This document shows, piece by piece, positions 1 through 64,000 of a stretch of 64,000 bases of DNA (the first letter of the stretch is position 1; every line of letters begins with the position of its first letter). The position numbers were made by a program, and so were the translations under genes. The notes beneath the pieces are model-generated. The model was not told the origin of the DNA, did not search any database, and saw nothing but the letters and a program-made list of their open reading frames with translations. This DNA is from Acidimicrobiia bacterium (lineage in GTDB: Bacteria; Actinomycetota; Acidimicrobiia; IMCC26256; JAENVU01), in NCBI GenBank assembly GCA_038250905.1, contig JBBSBV010000002.1:71403-135402 (forward strand), given 5' to 3'.

Positions 1-453
1 GAACTCGAGAGCGACCGCGCGGGGCGCGAGGTGGTGTGTCGGACCATCCGCGAGGTCCGACCCGACATCGTCCTCGGTCACGATCCGTGGAAGCGGTATC
101 GCCTGCACCCCGATCATCGGCACGCCGGCTGGCTCACCGTCGACGGTGTCGTCGCCGCACGCGATCCACACTTCTTCCCGGGAATCGGTGGCCCCCACCA
201 TCGTCCGGACGCGCTCTGGCTCTTCGAAGCCGACGAACCGAACCATGTGGAGTCGATCGCCGGTTGGACCACGACCAAGGCGGACGCACTGCTGCGTCAT
301 CGGAGTCAGTGGCGTTCGACGATGGACATCGACCCCGCCAGGCCCGACGTCGAGACCGCGATCCGAGCATTTCGTGATCGGATCGAAGATGCCGCGCGCC
401 GCGCCACACCGGCAGAGCCCTCGGAGTCGTTCCGGATCATCGACGGCATCTGA
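1..453 (+). CDS. PIG-L/LmbE-family deacetylase, C-terminal part (5' end lies outside the window)
   Basis: Frame open from base 1 to TGA 451-453. The segment RPDIVLGHDPWKRYRLHPDHRHAG contains the HPDH metal-site motif of LmbE/PIG-L (MshB/Mca-like) enzymes. High GC3. Confidence 0.6.
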   Translation, partial: ELESDRAGREVVCRTIREVRPDIVLGHDPWKRYRLHPDHRHAGWLTVDGVVAARDPHFFPGIGGPHHRPDALWLFEADEPNHVESIAGWTTTKADALLRHRSQWRSTMDIDPARPDVETAIRAFRDRIEDAARRATPAEPSESFRIIDGI

Positions 454-466
454 CGCCAAGTCCGCA

Positions 467-504
467 ATTGCTTCGGGGGAGGCCACTGGCCTCCCCCGAG
501 CAAT
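467..504. terminator. GC-rich hairpin between convergent genes (candidate bidirectional terminator)
   Basis: TTGCTTCGGGGGAGGCC-ACT-GGCCTCCCCCGAGCAA, roughly 15 bp stem with one bulge, between stop 453 (+) and stop 520 (-). Confidence 0.5.
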
Positions 505-519
505 CGCAGATGGAACGGA

Positions 520-894
520 CTACTTGCGCTTCGCGGCCTTGCGCTTCGCCGGAGCCTTCTTCGTAGCCTTCTTCTTCGCGGCCTTCTTGACGGTCTTCTT
601 GGCCGCCTTGCGCTTGGCCGGAGCCTTCTTCGTAGCCTTCTTCTTCGCAGCCTTCTTGACGGTCTTCTTGGCCGTCTTCTTGGCTGCCTTCTTCGTAGCC
701 TTCCGCTTCGCCGGAGCCTTCTTCGCAGCGGCCTTCCTCTTTGCGGGGGCCTTCTTCGCAGCCTTCTTGGCGGTCTTCTTCACCGTCTTCTTCGCTGCTG
801 CCTTCCGCTTTGCGGGGGCCTTCTTCGCTGCTTTGCGCTTGGCCGGAGCCTTCTTGGCCGCTGCCTTACGCGTGCTTCGCTTTGCTGGAGGCAT
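520..894 (-). CDS. Lys/Ala-rich histone H1-like nucleoid-associated protein (124 aa)
   Basis: MPPAKRSTRKAAAKKAPAKRKAAKK... built from AKKA/PAKRKAAKK repeats. Start moved to the internal ATG at 894 because the 75 upstream codons of the track ORF are not protein-like. Confidence 0.65.
   Translation of the reverse strand: MPPAKRSTRKAAAKKAPAKRKAAKKAPAKRKAAAKKTVKKTAKKAAKKAPAKRKAAAKKAPAKRKATKKAAKKTAKKTVKKAAKKKATKKAPAKRKAAKKTVKKAAKKKATKKAPAKRKAAKRK
548..870 (-). repeat. In-frame tandem repeats inside the histone-like gene (69-bp period)
   Basis: Units 548-616 and 617-685 are near-identical (GCCGGAGCCTTCTTCGTAGCCTTCTTCTTCGC.GCCTTCTTGACGGTCTTCTTGGCC...) and equal 23 aa each. Degenerate copies continue to about 870. 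Confidence 0.6.
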
Positions 895-1570
895 TGCCAC
901 CACCTTCTGTCGGTGTCTACTGGGCACGAACCTCGACCGAACCCCAGTACTGCTCGGTCCGTTCGTTTCACGATGGACGACCTCAACGCGCTTGCGTGGT
1001 GACATCCATCGCGATCTCTTTGCATACGCGTGCGCAACGTTTGCGTTGTGCACGCGAGTACAAGTCTGGCCGACGGAACTCGTTGATGCGCGTTTCTTCC
1101 CTCCGCCATCCGTCGTCACTGGACATGGAAACGCATTCGTGCGCGCAGGTCAAGCATTTCCTCCCGTAAATCGCGCGCGGGAGAGCCGCGCGTTCGACAA
1201 ACGCGCGCACGCGAACAACATCGCGATATTGCACGTCGCGCGTCGAACTCACGCCGTTACGCGCGCTCCGTCGACACTTCGGTGGCAATTTCGCGACGAT
1301 CACCACGCGTAGTGGCATCTTCGACAGTCGCGCGCGTTCGCGAGTTGCGACGTTCGACGCGCCAGTTCCGCGTACGAGCGTCGCATACTTTTTCTTTCGC
1401 ATGCACCGATCTCAGCGGGCGCGGCACGCGTTTTCGATCGCGTTCGACGGGAGCGTCGCGTTCGCACGTGCGTTTCGCGCGCGCGACGCGTCGTCCCGAG
1501 TCCCGTGCGCCGTGTCGCGCGCGCTGTCGTCACCGCTGTGCGCGACGGAACTTCGGGCGGGGACGCAAAG

Positions 1571-1594
1571 AGGTCCGGGACAAGTCCCGGACCT
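1571..1594 (-). terminator. Perfect 11-bp hairpin just downstream of tRNA-Glu
   Basis: AGGTCCGGGAC-AA-GTCCCGGACCT. On the minus-strand transcript it is followed by CTCTTTGCG (weak U tract). Confidence 0.55.
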
Positions 1595-1598
1595 CGAG

Positions 1599-1674
1599 TG
1601 GTAGCCCCGAGCAGATTCGAACTGCCGTTACCGCCTTGAGAGGGCGGCGTCCTAGGCCACTAGACGACGGGGCC
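1599..1674 (-). tRNA. tRNA-Glu (anticodon CUC)
   Basis: Reverse complement GGCCCCGTCGTCTAGTGGCCTAGGACGCCGCCCTCTCAAGGCGGTAACGGCAGTTCGAATCTGCTCGGGGCTACCA folds as a cloverleaf. Anticodon stem CCGCC/GGCGG, loop CTCTCAA, T-loop GTTCGAATC, CCA encoded. Confidence 0.9.
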
Positions 1675-1705
1675 ACGCTGTCACCGAAGGCAAGCCTGCG
1701 GTGGG

Positions 1706-1777
1706 CTCGGGGGGGAGGACTCGAACCCCCAAAGACAGGATCAGAACCTGTTGTGTTGCCAATTACACCACCCCCGA
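1706..1777 (-). tRNA. tRNA-Gln (anticodon CUG)
   Basis: Reverse complement TCGGGGGTGGTGTAATTGGCAACACAACAGGTTCTGATCCTGTCTTTGGGGGTTCGAGTCCTCCCCCCCGAG. Acceptor TCGGGGG/CCCCCGA, anticodon stem ACAGG/CCTGT, loop TTCTGAT. The genome reads CCC after the discriminator, so CCA is not fully encoded. Confidence 0.9.
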
Positions 1778-1852
1778 ATGGGCGCCGATCATCATAGCCC
1801 GAGGGCACCCCGCTCCCCCGAAGCCGAGGTCCCCGGGTCGAGCGAGACGGGG

Positions 1853-3271
1853 TCAGGCGAGGCGGGCGCGCGCGGACCGGAGGCGCTCGAGTGACACGTC
1901 CCGACCGAGCAGGTGCAACGCGTCGAACAGCGGCAGACCCGCGCCCCGCCCTTCCACCGCGGCGTACAGGAGCTTCATGACCTTGCGCGGTTTGAGCCCG
2001 AGCGTTTCGATCGCGCCGCGCATCTCCCCGATCGATTCCGGGTTCCACGCGCACGCGGTCACGTGGGCGATGACCGAGTCGAGAACCGCGGCCGGTTGCT
2101 CCACGGTGACGACGTCGTCCCACACGGAGTCGGCAATCGTGAACTGCTCTCCTGCGAACAGGAAGTCCATCTGATCGGCGAGCGCGACCAGCGTGCTCGC
2201 ACGTTCCTGGCCGATGGTGACCGCCGCGCCCAAGAGGGTCTCGTCGAGCTCCGCGCCGAACCGATCTTCGGCGAACGGACGGATGCGCTCGACGATCTCG
2301 TCGTGGGAAAGGCGCCGGATCCACTCCCCGTTGACCCACTCGAGCTTCTTGTCGTCGAAGATCGCCGCCGAATGCGTGACCCGTGACAACGCGAAGGCGT
2401 CGACGATCTCGTCCCGGTCCATCACCTCACGATCGTCGTCCGGCGCCCAGCCGAGTAACGCGAGGTAGTTGAACAATGCCTCGGAAAGAATCCCGCGAGC
2501 GCGGAAGTCCTCGACTGCGACCGCACCGTGACGCTTCGAGAGCTTGGCCCGGTCGGCCTGGAGGATGAGGGGCAGGTGCGCGTACAGCGGGACCTCGTCA
2601 CTACCGAGGGCGCGCCGGATCGCGAGCACCCGGTGTGTGGTGTCGATGAGATCCTCACCGCGGATCACGTGGGTGATCCCCATGTCGAGATCGTCGACCG
2701 CGTTCGCGAGGAAGAACAACGGCGAACCGTCCGACCGCACGATGACGAAGTCGGAGATCGTCGACCACTCCACCGTCACCTCGCCGCGCACCGCATCGGT
2801 GAACGTGCTCTGCCCGGTGTCGGGGGTCCGGAACCGAACCGTGCGAGGCCGGCCCTCGGCCGCGAGCCGAGCCCGGTCGTCGGCGGCGAGATCACGGCCC
2901 CGTCCGTCGTACCCCGGTGGAAGTCCGGCGGCCTTCCGGGCCGCGTGCATCTCGTCGAGTTCTTCGGGCGTGTCGTAGCACTCGTACGCGGCGCCCGAGG
3001 CCAGGAGGCGATCCGCGGCCGCAAGGTAGATGTCGATGCGCTGCGACTGCCGCCACGGCGTCTCGTCCCAGTCGAGACCGAGCCAGCGCAACGTGTCGCC
3101 GATCGCGTCGACCCACTCCTCGCGGGTGCGCGACGTGTCGGTGTCCTCGATGCGCACCAGGAACGTGCCGCCCTCGTGGCGGGCGTACAGCCAGTTGAAG
3201 AGTGCAGTGCGGGCGCTGCCGACGTGGAGTTCCCCGCTCGGCGCGGGTGAGAACCGGACCCGAACCGTCAC
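1853..3271 (-). CDS. gltX: glutamyl-tRNA synthetase
   Basis: RFSPAPSGELHVGSARTALFNW (HIGH-type motif) and KLSKRHG (KMSKS-type motif). GTG at 3271 chosen because it forms a GTGA overlap with the stop of the upstream ORF; the 61 upstream codons are Arg/Pro-rich junk. Confidence 0.9.
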   Translation of the reverse strand: MTVRVRFSPAPSGELHVGSARTALFNWLYARHEGGTFLVRIEDTDTSRTREEWVDAIGDTLRWLGLDWDETPWRQSQRIDIYLAAADRLLASGAAYECYDTPEELDEMHAARKAAGLPPGYDGRGRDLAADDRARLAAEGRPRTVRFRTPDTGQSTFTDAVRGEVTVEWSTISDFVIVRSDGSPLFFLANAVDDLDMGITHVIRGEDLIDTTHRVLAIRRALGSDEVPLYAHLPLILQADRAKLSKRHGAVAVEDFRARGILSEALFNYLALLGWAPDDDREVMDRDEIVDAFALSRVTHSAAIFDDKKLEWVNGEWIRRLSHDEIVERIRPFAEDRFGAELDETLLGAAVTIGQERASTLVALADQMDFLFAGEQFTIADSVWDDVVTVEQPAAVLDSVIAHVTACAWNPESIGEMRGAIETLGLKPRKVMKLLYAAVEGRGAGLPLFDALHLLGRDVSLERLRSARARLA

Positions 3272-3831
3272 GCGGTGGGGGCTGCGTCGGCGCCCGGGAC
3301 GGCGGGACCGGCAGCCAGGCCGGCCCGCATGTCCGCGAGGTGCTCGGACAACTCGGCGACCGGGATCCGGAGATCGTCGATGCTCACGGTGTCGGCGATA
3401 CCGCGACGCAACACGTAGTCGTGATCCGCGCCACGTACGAGTCGGGGACGCCACTCGTGCACGTCACCGGACACCGTGCCCGAGTACCCGAGCACCTCGG
3501 TTGCGACGTCGATGTCGATCATCGTCGGGGCCCGACCGAATGCAGCCGCCCGCTTCATGGCGAGTTCGGCCACCACCGCGATCGCGTCCTCCGCGTGCTC
3601 GCCCGGCTCCAGCCGGAAGCGGTCGCTCGCCCGATGGGCGAGCGTCAGCGCGAATCCGACGTTCGGACCCGGCGATCCGGCCAGCCCGTCGGACGGCAGC
3701 CGAGCCTCGTTGTCTCCCGGACGATCGGCCCGCCAACTGTGCGCGGGCGGCATGTGGACACCGGAGGCGAAGTTCTGTTTCTGGCGGGGTCGTTCCTGGC
3801 GCGGGATCGGGACGTACGGATCGGTAGGCAC
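3268..3831 (-). CDS. conserved hypothetical protein (187 aa)
   Basis: High-GC3 ORF filling the gap between cimA and gltX, with a GTG start and a stop overlapping the gltX start (GTGA). No motif I recognise. Confidence 0.5.
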   Translation of the reverse strand: MPTDPYVPIPRQERPRQKQNFASGVHMPPAHSWRADRPGDNEARLPSDGLAGSPGPNVGFALTLAHRASDRFRLEPGEHAEDAIAVVAELAMKRAAAFGRAPTMIDIDVATEVLGYSGTVSGDVHEWRPRLVRGADHDYVLRRGIADTVSIDDLRIPVAELSEHLADMRAGLAAGPAVPGADAAPTA

Positions 3832-3840
3832 AGCTGATGG

Positions 3841-5463
3841 TTACCCGCGGATCTCGGCGCGGAGCAAGCCATAGACGATCGAATCCGCCAGGGCCTGCCA
3901 ACTCGCCTCGATGATGTTTTCGCTCACGCCGATCGTGGTCCACGACTGTTCGCCGTCCGTACTGTCGAGCAGCACCCGGGTGATGGCGCCGGTGCCCTTC
4001 TGGGTGTCGAGGACGCGGACCTTGTAATCGGTGAGGTGGACCCGGTCGAGCGCCGGATACCGGTTGGCCAGTGCCGCACGCAGCGCCCGGTCGAGGGCAT
4101 TCACCGGGCCGTTGCCCTCCTCGGTCGCGATCAGCCGGTCGTCGCCGACCCGGAGCTTGATGGTCGCTTCGGTGAGCACACCGTCAGGCGCCTCGCCCGC
4201 GGTCGTCGTGGGACTCGCGTCGTCGGTGATGACCCGGAACGACTCGACGTGGAACCAGTCGTGCTCCCACCCGGTCGCCCGTCGCATCAGGAGTTCCAAC
4301 GACGCGTCGGCCACCTCGAAGTGGTAGCCCTCGTGCTCGAGGTGCTTGAGCGTGTCGACCACCTGGTTGACGGTCGGCCCGTCGAGTTCGAGTCCGAGTT
4401 CCTTCGCCTTGAGCTGGATCGTCGACTTCCCCGCGAGTTCCGACATCACGAACCGCGTGCCGTTGCCCACCGTGTCGGGCTGGATGTGCTCGTAGGCGTC
4501 CGGCCGCTTGACGATCGCGCTCACGTGCAGACCGGCCTTGTGCGCGAACGCGGACGTCCCCACGTAGGCCGCCTGCGGGTTGAGCGACATGTTCACCAGC
4601 TCGGCCACGTGGTGCGCGACCGGAGTCAGACGCTCCATGCGCTCGGGCGGCAGCGTCTCGATCCCCATTTTGAGCGTGAGGTTCGGGATGATCGTCGTGA
4701 GGTTGCAGTTCCCGGTGCGCTCGCCGTACCCGTTGATCGTGCCCTGCACCTGGGTCGCGCCTCCGAGCACACCGGCGAGGGCGTTCGCCACACCGCAGCC
4801 GGTGTCGTCGTGCAGGTGGACCCCGACGTTCACGTCGGCACCCACGTACCCGACCACGGCCCGCACCGTTGCCTCCACCTCGTGCGGGAGGCTGCCGCCG
4901 TTGGTGTCACACAGCACGAGGCAGTCGACGCCGGCCTGGACCGCGCCTTCGAGTACCCGCAGACTGAACTCGGGGTTGCGCTTGAAGCCGTCGAAGAAGT
5001 GTTCCGCGTCGAACAGGACCTCGCGTCCGAGCCCCTTCAGGTACTCGATCGAGTCGGAGACCATCGCGACACCCTCGTCGAGGGTCGTGCCGAGCGCCTC
5101 GACCACGTGGTAGTCCCAGCACTTCCCCACGATGCAGACCGTGCCGGTGTTGGCGTCGACGAGGTGGCGCAGCGTGTCGTCCGAGTCGACCCGACCCTTC
5201 ACCCGCCTCGTCATCCCGAACGCCACCAGGGTGCTGTGTTCGAGGTGCATCTCGTGCTGGGCCCGCTGGAAGAGTTCGTCGTCCTTCGGGTTCGCACCCG
5301 GCCATCCGGCCTCGATGTAGTCGACACCGAGCCAGTCGAGTTGCTCCGCGATCCGCAACTTGTCGTCGACGGTCAGCGAGATGCCCTCGAGCTGGGAACC
5401 GTCCCGCAGCGTGGTGTCGTAGATCTGGACGCGCGCCGGGAGGGTGACGTCATTCGTCGACAT
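3841..5463 (-). CDS. cimA: citramalate synthase / LeuA-family (long form with C-terminal regulatory domain)
   Basis: VQIYDTTLRDGSQLEGISLTVDDKLRIAEQLDWLGVDYIEAGWPGANPKD is the typical CimA/LeuA-type HMGL-like N-terminus; about 540 aa. ATG 5463 preferred over 5487. Confidence 0.75.
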   Translation of the reverse strand: MSTNDVTLPARVQIYDTTLRDGSQLEGISLTVDDKLRIAEQLDWLGVDYIEAGWPGANPKDDELFQRAQHEMHLEHSTLVAFGMTRRVKGRVDSDDTLRHLVDANTGTVCIVGKCWDYHVVEALGTTLDEGVAMVSDSIEYLKGLGREVLFDAEHFFDGFKRNPEFSLRVLEGAVQAGVDCLVLCDTNGGSLPHEVEATVRAVVGYVGADVNVGVHLHDDTGCGVANALAGVLGGATQVQGTINGYGERTGNCNLTTIIPNLTLKMGIETLPPERMERLTPVAHHVAELVNMSLNPQAAYVGTSAFAHKAGLHVSAIVKRPDAYEHIQPDTVGNGTRFVMSELAGKSTIQLKAKELGLELDGPTVNQVVDTLKHLEHEGYHFEVADASLELLMRRATGWEHDWFHVESFRVITDDASPTTTAGEAPDGVLTEATIKLRVGDDRLIATEEGNGPVNALDRALRAALANRYPALDRVHLTDYKVRVLDTQKGTGAITRVLLDSTDGEQSWTTIGVSENIIEASWQALADSIVYGLLRAEIRG

Positions 5464-6370
5464 GCTCACACCAACTCTTGTATGCATCGGTCTGCCCGCG
5501 CACCGCCTTCGCGTATTCGGCTGCGATCACCTGGGTCATCGGACCAGGACACGGGATCACGCGGTCGTCGACCGAGTTCACGGCGCTCACCTCGGCTGCG
5601 GTACCGCACACGAACATCTCCTCCGCCACGTAGAGGTCGCTGCGGGTCAGCTGTCCGACGCGCACCTCGAAGCCGTGGTCACGGGCGATCGTCATCACCG
5701 AGTCCTGGGTGATGCCCTCGAGCGCGCCCGCCGAGATGGGCGGCGTGATCAGCGCACCGTTGCGGGCCACGAAGATGTTCTCGCCGGTGCACTCGCTCAC
5801 GTAGCCGTCGAGGTTCAGCATGATCGCCTCGTCGTACCCGGCCTTCAGCGCTTCGACCTTGGCAAGTGAGGAGTTCACGTAGTTCCCGGTGGTCTTCGAC
5901 GCCGGCGGCATCACGTTGTGGTCGTGGCGCGCCCACGAACTGATCTTCATCCGCACGCCCTTGGAAACCGCGTCGTCGCCCAGGTAGGCACCCCACGGCC
6001 AACATGCGATCGACACGTCGACCGAACACGGCAACGTGTTGAGGCCCATCTCGCCGTAGCCGTAGTACGCGATCGGACGCACGTAACAACTCGGCAGCCC
6101 CGACGACCGCACGGTGTCCTTGCAGGCCTGGACCAACTCGTCGACGGAGTACGGGATCTCCATCATGAGGATCTTCGCCGAGTTGAACAATCGCTCGATG
6201 TGGTCCGTGAGCCGGAAGATCGCGGGGCCGCGATCGGTCTCGTAGGCGCGGATGCCCTCGAACACGCCCATGCCGTAGTGGAGCGAGTGCGTGAGAATGT
6301 GAATCCGCGCGTCGTCCCAGTCGACGAGCGCGCCATTCATCCAGATCTTCTTCGTTGCCTCGATCGGCAT
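5450..6370 (-). CDS. ilvE: branched-chain amino acid aminotransferase (class IV)
   Basis: KIWMNGALVDWDDARIHILTHSLHYGMGVFEGIRAY... and ...GENIFVARNGALITPP..., full-length IlvE-like, 306 aa. Confidence 0.9.
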   Translation of the reverse strand: MPIEATKKIWMNGALVDWDDARIHILTHSLHYGMGVFEGIRAYETDRGPAIFRLTDHIERLFNSAKILMMEIPYSVDELVQACKDTVRSSGLPSCYVRPIAYYGYGEMGLNTLPCSVDVSIACWPWGAYLGDDAVSKGVRMKISSWARHDHNVMPPASKTTGNYVNSSLAKVEALKAGYDEAIMLNLDGYVSECTGENIFVARNGALITPPISAGALEGITQDSVMTIARDHGFEVRVGQLTRSDLYVAEEMFVCGTAAEVSAVNSVDDRVIPCPGPMTQVIAAEYAKAVRGQTDAYKSWCEHVDE

Positions 6371-6373
6371 CGT

Positions 6374-7366
6374 TCACACCCTTTCGGCAATACGGGAACC
6401 GACTTCTGCAGTGGAGCCGGTGACATCGTCGGAAGTCGCGATCGCCGCGTGGATCCGCGCCGCCGCATCGGTCTCACCGAGGAACTCGAGCATCATCGCG
6501 GCACTGATGATCGCAGCACGCGGGTCGGCAGTGCCGGTGCCGGCGATGTCGGGCGCGGAGCCGTGGACCGGCTCGAAGAGTGACGGACCGGTGCGCGCCG
6601 GGTTCAGGTTGCCCGAGGCCGCCCGCCCGATGCCGCCGCCGATGGCGCCCCCGAGGTCGGTGAGGATGTCGCCGAAGAGATTGTCGGTGACGATCACGTC
6701 GTAGCGCTCGGGTCGCTGTACGAAATGGATGCAGGCGGCGTCCACGTGGTCGTAGCCCGTCGCCACGCCCGGGTATTCGGATGCGACGGCCTCGAACGTC
6801 CGCTGCCAGAGATCACCGGCGAACGTGAGCACGTTGGTCTTGTGGACCAGCGTCAGGTGGTGCGCATCACGGCTCTGGGCGAGATCGAACGCGTACCGCA
6901 CACACCGCTCGACCCCCATCCGGGTGTTGACCGACCCCTGGGTCGCGATCTCGAAGGGCGTGTCCTTGCGCAGGAACCCACCCTCACCCGCATAGGTCCC
7001 CTCGGTGTTCTCGCGGATCACGATCATGTCGACGCCGTCGTTGAGCACACTCGCCGGGGCGAGGAACGGCCGGTGGTTCACGTAGAGGTCGAGCGCGAAG
7101 CGCATCTTGAGCAGCAGGCCGCGCTCGAGCACGCCCGGAGGCACCTCCGGTGTGCCGACCGCGCCGAGGAGGATCGCGTCGAGGCCGCGCAGTTCCTCGA
7201 GGACCGAGTCCGGCAGCACCTCGCCGGTCGCGAGGTAGCGGGCCCCGCCGAGGTCGTAGGACACCGTTTCGTAGGCGATGCCGGTCGCGTCGACGACCTT
7301 GAGTGCCTCGGCCACGACTTCGGGACCGATCCCGTCGCCGCCGATGATGCCGATCCGATGGACCAC
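6374..7366 (-). CDS. leuB: 3-isopropylmalate dehydrogenase
   Basis: [21 protein letters not shown]...[35 protein letters not shown]...[15 protein letters not shown] 7366 lies 7 nt after GAGGAG. Confidence 0.9.
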
Positions 7367-7438
7367 CCATGCTCCTCGTGGTGGGTTCCGAGTTCCTACA
7401 GCGAACGCGGAACGCGATCTTTTGGTCTGGGCCCTCAC

Positions 7439-7498
7439 AACGAAAAACCGCCCACCGAAGTGGACGGTCGAGAGCGAACGCCGGTGCGGCGTCCGCTC
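7439..7498 (-). promoter_or_regulatory. transcription attenuator upstream of leuB (hairpin + UUCG-loop terminator + U run)
   Basis: Minus-strand RNA: a 12-bp perfect hairpin GAGCGGACGCCG-CAC-CGGCGTTCGCTC (7472-7498), spacer TCGA, then CCGTCCAC-TTCG-GTGGGCGG (7448-7467), then TTTTTCGTT (7439-7447). Confidence 0.55.
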
Positions 7499-7529
7499 AG
7501 GGAATGATGACGATGCGTCGTGAAGACAT
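7497..7529 (-). CDS. putative Ile/Val-rich leader peptide [10 protein letters not shown]
   Basis: ATG TCT TCA CGA CGC ATC GTC ATC ATT CCC TGA. The stop overlaps the first hairpin of the attenuator. No SD; TAGCCT lies 9 nt upstream of the ATG. Confidence 0.45.
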
Positions 7530-7665
7530 AGCCCGATGAGGCTAGCAGCCGGGCTCGTCGCACGGCGGTGGGATTCCTCCGGGCGGGCCTCCCGCCTGGT
7601 GCAGCCCGCGCCGGGCCGGTGACCGAGACGACCCCGACGGCGGGGCGGCGGATACCCTCGCAGCG

Positions 7666-8136
7666 ATGGAACCGACCCAGCTGTCCGCCACCGCTCACGA
7701 ACGCCTCGTCGCCGAGCTGACCAACCGGACGGGACCGCTGCGGTTCGAGATCGCCGAACGGATCGAGCGGGCCCGGGAGCTCGGCGACCTCAAGGAGAAC
7801 GCCGACTACGACGCGGCGAAGAACGAGCAGGGCCTCAACGAGGCTCGGGTCCGCCAACTCGAAGCGATGCTGCGCGACGCCGAGATCGTCGACGGCGCGT
7901 CGGGCGACGTGGTCGAGGCCGGGGTGATCGTGGAGATCCGGATCGACGGTGACGACGAGACCCAGTCGTATCTCATCGGCTCGATCGAGGAGCGCAACGA
8001 CACCTACGACGTGCTGTCGACCAGCTCACCGCTCGGTCAGGCACTCGAGGGCAAGCGGGCCGGTGAGACAGCCACCTACGACACGCCCAAGCGCGCCGAG
8101 GTCGCCGTCGAAGTCGTCGCGATCCGCCCGCTCTGA
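7666..8136 (+). CDS. greA: transcription elongation factor GreA
   Basis: [38 protein letters not shown]... and ...[15 protein letters not shown], 156 aa. Confidence 0.9.
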
Positions 8137-8145
8137 CCGAACCCG

Positions 8146-10833
8146 TCACCCCCGTCGGGTGATCCGGGCGAGCCGCGATCGAGCTTGCCGGCCCTCGACG
8201 ATCGCGTCGCGGATCGCCTCCTTCTCGCTGCGCATGAGTTTTCTCCCGTCCCGGTTCGTCAGGGAGAACTGGTCGATCGCGATGCCGTCGCGGACCGAAA
8301 CGTCGGCCGCATGCACGCTCGCACCGCACGCGGCGAGTGCTGCGGACACGATCGCCAGCAGGCCCGGACGGTCGACGTGTCGCAGCTCGCAGATCGTGTA
8401 CCACGGCGATCCGGCATCGTCGAACGCAACGGTTGCATCCGCGAGCGCGGCGGATTCCACCCCCCGGCCGAGCTGATGCTCGATCGCGGACGCGAGCTGG
8501 CGCTCGTCGACGAGGTCCGCGCCGGGCCGGGGCTCGACGGTGAAGGTCTCGAGCGCAGTGCCGTCACCCCAGGTCGCGACCCGGGCGCTCACGACGTCGA
8601 GTTCGAACTCGGCGAACACACTGGTCACGGATGCGAGCAGACCTGGCTGGTCGCGGGCGATGACGTCGATCGCCGGGATCCGATCCGCGGTGGGCGAGAA
8701 GTGGACCCGCACCTCACGCCGTTCCGGCCGTGGTTCCAGCAGCTTCGCGTGGCGCACGACCCGCTCCGGAGCCTCGGCGAGCAGGTACGGCCACGGTGCG
8801 TGTTCGATCCGGTCGATCAGCACGGGATCGGATCCGGCCAGGCGAATCGCCTCGTCCCGACGGGTGGCAAACGCGTCGGAGGACCCGCTCGCGTCGAGTT
8901 CGTCGAAGGTCGCGATCACCCGCTGTAACAAGGTGTCGAGTCGGTCGCGGTCGACCGGGGTGAGCGAACCGATCGCCAGGTCGAGCAGGTACAGGGATCG
9001 GGCCCGATCACGCGTCATCAGGTGTGACGTCAGGGCGAGGACCGACGCCTCGGTCAAGCCGTCGCGTCGGGCCGAGACGCCCCGCAGGACGCCGTGGTCG
9101 GCGGAGAAGGCCAAGAGGTCGTCGTGCGCCCCGGACCCCAGGTCGAATCGATCCACGAGCGACCGCACCAGTTCGACCGGCGGATGCTCACCCGCGATGT
9201 CGATCACCAACGCCGCCAGGACGACGCCGTCGGGATGCTCGAGTCGTGAATGCACCGCCATCGCCATCGGGTCCTGGCGCACGAGCCGTTGCAACGAGTC
9301 GATCGTGCCGAACCGAACGACCCGGGTCGGGTCCACCATCTCGGGGTCACGGTGCCAACGTTCGACCGCGTCCGCCACCTCGGGGAGCGATCGCACCAAC
9401 ACGCCGGAGGTGTCGAGGAAGCGCCAACCCCGGTCGTTCCCGCGCACCAGGACCTCGACCAGCCGCGCCGTGGTCTCGGCCGTCCACGGAGCCGGATCCC
9501 CGAGCGCCAACCAGGTGACCAGCCGGCTCCCGGGTCTCGCGCCACTCGAGATGAAGAGCGCGGCGTCGAGGGCCACGAGGGTCTGCATCTCCTGAGGTGG
9601 ATTCGCGGCCAGGTCGACCACACCGTCGTCGACCCAGAGCCAGCCCGACGCCGGCATCGGGTCGACCGTCTCCGATCGCGCGGCACCGCGAAGCGCGCGC
9701 AGCCTCATCCGCAGCAGCGGAGGCGCCATCAGCGTGGTCACGAGCACGACGAGCAGCAGCGAGGCGTAGAGATCGCGTCCCAGGACGTGGTTCGACAATC
9801 CGATGGTGGCGAAGATGAGGCCGACCTCGCCGCGGGGGATCATCCCGATCCCGATCAACAACTTGTCCCCGGGCGAACCGAAGACCGCGACGGCCGATAC
9901 GAGCTTGCCGATCAGGGCAACGACCACGAGCACGCCGGCGACGCCGAGCACCGTGGGGTCCACGAATCGTTCCACCTGGGCCGCGATGCCGATCTGGAGG
10001 AAGAACACCGGCACGAACAGGTGGCCCACCGGCGTGAGGTCCCGGGCGATCCGCTCGCGCGATTCCGTACGGGAGAGTGCGAGCCCCGCCACGAAGGCAC
10101 CGACGATCGGCGCCAGCTTGGCGATGTCGGCGAGTTCGGCGAACGCCAACGCGAACGCGAGTGCCAACGCGACGAGGGTTCCGGCCGACCGCGAACGCCG
10201 CTGGATGAACCGGAACAGGACGGCGCCGAGCCGGCCCCCGAGCACGGTGGTCACCACGAGGAACCCGACCGCCAGCAACACGGTCGACGCGACCGTCGCG
10301 ACCGAAACGGAACCATCGGCCACGACCTTGACGACGATCGTCAGCAGCACCAGACCGAGGACGTCGTCGGCAACGGCCGCGCCGAGCACCGTACGGGCCT
10401 CGACCGTCGCCAGCGCACCGAGGTCGCTGAAGACCCGCGCCGTGATCCCCACACTCGTCGCGGCCAACGCCGCGCCGAGGAACAGCGCCGTATTCGACTC
10501 GTAGCCCATGGCAACGCCGGCGGCGTAGCCGCCGATGAGCGGGACCACCACGCCGAGGACCGCGACCGACACCGATGCTCGACCGACCGCGGCGAGATCG
10601 TCGATGTCCATCTCCATCCCGACCTGGAGGAGCAGCAGGATCACGCCGAGTTCGGCCAAGACGTCGAGGGCATTCGAGGAACCGACGAGACCCAGCAGCG
10701 ACGGCCCCACGATGACCCCGGCCACGATTTCGCCGACGACGGCGGGGATGTTGAGACGCTCCGCGATCTCCGCCGCGATCTTGGCCGCGATCAGGATGAA
10801 GAGGACGTCGCGCAGTACTTCGGTGGCGCTCAC
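8146..10833 (-). CDS. CPA2-family cation/proton antiporter fused to a GlnD-like C-terminal module (degenerate HD region + two ACT domains)
   Basis: N-terminus VLFILIAAKIAAEIAERLNIPAVVGEIVAGVIVGPSLLG plus about 12 TM segments. C-terminus has GlnD-like SARRDGLTEASVLALTSHL...SLYLLDLAIG and two ACT domains (DQPGLLASVTSVF..., DRPGLLAIVSAAL...). GTG 10833 forms a GTGA overlap with the upstream stop. Confidence 0.8.
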   Translation of the reverse strand: MSATEVLRDVLFILIAAKIAAEIAERLNIPAVVGEIVAGVIVGPSLLGLVGSSNALDVLAELGVILLLLQVGMEMDIDDLAAVGRASVSVAVLGVVVPLIGGYAAGVAMGYESNTALFLGAALAATSVGITARVFSDLGALATVEARTVLGAAVADDVLGLVLLTIVVKVVADGSVSVATVASTVLLAVGFLVVTTVLGGRLGAVLFRFIQRRSRSAGTLVALALAFALAFAELADIAKLAPIVGAFVAGLALSRTESRERIARDLTPVGHLFVPVFFLQIGIAAQVERFVDPTVLGVAGVLVVVALIGKLVSAVAVFGSPGDKLLIGIGMIPRGEVGLIFATIGLSNHVLGRDLYASLLLVVLVTTLMAPPLLRMRLRALRGAARSETVDPMPASGWLWVDDGVVDLAANPPQEMQTLVALDAALFISSGARPGSRLVTWLALGDPAPWTAETTARLVEVLVRGNDRGWRFLDTSGVLVRSLPEVADAVERWHRDPEMVDPTRVVRFGTIDSLQRLVRQDPMAMAVHSRLEHPDGVVLAALVIDIAGEHPPVELVRSLVDRFDLGSGAHDDLLAFSADHGVLRGVSARRDGLTEASVLALTSHLMTRDRARSLYLLDLAIGSLTPVDRDRLDTLLQRVIATFDELDASGSSDAFATRRDEAIRLAGSDPVLIDRIEHAPWPYLLAEAPERVVRHAKLLEPRPERREVRVHFSPTADRIPAIDVIARDQPGLLASVTSVFAEFELDVVSARVATWGDGTALETFTVEPRPGADLVDERQLASAIEHQLGRGVESAALADATVAFDDAGSPWYTICELRHVDRPGLLAIVSAALAACGASVHAADVSVRDGIAIDQFSLTNRDGRKLMRSEKEAIRDAIVEGRQARSRLARITRRG

Positions 10834-11318
10834 TTGGTCGGTTCGATGGCTTGCAAGAGGTACCCACGGGACCGCACGGTCCGGACCTCGAGCGCCAGGG
10901 CAGCGATACGACGGCGGAGTCGCACCATATGGACGTCGAGCGCGTTCCGTGACGGCAACCCGTCGGGCCACGCGCGGCGCCGCAACGTCTCCCGGCCTGC
11001 GACCGCCCCGTACCGCTCGATCAGGGGAACCGCGAGGGCCTGCTCCACCGGGGACAACGACACCCAGCTGCCGCGGAACCACAGCAAGCCGTCATCGTCG
11101 AGACGCGGGCGCTCGGTGCCCGATCGGGTGACCAACGCCGAGAGCCGGGCCCGGACGTCGCGGTCGTCGGCCGGGAGCCGGATCCAGTCCTCGAGTGGGT
11201 CGTTGCAGCTCGGTGGCGGCTCCCCCGGCTCGACGAGCAGCAGACGGGGCCGGGCTCCCTGTTCGAGCTCGGCGCGGCGCGTGGACTCTTCGGGCCAACG
11301 CAGTAAGACGACATCCAT
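10830..11318 (-). CDS. winged-helix (OmpR/PhoB-type) DNA-binding protein with a degenerate receiver-like N-terminus
   Basis: C-terminus LSPVEQALAVPLIERYGAVAGRETLRRRAWPD...ALDVHMVRLRRRIAALALEVRTVRSRGYLL. ATG 11318 chosen because TACTTT lies 6 nt upstream (leaderless-like). ATG 11351 is an alternative start. Confidence 0.6.
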   Translation of the reverse strand: MDVVLLRWPEESTRRAELEQGARPRLLLVEPGEPPPSCNDPLEDWIRLPADDRDVRARLSALVTRSGTERPRLDDDGLLWFRGSWVSLSPVEQALAVPLIERYGAVAGRETLRRRAWPDGLPSRNALDVHMVRLRRRIAALALEVRTVRSRGYLLQAIEPTK

Positions 11319-11489
11319 GCGGCCAAAGTAGGGAGGACAGATTTCCATCATGTTTCGAGCTGGTGAAGGGACGCGGTCCCGGCCACGTAGCCGCGTTGGA
11401 CCCCACCGACGGCGATTTTCGAACCCGGTGCAGCAAGATGCGCGCCGTAAGCTTCGGATCCCTGACGAACCGAGGAGTGAACGGCCGGC

Positions 11490-12893
11490 ATGGGTCAAAC
11501 GCTGAGCGAAAAAGTGTGGGAGCGCCACGTGGTCCGACGGGCCGAGGGCGAACCCGACCTGTTGTACATCGATCTCCATCTGATCCACGAGGTGACATCA
11601 CCCCAGGCCTTCGACGGTCTGCGACTCAGCCATCGGGGGGTTCGCCGCCCCGAGTTGACCGTCGCGACGATGGACCACAATGTCCCGACCTCCGGGCTCG
11701 AACTCGGGATCACGGACCCGGTGTCGCGGCGCCAGATCGAGGTCCTCGACACCAACTGTTCTGAGTTCGGCGTGAAGCTCTACGGCATGGGCGACCCCGG
11801 CCAGGGCATCGTCCACATCATCGGCCCCGAGCAGGGGCTCACCCAACCGGGCATGACGATCGTCTGCGGGGACAGCCACACCTCGACCCACGGTGCGTTC
11901 GGTGCGCTCGCGTTCGGCATCGGGACCAGTGAGGTCGAGCACGTCCTCGCCACCCAGACGCTGCCCCAGCAGAAGCCGGGCACCATGGCCATCACGGTCG
12001 AGGGCGCGCTCCCCGCGGGCGTCACGGCCAAGGATCTCGTGCTCGCGATCATCGGACGCATCGGCACGGGCGGCGGGATCGGCTCGGTCATCGAGTACCG
12101 CGGGGCCGCGATCCGAGCCCTGTCGATGGAAGGCCGGATGACCGTCTGCAACATGTCGATCGAGGCCGGAGCCCGGGCGGGTCTGATCGCGCCGGACGAG
12201 ACCACGTTCGAATACCTGCAAGGCCGGCCGTTCGCACCGAGCGGGGCCGACTGGGACGCCGCGGTCGCCGACTGGCGGTCGCTCGTCACCGACGCCGATG
12301 CCGAGTTCGACCGTGAGGTCGTCATCGACGCGAGCACGCTCCGCCCGTTCGTCACGTGGGGGACCAATCCGGCCCAGAGCGTGCCGATCGATGCCGTCGT
12401 CCCCGATCCCGCATCGCTCGAATCAGCGAGCGACCAGGAATCCGCCACCCGCGCGCTCCAGTACATGGGCCTGACGGCGGGGACCGCAGTACGTGACATC
12501 CCGGTCGACACCGTGTTCATCGGCTCGTGCACGAACGCCCGCATCGAGGACCTCCGCGCCGCGGCTGCGGTCGCGGCTGGTCGCCACGTGAAAGCCGGCA
12601 TACGCACGTTGGTGGTCCCCGGATCGTTCGCGGTCAAGGCGCAGGCCGAGGCCGAAGGCCTCGACGACGTGTTCCGCGCCGCCGGGTTCGACTGGCGCGA
12701 GCCGGGGTGCTCCATGTGCCTAGCGATGAACCCCGACAAGCTCACCGTCGGCGAACGGTGCGCGAGCACGAGCAACCGGAACTTCGAGGGCCGCCAAGGT
12801 CAGGGTGGGCGCACCCACCTCGTGTCGCCCGCGGTCGCCGCGGCCACCGCCATCGCCGGCCATTTCGCCACCCCCGAGGACTTGGAGCACTGA
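11490..12893 (+). CDS. leuC: 3-isopropylmalate dehydratase large subunit
   Basis: [15 protein letters not shown]...[17 protein letters not shown]...[22 protein letters not shown]...[11 protein letters not shown]...[10 protein letters not shown]. Confidence 0.92.
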
Positions 12894-13489
12894 TGCAGGC
12901 CGTTCGTGAGATCGTCGCCCCCGGCGTACCGCTCGACCGGTCCGACGTCGACACCGACCAGATCATTCCGTCGGAATGGCTGAAGCGGGTGGAACGCACC
13001 GGCTTCGGCGCCGGCCTCTTCTCGGAGTGGCGCGAGCGGTCGGACTTCGTACTCAATCAGGACCGTTACGCCGACGCACGCATCCTCGTCGCCGGGCCGA
13101 ACTTCGGCACCGGATCGTCGCGCGAACATGCGGTCTGGGCACTGCAGGACTACGGCTTCCGGGCCGTGATCTCGTCCCGCTTCGCCGACATCTTCCGCAA
13201 CAACGCGCTCAAGGGCGGCCTGGTCCCCGTGACCCTGCCCGAACCGGTCGTCCGCACGATCATGGCGGCGATCGAGGACGACGCGGCGATCGAGATCGTC
13301 ATCGACGTCGTCGACCGCCGGGTCGCGGTTCCCGCGATCGGACTCGACGAGCCGTTCGTCCTCGACGACTACACCCAGCACCGCCTGCTCGAGGGACTCG
13401 ATGACATCGGCCTCACCGAGAAGTTCGTCGACGTGATCGACACCTTCGAGCAAACGCGTCCGAGTTACCTACCGTCGACGCGGGAGTAG
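12893..13489 (+). CDS. leuD: 3-isopropylmalate dehydratase small subunit
   Basis: DVDTDQIIPSEWLKRVERTGFGAGLFSEWR...GPNFGTGSSREHAVWALQDYGFRAVIS. The ATG overlaps the leuC stop (TGATG). Confidence 0.9.
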   Translation: MQAVREIVAPGVPLDRSDVDTDQIIPSEWLKRVERTGFGAGLFSEWRERSDFVLNQDRYADARILVAGPNFGTGSSREHAVWALQDYGFRAVISSRFADIFRNNALKGGLVPVTLPEPVVRTIMAAIEDDAAIEIVIDVVDRRVAVPAIGLDEPFVLDDYTQHRLLEGLDDIGLTEKFVDVIDTFEQTRPSYLPSTRE

Positions 13490-13501
13490 ACGCCAGGCTC
13501 G

Positions 13502-14692
13502 TCAGGCGACCTGCTCGGGGTAGAGCGCCTGGATCATCGACAGCGCGATGTCGCTCGTCGACGTGGACGAGTTCGTCGACCCGTTCCCTACGACAACGAA
13601 CGTTGCGTCGTACTTGGGGATCCGGTACATCGCGGTACTGAATCCCACGATTGCACCGTTGTGGCCGACGATGTCGTTGATACGTTCCACCCCGAGTCCG
13701 TAGCCCGCGTTGATCTTCGCGCCGTCGAACCGCCTGAACCGGAGTCGTTCGGCCTGCAGCCGCTCCGAGAGCAGCGATCCGTCGGCCAGGACCCGGCTCC
13801 ACTCCTCGAGATCGTCCACCGCCGAGGTCATGGCCCCCGCCGTCCATGCCGCGTTCGGGTTCACGTTGCCGACGGCGGCGGGCGGTACCGAAAACCCCGC
13901 TTCGGTGGGGAGGTAACCGGTCGGGTGGGGCCGCGGCAGGGTCGGGGTCAAGGGGAAGACCGTCTGGGTCAGCTTCGCCGGCTCCACGACGCGCCGGTTG
14001 ATCACGTACCCGGCGGTTTCGGCGGTGACCTGCTCCAAGATGAGCCCGAGCAGGATGTAGTTGCTGTCGGAGTAGACGGTCTTGGTCCCCGGGACGAAAT
14101 CCGGTGAGTGTTCACGCATGATCTTGACGGCCTGCTGGGGAATCCACGGTCGCGCCGGGTCGGCGACGAACGCGGTGGCGAAGTTCGGGTCCGAGGTGTA
14201 GTCGTAGATGCCCGAAGACATCGCGAGCAGATCGCGGATCGTCACCTTCTTGCCGTTCGGGATCCCCGGCACGTACCGGTCGAGCGTGTCGTCGAGGGCC
14301 AGCCGCTTCTGATCGACCAATTGCAGGACCGCAGTCGCGGTGAACGTCTTGGTGATGCTCGCGATCCGGACGTGGTCGGCGAGCGCGTACGGCCTGCCGG
14401 TCGTGACGTCGGCCAGGCCGAGGGTGGTGTCCCATCGCCGGCCGTCGATCACGACCCGTACGCCGACGCCGGGCATGCCCGACTTCGCGAACCCGGCGGC
14501 GAGGATCACGCCGAGCTTCTGCTTGGTCGCCGCGTCCAGCGTCACCTTCACTGCGCCGGGGGCGACCACCGTCGTGCTGGTGGGCGCCGGTCGTGATGTG
14601 GTGGACGACGATCGGTCCGTGCTCGACGCGCAGGCTCCGCCCACCAGCACGAGGACCAAGGTCGTCACGATCAGGCCACGCGCCCGGATCAT
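13502..14692 (-). CDS. serine hydrolase, beta-lactamase/DD-peptidase family lipoprotein
   Basis: Signal and lipobox MIRARGLIVTTLVLVLVGGAC; SxxK motif ASITKTF; YSDSNY; GHNGA. The ATG overlaps the upstream stop (ATGA). Confidence 0.8.
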   Translation of the reverse strand: MIRARGLIVTTLVLVLVGGACASSTDRSSSTTSRPAPTSTTVVAPGAVKVTLDAATKQKLGVILAAGFAKSGMPGVGVRVVIDGRRWDTTLGLADVTTGRPYALADHVRIASITKTFTATAVLQLVDQKRLALDDTLDRYVPGIPNGKKVTIRDLLAMSSGIYDYTSDPNFATAFVADPARPWIPQQAVKIMREHSPDFVPGTKTVYSDSNYILLGLILEQVTAETAGYVINRRVVEPAKLTQTVFPLTPTLPRPHPTGYLPTEAGFSVPPAAVGNVNPNAAWTAGAMTSAVDDLEEWSRVLADGSLLSERLQAERLRFRRFDGAKINAGYGLGVERINDIVGHNGAIVGFSTAMYRIPKYDATFVVVGNGSTNSSTSTSDIALSMIQALYPEQVA

Positions 14693-15537
14693 CGGGTGAG
14701 CGCGACCGTGACGATGATCGCGTTGTAGACCGCATGGGTGAACATGCCCGGTCCGAGCCGCTTGAAGCCGTAGCGGAGCGTCCCCAGGAGTGCGCCGACG
14801 GGTGCGATGATCAGGAAGACGCCGAGGTTGCCGCGGGCGTCCGTCGGCCCGAGGTGCACGAGGCCGAAGAGGATCGCCTGAGCGATGATGCCGATCGGCG
14901 CGCCCCACCGGCTGACGAGTCCGCTCATCACCAGGCCGCGGAAGAACATCTCCTCCACGAACGGCGCCCCGATCACCGCGATGAAGACGATGACGACGAC
15001 GGTGAGTGGCCCCCGCCGGAGCGGATCGACCAGCGAACTGCGATGCGGCTCGATGCCGAGTGCGAGCAACAGGCGAGCGATCAGCGACACGCCGATGAGC
15101 GCCGCGATGCCGAAGCCAAGGCCGAGTGCGAGGTCGACGCCGCGCACCCGGAATCCGAGATCACGCAGCGATCCGGTGCCGTGCTTGCGTACCGCGATCA
15201 CACAGGCGCCGAGCAGGCCGGTCCACAGTCCGAACTGCGCCGCGAGTGCAACCAGCGGATTGCCGGGTTCGATGCCGGTCCACACGCGCACCAGGTAGAC
15301 GAGGACCGACAGTGCGACACCGACGAACACGCCGCCGAACGCCAACCAGCCGGCCCGGATCGGTCGACTCTCGTCGACGGGCCCGGAAACCGGCAGCGGC
15401 ACGAGGCCGAACGCCGAACTGCCGTACCAGTGGTCGGTGTAGCCGGTCCACGCGTTGCCGTCCCACCACCGCCACTGCGCGATGTGCCACGGATCGGAGT
15501 ACCAACCGGATGGCGGCAGCACCGGGGACGTGGTCAC
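14689..15537 (-). CDS. CPBP (CAAX-type) intramembrane protease with N-terminal DUF2510-like motif
   Basis: GWYSDPWHIAQWRWWDGNAWTGY (DUF2510-like). CPBP motifs VEEMFFRGLV and ILFGLVH. Multi-TM. GTG start at 15537. Confidence 0.8.
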   Translation of the reverse strand: MTTSPVLPPSGWYSDPWHIAQWRWWDGNAWTGYTDHWYGSSAFGLVPLPVSGPVDESRPIRAGWLAFGGVFVGVALSVLVYLVRVWTGIEPGNPLVALAAQFGLWTGLLGACVIAVRKHGTGSLRDLGFRVRGVDLALGLGFGIAALIGVSLIARLLLALGIEPHRSSLVDPLRRGPLTVVVIVFIAVIGAPFVEEMFFRGLVMSGLVSRWGAPIGIIAQAILFGLVHLGPTDARGNLGVFLIIAPVGALLGTLRYGFKRLGPGMFTHAVYNAIIVTVALTR

Positions 15538-15597
15538 GTGATTGATCCTGCCACTCGCCCGGGCGGCGCCCTGACCGAGAAGGCCGCGGCGCCGCGG

Positions 15598-15726
15598 TCA
15601 GGCGGGAATCTGGTCGAGCGCGCGCTCACGATAGAGCGCCTCGTCGACGGCGACGCCGAGCTCGACGGCCAGCTCCCGGGTCTGATCCCGGTCGAAGAGA
15701 TAAGTCAGGAACTCGTGGTAGTTCAT
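15598..15726 (-). CDS. small hypothetical protein (42 aa), not in the ORF track
   Basis: MNYHEFLTYLFDRDQTRELAVELGVAVDEALYRERALDQIPA. GGGAGG lies 8 nt before the ATG, most third codon positions are G/C, and it sits 60 nt upstream of the CPBP gene. Confidence 0.45.
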   Translation of the reverse strand: MNYHEFLTYLFDRDQTRELAVELGVAVDEALYRERALDQIPA

Positions 15727-15800
15727 TTCGTGTGCCTCCCAAGTCAGCCAATACCCAGATCAGGTATCGGTCGGGAGTTCGCCAAACCTTGAGAGGTTTC

Positions 15801-16462
15801 TCAGGGACCGCCCTGAAACCCTTTTCTCCCACCCATCAACGCGAGCTCGCGCCATTTCCAGTGGCAGTCGACCTGATCGAAGCCGATCTCGCGCAGCCAG
15901 CCGAGTTGGAGGTCGAGCGGCGCGAGCTGATTCGACGGGTCGTCGTCGGCCGGACCACGCCCGAGTGCCGCCAGGAAGTCGACGTGCAGTTCGGGCGTCG
16001 GCGACGCGACGTGCTCGAGGTTCAGGAACACGCCTCCGGGTTTCAGGGCAACGAACACTTCGCCGTAGAGCATTCGCTTGCGCGGATCGGGAAGGTGATG
16101 GATCGCGAACGAGCTCACGACGAGGTCGAACGTCCCCCACGTCGGCGGCAACGGCACATCGAGATCGTGCTCGACGACCTCGACCGCTGAATCGGTGGCG
16201 AAGCTCGCCCGAGCCGCGGCGAGCATCGATACCGAGAAGTCCACTGCGACACCCGACGACCGCGGACGAAGCTCGCGCACCAACGCCATCGTGATGCCAT
16301 CACCGGTGCCGAGGTCGAGGACCCGCTCGACCTCGGCCGGCACGAACTCGGCGAGGACCGTCATCGCCTGGCTCTGGTAGGGGATCGCCTCACGGTGGGC
16401 CAGATAGGCCCGGGCATGGTCCGCGTCCACCCAACGATTCACCCGAGGGACCTCGGCAGTGC

Positions 16463-16466
<4 letters not shown>
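15801..16466 (-). CDS. class I SAM-dependent methyltransferase
   Basis: Motif I VLDLGTGDGITMAL and post-I DLVVSSFAIHHL. The ATG overlaps the leuA stop (ATGA). Confidence 0.8.
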
Positions 16467-18004
<1,538 letters not shown>

Positions 18005-18060
18005 CGGGTTCCCTCTCTGGAGTTGTGTTCGGTTCGGCGTCGTCGTGCCGGAAATTCGGC

Positions 18061-18126
18061 AAACAAAAACCCTCCCGGCCCGAAGGCACGAGAGGGTGAA
18101 GGCGAGCGGCCTCTTGGCGCTCGCCT
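18061..18126 (-). promoter_or_regulatory. transcription attenuator upstream of leuA (hairpin + UUCG-loop terminator + U run)
   Basis: Minus-strand RNA: AGGCGAGCG-CCAAGAGGC-CGCTCGCCT (18100-18126), spacer TCA, CCCTCTCGTGCC-TTCG-GGCCGGGAGGG (18070-18096), then TTTTTGTTT (18061-18069). 56 nt before the leuA ATG. Confidence 0.6.
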
Positions 18127-18168
18127 CTACGTAAGGAGCAGGTTCTGGATGCGGGAAGTGCACGACAT
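18127..18168 (-). CDS. putative Leu-rich leader peptide MSCTSRIQNLLLT
   Basis: ATG TCG TGC ACT TCC CGC ATC CAG AAC CTG CTC CTT ACG TAG. Three consecutive Leu codons, and the stop abuts the first attenuator hairpin. Confidence 0.5.
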   Translation of the reverse strand: MSCTSRIQNLLLT

Positions 18169-18240
18169 AGAAATGCCAGTCTCGCACGGATCCGCAGTGG
18201 GGTCAACGTCATTTCCGACCAACCGTGCGACAATGGCGGC

Positions 18241-18597
18241 GTGAGACCTCTGATCCGACGCGGTGCGATCGTCGGCATGGTGGCCGGTGTGGCCTTCGCG
18301 GCGTGGAAATTCCTGGCGCAACGCGCCCCGGATACCGGCGGCGTCAGCTACGAGCCCCAGCCGTTCCCGATGCCGCCCCGCCCGATCCCCGCAAGTCCCG
18401 CGACGCCGGTCGCGGGACCGACGGTCGCGCCCGACGCGGACGGCAACTGCCCGGTCACCCACCCGATCAAGGGCAAGCGTTCGAGCGGCATCTTCCACCA
18501 GCCCGGCAGCTTCGCGTACGAGCGCACACACGCCGACGCGTGTTACGTGGACACGGCCGCCGCCGAGCATGACGGTCTGCGCGCAGCCAAACGCTGA
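18241..18597 (+). CDS. membrane-anchored hypothetical protein with C-terminal IKG..SSGIFH.PG..Y....C module
   Basis: GTG start, N-terminal TM IVGMVAGVAFAAW, Pro-rich linker, then CPVTHPIKGKRSSGIFHQPGSFAYERTHADACYVDTAAAEHDGLRAAK. I recall this short module from many Gram-positive secreted proteins but cannot verify that here. Confidence 0.6.
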   Translation: MRPLIRRGAIVGMVAGVAFAAWKFLAQRAPDTGGVSYEPQPFPMPPRPIPASPATPVAGPTVAPDADGNCPVTHPIKGKRSSGIFHQPGSFAYERTHADACYVDTAAAEHDGLRAAKR

Positions 18598-18672
18598 GCG
18601 TCGTAGCGCTTCCCTTCGCGCGCGACATGACCTACGTTCCCCCGTTCCACGACTGGACCAAGGGGTAGCTCC

Positions 18673-19065
18673 ATGAAAGACATGCTCAACGATTTCAAGA
18701 AATTCATCATGAAGGGCAATGTCCTCGACTTGGCCGTTGCCGTGATCATCGGCGTCGCGTTCGGCGCCGTGGTCCTGAGCTTCACCAACGACATCATCAT
18801 GCCCATCGTCGGCGCGGTGTTCGGCAAGGCAAACTTCAACGACCTCACCCTGAAGATCGGCGATGGCGTCATCGCCTACGGCAGTTTCCTGACGGTGCTG
18901 CTGAACTTCCTGATCATCGCCTTCGTGCTGTTCTTGATCATCAGGGCGTTCGAGAAGTTGCAGAGCATGCGCGGCACCAAGGAGGAAGAGGCCGAGCCGC
19001 TCACGGTCGAGGGTGAACTCCTCGCCGAGATCCGCGACATCCTGAAGGCGCAGCGGTCCGCGTAA
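18673..19065 (+). CDS. mscL: large-conductance mechanosensitive channel
   Basis: FKKFIMKGNVLDLAVAVIIGVAFGAVVLSFTNDIIMPIVG, two TM segments, 130 aa. Confidence 0.9.
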   Translation: MKDMLNDFKKFIMKGNVLDLAVAVIIGVAFGAVVLSFTNDIIMPIVGAVFGKANFNDLTLKIGDGVIAYGSFLTVLLNFLIIAFVLFLIIRAFEKLQSMRGTKEEEAEPLTVEGELLAEIRDILKAQRSA

Positions 19066-19077
19066 CCGCCAGGACGC

Positions 19078-20664
19078 TCAGCCGAGTTCGATGGCCCGCG
19101 CGTCGAGGATGCCGTCCTCGGCGCGGAGGGCCGCGATCACGTCGTCGGTCACCGGCGTGGTGGTCGACAGCGCCATGAGCGCCGCCTGCCCGGAGTTGGT
19201 CCGGCCGACGACCATGTCGTCGATGTTGACCTTGGCGTCGCCGAGGATCATGCCGACCTTGCCGATGATGCCGGGAACGTCGGAGTTACGAACCACGACC
19301 ATGTGGGCGGACGGCGGGACGTCGATGACGTGGTCGTCGATCCCGACGATCCGGGGCGATCCCTGCTTGCCGTAGAGCGTCCCGGCCACGTGGGTCTCCC
19401 GGCCACGGTAGGTGCCGCGCAGTTCCACGAGGTTCACGTAGTCGTGCGTCGCGGCGAGTTTCGACTCACGCACTTCGAGTCCGCGGTCCTTGGCGATGGC
19501 GGGCGCGTTCACGAAGCTCACCGGCTCGTCGATCACCGGTCCGAGCACCCCCTTGAGCGCGGCCAGGGTGAGCACCTTGCAGTCGTAGTCGGCGATCTGG
19601 CCTTCGAACGAGACCTCGAGTCGCTCGACCACTCCCCCGGCCAGTCCGGTGAAGAGCTGACCGAGCCGCTCGACGAGCGGGAGGAACGGCGCGACCGTCG
19701 CGTTCGCCTCGCTCGCCGCGAGGTTCACGGCAAAGGGGACGAACTCGCCGGCCAGGCCGAGGACCACCATCTCCGCGATCGTCTGGCCCGCCTTGTCCTG
19801 CGCCTCGTTGGTGGACGCGCCCAGGTGGGGTGTCACGACGACGTTCTCGAGCGCGAACAGCGGGGATTCGGTGGTGGGCTCGGCTGCGAACACGTCGAGC
19901 GCGGCGCCACCGAGGGGTCCGTCGCGCAGGGCGTCGGCGAGCGCGGCCTCGTCGACGATCCCGCCGCGCGCGGTGTTGACGAGCCGGAGGCCCGGCTTCG
20001 CCTTGGCGAGGAGTTCGGCGTTGAACAAGCCGAGGGTCTCGGGCGTCTTCGGCAGGTGGATCGTGATGAAGTCGGCCGAGGCGACGAGCCGTTCGAGGTC
20101 GGGTTCGAGTTCGACACCGAGTTGCCGGGCCCGCTCCTCACTCACGTACGGGTCGTACGCGACGAGGCGCATCCCGAAGGCGAGGCAACGCTGGGCGACG
20201 AGCACGCCAACGCGACCGAGCCCGACCACGCCGAGGGTTTTGCCGTGGAGTTCGACTCCGGTCCAGCGCGACCGATTCCACTTACCGGCCTTCAGGTCGC
20301 GATCGGCCTGCGGGATGTTGCGCGCCTGCGAGAGGAGTAACGCCACCGCCTGCTCCGCGGCCGAGATGACGTTCGACTGTGGTGCGTTGACCACCATCAC
20401 GCCGCGTTGGGTGGCGGCCGCCACATCGACGTTGTCGAGCCCGATACCGGCGCGGCCGACGACGACGAGGTCGGTCCCGGCGGCGAGCACGTCTGCGGTC
20501 ACCTGCGTGGCACTGCGGATCACGAGCGCGGCGGCACCGGGGATGGTGGCGATCAGCTCCTCGGGCGACAGCCCGAGCTGGACGTCGACCTCCAGGCCCG
20601 CCGCGCGCATGTGGTCGAGACCACGATCGGCCAGCTCTTCGGTGACGAGGACGCGTTGAGACAC
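19078..20664 (-). CDS. serA: D-3-phosphoglycerate dehydrogenase
   Basis: RVLVTEELADRGLDHMRAAGLEV...GKTLGVVGLGRVGVLVAQR (NAD site)...C-terminal ACT domain HMVVVRNSDVPGIIGKVGMILG. GTG 20664 gives 528 aa; the upstream ORF part is junk. Confidence 0.9.
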   Translation of the reverse strand: MSQRVLVTEELADRGLDHMRAAGLEVDVQLGLSPEELIATIPGAAALVIRSATQVTADVLAAGTDLVVVGRAGIGLDNVDVAAATQRGVMVVNAPQSNVISAAEQAVALLLSQARNIPQADRDLKAGKWNRSRWTGVELHGKTLGVVGLGRVGVLVAQRCLAFGMRLVAYDPYVSEERARQLGVELEPDLERLVASADFITIHLPKTPETLGLFNAELLAKAKPGLRLVNTARGGIVDEAALADALRDGPLGGAALDVFAAEPTTESPLFALENVVVTPHLGASTNEAQDKAGQTIAEMVVLGLAGEFVPFAVNLAASEANATVAPFLPLVERLGQLFTGLAGGVVERLEVSFEGQIADYDCKVLTLAALKGVLGPVIDEPVSFVNAPAIAKDRGLEVRESKLAATHDYVNLVELRGTYRGRETHVAGTLYGKQGSPRIVGIDDHVIDVPPSAHMVVVRNSDVPGIIGKVGMILGDAKVNIDDMVVGRTNSGQAALMALSTTTPVTDDVIAALRAEDGILDARAIELG

Positions 20665-20683
20665 GAAACTGACCCTTCTGGTT

Positions 20684-21883
20684 TCAGGCGAGGAACTCGG
20701 CGATGCGGCGGACGCCTTCTTCGATGTCGTCGTCGCCGAGTGCGAACGACAGCCGCGCGTAGCCCGGGGCGCCGAACGCCTCACCCGGGACGATGGCGAC
20801 CTTGGCCACGTCGAGCAGCACCTCGGCAAACTCGAGCGTCGAGGTGACCATGCGACCGCCGAGCTCACGGCCCAGCGCGCCCTCGAAACTCGGGAAGCAG
20901 TAGAACGCGCCCTGCGGCTCGGGACAGACGACACCCGGGATCGCGCTCAACATCGTGTGCATCGTCTTGCCGCGCCGCTCGAATGCGTCCCGCATCATCG
21001 CGACGGCCGAGAGGTCGCCCGACACCGCGGCGAGCGCGGCGCGTTGGGCGACGTTCGCCACGTTGGAGGTGGAGTGCGACTGCAGGTTGGTCGCGGCCAC
21101 GATCACGTCCTCCGGGCCGATCATCCAGCCGACGCGCCAGCCGGTCATCGCGTAGGTCTTGGCGACGCCGTTGACCACGACACACCGGTCCGCGAGCGAC
21201 GGCACGATCGCGGGCATGGACGTGAACTCGTTCGCGCCGAAGGTGAGGTGCTCATAGATCTCGTCGGTGACGACCCAGATGTTGTGCTCGACCGCCCACT
21301 TGCCGATCGCCTCGACCTCGGCTTCGGGATACACCGCGCCGGTAGGGTTCGACGGCGACACGAAGAGCAGCACCTTGGTGTTCGGTGTCCGCGCCGCTTC
21401 GAGTTGGTCGACGGTGACCCGGAATCCCGAGTCCGCGGTCGTCGGCAGGACGATCTCCTGGCCGCCGGCGAGCGCGATGGCCTCCGGGTAGGTGGTCCAG
21501 TACGGGGCCGGGAGCAGCACCTCGTCGCCCGGGTCCAGCAGCGTCTGGAAGGTGTTGTAGACGGCGTGCTTGCCGCCGTTGGTCACGAGCACCTGGCTCG
21601 GGATGCAGCCGTACCCGGAGTCGCGGGCGGTCTTGTCGGCGATGGCCCGCCGCAGCTCCGGGAGCCCGGGGGTGGGCGAATAGCGGTGGTTCGCGGGGTC
21701 CCGGCAGGCGAGCACCGCCGCCTCGACGATGTGCGCCGGGGTCGGGAAATCAGGCTCGCCGGCACCGAAACCCACCACGGGTTCACCGGCCGCCTTGAGC
21801 GCTTTGGCCTTGGCGTCGACGGCGAGCGTTGCGGACTCACCAATAGCTGCAATGCGGCGGGAGACTCGGTTGTCCTGGGTCAC
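20684..21883 (-). CDS. pyridoxal-phosphate-dependent aminotransferase, class I (aspartate aminotransferase-like)
   Basis: [44 protein letters not shown]...NPTGAVY...[17 protein letters not shown]. Start uncertain: GTG 21883 or GTG 21916. Confidence 0.85.
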
Positions 21884-21994
21884 CGGGCCATGGTGGCACG
21901 CCGCAGGGCTCCGCACCGGACCGAATACGGCGGCCACGCTGCGGGGCGGAGCAACCCGGGACCGGTCGGCAACCACCGCTAGCCTTGGCACCGC

Positions 21995-23437
21995 ATGTCG
22001 CCCACCCGCCATGCCCGGCTGTGTCGGCTGATCCTGGTCCCGATGCTCCTGGCGCTCGCCGTGCTCGTGGCACCGGCAGCCCCGGCGATGGCCGTCGGCG
22101 GGCCTCCGCCATCCCAGCCCCCGGCGTCGTACATCCTCGTGGACGCCGACCGTGGCACGGTGCTGCTGGCCAAGAACGAGCATCAGTCGCTGTACACCGC
22201 ATCGACGATCAAGGTGCTCACCGCGCTCGTGGCCCTCGAACACCTCCCACTCACTGCGCCGCTCCACGTGAGTGCACTGGCCGCGAGCCAACCGGCGTCG
22301 AAGATCGACATGAAGGAAGGCAGCACCTGGCCACTCGACCAGGCCCTGCACTCCCTGATGATCATCTCGGCCAACGACGCCGCGTACGCGCTGGCGGAGA
22401 ACGCCGGCGGCAGCCTCGCCGGGTTCGCCAAGCTGGCGACCAAGACCGGGCAGCGACTCGGCTTGCAGGACACGTCATTCCACGACCCGGCCGGACTCGA
22501 CGGCGCCGCGGGGTTCGAGGGCGGGACCACCTCGAGTGCGTACGACCTCTCGATCATCGCCCGCAACGCTTTGTCGGTCCCGGCGATCGCCGGGCCCGCG
22601 AGCCTGGTCACCTACGAGTTCACCGACCCCACGGGCGCCGGTCGCCGGTTGGTGAACCACAACCGCGGGTTCCTCACCACCTACCCGGGCGCCATCGGAC
22701 TCAAGACGGGATTCACCAACCAGGCGAGCCGGACGCTGATCACCGCGGCGAAACGCGACGGCCGCACCCTCATCGCCGTGGTCATGGGCACCTGGGACGA
22801 CACCGGGTGGGCCGGCTACCTCCTCGATCAGGGCTTCGCCGGCGCCGACGGCGGGCCGCAACCAGTCCGCCTCCCCGCCGTCCACATCGCACCGATCGAC
22901 GGGCGCACCGGATCGTTCGCCAACCTCCCGCACCCGCTCGGGACGGGCGCGGTCGCGACCAACACCGCCGCGCCGGACCCCGCGCCAAAACCCCGGGCGA
23001 CGGCGAAGGCGAAGACCAAGCCGAAGGCTTCCGTCACACTGGCGGCGGCGGTGCCGGCGGCGTCGGGTTCGGCCGACACCACCCCGACGAGCGCCAAGAC
23101 CACCGCGCCGGCGTCCGACGCGGGATCGTCGTGGTGGTCGGTGCTGAAGGTCGCCGGGATCGTGTTGCTGGTCCTCCTCGTGATCGTGGTCGCCCTGCGT
23201 CGGCGGGCCGTCCGGCGCCAGCGGGCGCGGCGGATCGAACGCCTGCGGGCGCATCGGGAAGCCCGGCGGCGGGGCATGATCGATGTCATCGACGCCGACG
23301 ACGCCGACGCCGACGTGCGCGTCATGCCGGTCCGGACCTCGCATCACGTCGCCGCGAGCGGGAAACGTCATCCGGCAGACCGTCGGATACTCCACCCGGC
23401 CCGGCCGCGAGATCACCGAGAATCCCGCCGTGACTGA
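21995..23437 (+). CDS. D-alanyl-D-alanine carboxypeptidase (peptidase S11) with C-terminal membrane anchor
   Basis: Signal peptide; Sxx[12 protein letters not shown]; SxN ISANDAAY; KTG GLKTGFT; Pro/Ala-rich linker; [18 protein letters not shown]; Arg-rich tail. Confidence 0.85.
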
Positions 23438-24242
23438 CGCGAGCGAACCCGAGGTCCTCTACGACGTCGACGGCCACATCGCGACCATCACCCTCAACCG
23501 CCCGCACCGGCGCAACGCGATCTCGGTACGCATGCTCGTGGAACTCGGCGAAGCGATCGAGCGGGTCGAGCGGGACCGCGGCGTGCGCGTCGCGATCCTC
23601 ACCGGCGCGGGCGCGGGGTTCTGCTCCGGGCTCGACATCAAGGACGCGATGGCCGGGACCGGCATCGGTGGTGGCGGATCGGTGAGTCCGGGTGGTGGCG
23701 ACCTGGCGCGGACCTCGGACCTGCCGACCATCGCGCTGCACGAGATGAACACGCCCGTCATCGCCGCGCTCAACGGCGCCGCGGCGGGGTACGGGCTCGA
23801 CCTGGCGCTCGGCTGCGACCTGCGGCTCGCGGCCGCGAGTGCGCGTCTGCTGCCCGGGTTCGCGAAACGGGCGATCGTGCCCGAGAGCGGCGGGACCTGG
23901 TATCTGCCCCGGCTCGTCGGCTGGGCCAAGGCCGCGGAGATCGCCTACCTGGGCCGCGATCTGAGCGCCGAGGAATCGAAGGGGCTCGGCCTGGTGAACG
24001 ACGTGGTCGCCGACGAGCACCTCATGGCAACCGCGAACGACTGGGCCGGCGAGATCGCGGCCAACGCGCCGCTCGCGGTGCAGTCGATCAAACGACTGTT
24101 CCGGGCCGGGATGAACGAGGACTTCCGCACCCACTCGGAGCACGTGTTGCTGCAACTCGGCTCACTGGTGCGCACGCAGGACTTCCAGGAAGGCCTGCTG
24201 AGCTTCATGGAGCGCCGCGCCCCCCACTTCGAGGGTCGCTGA
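23430..24242 (+). CDS. enoyl-CoA hydratase/isomerase family protein
   Basis: IATITLNRPHRRNAIS...AILTGAGAGFCSGLDIK...AALNGAAAGYGLDLALGCDLRLAA. GTG 23430 overlaps the preceding gene by 8 nt. Confidence 0.85.
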   Translation: MTDASEPEVLYDVDGHIATITLNRPHRRNAISVRMLVELGEAIERVERDRGVRVAILTGAGAGFCSGLDIKDAMAGTGIGGGGSVSPGGGDLARTSDLPTIALHEMNTPVIAALNGAAAGYGLDLALGCDLRLAAASARLLPGFAKRAIVPESGGTWYLPRLVGWAKAAEIAYLGRDLSAEESKGLGLVNDVVADEHLMATANDWAGEIAANAPLAVQSIKRLFRAGMNEDFRTHSEHVLLQLGSLVRTQDFQEGLLSFMERRAPHFEGR

Positions 24243-24252
24243 GGCGAAACGG

Positions 24253-25425
24253 TCAGACGACGGCTTCGTCGCCGGCGGTCTCCCAGTTGCGCAGGTCGGC
24301 CAGGCGCGGATCGTTGGAGAAGACCTCCACGATGGGTCGCTCCAGCTGCAACCGCCGCTGGATCACGCGGACCTCGTTCTCCTCGTTCCACATCGAGAGC
24401 ATCACGGCCACGCCGACCTCGCCGGCCCGGGCGGTACGACCGGAGCGGTGGATGTAGGCCTTGTGGTCCTCGGGCGGGTCGTAGTGGATCACGACGTCGA
24501 CACCGTCGACGTGGATGCCGCGTGCCGCGACGTCGGTGGCCACGAGCACCGGGAGTTTGCCGTCGGAGAAATCGGCGAGGGCGCGTTCGCGCGCCGCCTG
24601 GCGCAGGTCACCGTGGATGGCGCCGGCCTTGATGCGCTCGCGCATGAGTTGCTCGACGACCTTGTCGGCACCGCGCTTGGTGCGACAGAACACCAACGTG
24701 CGATCGACACCGCGTGAAATCGCGGCCACGACCTTGATCTTGTCCATCTGGTGCACCAGCAGGAAGTGGTGGTGCATCTCGTCGACGGTCTCGTCGTCGG
24801 ACTCGACCTCGTGCGAGAGCGGGTCCTTCAGGTAGCGGTCGACGAGGCGGTCGATGCCGCGGTCGAGCGTGGCCGAGAAGAGCATCGTCTGGTGCTCACC
24901 CTCGACCCGGTGCAGGATCTTCTGCACCTGCGGGAGGAAGCCCATGTCGGCCATGCGGTCGGCCTCGTCGAGCACGAGGACCTGCACGTTGGAGAAGTAC
25001 AGCTCGCCGCGTTCCATGAGGACGATGAGCCGGCCCGGCGTTCCGATGAGCACGTCGACACCCTTGGCCAGCGCCTCGACCTGTGGGTCCATGCCGACCC
25101 CGCCGTAGAACGCCTTGACCGAGAGGCCGAGCGTCTTGCCGAGCGGCTCGAGCACCTCGCGCACCTGGTTGGCGAGCTCGCGGGTCGGGACCAGCACCAG
25201 GCCGTGAGGGCGTTGGGGCTGGGCCTTGTCGACGAGGTCGAGGAGGGGCAGACCGAAGGCAAGGGTCTTGCCGGAGCCGGTCTTGGCTTTGCCGAGCACA
25301 TCACGACGCGCCAGGGCGTCGGCAATGGTGAGGGCTTGAATGGGGAAGGGCTCGTGGATGCCCTGGGCCGCAAGGGCCTCGGCGAGAGGGGCCGAGACGC
25401 CGAGTTCGGCGAACGTCGCAGTCAT
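24253..25425 (-). CDS. DEAD-box ATP-dependent RNA helicase
   Basis: Q motif FPIQ; AKTGSGKT; VLDEADRMADMGF (DEAD); SAT; HRSGRTARAG. Confidence 0.9.
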   Translation of the reverse strand: MTATFAELGVSAPLAEALAAQGIHEPFPIQALTIADALARRDVLGKAKTGSGKTLAFGLPLLDLVDKAQPQRPHGLVLVPTRELANQVREVLEPLGKTLGLSVKAFYGGVGMDPQVEALAKGVDVLIGTPGRLIVLMERGELYFSNVQVLVLDEADRMADMGFLPQVQKILHRVEGEHQTMLFSATLDRGIDRLVDRYLKDPLSHEVESDDETVDEMHHHFLLVHQMDKIKVVAAISRGVDRTLVFCRTKRGADKVVEQLMRERIKAGAIHGDLRQAARERALADFSDGKLPVLVATDVAARGIHVDGVDVVIHYDPPEDHKAYIHRSGRTARAGEVGVAVMLSMWNEENEVRVIQRRLQLERPIVEVFSNDPRLADLRNWETAGDEAVV

Positions 25426-25538
25426 CTGTGGCTTTCGATTCGGGGTGGCCACTCTACGTCGCCGGAGCGGCACTCGGCCCTTCAGGGCAATCTCAGCCCT
25501 GCCCCAGGATTGGGTCGAGACCGTGGCAGCATCACCGG

Positions 25539-26255
25539 GTGCGAGTTCTCGTGGTCGAAGACGAAGCCAATATCGCCCAGGCGCTGGCCACCGGCCTCGC
25601 CGCCGAGGGCTTCGACGTCGACGTCGTGGACAACGGCACCGACGGGCTCTGGCGGGCCCGGGAGACCGCGTACGCCGCGATCATCCTCGACATCCTCCTC
25701 CCCGGCATGAACGGCTTCAAAGTGTGCCGGACCCTGCGCGAAGAGGGGGTATGGACGCCGATCCTCATGCTCACCGCGAAGGACGGCGAACTCGACGAGG
25801 CCGAGGCGCTCGACACCGGCGCCGACGACTTCCTGAGCAAGCCGTTCTCTTTCGTCGTCCTGGTGGCGCGGCTGCGGGCCCTCCTGCGCCGGGGCTCCAC
25901 TCCCCGCCCGACCATCCTCACCGTCGGCACGCTCACTCTCGACCCGGCGTCGCGGGAGTGCCGGCGCGGCGACGCGTCGGTCGAGCTCACCGCCCGCGAG
26001 TACGCGCTGCTGGAACTGCTGATGCGACGCTCCGACGCGATCGTGCCCAAGACCACCCTGCTCGACGAGGTCTGGGGCATCGACTTCTCCGGCGATCCGA
26101 ACATCGTCGAGGTCTACATCGGGTATCTCCGCAAGAAGATCGACGCCGCGTTCGGACTGCAGACGATCCTGACGGTGCGCGGCGCGGGCTACCGCCTCAT
26201 CGCCGATGCTCCGCCGGCCGACGCGGCGGGCGCGGCCGACGACACCCCCGGGTAA
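25539..26255 (+). CDS. OmpR-family response regulator
   Basis: VRVLVVEDE...AIILDILLPGMNGF...MLTAKD...C-terminal winged helix LTAREYALLELLMRR...VYIGYLRKKID...TVRGAGYRL. Confidence 0.9.
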   Translation: MRVLVVEDEANIAQALATGLAAEGFDVDVVDNGTDGLWRARETAYAAIILDILLPGMNGFKVCRTLREEGVWTPILMLTAKDGELDEAEALDTGADDFLSKPFSFVVLVARLRALLRRGSTPRPTILTVGTLTLDPASRECRRGDASVELTAREYALLELLMRRSDAIVPKTTLLDEVWGIDFSGDPNIVEVYIGYLRKKIDAAFGLQTILTVRGAGYRLIADAPPADAAGAADDTPG

Positions 26256-26259
26256 CCGC

Positions 26260-27669
26260 ATGCGTCGACCGTCGAGGTTGTGGGGCACCGTACGGGTCCG
26301 GATCACCGTGGCCGCGACGGTGGTGGTGGCACTCGCGCTGATGCTGTCCTCCTGGATCATCGTGCGCGCGGTGCGCACGTCGCTCCGTGAGGACGCGCAG
26401 GCCGCGAGCCGCGTCGCACTGGCCGACGCGTTCGAGCGGTTCGAGCACCGGGGCATCACCGACCCGCTGCCGGTCCCCGCGCCATCCGGCTTCGCCATCC
26501 TGGTCGTCGACCGTGCCGGCACCATTCTCGGGGGCTCGCCGGGGTACAACTCCGGCCAGTGGGCCCAGTTCGCGGCCGCCTCGGCCGGTGCAGACGAACA
26601 CCATCGGGTGGTCAGCCGGGACGGGCGTCCCTTCCCCGGGGCCATCGCCGACGAGCCCCACGTGTGGTTCGTGGGCAATCGCATCTTCAACTTCATCCCG
26701 GTCCGGATCGGGCCGGAGCAGGTCCCCGGCTTCCTCGTGGCCGCAGGGACGCTGGGTGCGGTCGAGAGTTCGGTCCATACGCTGACCGTCACCCTCTGGT
26801 GGACGGTGCCGGGCCTGATCCTCTTCGTCGCCATCGTGGCGTGGAGCGTCACCGGACGGGCGCTGCGACCGGTGGAGACCATCCGTGGTGAGGTCACCGC
26901 GATCACGCATTCGAGCCTCGACCAGCGCGTCTCCGAACCGCGAGCGCGTGACGAGGTGGGCCGGCTGGCCCGCACCATGAACGAGATGCTCGACCGGTTG
27001 CAACAGTCGTCCGATCGGCAACGGCAGTTCGTGTCCGACGCTTCGCACGAGTTGCGGTCGCCGGTGGCCGCGATCCGCGCGACCGGTGAAGTCGCACTCG
27101 CGCACCCCGAGTCGGCCGACTGGCCGGTGGTGGTGGGCCGGATACTCACCGAGGACGAGCGCATGGAGCAGATCGTCCACGACCTCCTCGACCTCGCACG
27201 CGAGGAGGAGACCGACCATCCGGCGACGACGATCGACCTCGACGACATCGTGCTCGACGAGGCGACGCGGGTCCGAGGCACCGAGCGGGTCGTGAACACG
27301 GAGCGGGTGTCCGCGGGCCGGGTGCGCGGCAGCCGGGAGCAACTCACACGGGTGGTGCGCAACCTCCTCGACAATGCAGTGCGGCACGCGTCGGCGAACG
27401 TCCGCGTGTCGCTCGCCGACACCGACGGGGTGATACTCACGGTGGAGGACGACGGGCCGGGCGTCCCGCCGGCCGACCGGGAGCGGGTCTTCGAACGGTT
27501 CACCCGCCTCGACGAGGGTCGGGCGCGCGACGCCGGAGGTCTGGGCCTCGGCCTCGCCATGGTCCGCACCATCACCGAACGCCACGGTGGCCACGTCGAG
27601 ATCACCGACCCGGCCGACCCGGCCTACCCGGGCGCGCGCGTCGTCGTCACCCTCCCCGCAGCCGAGTAA
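26260..27669 (+). CDS. sensor histidine kinase (HAMP-HisKA-HATPase)
   Basis: Two TM segments, H box FVSDASHELRSPVAAI, N box VVRNLLDNAVRHA, G boxes DDGPGV and GLGLGLAMV. Starts 4 nt after the response-regulator stop. Confidence 0.9.
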   Translation: MRRPSRLWGTVRVRITVAATVVVALALMLSSWIIVRAVRTSLREDAQAASRVALADAFERFEHRGITDPLPVPAPSGFAILVVDRAGTILGGSPGYNSGQWAQFAAASAGADEHHRVVSRDGRPFPGAIADEPHVWFVGNRIFNFIPVRIGPEQVPGFLVAAGTLGAVESSVHTLTVTLWWTVPGLILFVAIVAWSVTGRALRPVETIRGEVTAITHSSLDQRVSEPRARDEVGRLARTMNEMLDRLQQSSDRQRQFVSDASHELRSPVAAIRATGEVALAHPESADWPVVVGRILTEDERMEQIVHDLLDLAREEETDHPATTIDLDDIVLDEATRVRGTERVVNTERVSAGRVRGSREQLTRVVRNLLDNAVRHASANVRVSLADTDGVILTVEDDGPGVPPADRERVFERFTRLDEGRARDAGGLGLGLAMVRTITERHGGHVEITDPADPAYPGARVVVTLPAAE

Positions 27670-27835
27670 GACCGGAGCGCCACAGCCGGTCGCGGCGGCG
27701 AAGGCTTTGCCGTCGTTTGACCGCTACCCGTATGCCGCTTGACCCGAGGCCTCGTAGGTTCGACCGCGCCGGCCCGCAGCCCAGCCGTTGCTGCGGTCGG
27801 CGCAGAAGTGAGTCCGGTCATCGACGGAGGTTGGC

Positions 27836-29239
27836 GTGGCCCGACGAACCAAGACGGGAACCGCGCACCGACGTTTCGTGGCGGTCCTGACGGCGGGAAT
27901 CGCGGCCACGATGCTGGTCGTGGGGGGCGTGACGATGACCCACCGCGGTCAACCAGCCCGGGCTGGTGCCGACCTCGCGACACCGGAGAACTTCGCGTTC
28001 TGGTACCAGCCGATCACGCCGACGACCGATCTCACGTCCCTCGGTCATCCGCGCGTCGTCGTCCACTTCGACCCGACGAACGCGGCCGCCACGGAGCGGC
28101 TCGCCGTCAACCGGATCCACGCCCAGACCGGTGCCGCCGCCTACCGCTACGTCCAGCTCTATTACCTTCCCGCGAGGCGACGGTTGATGAGCATGCGCAT
28201 CGGCCGTCACCCACGGTCGGCGTTCTGCACATCGGGATCCACCCCCGCCTACGACAGCGTGGTCAAGCCGACCAGCGAGCGGTGGATGTTCGTCGACGCG
28301 AACGAGCGATCGGTCGTCACGTCCTTCAAGCGGTTCCTCGCCCGAGTCAAGTCATGGGGATGGAACGGCATCTTCCTCGACCTCGCCCACCGTGCATTCA
28401 CCCAGGACTTCTGGGATCGATCGTCGACGTGCGAACACGATCCCGTCGTGCCCGGTCGCGCGAGCGCCGACGCCTACGCGGCCCTTGTTCCGATCGCCCG
28501 CTCGATGGGGCTTCAGGTGATGGTGAATGCAGGTGCGCCTTCGGGTGTCCCGTTACCGCTCCGCCCCGATCCGGCCGATCCCGCGTGCCGGGCAGCACGG
28601 TGGCCCGACTGCCGAGGCCTCGACGACGTCGCCCGGTCGGCCACCTGGATTCTCCACGAGGGCGCGTCGAACGAGTGGACCGGGCGGCACTGGAACGCAA
28701 CGGTTCGGGCGCTCGCCGCCGACGAGGCGGCCTCGAAGCGGAGCGACCGCGCGCCGACCGTGGCGATGGGCGTCTACCGGGGACCGGCAGCCGACCGGGT
28801 GGCACACACCGTCTTCCAGTGGGCGATGATGAAGCTGTTCGACCTCCCCGCCGCCTTCGGCACCGGCACGGACCGCTGCGGGGATCCACCGAACGTTCCG
28901 TTGGACCCGGCGTGCAACCGCGGTGGGATTGCACCGGCCGCCTTGGTCGACTCCACACTCGGGCCACCGATCGACCAGGCGCCGCTGACCCGCGCGTGCG
29001 AGCCGGGTCGAACGCGCTGCCTGTGGATCCGTCGGTACCGCGACGCGATGGTCGTGGTCAACAACGCATCGGAGAGCCTCACGGTCGATCATCTCGCGCT
29101 CGCCGACGCACCCGGATGCCGGACGGTCAGCGATGTGATGACGGGGACGCCCTACGCCGCCGGCCACTGCGTGTCGACGATCGCCGTGAACATTCCGGCC
29201 TTGCACGCCGCGGTGCTGCGTTACGGAACCGGTGCCTGA
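27836..29239 (+). CDS. secreted hypothetical protein (possible GH114-like TIM-barrel glycosidase)
   Basis: GTG 6 nt after GGAGG, N-terminal TM/signal. WMFVDANERSVV...KSWGWNGIFLDLA loosely resembles the GFDGVFLD core of GH114-like hydrolases. Several Cys pairs. Confidence 0.5.
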   Translation: MARRTKTGTAHRRFVAVLTAGIAATMLVVGGVTMTHRGQPARAGADLATPENFAFWYQPITPTTDLTSLGHPRVVVHFDPTNAAATERLAVNRIHAQTGAAAYRYVQLYYLPARRRLMSMRIGRHPRSAFCTSGSTPAYDSVVKPTSERWMFVDANERSVVTSFKRFLARVKSWGWNGIFLDLAHRAFTQDFWDRSSTCEHDPVVPGRASADAYAALVPIARSMGLQVMVNAGAPSGVPLPLRPDPADPACRAARWPDCRGLDDVARSATWILHEGASNEWTGRHWNATVRALAADEAASKRSDRAPTVAMGVYRGPAADRVAHTVFQWAMMKLFDLPAAFGTGTDRCGDPPNVPLDPACNRGGIAPAALVDSTLGPPIDQAPLTRACEPGRTRCLWIRRYRDAMVVVNNASESLTVDHLALADAPGCRTVSDVMTGTPYAAGHCVSTIAVNIPALHAAVLRYGTGA

Positions 29240-29256
29240 CCGACCACACGCGACCA

Positions 29257-30054
29257 CTACCAGGGCATCGCGGTGCCGCCGTTGGGGCGGAGGATCTGGC
29301 CGGTCATGAAGGAGGCCCGCTCGGAGACGAGGAAGAGGATCGAGTCGGCGACGTCCTGGGCCGAACCGACGCGCTTGAGCGGCGCCATCGCGCTGAAGCG
29401 CTTGCGGTACTTCTCGAGTCGCTCGGGATCGACGTTGCCGTCCTCGTCGACGAAGTTGTGCCGCGAGAAGTTGGTCTCGATCACACCGGGCGCGAGTGCA
29501 TTCACGCGGATCCCGAGCGGGCCGGCTTCCCACGCGAGCGTCTTGGTGAGCATCGCGACCGCGGCCTTGGTCATCCCGTAACAGGCGAGCGTGGGCGCCG
29601 GGGTGTCGATCGCACCCGAGGACACGTTGACGATGTTGCCCGAACCCTGCTCCCCCATCACCCGCAGCGCGGCCTGGCAGCCGTAGAAGACGCTCTTGAG
29701 GTTGATGGCGAGGATGCGCTCGAACTCGTCGTCGCTGCACTCGGCGATCATCTTGTTGTGGGGCACGCCCGCGATGTTGCCGACGATGTCGACGCGACCG
29801 AACTGCGCCTTGGCGCCGTCGATCAACGCGTCGACGTCGGCACGCCGGGTCACATCGGTCCGCTGCCCCACCGCGGTACCGCCGCCGTCGGCGATCTCCT
29901 TGGCCGTGGCCTGGACCGCCGCCTCGTCGATGTCACCGCCGACGACCGACGCACCTGCCGCGGCCAGGGTCAGCGCGGTGGCTTTCCCGATACCGCTGCC
30001 GGCCCCTGTGAGCACTGCAACCTGGCCCGTGAGATCGAAACCGCTCACCGACAT
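29257..30054 (-). CDS. SDR-family oxidoreductase
   Basis: VAVLTGAGSGIGKATAL (TGxxxGxG), NIAG, YGMTKAAV (YxxxK). Confidence 0.85.
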   Translation of the reverse strand: MSVSGFDLTGQVAVLTGAGSGIGKATALTLAAAGASVVGGDIDEAAVQATAKEIADGGGTAVGQRTDVTRRADVDALIDGAKAQFGRVDIVGNIAGVPHNKMIAECSDDEFERILAINLKSVFYGCQAALRVMGEQGSGNIVNVSSGAIDTPAPTLACYGMTKAAVAMLTKTLAWEAGPLGIRVNALAPGVIETNFSRHNFVDEDGNVDPERLEKYRKRFSAMAPLKRVGSAQDVADSILFLVSERASFMTGQILRPNGGTAMPW

Positions 30055-30122
30055 AGTGATGTACCTCCGCAATCGACGACGCCGGAGACTAGGAGAACCG
30101 ACCGGTAACCTGCGATTTCCCC

Positions 30123-30848
30123 ATGCCCGAGTTCCCACACTCCGAATTCTCCGTCGCCGCGTTCAACCTCCATTGGGGTGTCGACATGCGCGGACACGAG
30201 TACGACGCGCTCGCCGCGTGCCTGGCCCTCGACGCCGACGTGCTCGTGCTGCCCGAGGCGTGGAGACCGCACGGCCGGACCGCGGTGGTCGACGAACTGG
30301 CCGAGCGCATCGGCGGCACGCTGCACGGCGTGACGTTCATGACCGACCGGGATCATTCGCGTCCGCGCCACCTCCGACCGCCCGCCGGTCCGCCGGGCAC
30401 GTGCGGCCTCGTGATGATCTCGCGGCTTCCCGTGCTGTCGTTCACCGACGTGCTGGTGCCCAAGACCACGGGCGACGTGGTGGAGCAGCGGCGGGCGATC
30501 GTGGCCGAGGTCGACGTCGGGGGCACCACCGTCGCGATCGGAGGTCTCCACGCGTCGCACCGCATCTGGGGTTCGATCCCGCAGCTCCGGGTACTCGACG
30601 CCGAGCTCCGCCGCCGCGGGCACCCGTCGGTGATCGCGGGCGACTGCAACATGTGGGGCCCGCCGATCCGGCTCGCGCTCCCGCACCGGACCGGTGCGGT
30701 ACACGGCCGGACATGGCCATCGTGGCGACCGCACAGCCAGATCGACCACATCTGGATCGACGACCGCGTCGAAGCCGTCGCGAGCGAGGTCGGCCCGCAT
30801 GTGGGGTCGGATCACCGGGCCATCCGGGCCACGTTGCGGGTGAGATAG
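30123..30848 (+). CDS. endonuclease/exonuclease/phosphatase (EEP) family protein
   Basis: [11 protein letters not shown]...DVLVLPE...GDCNMWGP...QIDHIW...[11 protein letters not shown]. Confidence 0.8.
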
Positions 30849-30891
30849 AACACACGGGGATTCGAGAGCGGGACATTCCGAGGAGGCGAGC

Positions 30892-31977
30892 ATGGCGCAC
30901 GAGGTGCAAGGCGTGGTGGCGCGGGCAAAGGGTGCGCCGGTGCAGACCGAGACGATCCTGGTCCCCGATCCGGGTGTGGGCGAGGCCCTGATCCAGGTGC
31001 AGGCGTGCGGGGTCTGCCACACCGACCTGCACTACCGCGAGGGCGCGATCAACGACGACTTCCCGTTCCTCCTCGGTCACGAGGCAGCCGGGATCGTGGA
31101 GGCCGTGGGACCCGACGTCACAAGCGTGGCCCCCGGCGACTTCGTGGTCCTCAACTGGCGGGCGGTCTGCGGCGAGTGCCGGTCGTGCCGCCGCGGTCGA
31201 CCGTGGCGGTGTTTCAACACCCACAACGCCACCCGGAAGATGACGCTGGCCGACGGCACCGAACTCACACCCGCGCTCGGCATCGGTGCGTTCGCCGAGA
31301 AGACGTTGGTCGCGGCCGGTCAGGCCACCAAGGTGGATCCGGCGGCGAGTCCGGCGGCGGCCGGGCTGCTCGGCTGTGGCGTGATGGCGGGCCTCGGTGC
31401 CGCGATGTTCACCGGTGAGGTCGGTCGCGGCGATTCGGTCGCGGTGTTCGGCTGCGGTGGCGTGGGCGACGCGGCCATCGTCGGTGCCCGGCTCGCCGGT
31501 GCGGCGATGGTGATCGCGGTCGATCTGGACGCACAGAAGCTGGAATGGGCCCGCGGGTTCGGCGCCACCCACACGGTCGACGCGAGCAAGGAGGACGCGG
31601 TCGAGGCGATCCGTGCGCTCACCGACGGCAACGGTGCCGACGTGTGCATCGAAGCCGTCGGCCGGCCCGAGGTGTTCCAACAGGCGTTCTACGCACGCGA
31701 TCTCGCGGGCACCGTGGTGCAGGTGGGGGTCCCCGACCCGTTGATGACGATCGAACTCCCGATGATCGAGTTCTTCGGCCGTGGCGGTGCGCTCAAACCG
31801 AGCTGGTACGGCGACTGCCTGCCGAGCCGCGACTTCCCGATGCTCATCGACCTCCACCTCCAGGGTCGGCTGCCCCTCGACAAGTTCGTGAGCGAGACGA
31901 TCGCCCTCGACGCAGTGGAGGACGCCTTCCACAAGATGGAGCGAGGCGAGGTTCTCCGCTCGGTGGTGGTGCTGTGA
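30892..31977 (+). CDS. mscR: S-(hydroxymethyl)mycothiol / class III Zn-dependent alcohol dehydrogenase
   Basis: [37 protein letters not shown]...[15 protein letters not shown]...[13 protein letters not shown]. Very close in pattern to mycobacterial MscR. GGAGG SD. Confidence 0.75.
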
Positions 31978-32070
31978 CCGGCAGCGGGTGACGACTGACA
32001 GCGTGCCGGTTCGACGGGGTTCGGACGCACTGACGGGTCGGCGTGGAACCCGGATGGGAGACTCCACGGC

Positions 32071-33153
32071 GTGACGATCCCCGCTCAACCGACGGTTGAG
32101 CCTTCCCCGGTGATTCCGGCCGAGACCCCTCACCGCCGGTTGCTCATCACCGTCCTCTACATCGGCCTCGGGTTGGGACTGCTCTACGCAGGGACGGTCG
32201 TGGTCGGCGGAGTCTCCGATGCCATCGATCAGATCCGGCACCTCGATGCCTGGTGGCTCGCTCCCGGGTTGGGTGCCGTCGGACTGCGCTTCGTATTGCT
32301 CGGGGTGCAGCTGAGGCGGCTCCGAGGCGAAGGGCAGGTCCCGAATACCCGGCTGGCTGTCGGCGTCGCGTTCCTTGCGTTCGGGCTCGGAGCCCAACTC
32401 CCCGCGGCACCGGCCGAGGGCTTCGTCCTCTCGACCAACGAACTCCACCGACGAGGAATGGCCAGCCGATCGGCATGGCTGATGCTCGCGGCGTCGCAGT
32501 GGTTGCAGTTCTGGACCCTGATCGCCGTGTTCGGTGCCGACCGGATCATCGTCGCGAGTTCTGGAGAACTCCGCCACCGCGATCCGGTCGGGATCGGGAT
32601 CAGCTCCGTCGTCCTCTTCGCGTCATGTGCTGCGGCGTTCTGGGTCGTGCGCCGACCCGGCTTCGTCCGGCGGCTCACCGCAGTGTCCCGCCTGCTCCCG
32701 AAACAGCGCCACAAGACGCACGCGGAGCTGGAAGCCGACGGCGGCGTGCTGCACGAAGCGATCGAAGACGCGCTCGGGAACCGTCGCAACCGGTTCGCCG
32801 CAATCACCCTGACGGGGGCGAGCCTCGTCGCCGACGCGTTCGTGTTCTGGTGCATGCTGATCGCAGTCCGGGCCGACGTGAGCTTCGAGGTCGCAGTCCT
32901 TGCCTACGTGGCGGCGACGGCCGTCGCCTGGGTTCCCTTCATTCCGAACGGCTACGGCCTCACGGAAGTGGCGATCCCCGCGCTCCTCCACCACTTCGGC
33001 GTGCCCTACGCGACCGGGCTCGCGGCGGTGCTGCTCTGGCGGGTCGTCGCTCAGGGCGTGCCGGCGGTGTGCGGTTTTGGCGTGTGGATCACCGTCAATC
33101 GGGCGGCCCGCTCGACACCCGTCGCGCCATCCTGCGCGCCCGGTGCCCGCTGA
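32071..33153 (+). CDS. UPF0104 / lysylphosphatidylglycerol-synthase-TM-region family membrane protein
   Basis: GTG start, about 8 TM segments; the N-terminal pattern DAIDQIRHLDAWWLAPGLGAVGLRFVLLGVQLRRL is typical of the flippase-like family. Confidence 0.65.
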   Translation: MTIPAQPTVEPSPVIPAETPHRRLLITVLYIGLGLGLLYAGTVVVGGVSDAIDQIRHLDAWWLAPGLGAVGLRFVLLGVQLRRLRGEGQVPNTRLAVGVAFLAFGLGAQLPAAPAEGFVLSTNELHRRGMASRSAWLMLAASQWLQFWTLIAVFGADRIIVASSGELRHRDPVGIGISSVVLFASCAAAFWVVRRPGFVRRLTAVSRLLPKQRHKTHAELEADGGVLHEAIEDALGNRRNRFAAITLTGASLVADAFVFWCMLIAVRADVSFEVAVLAYVAATAVAWVPFIPNGYGLTEVAIPALLHHFGVPYATGLAAVLLWRVVAQGVPAVCGFGVWITVNRAARSTPVAPSCAPGAR

Positions 33154-33174
33154 CGAAGGGCTCGATTGCGCCGG

Positions 33175-34101
33175 CTACGAACCGGGGGTCGTGGCGGCGA
33201 CCCGCTGCAAGATTGCGATCCGGTCCCCGATGGGCGGGTGGGTGTCGAAGAGGTGGTGGAACCACGCGTCGTGGTGCTGCAACGGGTCGTCGATGCACAT
33301 CGCGGCCGTCGCGTGGTTGAAGCTCACGAACGGCTGGTCGTTCGCCTCCAACTTCTGGAGGGCGTGAAGCAGTCCGCTCGGGTTCCGCGTCAACTCGACA
33401 CCGCTCATGTCCGCAAGTTCTTCACGCGAGCGCGACAGCGCGAACCGGATCAACGGACCGACGATGACCGCAACGAGCGTGAGCAGGGCGGCGGTCACGA
33501 GCATCATGAGCAGAATCGGCGCGCCGTTCCGGCCCCGGAGCCGCACGACGAACACGCTCCGCCACAGCACACTCGCGATCACCGCCGCGAATCCGATGAG
33601 CGTCGTCATGATCAGAATGAGCCGCACGTCGTAGTTCTTGATGTGGCTCATCTCGTGGCTGACGACGCCCTCGAGTTCTTCCCGGTTCAGGATCTGCAGC
33701 AGCCCGGTGGTTGCGGTGATCGCGGCGCGATCCGGACTGACACCGGTCGCGAAAGCGTTCGGTGACGGGTCGTCCACCACGTACACCGCCGGTTTGGGTA
33801 GCCCGGCACTGATCGCCATCGCCTCCACGACGTGGTGAAACTGGACGAACCGCTCGCCGTCGGCCGGATGGGCCCCCGCGACCGCGAGTACCAGCCGCGC
33901 GCCGCTCGAGTAGACGAACGCCGCGCCGACGAGGGCCACCAGCGCTGCCACGACCAGTCCGGCCACGATCCCGCCCCCGGACGAACTCGCATTACCGGCG
34001 AACAATGCGCCCACGATGGCTCCGACCGCCGCCCACACGACGACGAACCCCGCGACGGCGATCGCACTCCGTCGCTTGTTCCTCGCGATCTGTTCGAGCA
34101 C
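33175..34101 (-). CDS. htpX: M48-family zinc metalloprotease (HtpX-like)
   Basis: PNAFATG...ELEGVVSHEMSHIKNYD (HExxH), four TM segments, C-terminal DTHPPIGDRI. Confidence 0.8.
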   Translation of the reverse strand: MLEQIARNKRRSAIAVAGFVVVWAAVGAIVGALFAGNASSSGGGIVAGLVVAALVALVGAAFVYSSGARLVLAVAGAHPADGERFVQFHHVVEAMAISAGLPKPAVYVVDDPSPNAFATGVSPDRAAITATTGLLQILNREELEGVVSHEMSHIKNYDVRLILIMTTLIGFAAVIASVLWRSVFVVRLRGRNGAPILLMMLVTAALLTLVAVIVGPLIRFALSRSREELADMSGVELTRNPSGLLHALQKLEANDQPFVSFNHATAAMCIDDPLQHHDAWFHHLFDTHPPIGDRIAILQRVAATTPGS

Positions 34102-34170
34102 AGGCCAAACCTAGGACGGATCACCCCACGACGCGATGGTTGCACCGCCGTTCACTGCTCTCGGCGCGGG

Positions 34171-37100
34171 TCAGGCCAGGCGCGCTCGGAGTTCCCTCGA
34201 CCGGGCCTGGAGCCGCGGCAACGCGAGCGTGCCGATCGCGGTGTCGGCGTCGTCGGCCAGGGTCCGTGCCAGCTCGAGTTCGCCGCGGGTGGCGAGCGCA
34301 TCCGCCCAGTCGAGACAGCAGCGCGCCACCCAGACCGGGCTGTCGAGTGTCCGACTCTGTTCGATCGCCCCGGCAAAGTGGGCGTCGGCGTCGTCGACTC
34401 GGCCGAGCACGACCTCGAGCAGTGCGAGCAGACGCGCCATCGGGCCCGCGATGATGCCGCCGGTGCCGGCGATAATGCCGTCTGCCGATTCCGTCACGGC
34501 ATGGAGCAGCGCCGCGCACCTCGGATCTCCCACTGCGGCAGCCGCCTCGCACCACATCGCGACTGCGAGGGGCCAGCCGGCATCGGGCGGGATGTCGCGG
34601 AAGTCGCCCGCCGCCCCGGCCTCGAGGCGCAGCGCAGCACCGTCGAGATCACCCTGCTCGGTGAGCGCGAATGCCACCGTCGCGGCGGCGGCGGCCTCGT
34701 CGGGGTTCGCCGCATGGAACTCATCCCACGCGTCCACGATCTCGGCGAGGCGGCCCTGCTCGCGGCGCAGCGCCAACGCGGTGGTCGCTCTGTAGGTGAT
34801 CGCCTCCGGCATGCCGGATCGGGTCCACACCTCGAACTGTTCCCGAGACAGCGCTTCGGACTCGACCAGGCGTCCGTCGATCGCGGCGAGCATGGGCGCC
34901 AGAAAGAGGTGCATACGGCGCGCGACGAAGCTCTGCGTATCGCTGGCGAGTGCACCCAGGGTCGCGGCGTGCGCCCGGAACTCTGCTCCGTCGCCGGCGA
35001 CCAGAGCGGTAAATGCGGCCTGGAGTTCGGTCGACGCGACCACCGTCGTGTCGTCGACGGAACGCGCGGCCTCGAGCGCGCGCACCATGAATGCCCGGTC
35101 GTCGCGGAACTCGCCCATCGTCCAGTCGTGTCGGGGCCGGGCGTTGAAGATACCGGCGGAGACGTCGATGAGGGCGAGCGCGTCACCCGACTCCTCGGCC
35201 AGCGATCGCGCCTCCGCGAGGAGCGTGGCGCGGCGGTCGGTCTCCCGCACGAAGATGAGTTCGATCGCCAGCGATGCCAGCAGCCGGGCGCGGAGTCCCG
35301 GATCGTCATCGACCCGGGTGAGCAGGTCTTCGAGGTGCTCGATCTTCTCGGGGTCGGCCGCCTGCTCCTGGTTGAACGACGTCCGGGTGTGGACCAGCAG
35401 CACCTTGGCCAGCGCGGTATCGAGTCCGGCAGCCTTGGCCAATCGGGCTCCCTCGCGGAGGCGTTCGGGTGCGTCGCCGATTCCGGCCAGGAACTCGGCC
35501 CGGCCGAGCTCGGTCACCAGCTCCACCCGCAGCGCCATGTCGTCGTCGTCGGCGTCCAGGTGCTCGAGTGCCAACGTGTACCAGCGCACCGCGTCCTCGG
35601 CGGCCGACTTCGCGTACGCCTGCTCACCCGCGCGCCGCGCGTACTCGATGGCCTTCGTGGGATCGGCCGCGGCCGCCTCGCCGTAGTGGTGCGCGAGTTC
35701 GGCGACGACGGGATCGAGGTCACCCGCGTTCGCGGCTTCGATGGCATCGGCGATCTTGCGGTGGGTACGCACCCGTCGGGTGGTGGTGAGTTCTTCCAAC
35801 AGGGTGGCGCGCACGAGCGCGTGACTGAAGCGGTAGCGGTCGAGCCCCACTTCGTTGACCAGTCCGGTCGACTGCGCGGCGTCGAGGAGATCGATGGCAC
35901 CGTCCTCGTCGAGTCCGGCCACCGCCGCGAGTACGGGCAGGACGAACTCCTGGCCGATCACGGCTGCGACCGAAAGCAGCTTCTGCGTCTCGTCGTCGAG
36001 CCGGGAGATGCGGCGGCCCACCACTTCCCGCACGCCTTCGGGCAGTCCCACCTCGTCGAGGCTCAGATCGCTCGTCCACCGACCGTCGCGCAGCACCAGG
36101 GCGCCGCTCTCCACCAGGTGGCGGACGATCTCCCCCACGAAGAATGGGTTCCCCGCGGTCTCGGAAAACACCGCGTGGGCGAGCGCGACGCCAGGACCGT
36201 CGAGATCGTGGCCGGCCGAGCGCTCGAACAACTCCGCCACGCCGTCCGCGGTCAGGCCGTCGAGCGCCAGGCGGGTCACCGAACCGTCGCGCCGGAGATC
36301 GGCCAGGGTCGCCGCGAGCGGATGGGCGCGGTCGAGATCGGTGGAGCGGTAGGTGCCGACGATGAACACGGAGTCGTGCGGTGTCTCGCGAATCAGATGG
36401 CGCAGGAGTTGGAGCGTCGGGCGGTCGGCCCACTGCAGATCATCGAGCACGAGGAAGACCGGCACCGACGCGGCCGTGGTGCGCAGCCAAGCGGTCACGG
36501 CCTCGAACAACCGGGCCCGCTCGGACTCCGGGTCGTCGCGGAGTGGTGACGCGAGTCCCGGGACCCGGTCCGGAAGCTCGGGCACGAGCCGGGTCAACTC
36601 ACTCGCCAACGAACCGAGCCAGGCTGCGGGGACGTCGTCGAGCTCCGACTGGAACCGCAACGCCTCGGCGAAGGGCTGGTACGGGAGCGTGAGCTCCTCG
36701 TCGCACCGGCCGCCGAGCACGAGGCCGCCCTGATGGCGAGCGACGAGTGCAGCCTCGGTGGCGAGCCGTGTCTTGCCGATGCCCGGTTCGCCCGAGATCA
36801 GCACCACCTGGCGGTGCGCCTCGGCGCTCTCCTTCCAGGCGTCGACCATCTGGTCGAGTTGGCCCTGGCGGCCGGCAAGGTCGAACGCGGCGGGCGACGC
36901 CAACACCGGGGGTAGGGGCGTCTCGCGCGGCATCGCGACCTGCACCACCGGTTCCCAATGCACGGCGACGGCGGGCACCGGCTCGGCGATGCCCTTGAGC
37001 GCGAGCTCCCCGACGACCGCGAACTCGTGGCCACCGCGCCCGCGCGCGAGGTGCCGGACGATCTCGGCGCACAGGATCTGGCCACCCTCGGCCGCGGCTT

Positions 37101-37476
37101 CGAGTCGCTGCGCCTCGATCACCGGCAAACCGAAACAGTCGTCGCCCGTGAAGGTCACGTCGCCGACGCTGATGCCGACCCGGACCTCCATCCGCTCGTC
37201 GGCGCCGCGCCGGTTGTGACCGTCGACCGCCTGCTGGATCGCGACCGCCGCGGCCACGGCATCCACCGCGGCGGAGAACGTGGCCATGGCACCGTCACCG
37301 GTGTGTTTCACGACCGTGCCGCGGTTGGTCACGATCGCATCGCTGATCAGACCGTCGTGTTTGACGCGCAACACGTCCGCAGCCTCCTCACCGATGCGGG
37401 ACCGCAACGCGGTCGAACCCACGAGGTCGGTGAAGAGCACCGTCGCGGTGTCGATGCGGTCGTCCGGGCCTGCCAC
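34171..37476 (-). CDS. class III adenylate/guanylate cyclase fused to a STAND/AAA ATPase and TPR-like repeats
   Basis: ATVLFTDLVGSTAL...GTVVKHTGDGAMATF...GDVTFTGDDCFGLPV (cyclase); LISGEPGIGKTRLA (Walker A); VLDDLQWAD (Walker B); a long helical-repeat C-terminus. No HTH seen. Confidence 0.85.
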   Translation of the reverse strand: MAGPDDRIDTATVLFTDLVGSTALRSRIGEEAADVLRVKHDGLISDAIVTNRGTVVKHTGDGAMATFSAAVDAVAAAVAIQQAVDGHNRRGADERMEVRVGISVGDVTFTGDDCFGLPVIEAQRLEAAAEGGQILCAEIVRHLARGRGGHEFAVVGELALKGIAEPVPAVAVHWEPVVQVAMPRETPLPPVLASPAAFDLAGRQGQLDQMVDAWKESAEAHRQVVLISGEPGIGKTRLATEAALVARHQGGLVLGGRCDEELTLPYQPFAEALRFQSELDDVPAAWLGSLASELTRLVPELPDRVPGLASPLRDDPESERARLFEAVTAWLRTTAASVPVFLVLDDLQWADRPTLQLLRHLIRETPHDSVFIVGTYRSTDLDRAHPLAATLADLRRDGSVTRLALDGLTADGVAELFERSAGHDLDGPGVALAHAVFSETAGNPFFVGEIVRHLVESGALVLRDGRWTSDLSLDEVGLPEGVREVVGRRISRLDDETQKLLSVAAVIGQEFVLPVLAAVAGLDEDGAIDLLDAAQSTGLVNEVGLDRYRFSHALVRATLLEELTTTRRVRTHRKIADAIEAANAGDLDPVVAELAHHYGEAAAADPTKAIEYARRAGEQAYAKSAAEDAVRWYTLALEHLDADDDDMALRVELVTELGRAEFLAGIGDAPERLREGARLAKAAGLDTALAKVLLVHTRTSFNQEQAADPEKIEHLEDLLTRVDDDPGLRARLLASLAIELIFVRETDRRATLLAEARSLAEESGDALALIDVSAGIFNARPRHDWTMGEFRDDRAFMVRALEAARSVDDTTVVASTELQAAFTALVAGDGAEFRAHAATLGALASDTQSFVARRMHLFLAPMLAAIDGRLVESEALSREQFEVWTRSGMPEAITYRATTALALRREQGRLAEIVDAWDEFHAANPDEAAAAATVAFALTEQGDLDGAALRLEAGAAGDFRDIPPDAGWPLAVAMWCEAAAAVGDPRCAALLHAVTESADGIIAGTGGIIAGPMARLLALLEVVLGRVDDADAHFAGAIEQSRTLDSPVWVARCCLDWADALATRGELELARTLADDADTAIGTLALPRLQARSRELRARLA

Positions 37477-37517
37477 GGGCCGGGAGCCTAGGGCGTGCGT
37501 GTCCTACGCTCGGCGGG

Positions 37518-38150
37518 ATGGCGACCGATGCGATGCACGAGCCTTCCGGCGCCCGACTCGACCACGTGGTCACCCACGGCACGTTCTCCATCGACGGTGA
37601 GGACTTCGACGTCGACAACAACATCTGGATCGTCGGTGACGACGACGAGTGTCTGGTGATCGACGCCGCTCACGACGCCGCGCCGATCCTCGCCGGCATC
37701 GCCGGCCGGAAGGTGCGGGCCATTGTCTGCACCCACGGCCACAACGACCACATCAACGTGGCCGCCGAACTCGCCGACGCCACCGGGGCGCCGATCGCGA
37801 TCCACCCGGCCGATCGGATGCTGTGGAACGTCGTGAACCCGGACCGTGAGCCCGACGTGCTGATCACGGACGGCGACCGGTTCTCCGCCGGTGGGGTCGA
37901 ACTCGTGGCCCTCCACACTCCGGGGCACTCACCGGGTGGCGTGAGCCTCTACGACCAGGCCCACGCGCGCGTGTTCTCGGGCGACACCCTCTTCAACGGC
38001 GGCCCCGGCGCGACCGGGCGCTCGTTCTCCGACTACGACACCATCGTCGCGTCGATCCGTGCCCGCCTCTTCACCCTGCCCCCCGAAACGGTGGTCCACA
38101 CCGGCCACGGCGACGACACCACCGTCTCTGCAGAACTCGGAAACGTCTAG
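37518..38150 (+). CDS. MBL-fold metallo-hydrolase (glyoxalase II-like)
   Basis: CTHGHNDHINV (HxHxDH), LHTPGHSPGG, HTGHGD. TACGCT lies 7 nt before the ATG with no SD (leaderless-like). Confidence 0.85.
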   Translation: MATDAMHEPSGARLDHVVTHGTFSIDGEDFDVDNNIWIVGDDDECLVIDAAHDAAPILAGIAGRKVRAIVCTHGHNDHINVAAELADATGAPIAIHPADRMLWNVVNPDREPDVLITDGDRFSAGGVELVALHTPGHSPGGVSLYDQAHARVFSGDTLFNGGPGATGRSFSDYDTIVASIRARLFTLPPETVVHTGHGDDTTVSAELGNV

Positions 38151-38165
38151 TCGGCCCGTCCGAAA

Positions 38166-39635
38166 TCAGGGAACGCTGTAGCCGTCGTTGCGGACGACGG
38201 TGTAGTGACCGTTGCGGATGGTGAGGCTGCGCCAACGGTCATAGGTCGCGTAGCCGATGTTGGCGGCCGCGGGGGTGGCCCCGAAGCGGTGGACCGCGCC
38301 GAAACCGTCGAGGACCGCGTAGCCGTCGCCGCTCGGAGTCACGACGACGTCGCGGCCGATGTCGAAGCCGAAGTACGCAGTGCCGAGTTTCTGCACGGTG
38401 CCCATCCGCCAGAGCCCGCCGTAACCGTCGAGGATGACGAGACCGCTGCCGTCGAGCGTCACGGCGATGGATCGGGCGACGTCCCAACCCAGCCAGTACG
38501 GATAGTTCCCGGCCGGCTTGCGCGCGGTGCCCACGGTATGGACGCCACCGAAGCCGTCGAGGACGTAGTACCCGGCGCCGTCGGCGGTGAGAGCGAGGCT
38601 GCGGGCGATGTCGAATCCGAAGTAGGGCGAGCTCAGGTGCGACAGCGGCCCGGTGGCGGCCGAGCCGAAGAGGTGGACGCCGCCGTAGCCGTCGAGGATC
38701 ACGTAGCCGTGCCCGTCAGGGGTGGTCTGGATGTCGCGCGCGATGTCCCACGCGAACGGCGTGTAGCCGTAGAAGGGCGCCCCCACGGCGTTCACCGCGC
38801 CGTTGCCGTTCAGCACGTAGTACCCGCCGGTGCCGGCGCTCACGGCGCGTCCGGCCTGTCGGATCGGCAGCGGACACTCGCGGGCCTCGCCGTATCCGAA
38901 AGCGATTCGGTCGGCGGGACAGCTCCCGGGCAGACCGTTGAAGGTGAGCATCCGGTTGTACACCTGCAGGATCACGGTTGCGTACGTAGGCGCACTCGCC
39001 CACTTGCCGGGCCCCCCCATCTGGTTCCAGGTGGGGGCAGTGCCCTTCGCGAAGAAGTGGTCGTAGTTGAAGACCGCGAGCACCGGATCGAGCGCGCCGG
39101 TCGACCGCATCCCGTACCACTCGACGACGGGCGGGTGCGCCAGCGTGGCGGCCCGCGAGGTGGGGTCGGCGAAGTTCTTGAGGTGCTGGATCTGCGCCCG
39201 CACGCCGACCTGCGCGCTCGGGAACTGCCGACCCGAGTTGCACGAGTCGCAGGCACCCATACCGGCGTAGTTGTAATTCTCGGGCTTCACGATGCTGCCG
39301 ACGAAACCGAGATAGCCCGTCTCGACCATCGACTGCGCGAACGCGAGATCGCCGCGGACGCCTTCGGCTCGGCCCTCGTCGATGTAGTACTGCGCGAACG
39401 TGTCGATCGAGACCGGTATCGCGGGTGTGCGTTTGGTGGCGCGGTACCAGTTGGCGAGCTGCGCGGCGGACAGCACGTTCGGGCCCATCACGGGCACACC
39501 GCCGGTGGCGTCGGCCGCGCCCGCGGGAGCCGGCGCCGAACCCACGGAGTTCACCGCGACGAGCGCGGTCGCGACGAGCGCACACGCGGTGAACACACGA
39601 AACAGATGGCTGACGGGCCGCATGGCAACTTTCAT
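38166..39635 (-). CDS. secreted GH73-like N-acetylglucosaminidase domain protein with C-terminal tandem repeats
   Basis: Signal peptide; YYIDEGRAEGVRGDLAFAQSMVETGYL...NYNYAGMGACDSC...VGVRAQIQHLKNFAD. Start at ATG 39635 or 39623. Confidence 0.7.
   Translation of the reverse strand: MKVAMRPVSHLFRVFTACALVATALVAVNSVGSAPAPAGAADATGGVPVMGPNVLSAAQLANWYRATKRTPAIPVSIDTFAQYYIDEGRAEGVRGDLAFAQSMVETGYLGFVGSIVKPENYNYAGMGACDSCNSGRQFPSAQVGVRAQIQHLKNFADPTSRAATLAHPPVVEWYGMRSTGALDPVLAVFNYDHFFAKGTAPTWNQMGGPGKWASAPTYATVILQVYNRMLTFNGLPGSCPADRIAFGYGEARECPLPIRQAGRAVSAGTGGYYVLNGNGAVNAVGAPFYGYTPFAWDIARDIQTTPDGHGYVILDGYGGVHLFGSAATGPLSHLSSPYFGFDIARSLALTADGAGYYVLDGFGGVHTVGTARKPAGNYPYWLGWDVARSIAVTLDGSGLVILDGYGGLWRMGTVQKLGTAYFGFDIGRDVVVTPSGDGYAVLDGFGAVHRFGATPAAANIGYATYDRWRSLTIRNGHYTVVRNDGYSVP
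38169..38837 (-). repeat. five to six tandem ~42-aa protein repeats (propeller-like) in the C-terminus of the glucosaminidase
   Basis: Repeating DG.GY.VLDG.GGVH..G...(12-20 aa)...FG.DIAR.: DGHGYVILDGYGGVHLFG, DGAGYYVLDGFGGVHTVG, DGSGLVILDGYGGLWRMG, SGDGYAVLDGFGAVHRFG. Confidence 0.6.
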
Positions 39636-39713
39636 CGACGGAACGGTGCAGAGAGTTGAGCACGCATCGTGGTATCCGGTGCGCATTCTTCCCACGGACC
39701 GTGGGTCCCGACA

Positions 39714-40292
39714 CTATGGCAAAGGGGTCCTGACCAGCACGGATACGGCGTAATCGCCACCCGTGAACGGATCGGCCGACCAGGTGGCGAACCGGTCCGC
39801 GACCGCGAGACCGGCCGTGCCGGCAAGCCGGTCGAAGTCGGCGAGCGAGAGGCGCCCCGGGAGCACCTGGAATCCCGTGACCACGCGACCACCCGGTTCG
39901 AGGTGGCGTACGAGATTGGCGAGTACCGCGCCCTCGGTCCCCGGCGTGAGGAAGATCATCACGTTGCCCGCCGCGACCACGACGTCGAACCGTCGCCCCA
40001 GATCGACGGTGGCGAGATCGCCGTGGTGCCACTCCAGGCTCGGCGCCTTCTCCCGGGCCCGCTCGATGAACCCGACGTCGAGGTCCACGCCCCACGCCTC
40101 GATGCCACGCCGGTCCAGCTCGATCGCGACCCGTCCGGTACCGCAGCCGGCATCGAGCACCGACGCGGGACCGAGCCCCGCGACGAAGTTCGCCTCGCCG
40201 TGCGGATCCGCACCGGCCGCGGCCAGCGCGTGCCAGCGCGCGTCGTAATCGGCGCCGCTCGGACGGTCGCCCGAACCCCAGCGAGTGCTCAT
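39714..40292 (-). CDS. class I SAM-dependent methyltransferase
   Basis: VLDAGCGTGRVAIELDRRGIEAWGVDLD, FDVVVAAGNV. Starts 6 nt after the upstream stop. Confidence 0.8.
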   Translation of the reverse strand: MSTRWGSGDRPSGADYDARWHALAAAGADPHGEANFVAGLGPASVLDAGCGTGRVAIELDRRGIEAWGVDLDVGFIERAREKAPSLEWHHGDLATVDLGRRFDVVVAAGNVMIFLTPGTEGAVLANLVRHLEPGGRVVTGFQVLPGRLSLADFDRLAGTAGLAVADRFATWSADPFTGGDYAVSVLVRTPLP

Positions 40293-40298
40293 GCGGTA

Positions 40299-41867
40299 CT
40301 AGCCGGCGTGCGCGAACCGCGCCGGGATCGCCGCGGCGGCGACGCGCTCGGACCCGCGGCGTTCGTAGATCGCGATGCCGTCGATGGTCCGTATGTAGCC
40401 GTAGCCGCGCACCACGAACCGCTTCAGGTCCGGCAGCGAGCTCATGGGGTGGTACTGCGACCCGCGAATCGCGGCCGGCGTGGTGTCGAGGATGAAGCGC
40501 GGTGGCCGCGCCCGGAGGTCACTCATCATCATGAGGCGCGCGCCCGGCGTCGGGACATCGGCGGTGAGGTTCGCCTGCGGGCGGCCGCCCCAGTCGCCGT
40601 TGACGAACCCACTCGACAGGAACCGCGTGGCGGGCCGCCCGCCCGATGCCCAGTAGATCTCGGGGAGGTGACCCCACACGAAGACGTAGTCCGAGACGTG
40701 GACCCGGGCCTTCAGGTACGCGCTCACACCCTGGTACTTCGGTTCGTCGCCCCACGGGCGCAGTGCGAATCCGACGGCGGTGAATCCGGTCCCGGCGGCG
40801 AGGGCGACGGCGATGGTCGCGGTCGCGAACTGACGGCGCATTCGTACCAGCGCGCCCGCGCTGATCAGGCATAACGGAGGCAACAACTGCAGGTAGTAGT
40901 GACCGAAGAACCGCAGGCCGACCGCCACGGACAACGCCGCGGACAGCAACCACAACCAGAGGTCGGTGTCGACGCCACGCTCGCGCTGACGCCACGCGAC
41001 CGGCACCGACCAGAGGATCGGCAGGTTGCAGGCGATGAACGCGAACGTCATCACCGCGAACAGTCCGAGCACATAACCGGTCGCACTGCCCAGACCGAAG
41101 TACGACCCGTTGCCGGCGACCGCCCAGAACACGAGATCGCCGGGACCGACGAGGAGCGCCGCGACGAGGAGCGGGATGGCGAACGCCGCAAGACCGAGGC
41201 GCAGGCCGCGTCGTCCCCGGTGGCGCCAGAGGAGGTACACGACCGGGATGAGCGTCGCGGCACCCGTTTGTTTGGCCAGGGTCGCGAACGCCACCGCGAG
41301 TCCGGCGGCGCGCGGCCGATCACGAGCCGCCAACAACACTGCCGCGGTCATCGCCGGCATCATGAAGACCTCGAAGTTCGCCGCCTGACCGTCTTGCGGC
41401 GCGAAGGCGACCGACGCGGCGACGAACAGCAACGCGGCGATCCATCCGGCGCGTTCGCCCCAGCGGCGCCGGGCCTCCGCCGCGAGCAACAGCGCGGTCA
41501 GGGCGACCGCGAGCATCGCGACGACCCGTACTGACCACAGCGCCGTGCTGCCGACCACCGCGAACGTGGCCGCGTACAGATACGGAACCAGTGGTGGCTT
41601 GCGATCGGCGGCGTCCTCGTACAGGGATCCCCCATCGCGGATGACCTGAGCCTGGGTGGCGAGGAAGGTCTCGTCCGAGTTGAAGACGTCGACGAAGAAG
41701 GCGGGGAGCCGGAGCCCGACCGTGAGCAGCAGCACGATGACGACCAGCGGCCACCGGCGCACGGTCGGTCGGGTCGCGACCGGTTCGACAGTTGGAGAAG
41801 ATGCGACGGCGAAAGTCACGGGGCCCCTTGCGGATGAAGGTCGCCATTCTGGCGCGAAATCGGTCAT
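40299..41867 (-). CDS. GT-C fold glycosyltransferase (GT39/GT83, PMT/ArnT-like)
   Basis: About 11 TM segments. First-loop acidic motif FNSDETFLATQAQVI..GGSLYEDAADRKPPLVPYLY is typical of dolichyl/undecaprenyl-phosphate sugar transferases. Confidence 0.7.
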   Translation of the reverse strand: MTDFAPEWRPSSARGPVTFAVASSPTVEPVATRPTVRRWPLVVIVLLLTVGLRLPAFFVDVFNSDETFLATQAQVIRDGGSLYEDAADRKPPLVPYLYAATFAVVGSTALWSVRVVAMLAVALTALLLAAEARRRWGERAGWIAALLFVAASVAFAPQDGQAANFEVFMMPAMTAAVLLAARDRPRAAGLAVAFATLAKQTGAATLIPVVYLLWRHRGRRGLRLGLAAFAIPLLVAALLVGPGDLVFWAVAGNGSYFGLGSATGYVLGLFAVMTFAFIACNLPILWSVPVAWRQRERGVDTDLWLWLLSAALSVAVGLRFFGHYYLQLLPPLCLISAGALVRMRRQFATATIAVALAAGTGFTAVGFALRPWGDEPKYQGVSAYLKARVHVSDYVFVWGHLPEIYWASGGRPATRFLSSGFVNGDWGGRPQANLTADVPTPGARLMMMSDLRARPPRFILDTTPAAIRGSQYHPMSSLPDLKRFVVRGYGYIRTIDGIAIYERRGSERVAAAAIPARFAHAG

Positions 41868-41932
41868 CGCCCGGGATCACCCTCAGGAACCTCCCAATTT
41901 CGGGACCATCCGGATGGCATGATCCACGCTTC

Positions 41933-44254
41933 ATGTTCTCCCGCGTGCGCACGGTCGCGCTCACGATGTTCGCGGCGATCGGCCTGCTCCTCGCGGTCGC
42001 CGCACCGGCCGGTGCAGCGATCGCGCCCCGGCCGGCGGCCACACCCATCCGCGCTCGCAGCGTGCTGATCATCACCCTCCCGGCGACCAACTGGGGCGAC
42101 ATCCGTGACAGCGTCACCCCCAATCTCACCCGGCTGTTCCGCCAGAGCGCACTGGCCGACCTGGCGACCCGGTCGGTGCTGGCCCGCACCGACGCCGGGA
42201 CCGGCTACCTCGCACTCGGCGCGGGAACGCGTTCGGTCGGCAGTTCGACGACCGCGTCGCTCAACCTGGAGCGGGGCGAACGCATCGAGTCGTCGACCGC
42301 GGGCCAGGTGTTCCGGCGCCGGACGGGACGCACCATCGGATCGGGGATCGGCGCACTGGGCTGGCCGTCCCTGCGGTCGAAGAACGCCGGCCTGCCGTTC
42401 GACTCGGTGCTGGGTCAGTTGGGTCGGTCGCTCGAAGCCGCGCACGTCGGCCGCTACGTCATCGCGAATGCCGACGAGCTGTCGGTGGATCCGTCGGTCG
42501 ACCAACCGGTCGATCACCGCGAGGCGGCCCTGGGTCTGATGGATGCGAACGGGCGGGTCCCCGGCACCGTCAGCGGCATCCTGACCGACGACGCGACTGC
42601 ACCGTTCGGTCGCCGCCTCGACATCCCCGCCGTGCTGTCGCACTTCCCGTCCGACTTCACGACGCGGCGCCAGGTGGTGCTGGTCGAGGCATCCGATCTC
42701 GCACGCGCCGACGGATACCGCGGTTACGCGTTCCCGAAGCTGCGCGCGAGCCAACACACGGCCGCGATGCACGCGACCGACGAACTGGTCGGCCGGTTGC
42801 TCGAACACGTGGACCTCCGCCGAGACGCGGTGGTCGTTGTCGCCCCCTACCACTCGGCGCGTGCCCGCACGCTCACGGTGGCTGCAGTCCACTCACCGGG
42901 GATCACGCCGGGACTCATGGAGTCGTCGACCACCCGGCGCGCCGGCTTCGTGCAGATCGTCGATGTCGCGCCGACCATCCTGCATCTGCTCGGGGTCGAC
43001 CGACCCAGTTCCATGGAAGGTCGCGAGGCCCGGGTGAGTACCGCTGCCTCGCCGTATCAGGATCGCCTCGACACCCTCATCCGCCTCGACCGCGGTTCCC
43101 AGTTCCGCGACGCGACGATCGGCAAGACCACCGCGACGCTGGTGACGGTCACGATCGTGCTGGTGGTCTTCTCCATCTTCGGCTTCGGCTACTACCGCCG
43201 GGCGTGGTTCCGGATCCTGCTGCGCTGGGGGTCGCTCGCCTTCCTCGGCTACGTCACCGCCACCTTCGTCATGGGCGCGTTCCCCGCGTACGAGTGGGGT
43301 ACCGCCACGTATTTCGTGCTGGTCGTGGTGATCGCGCTCGCGTTCGCCGCGATCGCGATCGGCTTCGGACGGGCCCGACTCGTCGACCCGACCCTCATCG
43401 CGCTCGGCATGATCGTGGTGCTGCACACCGTCGACCTCCTGACCGGCGCGCACCTCCAGCTGAACACGGTGTTCGGGTATTCGCCGACGGTCGGGATCCG
43501 CCTCGCCGGGATCGGGAACAACGCGTCGGCACAACTCTGCGCGTCGGCCCTGTTGTTCGCGGTGCTCCTGCCCGACCGCGCCCCACGACGCGGCCCGGCG
43601 ATCGGGTACGGCGTCCTCATCGTGACGTTCGTGGTGGTGGGCGCGCCGATGTTCGGTCAGGACTTCGGTGGCGCGCTGAGTCTCGGGCCCACGATCGCGC
43701 TCTGGTGGTTGCTGCAATCGGGTCGACGCGTCCGCCTGCGGACGATGCTCATCCTGGTGGGCGTGCTGGTGGGCGCGGGCCTCGTCGCGGGGTTTGCCGA
43801 TCTCGCCCGGCCGGCCGACGAACGCACCCACGTCGGCCGCCTCTTCGAGAAGATCGGGTCGGACGGCTTCGGCAGTTTCTTCACGGTCGTCGGTCGCAAG
43901 GCCGGGTTGATGTTCCACACCTTCTCGAACACCGCACTGCTGTTCCTGGTCCTCAGCGTGGTGATCGCGCTGCTGCTGGCGTGGCGGCGCAGCGATCTGT
44001 TCGCCCGCGGCTTCCGCCGGTTCCCGACCCTGCGCCCGGGGCTCGTCTGCTTCGCCGTCCTGGTGACACTTGCGACCGTGCTCAACGACTCCGGCGTCCA
44101 GGTCACCGCGATGATGTCGGCGACGTTGCTCCCCGTGCTGATCGTGATCGCGGTAGGGATGGACGCGGAGCGGGACGCCGGAGACGATGCCACCAGTGAC
44201 CGGGCCGGGCCTACGCCGGCGCGTGCACCAGTTGGCGCGCGTTCTCCCGCATGA
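41933..44254 (+). CDS. membrane protein: N-terminal extracytoplasmic alkaline-phosphatase-superfamily-like domain + C-terminal multi-TM domain
   Basis: Signal peptide; SVLIITLPATNWGDI..SVTPNLTRL and QIVDVAPTILHLLG resemble AP/sulfatase-superfamily landmarks; then about 9 TM segments. ATG 41933. Confidence 0.6.
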   Translation: MFSRVRTVALTMFAAIGLLLAVAAPAGAAIAPRPAATPIRARSVLIITLPATNWGDIRDSVTPNLTRLFRQSALADLATRSVLARTDAGTGYLALGAGTRSVGSSTTASLNLERGERIESSTAGQVFRRRTGRTIGSGIGALGWPSLRSKNAGLPFDSVLGQLGRSLEAAHVGRYVIANADELSVDPSVDQPVDHREAALGLMDANGRVPGTVSGILTDDATAPFGRRLDIPAVLSHFPSDFTTRRQVVLVEASDLARADGYRGYAFPKLRASQHTAAMHATDELVGRLLEHVDLRRDAVVVVAPYHSARARTLTVAAVHSPGITPGLMESSTTRRAGFVQIVDVAPTILHLLGVDRPSSMEGREARVSTAASPYQDRLDTLIRLDRGSQFRDATIGKTTATLVTVTIVLVVFSIFGFGYYRRAWFRILLRWGSLAFLGYVTATFVMGAFPAYEWGTATYFVLVVVIALAFAAIAIGFGRARLVDPTLIALGMIVVLHTVDLLTGAHLQLNTVFGYSPTVGIRLAGIGNNASAQLCASALLFAVLLPDRAPRRGPAIGYGVLIVTFVVVGAPMFGQDFGGALSLGPTIALWWLLQSGRRVRLRTMLILVGVLVGAGLVAGFADLARPADERTHVGRLFEKIGSDGFGSFFTVVGRKAGLMFHTFSNTALLFLVLSVVIALLLAWRRSDLFARGFRRFPTLRPGLVCFAVLVTLATVLNDSGVQVTAMMSATLLPVLIVIAVGMDAERDAGDDATSDRAGPTPARAPVGARSPA

Positions 44255-45389
44255 TCCGCCGGATCTCCGCGGCGTCGAAGCCGTCGAGGTCGTGCACGAA
44301 CGACGCGGGATCCGCCAACCCTTCGGCGTGCGGATAGTCGGACCCGAAGACGATGCGCTCGGCACCGATGCAGTCCCGGAGCGCGTGGAGGTCGTCCTCG
44401 TAGTACGGCGACACCCACACGTGGTCCCGGAGTTGCTGCACCGGGTCGCCGCCGACGAACGCGGTCGGCGCCTGGGCGTACGACTTCTTCATCTTGCGGA
44501 CAAGGGTCGGGACCCATTCGCTGCCCGACTCGATGGTGGCCACGCGGACCCGGCGGTGTCGTGCGAACACCCCGTGACAGATCAGCGCGGCGACGGTGTC
44601 GTAGATCGGGCGGTCGGCCGACGTGATCGTGGTGAACGGGTTGTGGCGGAACGCCTCCATCTCGGAACTCTCGCCCCACTCGACGCCGTAACGGTGGTAG
44701 CCGCTCTCCCCGGAGTGGTACGCGACGAGGACGTTCTCCTCGGCGAGGCGGGCCCACACGCGGTCGTAGACCGGGTCGCCCGGTGACCGCGATCCCGACG
44801 GTGCCATCACCGGACCGGCGCGCATCACGATCACCCGAGCTCCGTGCTCGATCACCCACTCGACCTCGGCCTCGGCCCGGACCGGATCGAGCAACGTGAG
44901 GTACGGCGCGGCGTAGATCCGCTGCTGGTAGTCGAAGCTCCAGTCGTCGAGCAGCCACTCGTTGAACGCATGGAACGCGACGTGGGCAGCCTCCGGGTCG
45001 TGCACGAGGGCCTGCTCCATGCCGACGCCCAGCGTCGGGAACAGCAGACAGCCCTCCATTCCTTGCTCGTCCATACGCGCCAGCCGCGCCTTCGGCTCGC
45101 GGTACGCGGGGCTGATCGGGTCGAGTTCACCGAACGCCGATCGGATGTCGTCGCCCGCGCGCTGCCCCCGGAAGTACTCGTCCAACGAACCCGGCTTGGC
45201 GACCGGGTCGAACGACGGGTTCGGGATGAACCGGTTGAGCCGTCCGGCCACCATCAGCCGCTGCTTGCCGTTCAGTTCGACCCACTGCATGGTGCGTTTG
45301 GCCATCGCCGATGGGACGTGGCGGGTGAACGCGTCGGTCGCCTCGTAATAGTGGTTGTCGGCATCGAACAGTTGGAAGTCGAGCGTCAT
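44211..45389 (-). CDS. amidohydrolase-2 family metal-dependent hydrolase
   Basis: FDADNHYYE (N-terminal metal ligands), FGSDYPHAEG (C-terminal Asp/His). 392 aa. Confidence 0.8.
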   Translation of the reverse strand: MTLDFQLFDADNHYYEATDAFTRHVPSAMAKRTMQWVELNGKQRLMVAGRLNRFIPNPSFDPVAKPGSLDEYFRGQRAGDDIRSAFGELDPISPAYREPKARLARMDEQGMEGCLLFPTLGVGMEQALVHDPEAAHVAFHAFNEWLLDDWSFDYQQRIYAAPYLTLLDPVRAEAEVEWVIEHGARVIVMRAGPVMAPSGSRSPGDPVYDRVWARLAEENVLVAYHSGESGYHRYGVEWGESSEMEAFRHNPFTTITSADRPIYDTVAALICHGVFARHRRVRVATIESGSEWVPTLVRKMKKSYAQAPTAFVGGDPVQQLRDHVWVSPYYEDDLHALRDCIGAERIVFGSDYPHAEGLADPASFVHDLDGFDAAEIRRIMRENARQLVHAPA

Positions 45390-45476
45390 ACGGTCGACGG
45401 TAGTCCGAACGCGAGCGGTCGGATCGGGGCCGTCGGGGACCGAACGCGACCGTCAGAGGCTGGGTCCGAGACTGCG

Positions 45477-46697
45477 TCAGACGTCGGCGCGGTCGGTGAG
45501 CCAGCCGAGGATCTGCTCGTAGATCTCGAGGATCCGGTCGCCGTACGCGTCGGCCGTCGCCCACGTGTGCGTGAGGCCGTTCCAGGTGGTGACCTTGCCC
45601 TTCAACGAATGCTTGTCGAGCTTCGGATTGACAGCCGGCGGGTTGAGATCCGCATTCCGCAGCGTCGCGTCGGCGTACACGCGGAGCTGCTGCATCTGGG
45701 CCCGGACGCCGGTCTGCGCATCAGGGAACGCGGTCCCGGTAGGGCAGCTGTCGCACGCGTCCATCCCCGCGAAGTTGTTGTCGAGTGGCGTCAACTGCCC
45801 TCCCGCCGGGAAGTAGAAGCTCGCGGTCTCCAGGATCGACTGCGCGAACGCGATGTCGCCACGGACCTGCGCGGCCTGCCCCTCCTCGATGAAGTACTGG
45901 GTCAGCTGGGCCATCGGCACCGTGATCCGCGCGCCGCGTCGCCGGGTGGCGACGAACCACTGGACGAGTTCGTCGGGCCCCAGCACCGACCGGCTCATGA
46001 TGGGCGTGTTGACCCCGGCCGCGATCGACTGCCACCGCGCGAGCCAGAACCGCGCGCGCGACAGTCCGGCCTGGAGTTCCTCGAGCCGCGCGTCGTGCCC
46101 CGGGATCTCGCGTTGCAGTGCGCCCACCCGCGCGTGCAACCGCTGCGTCTCGTTCCCCGCATCGCGGGCCGCGACGTCGGCCAGGTTGCGCGCGTGCAGC
46201 ATCCGCTTGACGACCTTGGCCTGGCGTTCCCCGACCACGCTGACGATCTTCTTGCGGTACCCGTACTCCGCGGCCGAGTGTGACTCGAGCATGCGCATGA
46301 GGGTGCCGGTGTTCCCGGCGTTCGTGTAATACGCGGAGGCCAGAGAGGCCACCTGTGCACGCGCGTTCCGATACCGCGCCTCGGCGGCGACCGCGACCCG
46401 TCCGAGCATGTCGGCCCGCGCCAGCGCCGCGTTCTCGGCCTGGCGCGCGTCGGCGAGCTGTTGGATCGCGATCTGCCGGTTGACCAGTTCGGTCGACCGG
46501 GCGGCATCCCGTGAGCCGACCAGCGCCGACAGCTGGGCGATGCGCGCCACCGGCGTATTGCTCGTCGTGACCACGGGCGCGCGGCGAACCGTGACTGCGG
46601 CCGCGTCGAACTGCGGCGTGAGGACGGCCGCGGCCGTCACGAGCGCGACAACCGCGCCGAAGTACCTGGTGCATCGCACCGCGCGAGTCATCGACAT
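45477..46697 (-). CDS. secreted coiled-coil protein with C-terminal GH73-like glucosaminidase domain
   Basis: Signal peptide, about 200 aa of Ala/Arg/Gln heptad-like sequence, then YFIEEGQAAQVRGDIAFAQSILETASF...NNFAGMDACDSC...TGVRAQMQQLRVYAD, a paralogue of the domain in 38166-39635. Confidence 0.7.
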   Translation of the reverse strand: MSMTRAVRCTRYFGAVVALVTAAAVLTPQFDAAAVTVRRAPVVTTSNTPVARIAQLSALVGSRDAARSTELVNRQIAIQQLADARQAENAALARADMLGRVAVAAEARYRNARAQVASLASAYYTNAGNTGTLMRMLESHSAAEYGYRKKIVSVVGERQAKVVKRMLHARNLADVAARDAGNETQRLHARVGALQREIPGHDARLEELQAGLSRARFWLARWQSIAAGVNTPIMSRSVLGPDELVQWFVATRRRGARITVPMAQLTQYFIEEGQAAQVRGDIAFAQSILETASFYFPAGGQLTPLDNNFAGMDACDSCPTGTAFPDAQTGVRAQMQQLRVYADATLRNADLNPPAVNPKLDKHSLKGKVTTWNGLTHTWATADAYGDRILEIYEQILGWLTDRADV

Positions 46698-46838
46698 GGG
46701 GACCAGAGATCTTCACACAGGCCGTGGGAACCCCGGGTGCAGCAATTCCGAAACTTCCGCTCAAGAATTTCCGGACATAGTGCCGAATCCACTCATACCC
46801 CAGGACCGTGCTCCGTCATCACCGCCCAGAGGACCTCG

Positions 46839-48173
46839 TTGTTCATCTTCTTCTTGCAATTGCGCGACACCCTCCATGGAGGTCGGCTCTACGTCTTCTC
46901 GATCCTCGTGGCCGTCACGTGGGCGCTCTGGGCGGTCAAGGTGCACCTCTCCCGCCGCTACCAACCCTGGACCGCCGAACACCGTGCGACGGCGTCGATC
47001 GTGGTCCCCGTGGTGGACGAGCCGGTCGGGCTGTTCCACGAGGTGCTCGACCACATCACCGAGCAGACCCCGCACCAGGTCATCGTGGTCATCAACGGGC
47101 CGAAGAACGAGAAGCTCGAACGCGTCTGCGAGGCGTACCCGGGCGTGGATTGGATCTGGACCCCGGTCCCGGGCAAACGCAACGCGATCCGGGAAGGCCT
47201 GGACGCCTGTACCGGCGAGATCGTCGTGCTGGTGGACAGCGACACCATCTGGACCGGCGACACCCTGCGGGAGCTGATGAAGCCCTTCGCCGACCCGCTC
47301 GTCGGCGGCGCGACCACGAACCAACGCATCATCGATCCGGACCGCAACGTGCTCACCCGCTGGGCCGACTGGTTGGAGAACATCCGGGTGCAGTACTCGA
47401 TGCCGGCCATGAGCGTGCTCGGGCAGGTGGGGTGTCTTCCCGGTCGCACCATCGCGTTCCGCCGGACGGTGCTCGAGGACGCGATGCCCGAGTTCCTCGG
47501 CGCCCGCTTCCTCGGCGTGTTCCTCGAGGTGAGCGACGACCGGACACTCACCAACCTCTGCCTGAAGCAGGGATACCGATCCGTGTACCAGTCGACCAGC
47601 CACGTCTACACCGACGCGCCGGTCGGCATGCGCAAGATGGCCAAGCAACAGATGCGCTGGTCACGCGGGAGTCAGTACAACACGCTGCGGATGTTGCCCT
47701 GGATGGTGCGCAACACGCCGATGCTCGCCGTGTTCTACGTGGCCGACATCCTCACGCCCTTCCTCTGGCTCGCCACCGTGACGGGCCTGGTCGTGCGGAT
47801 GTTGCTCGGGCAGAACGTCAACTTCTACCAAGGCATCACCTTCGGGTACGGCGCGGCGATCGGTACCGCGATCATCGTCTGCCTCACGCTGCTCGCGACG
47901 TGGCTCTCGGCCTACATCCGCCAGGCCCGCCACTTCGAGGACCATCCACGCGACCTCTGGCTGCTTCCGGCGTTCACGTTGCTCAACACGTTCATGTTGA
48001 TGCCGATCCGCATCTGGGGGTTCATGCGCATGGCGCGCAACGACGGCTGGGGAACGCGTGCCAACGCGTTCAGCGGCGACGAGGTCAAGACACGCCAGGT
48101 GAACCCGTGGGGTGCAGTTCCGTACCTGCTCGCGTCCATGCTCGTCTTCGCCGGAGTTGCCTACCATGGCTGA
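46839..48173 (+). CDS. processive family-2 glycosyltransferase, hyaluronan-synthase (HasA)/NodC-like
   Basis: PGKRNAIREGL..GEIVVLVDSDT, VSDDRTLTN, YQSTSHVYTDAP, KQQMRWSRGS (QxxRW), flanking TM segments. TTG 46839 follows AGAGGA by 5 nt; the track start GTG 46737 lies in a lower-GC stretch that looks like a promoter. Confidence 0.8.
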   Translation: MFIFFLQLRDTLHGGRLYVFSILVAVTWALWAVKVHLSRRYQPWTAEHRATASIVVPVVDEPVGLFHEVLDHITEQTPHQVIVVINGPKNEKLERVCEAYPGVDWIWTPVPGKRNAIREGLDACTGEIVVLVDSDTIWTGDTLRELMKPFADPLVGGATTNQRIIDPDRNVLTRWADWLENIRVQYSMPAMSVLGQVGCLPGRTIAFRRTVLEDAMPEFLGARFLGVFLEVSDDRTLTNLCLKQGYRSVYQSTSHVYTDAPVGMRKMAKQQMRWSRGSQYNTLRMLPWMVRNTPMLAVFYVADILTPFLWLATVTGLVVRMLLGQNVNFYQGITFGYGAAIGTAIIVCLTLLATWLSAYIRQARHFEDHPRDLWLLPAFTLLNTFMLMPIRIWGFMRMARNDGWGTRANAFSGDEVKTRQVNPWGAVPYLLASMLVFAGVAYHG

Positions 48174-49722
48174 TACCCGCACCGTCCACCTCCGCATGAT
48201 GGGCGCCGTCCTCGCCGGGATCGGGCTGTTCGTCTACACATCGCCGGCCGCGCCCGACGCCGAGTCGCTCGCCGCGGCCGCCCACGGCAACACCGCGACG
48301 CTGTCACCCGTGGTCGCCCGGGCCAAGGTCGCCCGAGGTAACGCGCGCCCCCAGGCTCGCGCCGGGACCGACGCCCTCGACGGCGGCCACGTCACCCTGA
48401 CCGCATCGCACCCGAGCGCGCCGACCGCCAAAGGTTCCGGGCACGGCACCGCGTTCGGCGCGTCGCGTACGTCGTCGGCGAAGCAGCGCTCGACTGCGAC
48501 CACCACCACGGCGCCGCAGGCGCCCACCACCACCACGACCATCCCGACGGCCGCGGCCGTCCACTGCAGCGACTTCCACTGGCAGCAGGACGCGCAGGCG
48601 GCGTACGTCGCCAACCTCGACGATCCGTACGGACTCGACGGCCCCCCGGGCCCGGCGAACGACGACGGCATCGCCTGCTCGCTCCTGCCCGTCGACCCGG
48701 AGCGACCGCCGTCCACCCCGGCCGGGGCCCGTCCGCCCGACCCGCCGAAGCCGGAGGGCCTGCCCGAGACACCGACCATCGAGCAGATCCTGGCGCCCAC
48801 CGACGACTACTACGGCGTCTCGACGCCCCAGGCCCCCTTCGACTGGAAGGACTTCCAGATCTTCTCCGCGGCGGCGCAGAAGCTGCCGAGCATGGTCCAG
48901 TTCTTCCAGGGCTGGGACCGCGAGTTCCCCCGCGACCAGGTGATCGAGACGTGGCGACGCGCCGCGCTGCCGGTGATCTCGTGGGAACCCCGGCCGACGG
49001 TCCAGCCGCTCGGACCCGACAGCGACAACACCTCGGCGCCGGGGTACGCGCTGTCGACGATCATCAACGGCGACCACGACGCCTACATCGACCGGTTCGC
49101 CACCGAGGTGCGCGATCTCGGCCTGCCCGTCGCGATCCGCTTCGCCCACGAGATGAACGGCAACTGGTTCCCGTGGAGTGAGGAGCGCAACGGCAACCAC
49201 GCGGGCGAGTACGTGGCCGCCTGGCGTCACGTCCACGACCGGTTCACTGCGCTCGGCGCCACCAACGCGGTCTGGATCTGGAGCCCCAATGTGATCACGG
49301 CCCGGCCGAGTGTGCGGCTCGCGCCGCTGTACCCGGGCGACGACTACGTCGACTGGATGGGGATGGTCGGCTACTACCGCCGGGTCTACGTCGACGACAA
49401 GGGTCAGCCGAAGGCCCCGACCTTCGCGAACACCTACGCCGGCACGATCGACGAGTTGCGCTCGGTGGCGGTGAAGCCGATCGTCATCACCGAACTCGGG
49501 GCGACCGAGGTGGGCGGCAACAAGCCCGCCTGGATCAACAGCGTGTTCCAGGGACTCAGGGACAACCCCGACATCATCGGGTTCGTCTGGTTCGACCACA
49601 GCGTGAACGGAACCGACTGGCGGATCGAGTCGTCGCGGGCCGCGAGCGACGCGTTCGCCGCCGACGTCGCCGACCCCCGCTACCAGGCCGGGAAAGTCCG
49701 ACCACCGAAACCCGGCACGTAG
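48166..49722 (+). CDS. membrane-anchored Excalibur-domain + GH26-like glycoside hydrolase
   Basis: TM anchor, Thr-rich linker, CSDFHWQQDAQAAY...LDGPPGPANDDGIACS (Excalibur-like Ca site). GH26-like landmarks: IRFAHEMNGNWFPWSE, WIWSPN, YPGDDYVDWMGMVGYY, VITELGA. The ATG overlaps the GT2 stop by 8 nt. Confidence 0.7.
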   Translation: MADTRTVHLRMMGAVLAGIGLFVYTSPAAPDAESLAAAAHGNTATLSPVVARAKVARGNARPQARAGTDALDGGHVTLTASHPSAPTAKGSGHGTAFGASRTSSAKQRSTATTTTAPQAPTTTTTIPTAAAVHCSDFHWQQDAQAAYVANLDDPYGLDGPPGPANDDGIACSLLPVDPERPPSTPAGARPPDPPKPEGLPETPTIEQILAPTDDYYGVSTPQAPFDWKDFQIFSAAAQKLPSMVQFFQGWDREFPRDQVIETWRRAALPVISWEPRPTVQPLGPDSDNTSAPGYALSTIINGDHDAYIDRFATEVRDLGLPVAIRFAHEMNGNWFPWSEERNGNHAGEYVAAWRHVHDRFTALGATNAVWIWSPNVITARPSVRLAPLYPGDDYVDWMGMVGYYRRVYVDDKGQPKAPTFANTYAGTIDELRSVAVKPIVITELGATEVGGNKPAWINSVFQGLRDNPDIIGFVWFDHSVNGTDWRIESSRAASDAFAADVADPRYQAGKVRPPKPGT

Positions 49723-49815
49723 GCGTTCCGCGCGACGGTCGCGGTCACGGCGCCGTCGGCACGGCACCGTCGTCATCGGGCGCCGTCCCGGTGACCGGCT
49801 GACATACTTCGCGAC

Positions 49816-50985
49816 ATGACCGAACATCGCACCCGTACGTCGCGCGCGCTCGTCGCCGCGGTCGTGACCGTGATCGCGCTCGCGGCCTGCTCGTCGAGCA
49901 CCTCGAAGGCGACGACCACGCCGTCGTCCTCGGCAACCGAGACGGCGGCGCCGTACGCGAAGCGAGGGCCGTACGCGACGGGCTACACCACGTTGCATCT
50001 CGCCGACGGCCGGCGCGTCGTGGTGTGGTACCCCGCAACACCCGGTAGGACCAAGGGGCACCAGCAGCAGGTCGTCGACATCACGAGCTTCCTGACGCCC
50101 GAGCTCCAGGCCCAGGTGCCCGCGGCCAGCCGCGTGCTGTACCGGGTGAACGCGTACGAGGGCGCGCCGCCGGTCACCGGCAAGGGCGCATTCCCGTTCG
50201 TGCTGTTCAGCCACGGGTTCGCCGGCTACCCCGAACAGTCGGTGGCGATCACCACCCATCTCGCGTCGTGGGGATTCGTGGTGGCCGCGCCGGATCATGT
50301 GGAGCGGTCACTCGACGGGCTGCTCGGGACGGCCGCCGCCGGCGTGGCGAAGTCAACCGACACCGATGTCCTCAAGGCGACGCTGACCGCCACCGAGACT
50401 GCCTCCGGGAAGTCCGGCGTCCTGCACGGACTCGTCGACCCGAAGCGGGTCGCGGCCATCGGCCACTCCGCCGGTGCGGGCGCGGCGTACACGTTCGCGT
50501 CGCAGAACCCGCAGCTGGTGAAGTCGTTCATCACCTACTCGGTCGGCTTCGGCGGCCAGGCCGGACCCGCGCCGGCCGCGCCGAAGCAGCCGGGGATGGT
50601 CATGCTCGGCACCACGGACGGCATCATCGAACCGGCGGCGAGCCGTGACGTCTACCACTCGATGAACCCACCCAAGTACCTGGTGGAGATCGCGGATGCC
50701 GGCCACCTCGTCTTCTCCGACATCTGCCTGATCGGCCGTGACTCGGGCGGGATCACCGGTATCGCCCGCGCCCTCAAACTCCCGATTCCGGAGGAGTTGC
50801 TGAAGCTCGGATCGGACGGTTGCACGCCGGACCATCCGCTCCCGGAGAAGTCGTTCCCGGCGATCAACCAGTTGAGCGTCGCGTTCCTCCGTTCGACCCT
50901 CGGGATCGACAAGCAGCCGGTCGGCATCGACACCGCCGCGGTCGCGCCCCTCGGCGGCGGGGTCACCGTCCAGCACCAGGGTTGA
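49816..50985 (+). CDS. lipoprotein alpha/beta hydrolase (PAF-acetylhydrolase/chlorophyllase-like)
   Basis: Lipobox IALAAC; FPFVLFSHGFAGYPEQ...WGFVVAAPDH; nucleophile elbow IGHSAGAG. Confidence 0.7.
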   Translation: MTEHRTRTSRALVAAVVTVIALAACSSSTSKATTTPSSSATETAAPYAKRGPYATGYTTLHLADGRRVVVWYPATPGRTKGHQQQVVDITSFLTPELQAQVPAASRVLYRVNAYEGAPPVTGKGAFPFVLFSHGFAGYPEQSVAITTHLASWGFVVAAPDHVERSLDGLLGTAAAGVAKSTDTDVLKATLTATETASGKSGVLHGLVDPKRVAAIGHSAGAGAAYTFASQNPQLVKSFITYSVGFGGQAGPAPAAPKQPGMVMLGTTDGIIEPAASRDVYHSMNPPKYLVEIADAGHLVFSDICLIGRDSGGITGIARALKLPIPEELLKLGSDGCTPDHPLPEKSFPAINQLSVAFLRSTLGIDKQPVGIDTAAVAPLGGGVTVQHQG

Positions 50986-51048
50986 CCGGTCGCCACCGCC
51001 GAAGACGCCCGCGCCGGCCGTCGGTCGCCGGCCCATAGTCTCAGGATC

Positions 51049-52197
51049 ATGCGCGAACGATTCCCCGGCATCGGCCCCGACTGGGCCCGGTTCGACGGCC
51101 CGGCGGGCACCCAGATGGTCGACGTCGCCATCGATGCCATCGACGACTTCCTGCGGTCCGGGGACAACGCCAACGGGCACGGCCTGTTCGCCGCGTCGGT
51201 CGCCAGCACCGAGTTGGTGGAGCGCTCGCGCGCCGAGGTCGCGCGCCTGATCGGCGGCGACGCCGATGGGATCGTCTTCGGCGCCAACATGACCACGCTG
51301 ACCTTCGCCTTCACCCGCGCGCTCGCCCGCGACTGGGCCGCCGGGGACGAGATCGTCGGGACCCGGCTCGACCACGACGCCAACGTCACCCCGTGGAACC
51401 TGGCGGCGGCCGACCGCGCGGCGGTGGTGCGGCTCGCGCCGTTCGACATCGCGACCGGCCGGCTCGACCCCGAAGCGGTCACGGCACTCATCGGTCCCCG
51501 TACCCGATGGGTCGCGATCACCGGAGCCTCCAACGCATTGGGCACGATGCCCGATCTCGCGCCGGTCGTCGCCGCCGCGCACACGCAGGGCGCCCGGGTG
51601 TTCGTCGACGGCGTGCACCTCGTGCCGCACGGCCCCGTCGACGTCCGGGCCATCGGCTGCGACGCCTTCGTCACCTCGCCGTACAAATGGTACGGACCGC
51701 ACGCCGGCGTGCTCTGGCTCACCGAGGAACTGCGCGACTCGGTCAGGCCGTACAAGGTGCGCCCGGCCGCGAATCGCGCCCCCGAGCGGTTCGAGACCGG
51801 CACGCTCTCGTTCGAGGCGCTGGCTGCCATCGACGCAGCCGCGTGTTTCCTCCTCGAGGCCGGCATCGACCGGGTGGCAGCCGACGAGGCCGAGGTGTTC
51901 GCACCACTGCTGGCCGGACTCCACGCCCGTGAGCAGGTGATCGTCCACGGCCCGTCCGACCTGGCGCATCGCACGCCCACCGTGAGCTTCTCGGTACGGG
52001 ACCGCAACCCTGACGAGATCGCCGCCCACCTCGCCTCGCGCCGCGTGGCGGTGTGGAGCGGCAACTACTACGCCGTCGAGACCATGGCCGCACTCGGTCT
52101 CGCCGAACACGGTGCGGTGCGGGCCGGGGTGTCGGCATACACGACGACCGCCGACGTCGACCGCCTGCTCGCCGCGCTCGACGAGCTGGCCGGATGA
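51049..52197 (+). CDS. class V aminotransferase / cysteine desulfurase-like protein
   Basis: FDGPAGTQMV...; FVDGVHLVPHGPVDV; PLP-lysine context SPYKWYGPHAGVLW. Confidence 0.8.
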   Translation: MRERFPGIGPDWARFDGPAGTQMVDVAIDAIDDFLRSGDNANGHGLFAASVASTELVERSRAEVARLIGGDADGIVFGANMTTLTFAFTRALARDWAAGDEIVGTRLDHDANVTPWNLAAADRAAVVRLAPFDIATGRLDPEAVTALIGPRTRWVAITGASNALGTMPDLAPVVAAAHTQGARVFVDGVHLVPHGPVDVRAIGCDAFVTSPYKWYGPHAGVLWLTEELRDSVRPYKVRPAANRAPERFETGTLSFEALAAIDAAACFLLEAGIDRVAADEAEVFAPLLAGLHAREQVIVHGPSDLAHRTPTVSFSVRDRNPDEIAAHLASRRVAVWSGNYYAVETMAALGLAEHGAVRAGVSAYTTTADVDRLLAALDELAG

Positions 52198-52253
52198 CGC
52201 CGTCGCCCCGCCCGAGGTGCACTCCCCCGCATCGGATCGGCTAAACCGGCGCC

Positions 52254-52991
52254 GTGTCTGTTGTCGGTTGGATCCTCCTCGCCTGCCTCGCGGTCGCGCT
52301 CGTCGGCGTCACCGTGGCGTGGACGCGCACGCGTTCGGCGCATGCCGCGGCGGCAGCCGAACTCGCCACCGAGCAGGCCGCCCACCAGGAGACCCGGCGG
52401 GACGTCGAACACCTCGAGACCCGGATGCGCACGCTGCGGGCCGAGCTGGCCGAGGCCCACCGCACCAACGCCGACCTCACCGCCAAGGTGGGACGAACCA
52501 ACCCCGCCGATGCCGCCCGTGCGCTCGGCCTCTGGGCGCTCGAGCGCCACCGGCAGGCCCGCATGGCCGGCACCCCGCTGCTCGGCCTCGCCGTCGGCCC
52601 CGGCATCGACCTGACCGCGACCCTCACCGAGGCCATCCGCGTCGAGCTCGAGGTGTTGCGGGAGGACGTCGGCACCCACGCCGAGCTCGCGACCGTCGAA
52701 CTCGGCAGTGGTATCGACGCCCGCGATGCGTTGACGGTGCTGCGCGTCGTGCAGGAACTGAGCGCGGTCCTCGCCAAGCGGGCGGACGAACTCGTCGTCT
52801 CGGTCGCCCGGGACGACGACATCACGGTGGTCACGATCTCGGCCGAGGGCTGGACCGACCCGGTGCCCACCGTCACCGCACTGGAATCGGGGCTCGGGGC
52901 GCTCGAGGGCACCCTCGAACTCAGGCCGGACCCCGAAACCGCCGACACCCTCCTCGCGACCGTTCGCATCGGAAGTGCCGACGACCACTAG
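52254..52991 (+). CDS. membrane-anchored coiled-coil protein with degenerate histidine-kinase-like C-terminus
   Basis: GTG start, TM, coiled coil. ALERHRQARMAGTPL aligns by eye to a HisKA_3 H box but has no His. VLRVVQELSAVLAKRADELVVSVARDDDITVVTISAEGW resembles an N-box region. Confidence 0.5.
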   Translation: MSVVGWILLACLAVALVGVTVAWTRTRSAHAAAAAELATEQAAHQETRRDVEHLETRMRTLRAELAEAHRTNADLTAKVGRTNPADAARALGLWALERHRQARMAGTPLLGLAVGPGIDLTATLTEAIRVELEVLREDVGTHAELATVELGSGIDARDALTVLRVVQELSAVLAKRADELVVSVARDDDITVVTISAEGWTDPVPTVTALESGLGALEGTLELRPDPETADTLLATVRIGSADDH

Positions 52992-53000
52992 GAAACGACC

Positions 53001-53897
53001 ATGGCGAGTGATCAGTCCGACGAGGAGCAGATCGACCGGTTCCTCGACCAGTTCCGGATCGACGATCCCAAGTCGTTCCGGCTCGCCGATCGCAACCCCG
53101 GCTCGACCGACGGGGTGCGAGACAAGAAGGCAGCCGCCGACCGTCTCCAACGGGGCATCGAGCGACTGAACGACCTGCAGACCCGGCTCGCCGCACAGCA
53201 GACCTACGGCTTGCTGCTCGTCCTCCAGGCGCTCGACGCCGCCGGGAAGGACGGCGCGATCCGCCACGTGATGACCGGCCTCAACCCGCAAGGGGTCCGG
53301 GTGGTGTCGTTCAAGTCACCCTCGACCGAGGAACTCGCCCACCATTACCTCTGGCGCATCAACCGGGACCTGCCACGTCGCGGTGAGATCGGGATCTTCA
53401 ACCGCTCGCACTACGAGGAGGTCCTCTCGGTGCGCGTCCATCCCGAGTTCCTCGACGCCCAGCACCTGCCGCCGAGCGCCACCAAGGACATCTGGAAGCG
53501 GCGCTTCCGCGAGATCAACGACTGGGAGCGGGCGCTGGTCGGGAGCGGCTTTCCGATCGTCAAGGTGTTCCTGCACATGTCGAAGGACGAGCAACGCCGC
53601 CGATTGCTGTCCCGCATCGACGAGCCGGCGAAGAACTGGAAGTTCTCGCCCCTGGACGTGAAGGAGCGTCAGTCCTGGGACGAGTACCAAGCCGTCTACG
53701 AGGACACGATCCGCAACACGAGCACGCCGGCCGCGCCCTGGTACGTGGTCCCGGCCGACGCGAAGTGGTTCGCCCGACTCGTGATCGCCGAGGCCGTCGC
53801 CGCCGCACTCATCGACATCGACCCGCAGTTCCCGACGCTGTCCGAGGAAGCACGGAGCGCGCTCGCGGCCGAGCGGGCCCAGCTCGAAGCGAGCTGA
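53001..53897 (+). CDS. ppk2: polyphosphate kinase 2 family protein
   Basis: LLLVLQALDAAGKDGAIRHV (Walker A-like), HYLWRINRDLPRRGEIGIFNRSHYEEVL, KFFLH-type lid region. Confidence 0.9.
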   Translation: MASDQSDEEQIDRFLDQFRIDDPKSFRLADRNPGSTDGVRDKKAAADRLQRGIERLNDLQTRLAAQQTYGLLLVLQALDAAGKDGAIRHVMTGLNPQGVRVVSFKSPSTEELAHHYLWRINRDLPRRGEIGIFNRSHYEEVLSVRVHPEFLDAQHLPPSATKDIWKRRFREINDWERALVGSGFPIVKVFLHMSKDEQRRRLLSRIDEPAKNWKFSPLDVKERQSWDEYQAVYEDTIRNTSTPAAPWYVVPADAKWFARLVIAEAVAAALIDIDPQFPTLSEEARSALAAERAQLEAS

Positions 53898-53909
53898 CGC
53901 GCCGGTCGG

Positions 53910-54056
53910 CTACGCGGCTTGCTGGACGCGGGCCTCCAGCGAGTCAACCTGTTCGTGGGCCCGGGCCCGGGCTTCGAGGACCGCGGTGACGTTGTCGAAC
54001 GCACCCTGGCCACCGACCCGGCGCAACAACGAGCTGAGGTTTGCGAATCGAGGCAT
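53910..54056 (-). CDS. small hypothetical protein (48 aa), not in the ORF track
   Basis: MPRFANLSSLLRRVGGQGAFDNVTAVLEARARAHEQVDSLEARVQQAA. AAGGAG lies 5 nt before the ATG; high GC3. An in-frame ATG at 54083 would give 57 aa but lacks an SD. Confidence 0.45.
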   Translation of the reverse strand: MPRFANLSSLLRRVGGQGAFDNVTAVLEARARAHEQVDSLEARVQQAA

Positions 54057-54243
54057 CGGAACTCCTTTCGTCATGGTCATCATGCGGGACCGACGTTGCC
54101 GTGACGTCTCGCGTCTTCGTCGCTCGGGTCAACAACAGGTGACATCTCCGTGACCACGCCACCTCGGACCCGTCCGCCCATCAGCGGTCCGAGCGCCGGG
54201 TGTCTAGATTCGGCGCCTTCATCCCTGGACCGCGGAGCCCACC

Positions 54244-55080
54244 ATGATCGTGCTCGTCACCGGAGGAAGCAGCGGGTTCGGTCTGCTCATCGCGAAGCGG
54301 TTCGCCGCGGCCGGAGACACGGTGGTCGCGACGATGCGCAATCCGGCGCGGGCCGACTCTGCACTCACCGACATCGCGGGCTGCGAGGTCATCGCCCTCG
54401 ACGTGACCGATCAGGCGTCGGTCGACGCCGCGGTGTCCCACACGCTCGCCGCCCACGGCCGGATCGACGTACTCGTCAACAACGCGGGTATCGGCCTACG
54501 GGGTGCGATCGAGACCGTGACCGACGCCGCGGCCAAGGATCTCTTCGAGACCAACTTCTTCGGCGCGCTGCGGATGATCCGCGCGGTGCTGCCGGGCATG
54601 CGGGAGCAGCAGTTGGGCGTCATCGTGAACGTGTCGTCGTTGGCCGGCATCGTCACCCCACCCTTCGAGGGCATCTACGCCGCGAGCAAATATGCGCTCG
54701 AGGCGGTGACCGAGGCGATGCACTACGAACTCGGTCCGTTCGGGGTGCGCGCCCATCTCGTCGAACCCGGTCGCTTCCCCACCACCGCGTTCGCCACCAG
54801 CCGGGTCGATGCGCCGATCGACTCCTACCTCACGCTGTTCGAACGGTGGGAGACCGTCTTCGACGCCATGGGAGCCGACGCCCCGCCCGCCGACCCGCAG
54901 CGCGTGGCCGATGCGGTGTTCGAGGTCGCGTCCGATCCGACCGCACCGCTGCGCCGCCTGGTGGGCGACGACGCCGAGCTGCTCGGCGCGCTGCGGAACC
55001 AACTCGACGACGTGACCTTCGAACGGACCGTCCGCGGCACCCTCGACTTCTGGGACGGCGCCCGCGCGCCGGTTGTGTAG
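54244..55080 (+). CDS. SDR-family oxidoreductase
   Basis: IVLVTGGSSGFGLLIA, NNAG, YAASKYAL. Confidence 0.85.
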   Translation: MIVLVTGGSSGFGLLIAKRFAAAGDTVVATMRNPARADSALTDIAGCEVIALDVTDQASVDAAVSHTLAAHGRIDVLVNNAGIGLRGAIETVTDAAAKDLFETNFFGALRMIRAVLPGMREQQLGVIVNVSSLAGIVTPPFEGIYAASKYALEAVTEAMHYELGPFGVRAHLVEPGRFPTTAFATSRVDAPIDSYLTLFERWETVFDAMGADAPPADPQRVADAVFEVASDPTAPLRRLVGDDAELLGALRNQLDDVTFERTVRGTLDFWDGARAPVV

Positions 55081-55104
55081 CGCCCGCGCGCCGGTCGTGG
55101 AGCC

Positions 55105-56088
55105 CTAGGGGCCGAAGTCGCGTTGCAACGTGAAGCGGCCGCGGCTCTTGCGGACCACGGCCTCGATCCGTCCGTCGGCGTGCCGATCCGACTTCAGGTA
55201 GCGGTCCCAGAAGGCCGTGGTCATCGCGTAGACCGCCGGCGCCTCGGGCCCCGGTGGCACCTCGAAGGGCGGCGCGTGCGTGGAACCGTGGAGGGTGACG
55301 AACCACTTCGGCGGACTCAGTTCCGGGTAGGCGTCCGCGCTGTTGTGGTAGCCGACGTCGGCGTCGCCCTGGACGAGGAACACCGGCGCCCGGTTCGGCT
55401 CGTACTCGTCATCGGGGAACTGACGGCGCACCGCGGCCATGAGGATCGCAGCGCCGATACGCCGATCCCGACAGCACGTGTTCGAGACGAGTCCGTAGAC
55501 GGCGAGACCACCGAGCGACATGCCCGCGGCCCCGACCCGGCGAGGATCGATCCGACCGGCGAGCAGCCCGGACGAGGCCCGACTCCGATCGATCAACGCA
55601 CCGACCACGAAGCTCAGGTCGCGGGCCTGGTCCGCCGACTCGGATCGCAACGAGTTCCCGTCGGCGTCCTTCTTGGTGGTCGGGAACTTCGGGGCTGCGA
55701 CCACGTATCCGGCATCGGCCCACGCGTCGAGCAGCGCCGCGAGCGACCTCGGATCTCCGTCGAGTCCGTGCGCGACCACGATCAGCGGTCGTGGTGCCTT
55801 CGACGTGGTCGGCACGCGGATCTCGGTCGGCAGAATCCGGCACGCCATCGCCCGCCGTCCGGGAATCCCGGGCGTGGCGCGTTCGCGGTCGACGAACACC
55901 ATCGTGGTGTCGATCACCCCACTCGCGTCCCGAGTCGCGTCCGGGCCCGCCGCCTCGGACGGCGTGGGCTCGGTCGGACAGTCTGCGGCGGCGGATCCTC
56001 GCGGCGGTCGGGCGCCCGCGCTGGTGCCACACCCGGAGCCCAGGAGGGCCAGCGCAAGGAGGAGGGTGAGGGCCGGACGCAGCTTCAT
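55105..56088 (-). CDS. lipoprotein alpha/beta hydrolase (dienelactone hydrolase/PAF-AH-like)
   Basis: Lipobox LLGSGC; LIVVAHGLDGDP...AGYVVAAPKF; nucleophile elbow GMSLGG. Same family pattern as 49816-50985. Confidence 0.7.
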   Translation of the reverse strand: MKLRPALTLLLALALLGSGCGTSAGARPPRGSAAADCPTEPTPSEAAGPDATRDASGVIDTTMVFVDRERATPGIPGRRAMACRILPTEIRVPTTSKAPRPLIVVAHGLDGDPRSLAALLDAWADAGYVVAAPKFPTTKKDADGNSLRSESADQARDLSFVVGALIDRSRASSGLLAGRIDPRRVGAAGMSLGGLAVYGLVSNTCCRDRRIGAAILMAAVRRQFPDDEYEPNRAPVFLVQGDADVGYHNSADAYPELSPPKWFVTLHGSTHAPPFEVPPGPEAPAVYAMTTAFWDRYLKSDRHADGRIEAVVRKSRGRFTLQRDFGP

Positions 56089-56278
56089 GAGTGTGCTCCC
56101 AGGGTACGCAGTGGTCTGACGCGGTCGCGGCGCGCCCCTTCTCTAACCTGCCCGTATCGAACCCGCCTCGGGCAGCAGGCCCCGTACCCGAAGTCTGATT
56201 GCCGGTGCCCTGCTGGCGGCGCTCCTGTCGAGCATCGCGGTCGGCCTGCTCACGCATCTGTGGGACCAACCACTCCAT

Positions 56279-58387
56279 GTGCCGTTCCAGTACGCGCACG
56301 TGCAGGGTGACGACGAGGAAGACGCCACCCTCGACCTGATGCTCATCAAGAACGTGCACGAGCACGGTTGGTTCTCGACCAACCCCAAGCTCAACGCGCC
56401 GTTCGCGCAGCACTGGGCCGAGTGGCCGATGGGCGGCGACCTGCTGGCGTACACGATCAAGAAGGGGATCGTCGACGTCACGGGGGACGTCCCGCTGACG
56501 TTCAATCTCTTCTGGCTCCTCACCTTCCCGCTCACCGCGCTGGTCGCGTTCCCGGTCCTGCGCAAGCTGCGGGTCTCGTGGTCGGCGGCGGTCGTGGGGG
56601 CGACGCTCTTCTCGCTCGCGCCGTACCACTTCCGCAACGGCGCCGGGCACGAGAACCTCGCGTTCTACGTGGGGATCCCGATCGTCGTGCTGCTCTGCTT
56701 ACGGGTCCTCGGACCCGACGGGGACCTCCCGAGTCCGGCGGCACTCCGCCATCGGGCGGGCTGGTGGCGGCTGCGGTGGATGCTGCTCGGGACGGTGCTC
56801 ATCGCCGTCACCGGGATCTACTACCTCGCGTTCCTCCTCACGCTGATCACCATCTGCGCGCTGATCGCCGTGCTCGCCGGGCGCGGTTTCGGCCGGCTCG
56901 TGACCGCGGCCGTCTTCGCGGTCACCGGCCTCGCGGCGTCGGCGATCGCGAACCTGCCCACGCTCCTCTACCGCGCGCAGCACGCCACCAACCTGCTCGG
57001 CGTGCCCGACCGCCGGCTCGGAATTTCCGAGGACTACCCACTGCGGATCGTCGAGTTGCTGAGCCCGGTCACCGCACACCGGTTCCCTCCGTTCGCCTGG
57101 CTCGCCGACCACCTCTACGCACCGGGCCAGCAAGGCATGGGCACCGCGATGCTCGGCCTGGCGGCGGGCACCGGATTCGTGGTCGCCCTCGTCACCATGG
57201 TGCGGCACGTGGTCCGGCGCGGGAGCCGCCGCGGGTGGAGCTTCGAGGCGCGTATCGGCGTCCTCGTCCTCGTGATCCTGGTGGTCGGGATCGGCGGTGG
57301 CATCAGCCGGGCGCTCGAACTGGTCGGGTTGAGCGGCGTCCGGGCCTGGACCCGGATCGCGATCGTCGCGGCGTTCGCCGGGATCGTGGTCTTCGGCCGG
57401 TTGCTCGATCGACTGCGCGTTCGGCTGCTCCGACCGCGCACCTCCGGCCCGACGAGGCGGAAGCGCCGGGCGACCTGGATCACCGTGTGCGCGGTGGTCC
57501 TCGTCGTCGGCACCCTGGACCAGGCGTCACCGGCGCTGATGCCCCACCCGGCCGCGCGGGCCGGCCTCGGGCATCGGGACCAGCGGTTCGTCAATCGCAT
57601 CGAACAACGACTCCCGGCCGACGCGATGGTGTTCCAACTCCCCGTCACCGATTTTCCCGAGCACGGTGCCATCGAGTTGATGTCGGCCCACGACAACATC
57701 AAGACCGGGTACCTGCACTCTCGCACGCTGCGCTGGAGCTCCGGTGGGATCCGTGGTCGCAGCGGCGAGTGGCAGTGGCCCGCGGCGCAGCGGTCGACGC
57801 GGTCGCTGGTGCGCGGGCTCGCGGCGCTCGGCTTCGACGCGATCACGCTGAATCGCGACGGATATCCCGAGCGTCGGGCCCCCGACCGGGTCCATCACCT
57901 CACGGCACTCCTGGGCCCACCGATCGCCGACGACCATCACGGCCAGCTCGCGTGGGACATCCTCCACGCGCGCACCATGCTGCTCGCCGGTACCACCGCC
58001 GCGCAGCGGCACCAGGTGGCGCGCCGATTGCTCGACGCGCCGCAGGTGTTCCTGGCCAGCGATGTCGACCCGATCCGCAATCGGGGCGACGCCCAACCCA
58101 TCTGCGCGCACGCGACCGCGCTCGTCGTGAACCCCTCCCGCCATCCGGTCGAGGTGTGGACCCGGATCGAGTTCTTTCCCAGGCCGAACGTGAAGCCGGT
58201 CGGCCGCGTCCGGCTCCGGGGTCGACGCTTCTCGGTCCCGATGCACGCACCGCGGATCATCCGCCTCCGGCTCCACCCGGGGATCAACCGGTTGGAGCTC
58301 CGGGTGGACACGCCCCACACCCGCTGCGCTTCGGTGTCGACCCAGCAGCTGAGCCGGGTCTCGGTATCGCTGCCGGCGCACCGCTGA
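56279..58387 (+). CDS. large polytopic membrane protein (possible GT-C-type glycosyltransferase); true start probably upstream
   Basis: About 12 TM segments plus a C-terminal soluble domain. The frame is open from 56147 and encodes a basic stretch plus a TM segment before the first GTG (see findings). Confidence 0.65.
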   Translation: MPFQYAHVQGDDEEDATLDLMLIKNVHEHGWFSTNPKLNAPFAQHWAEWPMGGDLLAYTIKKGIVDVTGDVPLTFNLFWLLTFPLTALVAFPVLRKLRVSWSAAVVGATLFSLAPYHFRNGAGHENLAFYVGIPIVVLLCLRVLGPDGDLPSPAALRHRAGWWRLRWMLLGTVLIAVTGIYYLAFLLTLITICALIAVLAGRGFGRLVTAAVFAVTGLAASAIANLPTLLYRAQHATNLLGVPDRRLGISEDYPLRIVELLSPVTAHRFPPFAWLADHLYAPGQQGMGTAMLGLAAGTGFVVALVTMVRHVVRRGSRRGWSFEARIGVLVLVILVVGIGGGISRALELVGLSGVRAWTRIAIVAAFAGIVVFGRLLDRLRVRLLRPRTSGPTRRKRRATWITVCAVVLVVGTLDQASPALMPHPAARAGLGHRDQRFVNRIEQRLPADAMVFQLPVTDFPEHGAIELMSAHDNIKTGYLHSRTLRWSSGGIRGRSGEWQWPAAQRSTRSLVRGLAALGFDAITLNRDGYPERRAPDRVHHLTALLGPPIADDHHGQLAWDILHARTMLLAGTTAAQRHQVARRLLDAPQVFLASDVDPIRNRGDAQPICAHATALVVNPSRHPVEVWTRIEFFPRPNVKPVGRVRLRGRRFSVPMHAPRIIRLRLHPGINRLELRVDTPHTRCASVSTQQLSRVSVSLPAHR

Positions 58388-58433
58388 ACCCCCCGCCGGT
58401 CGCGGGCGCACGGTCCGCGCTCAGGTGCTGCAA

Positions 58434-59738
58434 TCAGCCGTGGCAGTGCTTGGTCTTGCGCCCGCTGCCGCAGGGACACGGATCGTTGCGGCCGGCGGTG
58501 GCGAACACGGTCATCACCTCACCGGCATGACCGCCGCGCCGGAGGGCCTCGGTCATCAAGCGCATCACGCCGTCGATGTGGGTGAAGAAGTCGAGGTAGC
58601 CGGCGCACAGGTGGTTCAGTCCGGCTTCGCCTTCCGGCGTGCGGGCGACCCGGTTCTTCGGACACTCACCCCGGCACGCGAACAGCACCGCGCACTCGCG
58701 ACACTGGCGCGGCAACGCATCGCGTTTCGCGGTCCCGAACTCGCGTTGCCGGGTCGACGCCATCAACTCGACCATGTGGGTCTCGGTGATGTTCCCGAGC
58801 AGGTGCGCGGGATCGACGAAGTGGTCGCAGGAGTACAGGTCGCCGTTGTGTTCCAGCGCGACTGCGTTGCCGCACGTCTCGGAGAAGATGCAGAGCGCGG
58901 GCGGTGCGCCGTACCACGACGCCAGCGCGGCGTCGAACATCTGGACGAACACGTCGCCGACATCGTGGCGGAGCCATTCGTCGAACACCGCGCGGAGGAA
59001 CTGCCCCCAGGCGGCCGGATCCACCGACCGATCGGTGAGGGCGTCGGCGCCTTCGTCCACCCGCTCGACGATGGGGATGAACTGCACGAACGTCGCGCCG
59101 AGATCGTCGCGGAAGTACCGGTACACCTCGAGCGGGTGCGCCTGGTTGGCCGCGTGGACGGTGCACAGCACGTTCCATTCGACGCCCGCGCGCGTGAGCA
59201 GGTCGAGACCCGCTCGCACCCGCTCGAACGTGGGTCGCCCCTGCTTGTCGACGCGGTAGACGTCGTGGACGTGTTCGGGGCCGTCGATGCTGATCCCGAC
59301 GAGGAAGCGCTTCTCCCGCAGGAACTCACACCAGGCCTCGGTCAGGAGCGTCCCGTTGGTCTGGATGGTGTGGTGCAGGGTCCGACCCGGGCCCGCGCAT
59401 TCCTCGGCGTACGCGACGGCACGCCGGAAGAAGTCGAGCCCCATGAGCGTGGGTTCGCCGCCCTGCCACGCGATCGTGATCTCGGGCGCGAGCTGGGATT
59501 CGATCACCTGACGGATGTAGGTCCGCATCACATCGTCGGTCATCCGGAACCGGTCGCCCGGGTAGAGCGCTTCCTTTTCGAGGAAGAAGCAGTAGCTGCA
59601 GTCGAGGTTGCAGATGGGCCCGGTGGGCTTCGCCAGGACGTGGAACGACGGCGGCGCGGTCGGCGGGCGGTTCGGCGGCAGGACCGGTGTCGTGGTCGTG
59701 CTGCCCGTCCGGCCGAGCTCGATCGGGATGTCCACCAT
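58434..59738 (-). CDS. radical SAM/SPASM enzyme of the anaerobic sulfatase-maturating (anSME/AslB) type with C-terminal SEC-C motif
   Basis: CNLDCSYCF (CxxxCxxC), GGEPTL, SPASM cysteines CIFSETCG...SCDHF...CRECAVLFACRGECPKN, and the tail GRNDPCPCGSGRKTKHCHG. Confidence 0.85.
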   Translation of the reverse strand: MVDIPIELGRTGSTTTTPVLPPNRPPTAPPSFHVLAKPTGPICNLDCSYCFFLEKEALYPGDRFRMTDDVMRTYIRQVIESQLAPEITIAWQGGEPTLMGLDFFRRAVAYAEECAGPGRTLHHTIQTNGTLLTEAWCEFLREKRFLVGISIDGPEHVHDVYRVDKQGRPTFERVRAGLDLLTRAGVEWNVLCTVHAANQAHPLEVYRYFRDDLGATFVQFIPIVERVDEGADALTDRSVDPAAWGQFLRAVFDEWLRHDVGDVFVQMFDAALASWYGAPPALCIFSETCGNAVALEHNGDLYSCDHFVDPAHLLGNITETHMVELMASTRQREFGTAKRDALPRQCRECAVLFACRGECPKNRVARTPEGEAGLNHLCAGYLDFFTHIDGVMRLMTEALRRGGHAGEVMTVFATAGRNDPCPCGSGRKTKHCHG

Positions 59739-59750
59739 GCGCGGCGGACT

Positions 59751-60683
59751 CTACGCCCCGGTGCGTTCCCGCTCGGCGGCGCGGCGGCGCCGCACGTCGG
59801 CCGGGAACCGGGCCTCGCCCTCCGGCGGGCCTTCGGCGAAGGTGAAGATCATCGTCTGGGTGCCGTAGGCCACGAGACCGGTCCCCGGATCCCACAGCTC
59901 GATCTCGACCGACGCGTAGCCGTCGTTCGCACACCGCGCGCGGTTCCGCATCAAGATCCACTCCGAACGCGCGACGCCGGTGACGTGCACGGTGAGATCC
60001 GCGCTCGGCCCGTACCACGGCACCTCCGGGTGCGGACCCATCCGTTCGCCGACCGCGCCCGGCATCGTGTCGCACAGGCACACGAGCGCGAGCGGGTCGA
60101 CGGTCCCGTCGTCGAGCCGGGGCACCTCGTCGAACCGCTGGTACGTCTGGCGTTCACTCGTCACGGGCTCGTAGTCCTCCCACGGCGGGTGGCCGACGAT
60201 CGGGCGGCCCTCGATGTGGTTGGCCCAGATCGGGAACGGCGGTCCGATCTCCACGCCCTCGGGTAGCGGATCGCGGAAGCTCGGCAGGGTCGCCGGATCC
60301 GGGAACTCCGGAATCGTGAGATCGGTGAACTCGAACCCGGGCCGGGAGGCACCGAAGACGGCGATCGCCGTGAGTCCGGCTGCTCGACCGGGAGTCCGTA
60401 CTGTGGCCGACACCTGCGCGACGGACCGGCCGCGTCGCAGCACGGTCACGTCGATCGCCGCGTCGCCCGCCTCGACCGGTGCGGCGAAGACGCAGGACAC
60501 CGACCGCAACGGCATGTCGTCGCTGGCGAGTTCGGCATGCATCGCGCGGACCGCAGCCGCGAGCGAGATGCCACCCTGGGGCACGTTCGGCGCGGCCCAG
60601 GCCATGGACAGCTGCGCGTGGTGGCGCCCGGGAACGTCCGGATCGGCGACGACGGTGGTCTCGCGGTGGAAGGCGCTCGGCAT
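59751..60683 (-). CDS. acyl-CoA thioesterase II-like (double hot-dog) protein
   Basis: LSMAWAAPNVPQGGISLAAAVRAM...VTVLRRGRSVAQVSATV...SADLTVHV...DGYASVEIELWD. ATG 60683. Confidence 0.7.
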   Translation of the reverse strand: MPSAFHRETTVVADPDVPGRHHAQLSMAWAAPNVPQGGISLAAAVRAMHAELASDDMPLRSVSCVFAAPVEAGDAAIDVTVLRRGRSVAQVSATVRTPGRAAGLTAIAVFGASRPGFEFTDLTIPEFPDPATLPSFRDPLPEGVEIGPPFPIWANHIEGRPIVGHPPWEDYEPVTSERQTYQRFDEVPRLDDGTVDPLALVCLCDTMPGAVGERMGPHPEVPWYGPSADLTVHVTGVARSEWILMRNRARCANDGYASVEIELWDPGTGLVAYGTQTMIFTFAEGPPEGEARFPADVRRRRAAERERTGA

Positions 60684-60744
60684 CGCACGAGCCTGCCCCA
60701 CGCCCGGCTCACCGGTCGACCATTTTCGCCGCCGGACGCGCACC

Positions 60745-60771
60745 GGCCCGGAATCCACGGGATTCCGGGCC
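60745..60771 (-). terminator. perfect 12-bp hairpin after the ferric-reductase-like gene (no U tract)
   Basis: GGCCCGGAATCC-CGT-GGATTCCGGGCC on the minus-strand RNA, 6 nt after the TAA at 60777-60779. Confidence 0.4.
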
Positions 60772-60776
60772 GTTCC

Positions 60777-61421
60777 TTACTGGCGCTGCGGGATCCGCCG
60801 GGGCCGGGCCGGGACGAACGTCTCCGCCGCGGCCGGAGTCCGGGTGGCGACGCGCGCCGCGGTGCGGACCGGGACCCGGTCGGCCTTGCGAGCCTCGCGC
60901 TCGCGCATCTCCTGCATCCGGCGGGTGAAGAGCATCGCCACCGCCGCCGAGGCCACACCGATCGAGACCAGCGAGATCGGGTTCGACGCGTCGGTCCCCG
61001 CGGCGACGAAGTGGATGGTGGCGAAGACGTAGAGCGGCAGGGCCATCACGTGGATCCGGCGCCACAGCTGGTTCGGCAGGTGCTTGCGGGCCAGCGACGT
61101 CAGCTCGACCGCGAGCATCACGTAGAGCCCGACCACGCCCCAGGCCACCGCGAGCGGGTGCCACTTGGCCGCGAACGGCACGAGGACATCGGAGAGTCCG
61201 AAGTTCGTGTAGGTGTCGAGCAGGATCGCGCCCACGTGCACGCCGACGAAGATCGTCGCCAACGCGCCGAGGAAACGGTGGAGGTCGAGGATCCAGGCGG
61301 GTCGGGCACCGAAGGGCCGGACCCGGCCGGAGAGCCACAGGCCCCAGATCACCGACGCCGCGGTCAACCCCCACGCGACGATGCCGCCGGCGCGGGCGGT
61401 GTACCAGAACAGATGACTCAT
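60777..61421 (-). CDS. ferric-reductase-like transmembrane domain protein (MsrQ/YedZ-like)
   Basis: Six TM segments with conserved His pairs (LDLHRFLG...VGVHV; RRIHVMAL...ATIHF). The ATG overlaps the apbE stop (ATGA). Confidence 0.75.
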   Translation of the reverse strand: MSHLFWYTARAGGIVAWGLTAASVIWGLWLSGRVRPFGARPAWILDLHRFLGALATIFVGVHVGAILLDTYTNFGLSDVLVPFAAKWHPLAVAWGVVGLYVMLAVELTSLARKHLPNQLWRRIHVMALPLYVFATIHFVAAGTDASNPISLVSIGVASAAVAMLFTRRMQEMREREARKADRVPVRTAARVATRTPAAAETFVPARPRRIPQRQ

Positions 61422-62344
61422 CGGACGGACTCCAGGATTCGTTCGTAGCGCGACCAGCCGCGGCCGGTGATCACGCTGTCGGCGGTGGCGACCATCGCGG
61501 TGGCACCCAGGGACTCGGCGAACTCGATGCCGGTGATCCGGTCGAGGAACGCGACCTTGCTCAGCACCTCCGCCTGCCAAGCCTCGGACGCGACCGCGGT
61601 CGCGAAGGTCACCGGCGTGCGGGCGCTGGTCCGGGTCGCCGGGTCGATCACATGGTGGTAGCGCTCGCCGTCGGCGCCTTCCCACTGCCGGCGCGACCGG
61701 GAGGTAGTGGCGATCCCGCCATCGACGATCGCGAGCCGCGCGACGGGCTCGTCGGATTCACGGTCGCGGATCGCGACGACCCAGCCACCCTCGTCGGGTG
61801 AGGTCCCGGCGACCCGGACGTCGCCCCCGATGTTCACGCACACCCCGGCCGCGCCGAACTCGCGCAGCTCGGTGGCGACGATGTCGGCGGCGAGCCCCTT
61901 GCCGATCCCACCCGGGTCGAACCGCAGCCCGCGCGGGAAGGTGACCCGACCGGAGGCGGCGTCGACGACCGGGAGCTGGACCCGGCCGCCCTCCTCATCC
62001 GCGGCCGTTGGTTCGACCGTCGGCCGGTCGACCCGCGCGAAGGTCGTGCGGTACCCGACCCGCTCCAGCGCGTCGAGTTGATAGGGATCGAACCGACCCT
62101 GGGTGAGCTCGTACCCCTCGGCCGCCCGGGCGAGCAGCAGGATCGTGGCCGGCGACACGGTGTGCGTCTCGCCCTCGGACGTGTTGAGCCGGGAGACCTC
62201 ACTGTGAGGAAGGAACCGACTCCACCGGCGCTCGAGTTCGGCGACCCGGTCACGCGCCCGTTGCAGGAGCACGGGCTCGGCGTCGACGACCATGACCTCG
62301 ACCTGGGTCCCCATAGCGGCGAAGCGATCGACGAAGCAGTCCAT
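61418..62344 (-). CDS. apbE: FAD:protein FMN transferase (ApbE family), no signal peptide
   Basis: FAAMGTQVEVMVV...SEVSRLN...GRFDP...GIGKGLAADIV...VNIGGDV...AIATTS. The domain starts within 10 aa of ATG 62344. Confidence 0.85.
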   Translation of the reverse strand: MDCFVDRFAAMGTQVEVMVVDAEPVLLQRARDRVAELERRWSRFLPHSEVSRLNTSEGETHTVSPATILLLARAAEGYELTQGRFDPYQLDALERVGYRTTFARVDRPTVEPTAADEEGGRVQLPVVDAASGRVTFPRGLRFDPGGIGKGLAADIVATELREFGAAGVCVNIGGDVRVAGTSPDEGGWVVAIRDRESDEPVARLAIVDGGIATTSRSRRQWEGADGERYHHVIDPATRTSARTPVTFATAVASEAWQAEVLSKVAFLDRITGIEFAESLGATAMVATADSVITGRGWSRYERILESVR

Positions 62345-62346
62345 CG

Positions 62347-62703
62347 TCAGCTCGCCTGCGACGAGGTGTTCGAGGTCGAGGAACCGGTCGTGGTGCCGGC
62401 GGTCGCCGCGTACCTGGTGCTCGTGGACGAGTCGGTGGCGGCGGCCGTCGTCGACGTGGTCGAGCTGCTGGTCATGGCGGCGGTCGCGGCCGTCGTCGGG
62501 TTCGTGCTGGCGGCGACCGCGGTCGTGTTCGCGGTCGTGGAAGTGGCAGAGGTCGACGTCGCGGCCATGCACGCACCGAGGGTCGCGGTGGCCACCACAC
62601 TCATCACTGCGGTGCCGATCCTCGATCGGTGGGCGATGCGAACTGGCTTCGACCGACTGGGGGGCCGACGCAGGGATGCGGCTTGGTTGCTCATGACGGT
62701 CAT
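62347..62703 (-). CDS. Ser/Thr/Ala-rich putative lipoprotein (118 aa)
   Basis: MTVMSNQAASLRRPPSRSKPVRIAHRSRIGTAVMSVVATATLGAC (lipobox) followed by about 70 aa of T/S/A low complexity. Very high GC3. The stop lies 2 nt before the apbE ATG in a different frame. Confidence 0.5.
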   Translation of the reverse strand: MTVMSNQAASLRRPPSRSKPVRIAHRSRIGTAVMSVVATATLGACMAATSTSATSTTANTTAVAASTNPTTAATAAMTSSSTTSTTAAATDSSTSTRYAATAGTTTGSSTSNTSSQAS

Positions 62704-62717
62704 GATCGAGGGCGCGA

Positions 62718-62793
62718 GTAAGACGGCGACGAACCGGATGTAAGACCCGTGCAAGAACCCCGGGAACCAGGGTTTCCGGGCCCGGGGTCTTAC
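62718..62793. promoter_or_regulatory. GTAAGAC direct/inverted repeats in the divergent promoter region
   Basis: GTAAGAC at 62718 and 62740 (22-bp spacing). GTAAGACCC (62740-62748) is inverted as GGGTCTTAC (62785-62793). Confidence 0.3.
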
Positions 62794-62826
62794 ACCGCTC
62801 TTGCCCGGGCCCCGTAGTGTCGCCCC

Positions 62827-63510
62827 ATGGAGCCATCGCCACGCGTGCTGCTGGCCGAAGACGATCGCAGCGTCCGGGAGGCCCTCGTGATGGCCCTGGA
62901 ACTCGAGGGCTACACCGTTTGTCCGACCACGGACGGTGAGCGGGCCCTCGCGGCCTTCGACACCTTCGACCCCGATGTCCTCGTCCTCGACGTGATGATG
63001 CCGACCATCGACGGGCTGACCGTCTGTCGGCGCCTCCGAGCCCGGAAGGTGACCACGCCGATCCTCGTGCTCACGGCGCGGGACCAGGTCGCCGACCGGG
63101 TGAGCGGGCTCGACGCCGGTGCCGACGACTACGTGGTCAAACCTTTCTCGCTCGACGAGTTGCTCGCCCGGTTGCGGGCTCTCCTTCGCCGCAACCAGAC
63201 GGACGACGACGGGCCCGAACTCGTCGTCGCCGATCTGCGCGTCGACCCCCGCCGCCGGGTCGCGATGCGCGGCGACACCTACCTCGACCTCACCAAGACC
63301 GAGTTCGACCTGCTCACACTCCTCATGGAGAACGCCGGCATCGTGCTGTCGCGCGAGCAGATCTACGAGCACATCTGGGGCTTCGACTTCGAGACCGGAT
63401 CGCGCTCGCTCGACGTCTACATCGGCTACCTCCGGCGCAAGACCGAGATCGACGACCTCCCCCGCCTCGTGCAGACCGTGCGAGGCGTCGGCTACGTGGT
63501 CCGACCGTGA
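62827..63510 (+). CDS. OmpR-family response regulator (MprA/PrrA-like)
   Basis: RVLLAEDD...VLVLDVMMPTIDGL...VLTARD...winged helix LTKTEFDLLTLLMEN...VYIGYLRRK...TVRGVGYVV. Confidence 0.9.
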   Translation: MEPSPRVLLAEDDRSVREALVMALELEGYTVCPTTDGERALAAFDTFDPDVLVLDVMMPTIDGLTVCRRLRARKVTTPILVLTARDQVADRVSGLDAGADDYVVKPFSLDELLARLRALLRRNQTDDDGPELVVADLRVDPRRRVAMRGDTYLDLTKTEFDLLTLLMENAGIVLSREQIYEHIWGFDFETGSRSLDVYIGYLRRKTEIDDLPRLVQTVRGVGYVVRP

Positions 63511-64000
63511 GCCTCCGATGGCGCATCGCATTCGGCATGGCGTTCATCGCGGGCCTGGTCTCCGCGTTCGGCGCCGTCGCCGCGTACCTCAACACGGCCG
63601 ACCGGCTGACCGTTGCGATCGACGACGCCCTGCGGAGCAAGGCCACCGATCTCACACCCGTCCGCAGCGGGAACGGTCGCCCCGACGATCCGGACCGCGC
63701 CGGCACCGACGGACAGGCCTCCCGCTTCGGCTGTCCACCCAACGACCTCCTCACCCTGGTGAACGCGGCGCAGCTCGTGGCCACCGACGGCACGGTGACG
63801 CGGTGCATCGGTGTCGCACTCCCCGTCGACCGCGCACTCGTCGGGCGGGTGCAGTCGGGCTCGGACGCACAGCTCACGACCGCCAAGGTCGGCGACACGC
63901 GGTATCGCATCATCACGACCCCACGTTCCGGCACCGCGGTGTTGCAGCTCGCCCGCTCCCTCCGAGAGAACGACAACGTCCTGGGGACCCTGCAGCTCCG
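63507..64000 (+). CDS. sensor histidine kinase, N-terminal part (3' end outside the window)
   Basis: GTG overlaps the response-regulator stop (GTGA). VSLRWRIAFGMAFIAGLVSAFGAVAAYL (TM1) is followed by an extracytoplasmic domain, and the frame stays open to the window end. Confidence 0.75.
   Translation, partial: MSLRWRIAFGMAFIAGLVSAFGAVAAYLNTADRLTVAIDDALRSKATDLTPVRSGNGRPDDPDRAGTDGQASRFGCPPNDLLTLVNAAQLVATDGTVTRCIGVALPVDRALVGRVQSGSDAQLTTAKVGDTRYRIITTPRSGTAVLQLARSLRENDNVLGTLQL

Follow-up and report, generated by a model that had tools for sequence, protein, structure and literature searches.

The locus described here raises the question of why a gene for a CPA2-type cation/proton antiporter should continue, past its membrane domain, into what resembles the C-terminal part of the nitrogen sensor GlnD. 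The gating known for CPA2 antiporters is exerted by pH or through RCK/KTN domains. The gene lies in a 64-kb stretch of DNA from an Acidimicrobiia bacterium, called the window below. Our analysis showed that the fusion gene is real and conserved in uncultured Acidimicrobiia. As for its function, the best explanation, to which we give a probability of about one half, is a single-chain, electrogenic Na+/H+ antiporter that is allosterically gated by a GlnD-derived sensor, with glutamine as the probable ligand. Ion or pH transport may thereby be placed under nitrogen-status control.

A conserved single-frame fusion gene

The fusion gene runs from a GTG start at 10833 to a stop codon at 8146–8148 on the minus strand (Table 1). 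The longest possible open reading frame would extend to 11082, an extension that overlaps the upstream gene, and the starts of homologues match position 10833, with a family consensus of MSVxEVLLDIL.... The peptide strings quoted in an earlier, first-pass annotation of this DNA were all found in the translation. The fusion is carried by 153 species-level genomes, labelled Acidimicrobiia for the most part. At least 120 protein clusters of 894 to 934 aa align to the query over its full length, and the junction between transporter and module (PPLLR...P.P..GWL) is kept across the family.

The first-pass annotation had raised the concern that the reading frame might be an assembly or frameshift artefact uniting two distinct genes. 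Such an artefact could be suspected from the 6 of 73 complete loci in which the fusion is split into two open reading frames, as well as from stand-alone versions of the soluble module that occur without the transporter, one of which (P0166/L082) adjoins an unrelated gene. However, transporter and module share a single open frame in the other 67 complete loci, which come from independent assemblies, and all six split loci belong to a single assembly series (isolate names MFD...); our guess is that these are sequencing-error frameshifts. With the end-to-end homologue clusters and the single-frame loci taken together, the concern was not borne out and an artefact was ruled out, its probability being next to nil.

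Table 1. Features of the fusion gene and of its upstream neighbor, in window coordinates
Feature	Position	Strand	Basis
Whole fusion gene, 895 aa: predicted NapA-type CPA2 antiporter, GlnD-derived pseudo-HD region and two ACT domains	8146..10833	-	ORF, translation, Pfam/NCBIfam, homologues
Transmembrane antiporter domain, NapA-like, aa 1–384	9682..10833	-	PF00999, TtNapA match
D156-D157, TM5 ion/proton binding aspartates (CPA motif positions 6 and 7)	10363..10368	-	NapA alignment, 120/120 relatives
K310, equivalent of NapA K305 (CPA motif position 8, electrogenic CPA2 marker)	9904..9906	-	Alignment, 120/120
Predicted cytoplasmic linker and beta-hairpin, then an all-helical, GlnD-like stretch whose HD domain is degenerate, aa 385–705	8719..9681	-	hhalign, AF2
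I544-D545, site of the GlnD catalytic H514-D515 dyad, His lost	9199..9204	-	Alignments, family columns
ACT domain 1, ~aa 709–787, loop motif RDQPGLL	8473..8709	-	Pfam ACT 722–767, AF2 topology
ACT domain 2, ~aa 801–880, VDRPGLL, preceded by family-specific FDDxxSPWYT	8194..8433	-	Second Pfam ACT stretch, AF2 topology
Small OmpR-family winged-helix regulator, co-oriented, upstream of fusion	10830..11318	-	PF00486; start at 11318, 11348 or 11351

The antiporter domain

The N-terminus is a polytopic CPA2 domain, as the first-pass annotation had proposed, matched by PF00999 (Na_H_Exchanger) on aa 17–374 with an E value of 2.8e-66 and 224 bits against a Pfam cut-off of 26.2 bits. The annotation was also right in finding no RCK/KTN domain, since no Pfam match to one (TrkA_N) appeared in the fusion protein at E<=1. 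Its Kef-type label, in turn, had to give way to NapA-type. The domain matched the NapA antiporter of Thermus thermophilus (TtNapA; 4bwz/5bz2) with an E value of ~5e-71 over aa 3–375 and 42% identity over 368 aligned residues, compared to a much weaker E of 1e-18 for KefC, and it carries the Na+-type motif ATSV...DD...K. Among the NCBIfam models, those for KefB, KefC and YbaL cover the membrane part alone (aa 2–379). The NCBIfam CPA2 model TIGR00932 was covered nearly throughout (1–272 of 275) at 186.1 bits, under its curated cut-off of 238.3 bits, a score that we note as a point against the best explanation.

The roles of the CPA motif positions, and a motif rule for the electrogenic, Na+-selective CPA2 clades, have been described (PMC6181914). 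The fusion protein follows this rule with a non-polar position 4 in TM4, an Asp-Asp pair in TM5 and a Lys in TM10. In TM4 the sequence ATSV is of the Na+ type and not of the K+ type, and D156-D157 align with D156/D157 of NapA. ATSV, D156-D157, K310 and R334/E336 are invariant in 120 of 120 relatives. Because of the full-length identity to TtNapA and because these invariant ion-site residues match the published motif, the transporter is probably active; the membrane part is predicted to be a NapA-type CPA2 exchanger that is electrogenic and selective for Na+(Li+)/H+.

Compared to known antiporters, the protein combines familiar and new features. Like NapA (4bwz, 5bz2, 5bz3), an electrogenic Na+(Li+)/H+ CPA2 antiporter that it resembles over the full membrane domain, it has the ATSV of the unwound TM4, the two aspartates, the equivalent of Lys 305 and the R/E of PRGEVG. 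However, NapA as deposited in the PDB has chains of 385–394 aa, little more than the membrane domain, whereas the fusion adds 510 residues of GlnD-derived sensor. In overall design it follows KefC, KefB and the other RCK/KTN-gated CPA2 proteins, in which an exchanger and a cytoplasmic C-terminal ligand-binding regulatory domain share one chain, as is proposed here. The regulatory fold of these proteins is a Rossmann-type KTN domain, while that of the fusion is an unrelated pseudo-HD and ACT module, and the similarity of the exchangers themselves is weak, with a Na+-type rather than a K+-type motif in the fusion.

A GlnD-derived module that has lost its catalytic residues

The part that follows the transporter corresponds to about the C-terminal 60% of GlnD, close to what the first-pass annotation had read from it. 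TIGR01693 (UTase_glnD, NCBIfam) aligned protein residues 450–879 to positions 374–846 of its 850 with an E value of 1.8e-29, the whole protein scoring 102.6 bits, below the 519.4-bit cut-off. In hhalign comparisons, module residues 18–495 matched residues 320–815 of a canonical Acidimicrobiia GlnD of 835 aa (99.4%, E 2.6e-21), and the match to E. coli GlnD reached 98%. Homology begins just past the PF08335 domain, and from there to the C-terminus residues ~400–880 are collinear with GlnD (TIGR01693, EC 2.7.7.59): first comes the hairpin, then the helical region of HD type, and last the pair of ACT domains, which share the DxPGLL loops.

What GlnD has and the module lacks are the NTase domain, PF08335 and the metal ligands of the HD domain. 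The fusion protein gave no match to NTase, PF08335 or HD profiles, and none of these, the HD profile PF01966 included, appeared when aa 372–720 were scanned alone at E<=10; the helical region at aa 385–705 has no Pfam match. NTP_transf_2 and DUF294 were likewise without a match in the fusion, whereas a comparable scan of E. coli GlnD detects the two; PF08335 is present in E. coli GlnD and in the GlnD of L028, a metagenome-assembled genome (MAG) that carries the fusion. Of the profile matches that had been expected, those to Na_H_Exchanger and to two ACT domains were obtained and those to GlnD_UR_UTase/HD were absent. The annotated lack of an NTase domain was confirmed. The C-terminal half is tied to GlnD by TIGR01693 and to ACT domains by an E value of 6e-12.

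The HD region proved as degenerate as had been described, with no intact H..D pair. At the position of the dyad this protein has I-D and the family L-D; column 544 holds L, I, S, A or F, with His in 0 of 120 relatives, and column 545 holds Asp in 108 and Glu in 12. The first two His ligands of the HD site are replaced and the last Asp ligand aligns to a gap. Since the metal ligands are gone and no relative among the 120 has the dyad His, the module, judged by its sequence, is not an enzyme, yet it is under selection: many of its positions are invariant across the family despite the lost catalytic residues. On the same kind of evidence, the fusion cannot be expected to modify or demodify PII.

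A catalytically dead scaffold that is so strongly conserved could instead dock PII. The pseudo-HD region would then bind GlnK or GlnK-AMP, and either antiport would track GlnK modification or GlnK would be kept at the membrane. The uridylyl-removing activity of GlnD on PII resides in its HD domain (PMC4285133), and a canonical glnK-glnD pair lies beside the fusion in L028, with a convergent PII gene in another locus (L079). However, these are the only two of 80 loci with a PII gene near the fusion, and docking would leave the conserved ACT pair without a role. We regard this alternative as distinctly unlikely.

The best explanation assigns that role to ligand sensing. As annotated at first, there are two C-terminal ACT domains: Pfam ACT (PF01842) matched two stretches with 45.6–48.8 bits against a 27-bit cut-off, and in the AF2 models both units have the beta-alpha-beta-beta-alpha topology. 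ACT domains as a class bind many different ligands, a point against the best explanation. In its favor, GlnD does not respond to glutamine without its ACT domains, and an algal amylase to which an ACT domain of the GlnD-like kind is fused is thereby made activatable by glutamine (PMC11190351). The Asp, Leu and Phe residues highlighted in that study are conserved in both ACT domains of the fusion, as D728 and L733, both invariant in the family, and F764 in ACT1 and as D821, L826 and F856, all three invariant, in ACT2. The plant ACR11 and Chlamydomonas alpha-amylase AMA2 systems, which have these three residues too, offer a precedent for a GlnD-like ACT domain as a detachable glutamine sensor on or with an unrelated effector. 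In those systems, however, the effectors are soluble enzymes and there is no HD-like scaffold, whereas the fusion joins the whole post-NTase part of GlnD to a membrane transporter.

Structure models agreed with this arrangement of the module. When modelled with AF2, the module was predicted with confidence (pLDDT 87, pTM 0.82) as the hairpin, the helical region and then ACT-ACT; the full-length monomer model has a pTM of 0.57, so the interfaces and arrangement of its domains are not to be trusted. Foldseek searches of the helical part against the PDB returned 3wfo–3wfs ('tRNA processing enzyme') as the best matches, weak ones with TM scores of 0.34–0.41, and the other matches were generic tandem-ACT proteins, including the regulatory domain of threonine deaminase. 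These model-based matches support the fold class and carry no ligand information. Single-sequence and profile searches of the PDB found no GlnD structure, only RelA and other ACT domains, the C-terminal ACT domain of RelA being the best sequence match of ACT1. To our knowledge, the glutamine site of GlnD has never been seen structurally.

Gene neighborhood and the role of the fusion

The stop codon of the upstream regulator overlaps the GTG start of the fusion as GTGA. The regulator matched PF00486 (Trans_reg_C, E 7.7e-11), with no Pfam match to a Response_reg receiver domain, and its NCBIfam matches were weak and fell, with few exceptions, on the DNA-binding C-terminus of response regulators. 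In most of 80 loci, 54 of which have a match, a homologue is the immediate upstream neighbor of the fusion. Scanned with Rfam, the entire window yielded two tRNAs only and no riboswitch near the fusion gene, and a promoter and terminator scan of 7400–11700 gave nothing above chance. The context counts over the 80 loci were taken from tblastn tables, as crude ORF calling had produced spurious antisense ORFs and some false 'leuC' labels.

In about 45 of the 80 loci, including the window, the fusion lies between leuCD and greA-leuB-ilvE-cimA. ACT domains of other enzymes bind branched-chain amino acids, and the ACT pair could sense leucine, isoleucine or valine, or else a nucleotide or an alarmone, with the antiporter tied to general amino-acid status. 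The threonine deaminase and RelA matches would fit such a reading. However, the leu genes differ from the fusion in strand or transcription unit and are absent from every deep-branching and every amt-linked locus, so the leu synteny looks inherited; moreover, it is the entire module, beyond the ACT domains alone, that is collinear with GlnD. A ligand other than glutamine seems rather unlikely to us.

The proposal that the module senses a ligand and gates transport gains independent support from a different neighbor. An ammonium transporter gene (amt, PF00909) adjoins the fusion in 26 of the 80 loci, all deep branches among them, and in 25 of these 26 it is adjacent and on the same strand with no glnK between, the gaps being 3–190 bp where measured. 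In actinobacterial amtB-glnK-glnD operons, glnD is normally the last gene (PMC4285133). The MAG L028 has the gene order amtB-glnK-glnD-wHTH regulator-fusion-amt, and the fusion shares with GlnD a genomic linkage to amt genes. With 534 aa, the Amt encoded beside the fusion is longer than the 415-aa AmtB of the canonical L028 operon and is a separate paralogue. Within the 64 kb of the window there is no amt, glnK/PII or glnD gene, and the neighbors of the fusion there are branched-chain amino-acid genes; both points count against the best explanation.

We propose the following mechanism for a nitrogen-gated antiporter. The module would descend from the actinobacterial nitrogen sensor GlnD, having lost the NTase domain and the HD metal site and kept the helical scaffold and both GlnD-type ACT domains. 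The C-terminus is expected on the cytoplasmic side, where the ACT pair would bind a metabolite that reports nitrogen status (glutamine, the ligand in GlnD, being the most probable one), and the pseudo-HD scaffold would relay the conformational change of the ACT domains to the antiporter. Nitrogen and ammonium supply would thereby control Na+/H+ exchange and, through it, the pH of the cytoplasm and the Na+ gradient. The fusion may be translationally coupled to the small OmpR-type regulator, and in many relatives it may belong to one unit with an ammonium transporter paralogue dedicated to it. We know of no established physiological rationale for Na+/H+ exchange that tracks glutamine, which counts against the proposal.

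The pairing with amt also admits readings in which Amt is the main partner. Some CPA2 antiporters are reported to exchange NH4+(K+)/H+. The fusion might work mainly with the adjacent Amt paralogue in place of GlnK, by plugging or activating it through the cytoplasmic module, by balancing charge and pH during electrogenic NH4+ uptake, or by carrying NH4+(K+)/H+ itself. The glnK-free, same-strand pairing in all deep clades and the longer Amt speak for it; about two thirds of the loci, including the window, have no amt neighbor, and the Na+-type ATSV is not what a K+-type carrier would show. On balance we think this unlikely. In a broader version, the regulator, the Amt paralogue and the fusion would be a PII-independent ammonium-control unit that arose when an amtB-glnK-glnD operon was duplicated and remodelled, the glutamine module replacing GlnK in the post-translational control of a dedicated Amt and coupling NH4+ uptake to compensating H+/Na+ exchange. 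This broader version strikes us as rather improbable.

Literature searches for antiporters with GlnD or ACT domains found no paper on such an architecture, consistent with the earlier statement that no characterized transporter has it, and among the papers listed for amtB, glnK and glnD in Acidimicrobiia none carried the term Acidimicrobiia. In the databases, relatives bear the name 'KefB/predicted amino acid-binding ACT domain protein', and thus the ACT part had already been annotated; GlnD homology is absent from every relative's name given there.

If the favored reading, an antiporter gated by a GlnD-derived sensor, is correct, the protein would be the first case, as far as we found, in which nitrogen status is wired directly to Na+/H+ exchange. 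Pseudo-HD and ACT-ACT together, the part of GlnD that follows the NTase, would be an autonomous and transferable sensor cassette. As a non-enzymatic module with a confident model and a wide distribution in Acidimicrobiia, it could be well suited for solving the glutamine site of GlnD. The tight pairing of amt with the fusion and not with glnK departs from an otherwise very conserved gene pair, and it leads to a testable hypothesis on ammonium handling in abundant uncultured soil and freshwater actinobacteria.

One chain joining a NapA-type exchanger to a GlnD-derived module

The fusion gene encodes, in one chain, an intact-looking NapA-type exchanger and a GlnD-derived module, conserved and non-catalytic, that carries a pair of GlnD-type ACT domains. 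The starts of its homologues are equivalent to position 10833 (family consensus MSVxEVLLDIL...); the longest mechanical ORF reaches 11082, and the added part overlaps the upstream gene in a different frame. The GTG start shares GTGA with the TGA stop of the upstream gene, a small regulator, an overlap typical of genes that would be translationally coupled. All peptide strings quoted in the first-pass annotation were found in the translation, and the continuity of the frame, which it wanted confirmed, was examined on the loci of relatives: transporter and module share a single uninterrupted frame in 67 of the 73 complete loci. A NapA-like domain lies immediately 5′ of the module in every locus with upstream room. 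A search among 5.8 billion proteins yielded at least 120 homologue clusters (894–934 aa, 53–100% identical, 95–100% query coverage), all with PF00999 and ACT matches. The unbroken frames and these end-to-end homologues effectively rule out an assembly or frameshift artefact. Six loci (L020, L047, L051, L052, L077, and L078), all of one assembly series (isolate names MFD...), show two ORFs in place of one, and we attribute these splits to frameshift errors, not to pseudogene formation.

Features of the window and of related loci (window coordinates unless a locus is named)
Feature	Position	Strand	Remarks
tRNA gene	1602–1674	−	Rfam RF00005, 58.8 bits
tRNA gene	1706–1777	−	Rfam RF00005, 57.4 bits
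cimA	3841–5487	−	TIGR00977, 678 bits, over cut-off
ilvE	5450–6370	−	
leuB	6374–7438	−	
GC-rich terminator-like hairpin + T run	7446–7469	−	just 5′ of leuB start (7438); 3′ of greA in antisense
Fusion ORF	8146–10833	−	895 codons, GTG start
Regulator	10830–11351	−	OmpR-family, 162–173 aa, Trans_reg_C
leuCD	11490–13489	+	
Nitrogen locus, L028	1878–11221	one strand	JBPCMN010000011.1, Acidimicrobiia MAG TH_ant_mag_105
Hydantoinase B/oxoprolinase gene, L025	11248–12897		PF02538 assignment verified
P0166 gene, L082	206–1777		Logan SRR23954824 contig

A Pfam scan placed Na_H_Exchanger (PF00999) on aa 17–374 (E 2.8e-66). In a search of all PDB sequences, the membrane domain matched Thermus thermophilus NapA over its full length (E ~5e-71; 42% identity over 368 aligned residues) and KefC at E 1e-18. 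The unwound-TM4 segment ATSV, D156-D157, K310 (equivalent of NapA K305), and R334 and E336 in PRGEVG all align with their NapA counterparts and are unchanged in 120/120 family members. According to Masrati et al. (2018, PMC6181914), electrogenic CPA2 clades carry Asp at motif position 6 and Lys at position 8, and motif position 4 is non-polar in Na+-selective members. From these rules and the conserved residues, we predict a functional membrane domain that, as a NapA-type protein, exchanges Na+(Li+) for H+ electrogenically. The same rules and the far weaker KefC match disfavor a Kef-type K+ system; of the first description, "CPA2/Kef-type", the CPA2 half stands on PF00999 and the motif and the Kef half falls. 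The fusion scores under the cut-off of the NCBIfam CPA2 model TIGR00932, and its assignment to the CPA2/NapA kind is by domain and motif. As first claimed, the Pfam scan detected no RCK/KTN domain in the fusion. The C-terminus is probably cytoplasmic, since the basic stretch RMRLRALRGAAR follows the last transmembrane helix (positive-inside rule).

The C-terminal module compared to GlnD

Fusion aa 450–879 are collinear with positions 374–846 of 850 in the GlnD equivalog profile TIGR01693 (NCBIfam; E 1.8e-29), at 103 bits compared to a cut-off of 519 bits. Pfam found two ACT stretches in the fusion; on aa 372–720 alone, no family appeared at E ≤ 10, with HD, PF08335, and NTase all absent, while E. 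coli GlnD scanned likewise yielded NTase, PF08335, HD, and ACT. Thus, Na_H_Exchanger and the paired ACT profiles were found as the first-pass annotation had expected, and GlnD_UR_UTase (PF08335) or HD was not; its worry that the C-terminal half might lack any GlnD or ACT match is answered by TIGR01693 and ACT.

An alignment of the C-terminal regions of 12 diverse relatives (A1) served as a module profile. It matched E. coli GlnD with 98% probability (E 1.4e-13; module 139–505 on GlnD 489–882) and the canonical GlnD encoded in L028, a locus of an Acidimicrobiia MAG, with 99.4% (E 2.6e-21; module 18–495 on GlnD 320–815 of 835). By these two alignments, the module is the counterpart of all GlnD sequence beyond PF08335: it has a short beta-hairpin (GWLxVDDGVVDL), then the helical region of HD type, and finally the two ACT domains. 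AlphaFold2, the structure prediction suggested earlier, gave a confident model of A1 (pLDDT 87, pTM 0.82) with the hairpin, helices at 30–314, ACT1 at 325–403, and ACT2 at 417–496. Foldseek with this model found no GlnD structure in the PDB; the ACT pair resembled tandem-ACT proteins, and the helical part weakly resembled 3wfo–3wfs ("tRNA processing enzyme"; E 1e-4, TM 0.34–0.41), which we take to be nucleotidyltransferases of the class-II CCA/A-adding type.

The two N-terminal HD histidines of GlnD align with L506 and variable position 513 of the fusion, and the E. coli dyad H514-D515 aligns with I544-D545. Across the family the dyad His column is L/I/S/A/F and never His (120/120), the following position stays D or E, and the final HD Asp falls on a gap. 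The catalytic HD signature is lost, as judged from these columns, and two first-pass claims, no NTase domain and no intact H..D pair, are borne out. Many helical-region positions are nevertheless invariant (WRFL, LPE, DP, LAAL, LYLL, and AP..YLL), so that the scaffold is under selection though non-enzymatic; one rival reading is that this pseudo-HD scaffold docks PII. The fusion is no GlnD: tests for NTase, PF08335, and the HD ligands were negative, and its equivalog score lies below the cut-off.

Both ACT domains retain an Asp, a Leu, and a Phe (D728/L733/F764 in ACT1; D821/L826/F856 in ACT2), residues singled out as common to the ACT domains of GlnD, plant ACR11, and the glutamine-activated algal amylase AMA2 (PMC11190351). 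GlnD is a glutamine sensor (PMC4285133), and its sensing needs the ACT domains, as Zhang et al. (2010) are cited in PMC11190351; a GlnD-like ACT domain can also confer glutamine control on an unrelated enzyme (PMC11190351). A rival reading gives the ACT domains another ligand, e.g., a branched-chain amino acid; leu/ilv genes neighbor the fusion in about 45 of 80 fetched loci and in none of the deep-branching ones.

Genomic neighborhood and distribution

The fusion is coupled to the small regulator, and its linkage to amt (ammonium transporter) genes is recurrent. An amt gene (PF00909) directly adjoins the fusion in 26/80 loci, sharing its strand in 25 of the 26, with gaps of 3–190 bp where measured and no glnK in between. 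These loci comprise all deep branches of the neighbor-joining tree plus scattered crown members, in the orders regulator-amt-fusion and regulator-fusion-amt. Such adjacency fits a further rival, in which the fusion works on or with Amt, taking the place of GlnK; the PII, Amt, and other-ligand readings need not exclude one another. In L028 the order is amtB (415 aa), glnK (PII), canonical glnD (835 aa; PF08335, HD, two ACT), regulator, fusion, and then another, longer amt (534 aa). Since a true GlnD coexists with it there, the fusion is not simply a degraded glnD. In actinobacteria the amtB-glnK-glnD operon usually closes with glnD (PMC4285133). The L028 order therefore marks a nitrogen-control locus as the natural neighborhood of the fusion and makes it plausible that the unit arose by duplication and remodeling of that operon.

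Within the window, no amt, PII, or canonical glnD gene was found. The order is cimA, ilvE, leuB, greA, fusion, regulator, and then divergent leuC-leuD; greA is convergent with the fusion, their stop codons 9 bp apart. Grouping of citramalate synthase with ilvE, leuB, and leuCD suggests the citramalate route to isoleucine. The hairpin near leuB could end read-through from the fusion or belong to the leuB leader, and terminator-like sites in its region do not exceed chance in number. A regulator homologue immediately precedes the fusion in the majority of the 80 loci (match in 54), and in other loci homologues adjoin amt. Profile scans recognized no receiver domain in the regulator, whose short N-terminal stretch is unmatched; by eye, VVLLRWPEE, LLLVEPGEPPP, and then DWIRLP may be a receiver remnant. 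About 19 loci carry at least one hydantoinase B/oxoprolinase gene (PF02538) between fusion and greA (L014, L015, L018, L019, L022, L025, L032, L037, L039, L040, L043, L045, L047, L050, L055, L062, L071, L077, and L078), which may tie the fusion further to the metabolism of glutamate and 5-oxoproline or be plain synteny.

The taxonomic distribution, a check proposed earlier, came to 153 module-encoding genomes among 185,579 species scanned (one genome per species). Most of the 80 fetched loci are labeled Acidimicrobiia or Actinomycetota; 79 record titles name a MAG, and all fetched carriers seem to stem from metagenome binning, not from cultured strains. Seven labels look inconsistent ("uncultured Bifidobacteriaceae" for L006, L017, L035, and L057; "Acidobacteriota" for L063 and L068; "Mycobacteriales" for L059), because gene content and synteny match Acidimicrobiia loci; leuC, ilvE, and cimA of L006 and L017 are 82–91% identical to those of the window. 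MAG SRP237561_co1_353 holds two fusion copies, one in leu context and one after an amt-like gene (L017 and L035), which could be paralogues or reflect a mixed bin; a second copy could likewise exist elsewhere in the window's genome.

When 1.84 billion representatives were searched exhaustively with a profile, 593 proteins scored E ≤ 1e-30; the top 150 consist of complete fusions, fragments, and short proteins starting at the module. At least one, P0166 (523 aa, ACT matches only, no transporter domain), is a genuine stand-alone soluble module: an unrelated gene, which we take from its C-terminal motif to be PPK2-like, terminates 80 bp upstream. P0126, P0135, P0171, P0178, and P0185 may be similar short representatives.

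Proposed function

All functional statements on the fusion are ones we infer. The module would bind glutamine or another nitrogen-status metabolite and, when ligand-bound, would gate antiport allosterically, in the role of the KTN domain of KefC. The design is shared with KefC and other CPA2 proteins that are regulated through a C-terminal domain; the fold of that domain and its presumed signal differ. More speculatively, the fusion may offset changes in pH or charge while ammonium is taken up or ammonia flows in or, alternatively, control the Na+ gradient driving uptake of nitrogen compounds. The literature searched yielded no account of a CPA2 antiporter bearing ACT or GlnD-like domains. Source names read "cation:proton antiporter [Acidimicrobiia bacterium]" or "KefB/predicted amino acid-binding ACT domain protein"; database names of relatives thus mention ACT and never GlnD. 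The fusion is of real interest to both transporter research and nitrogen-regulation research.
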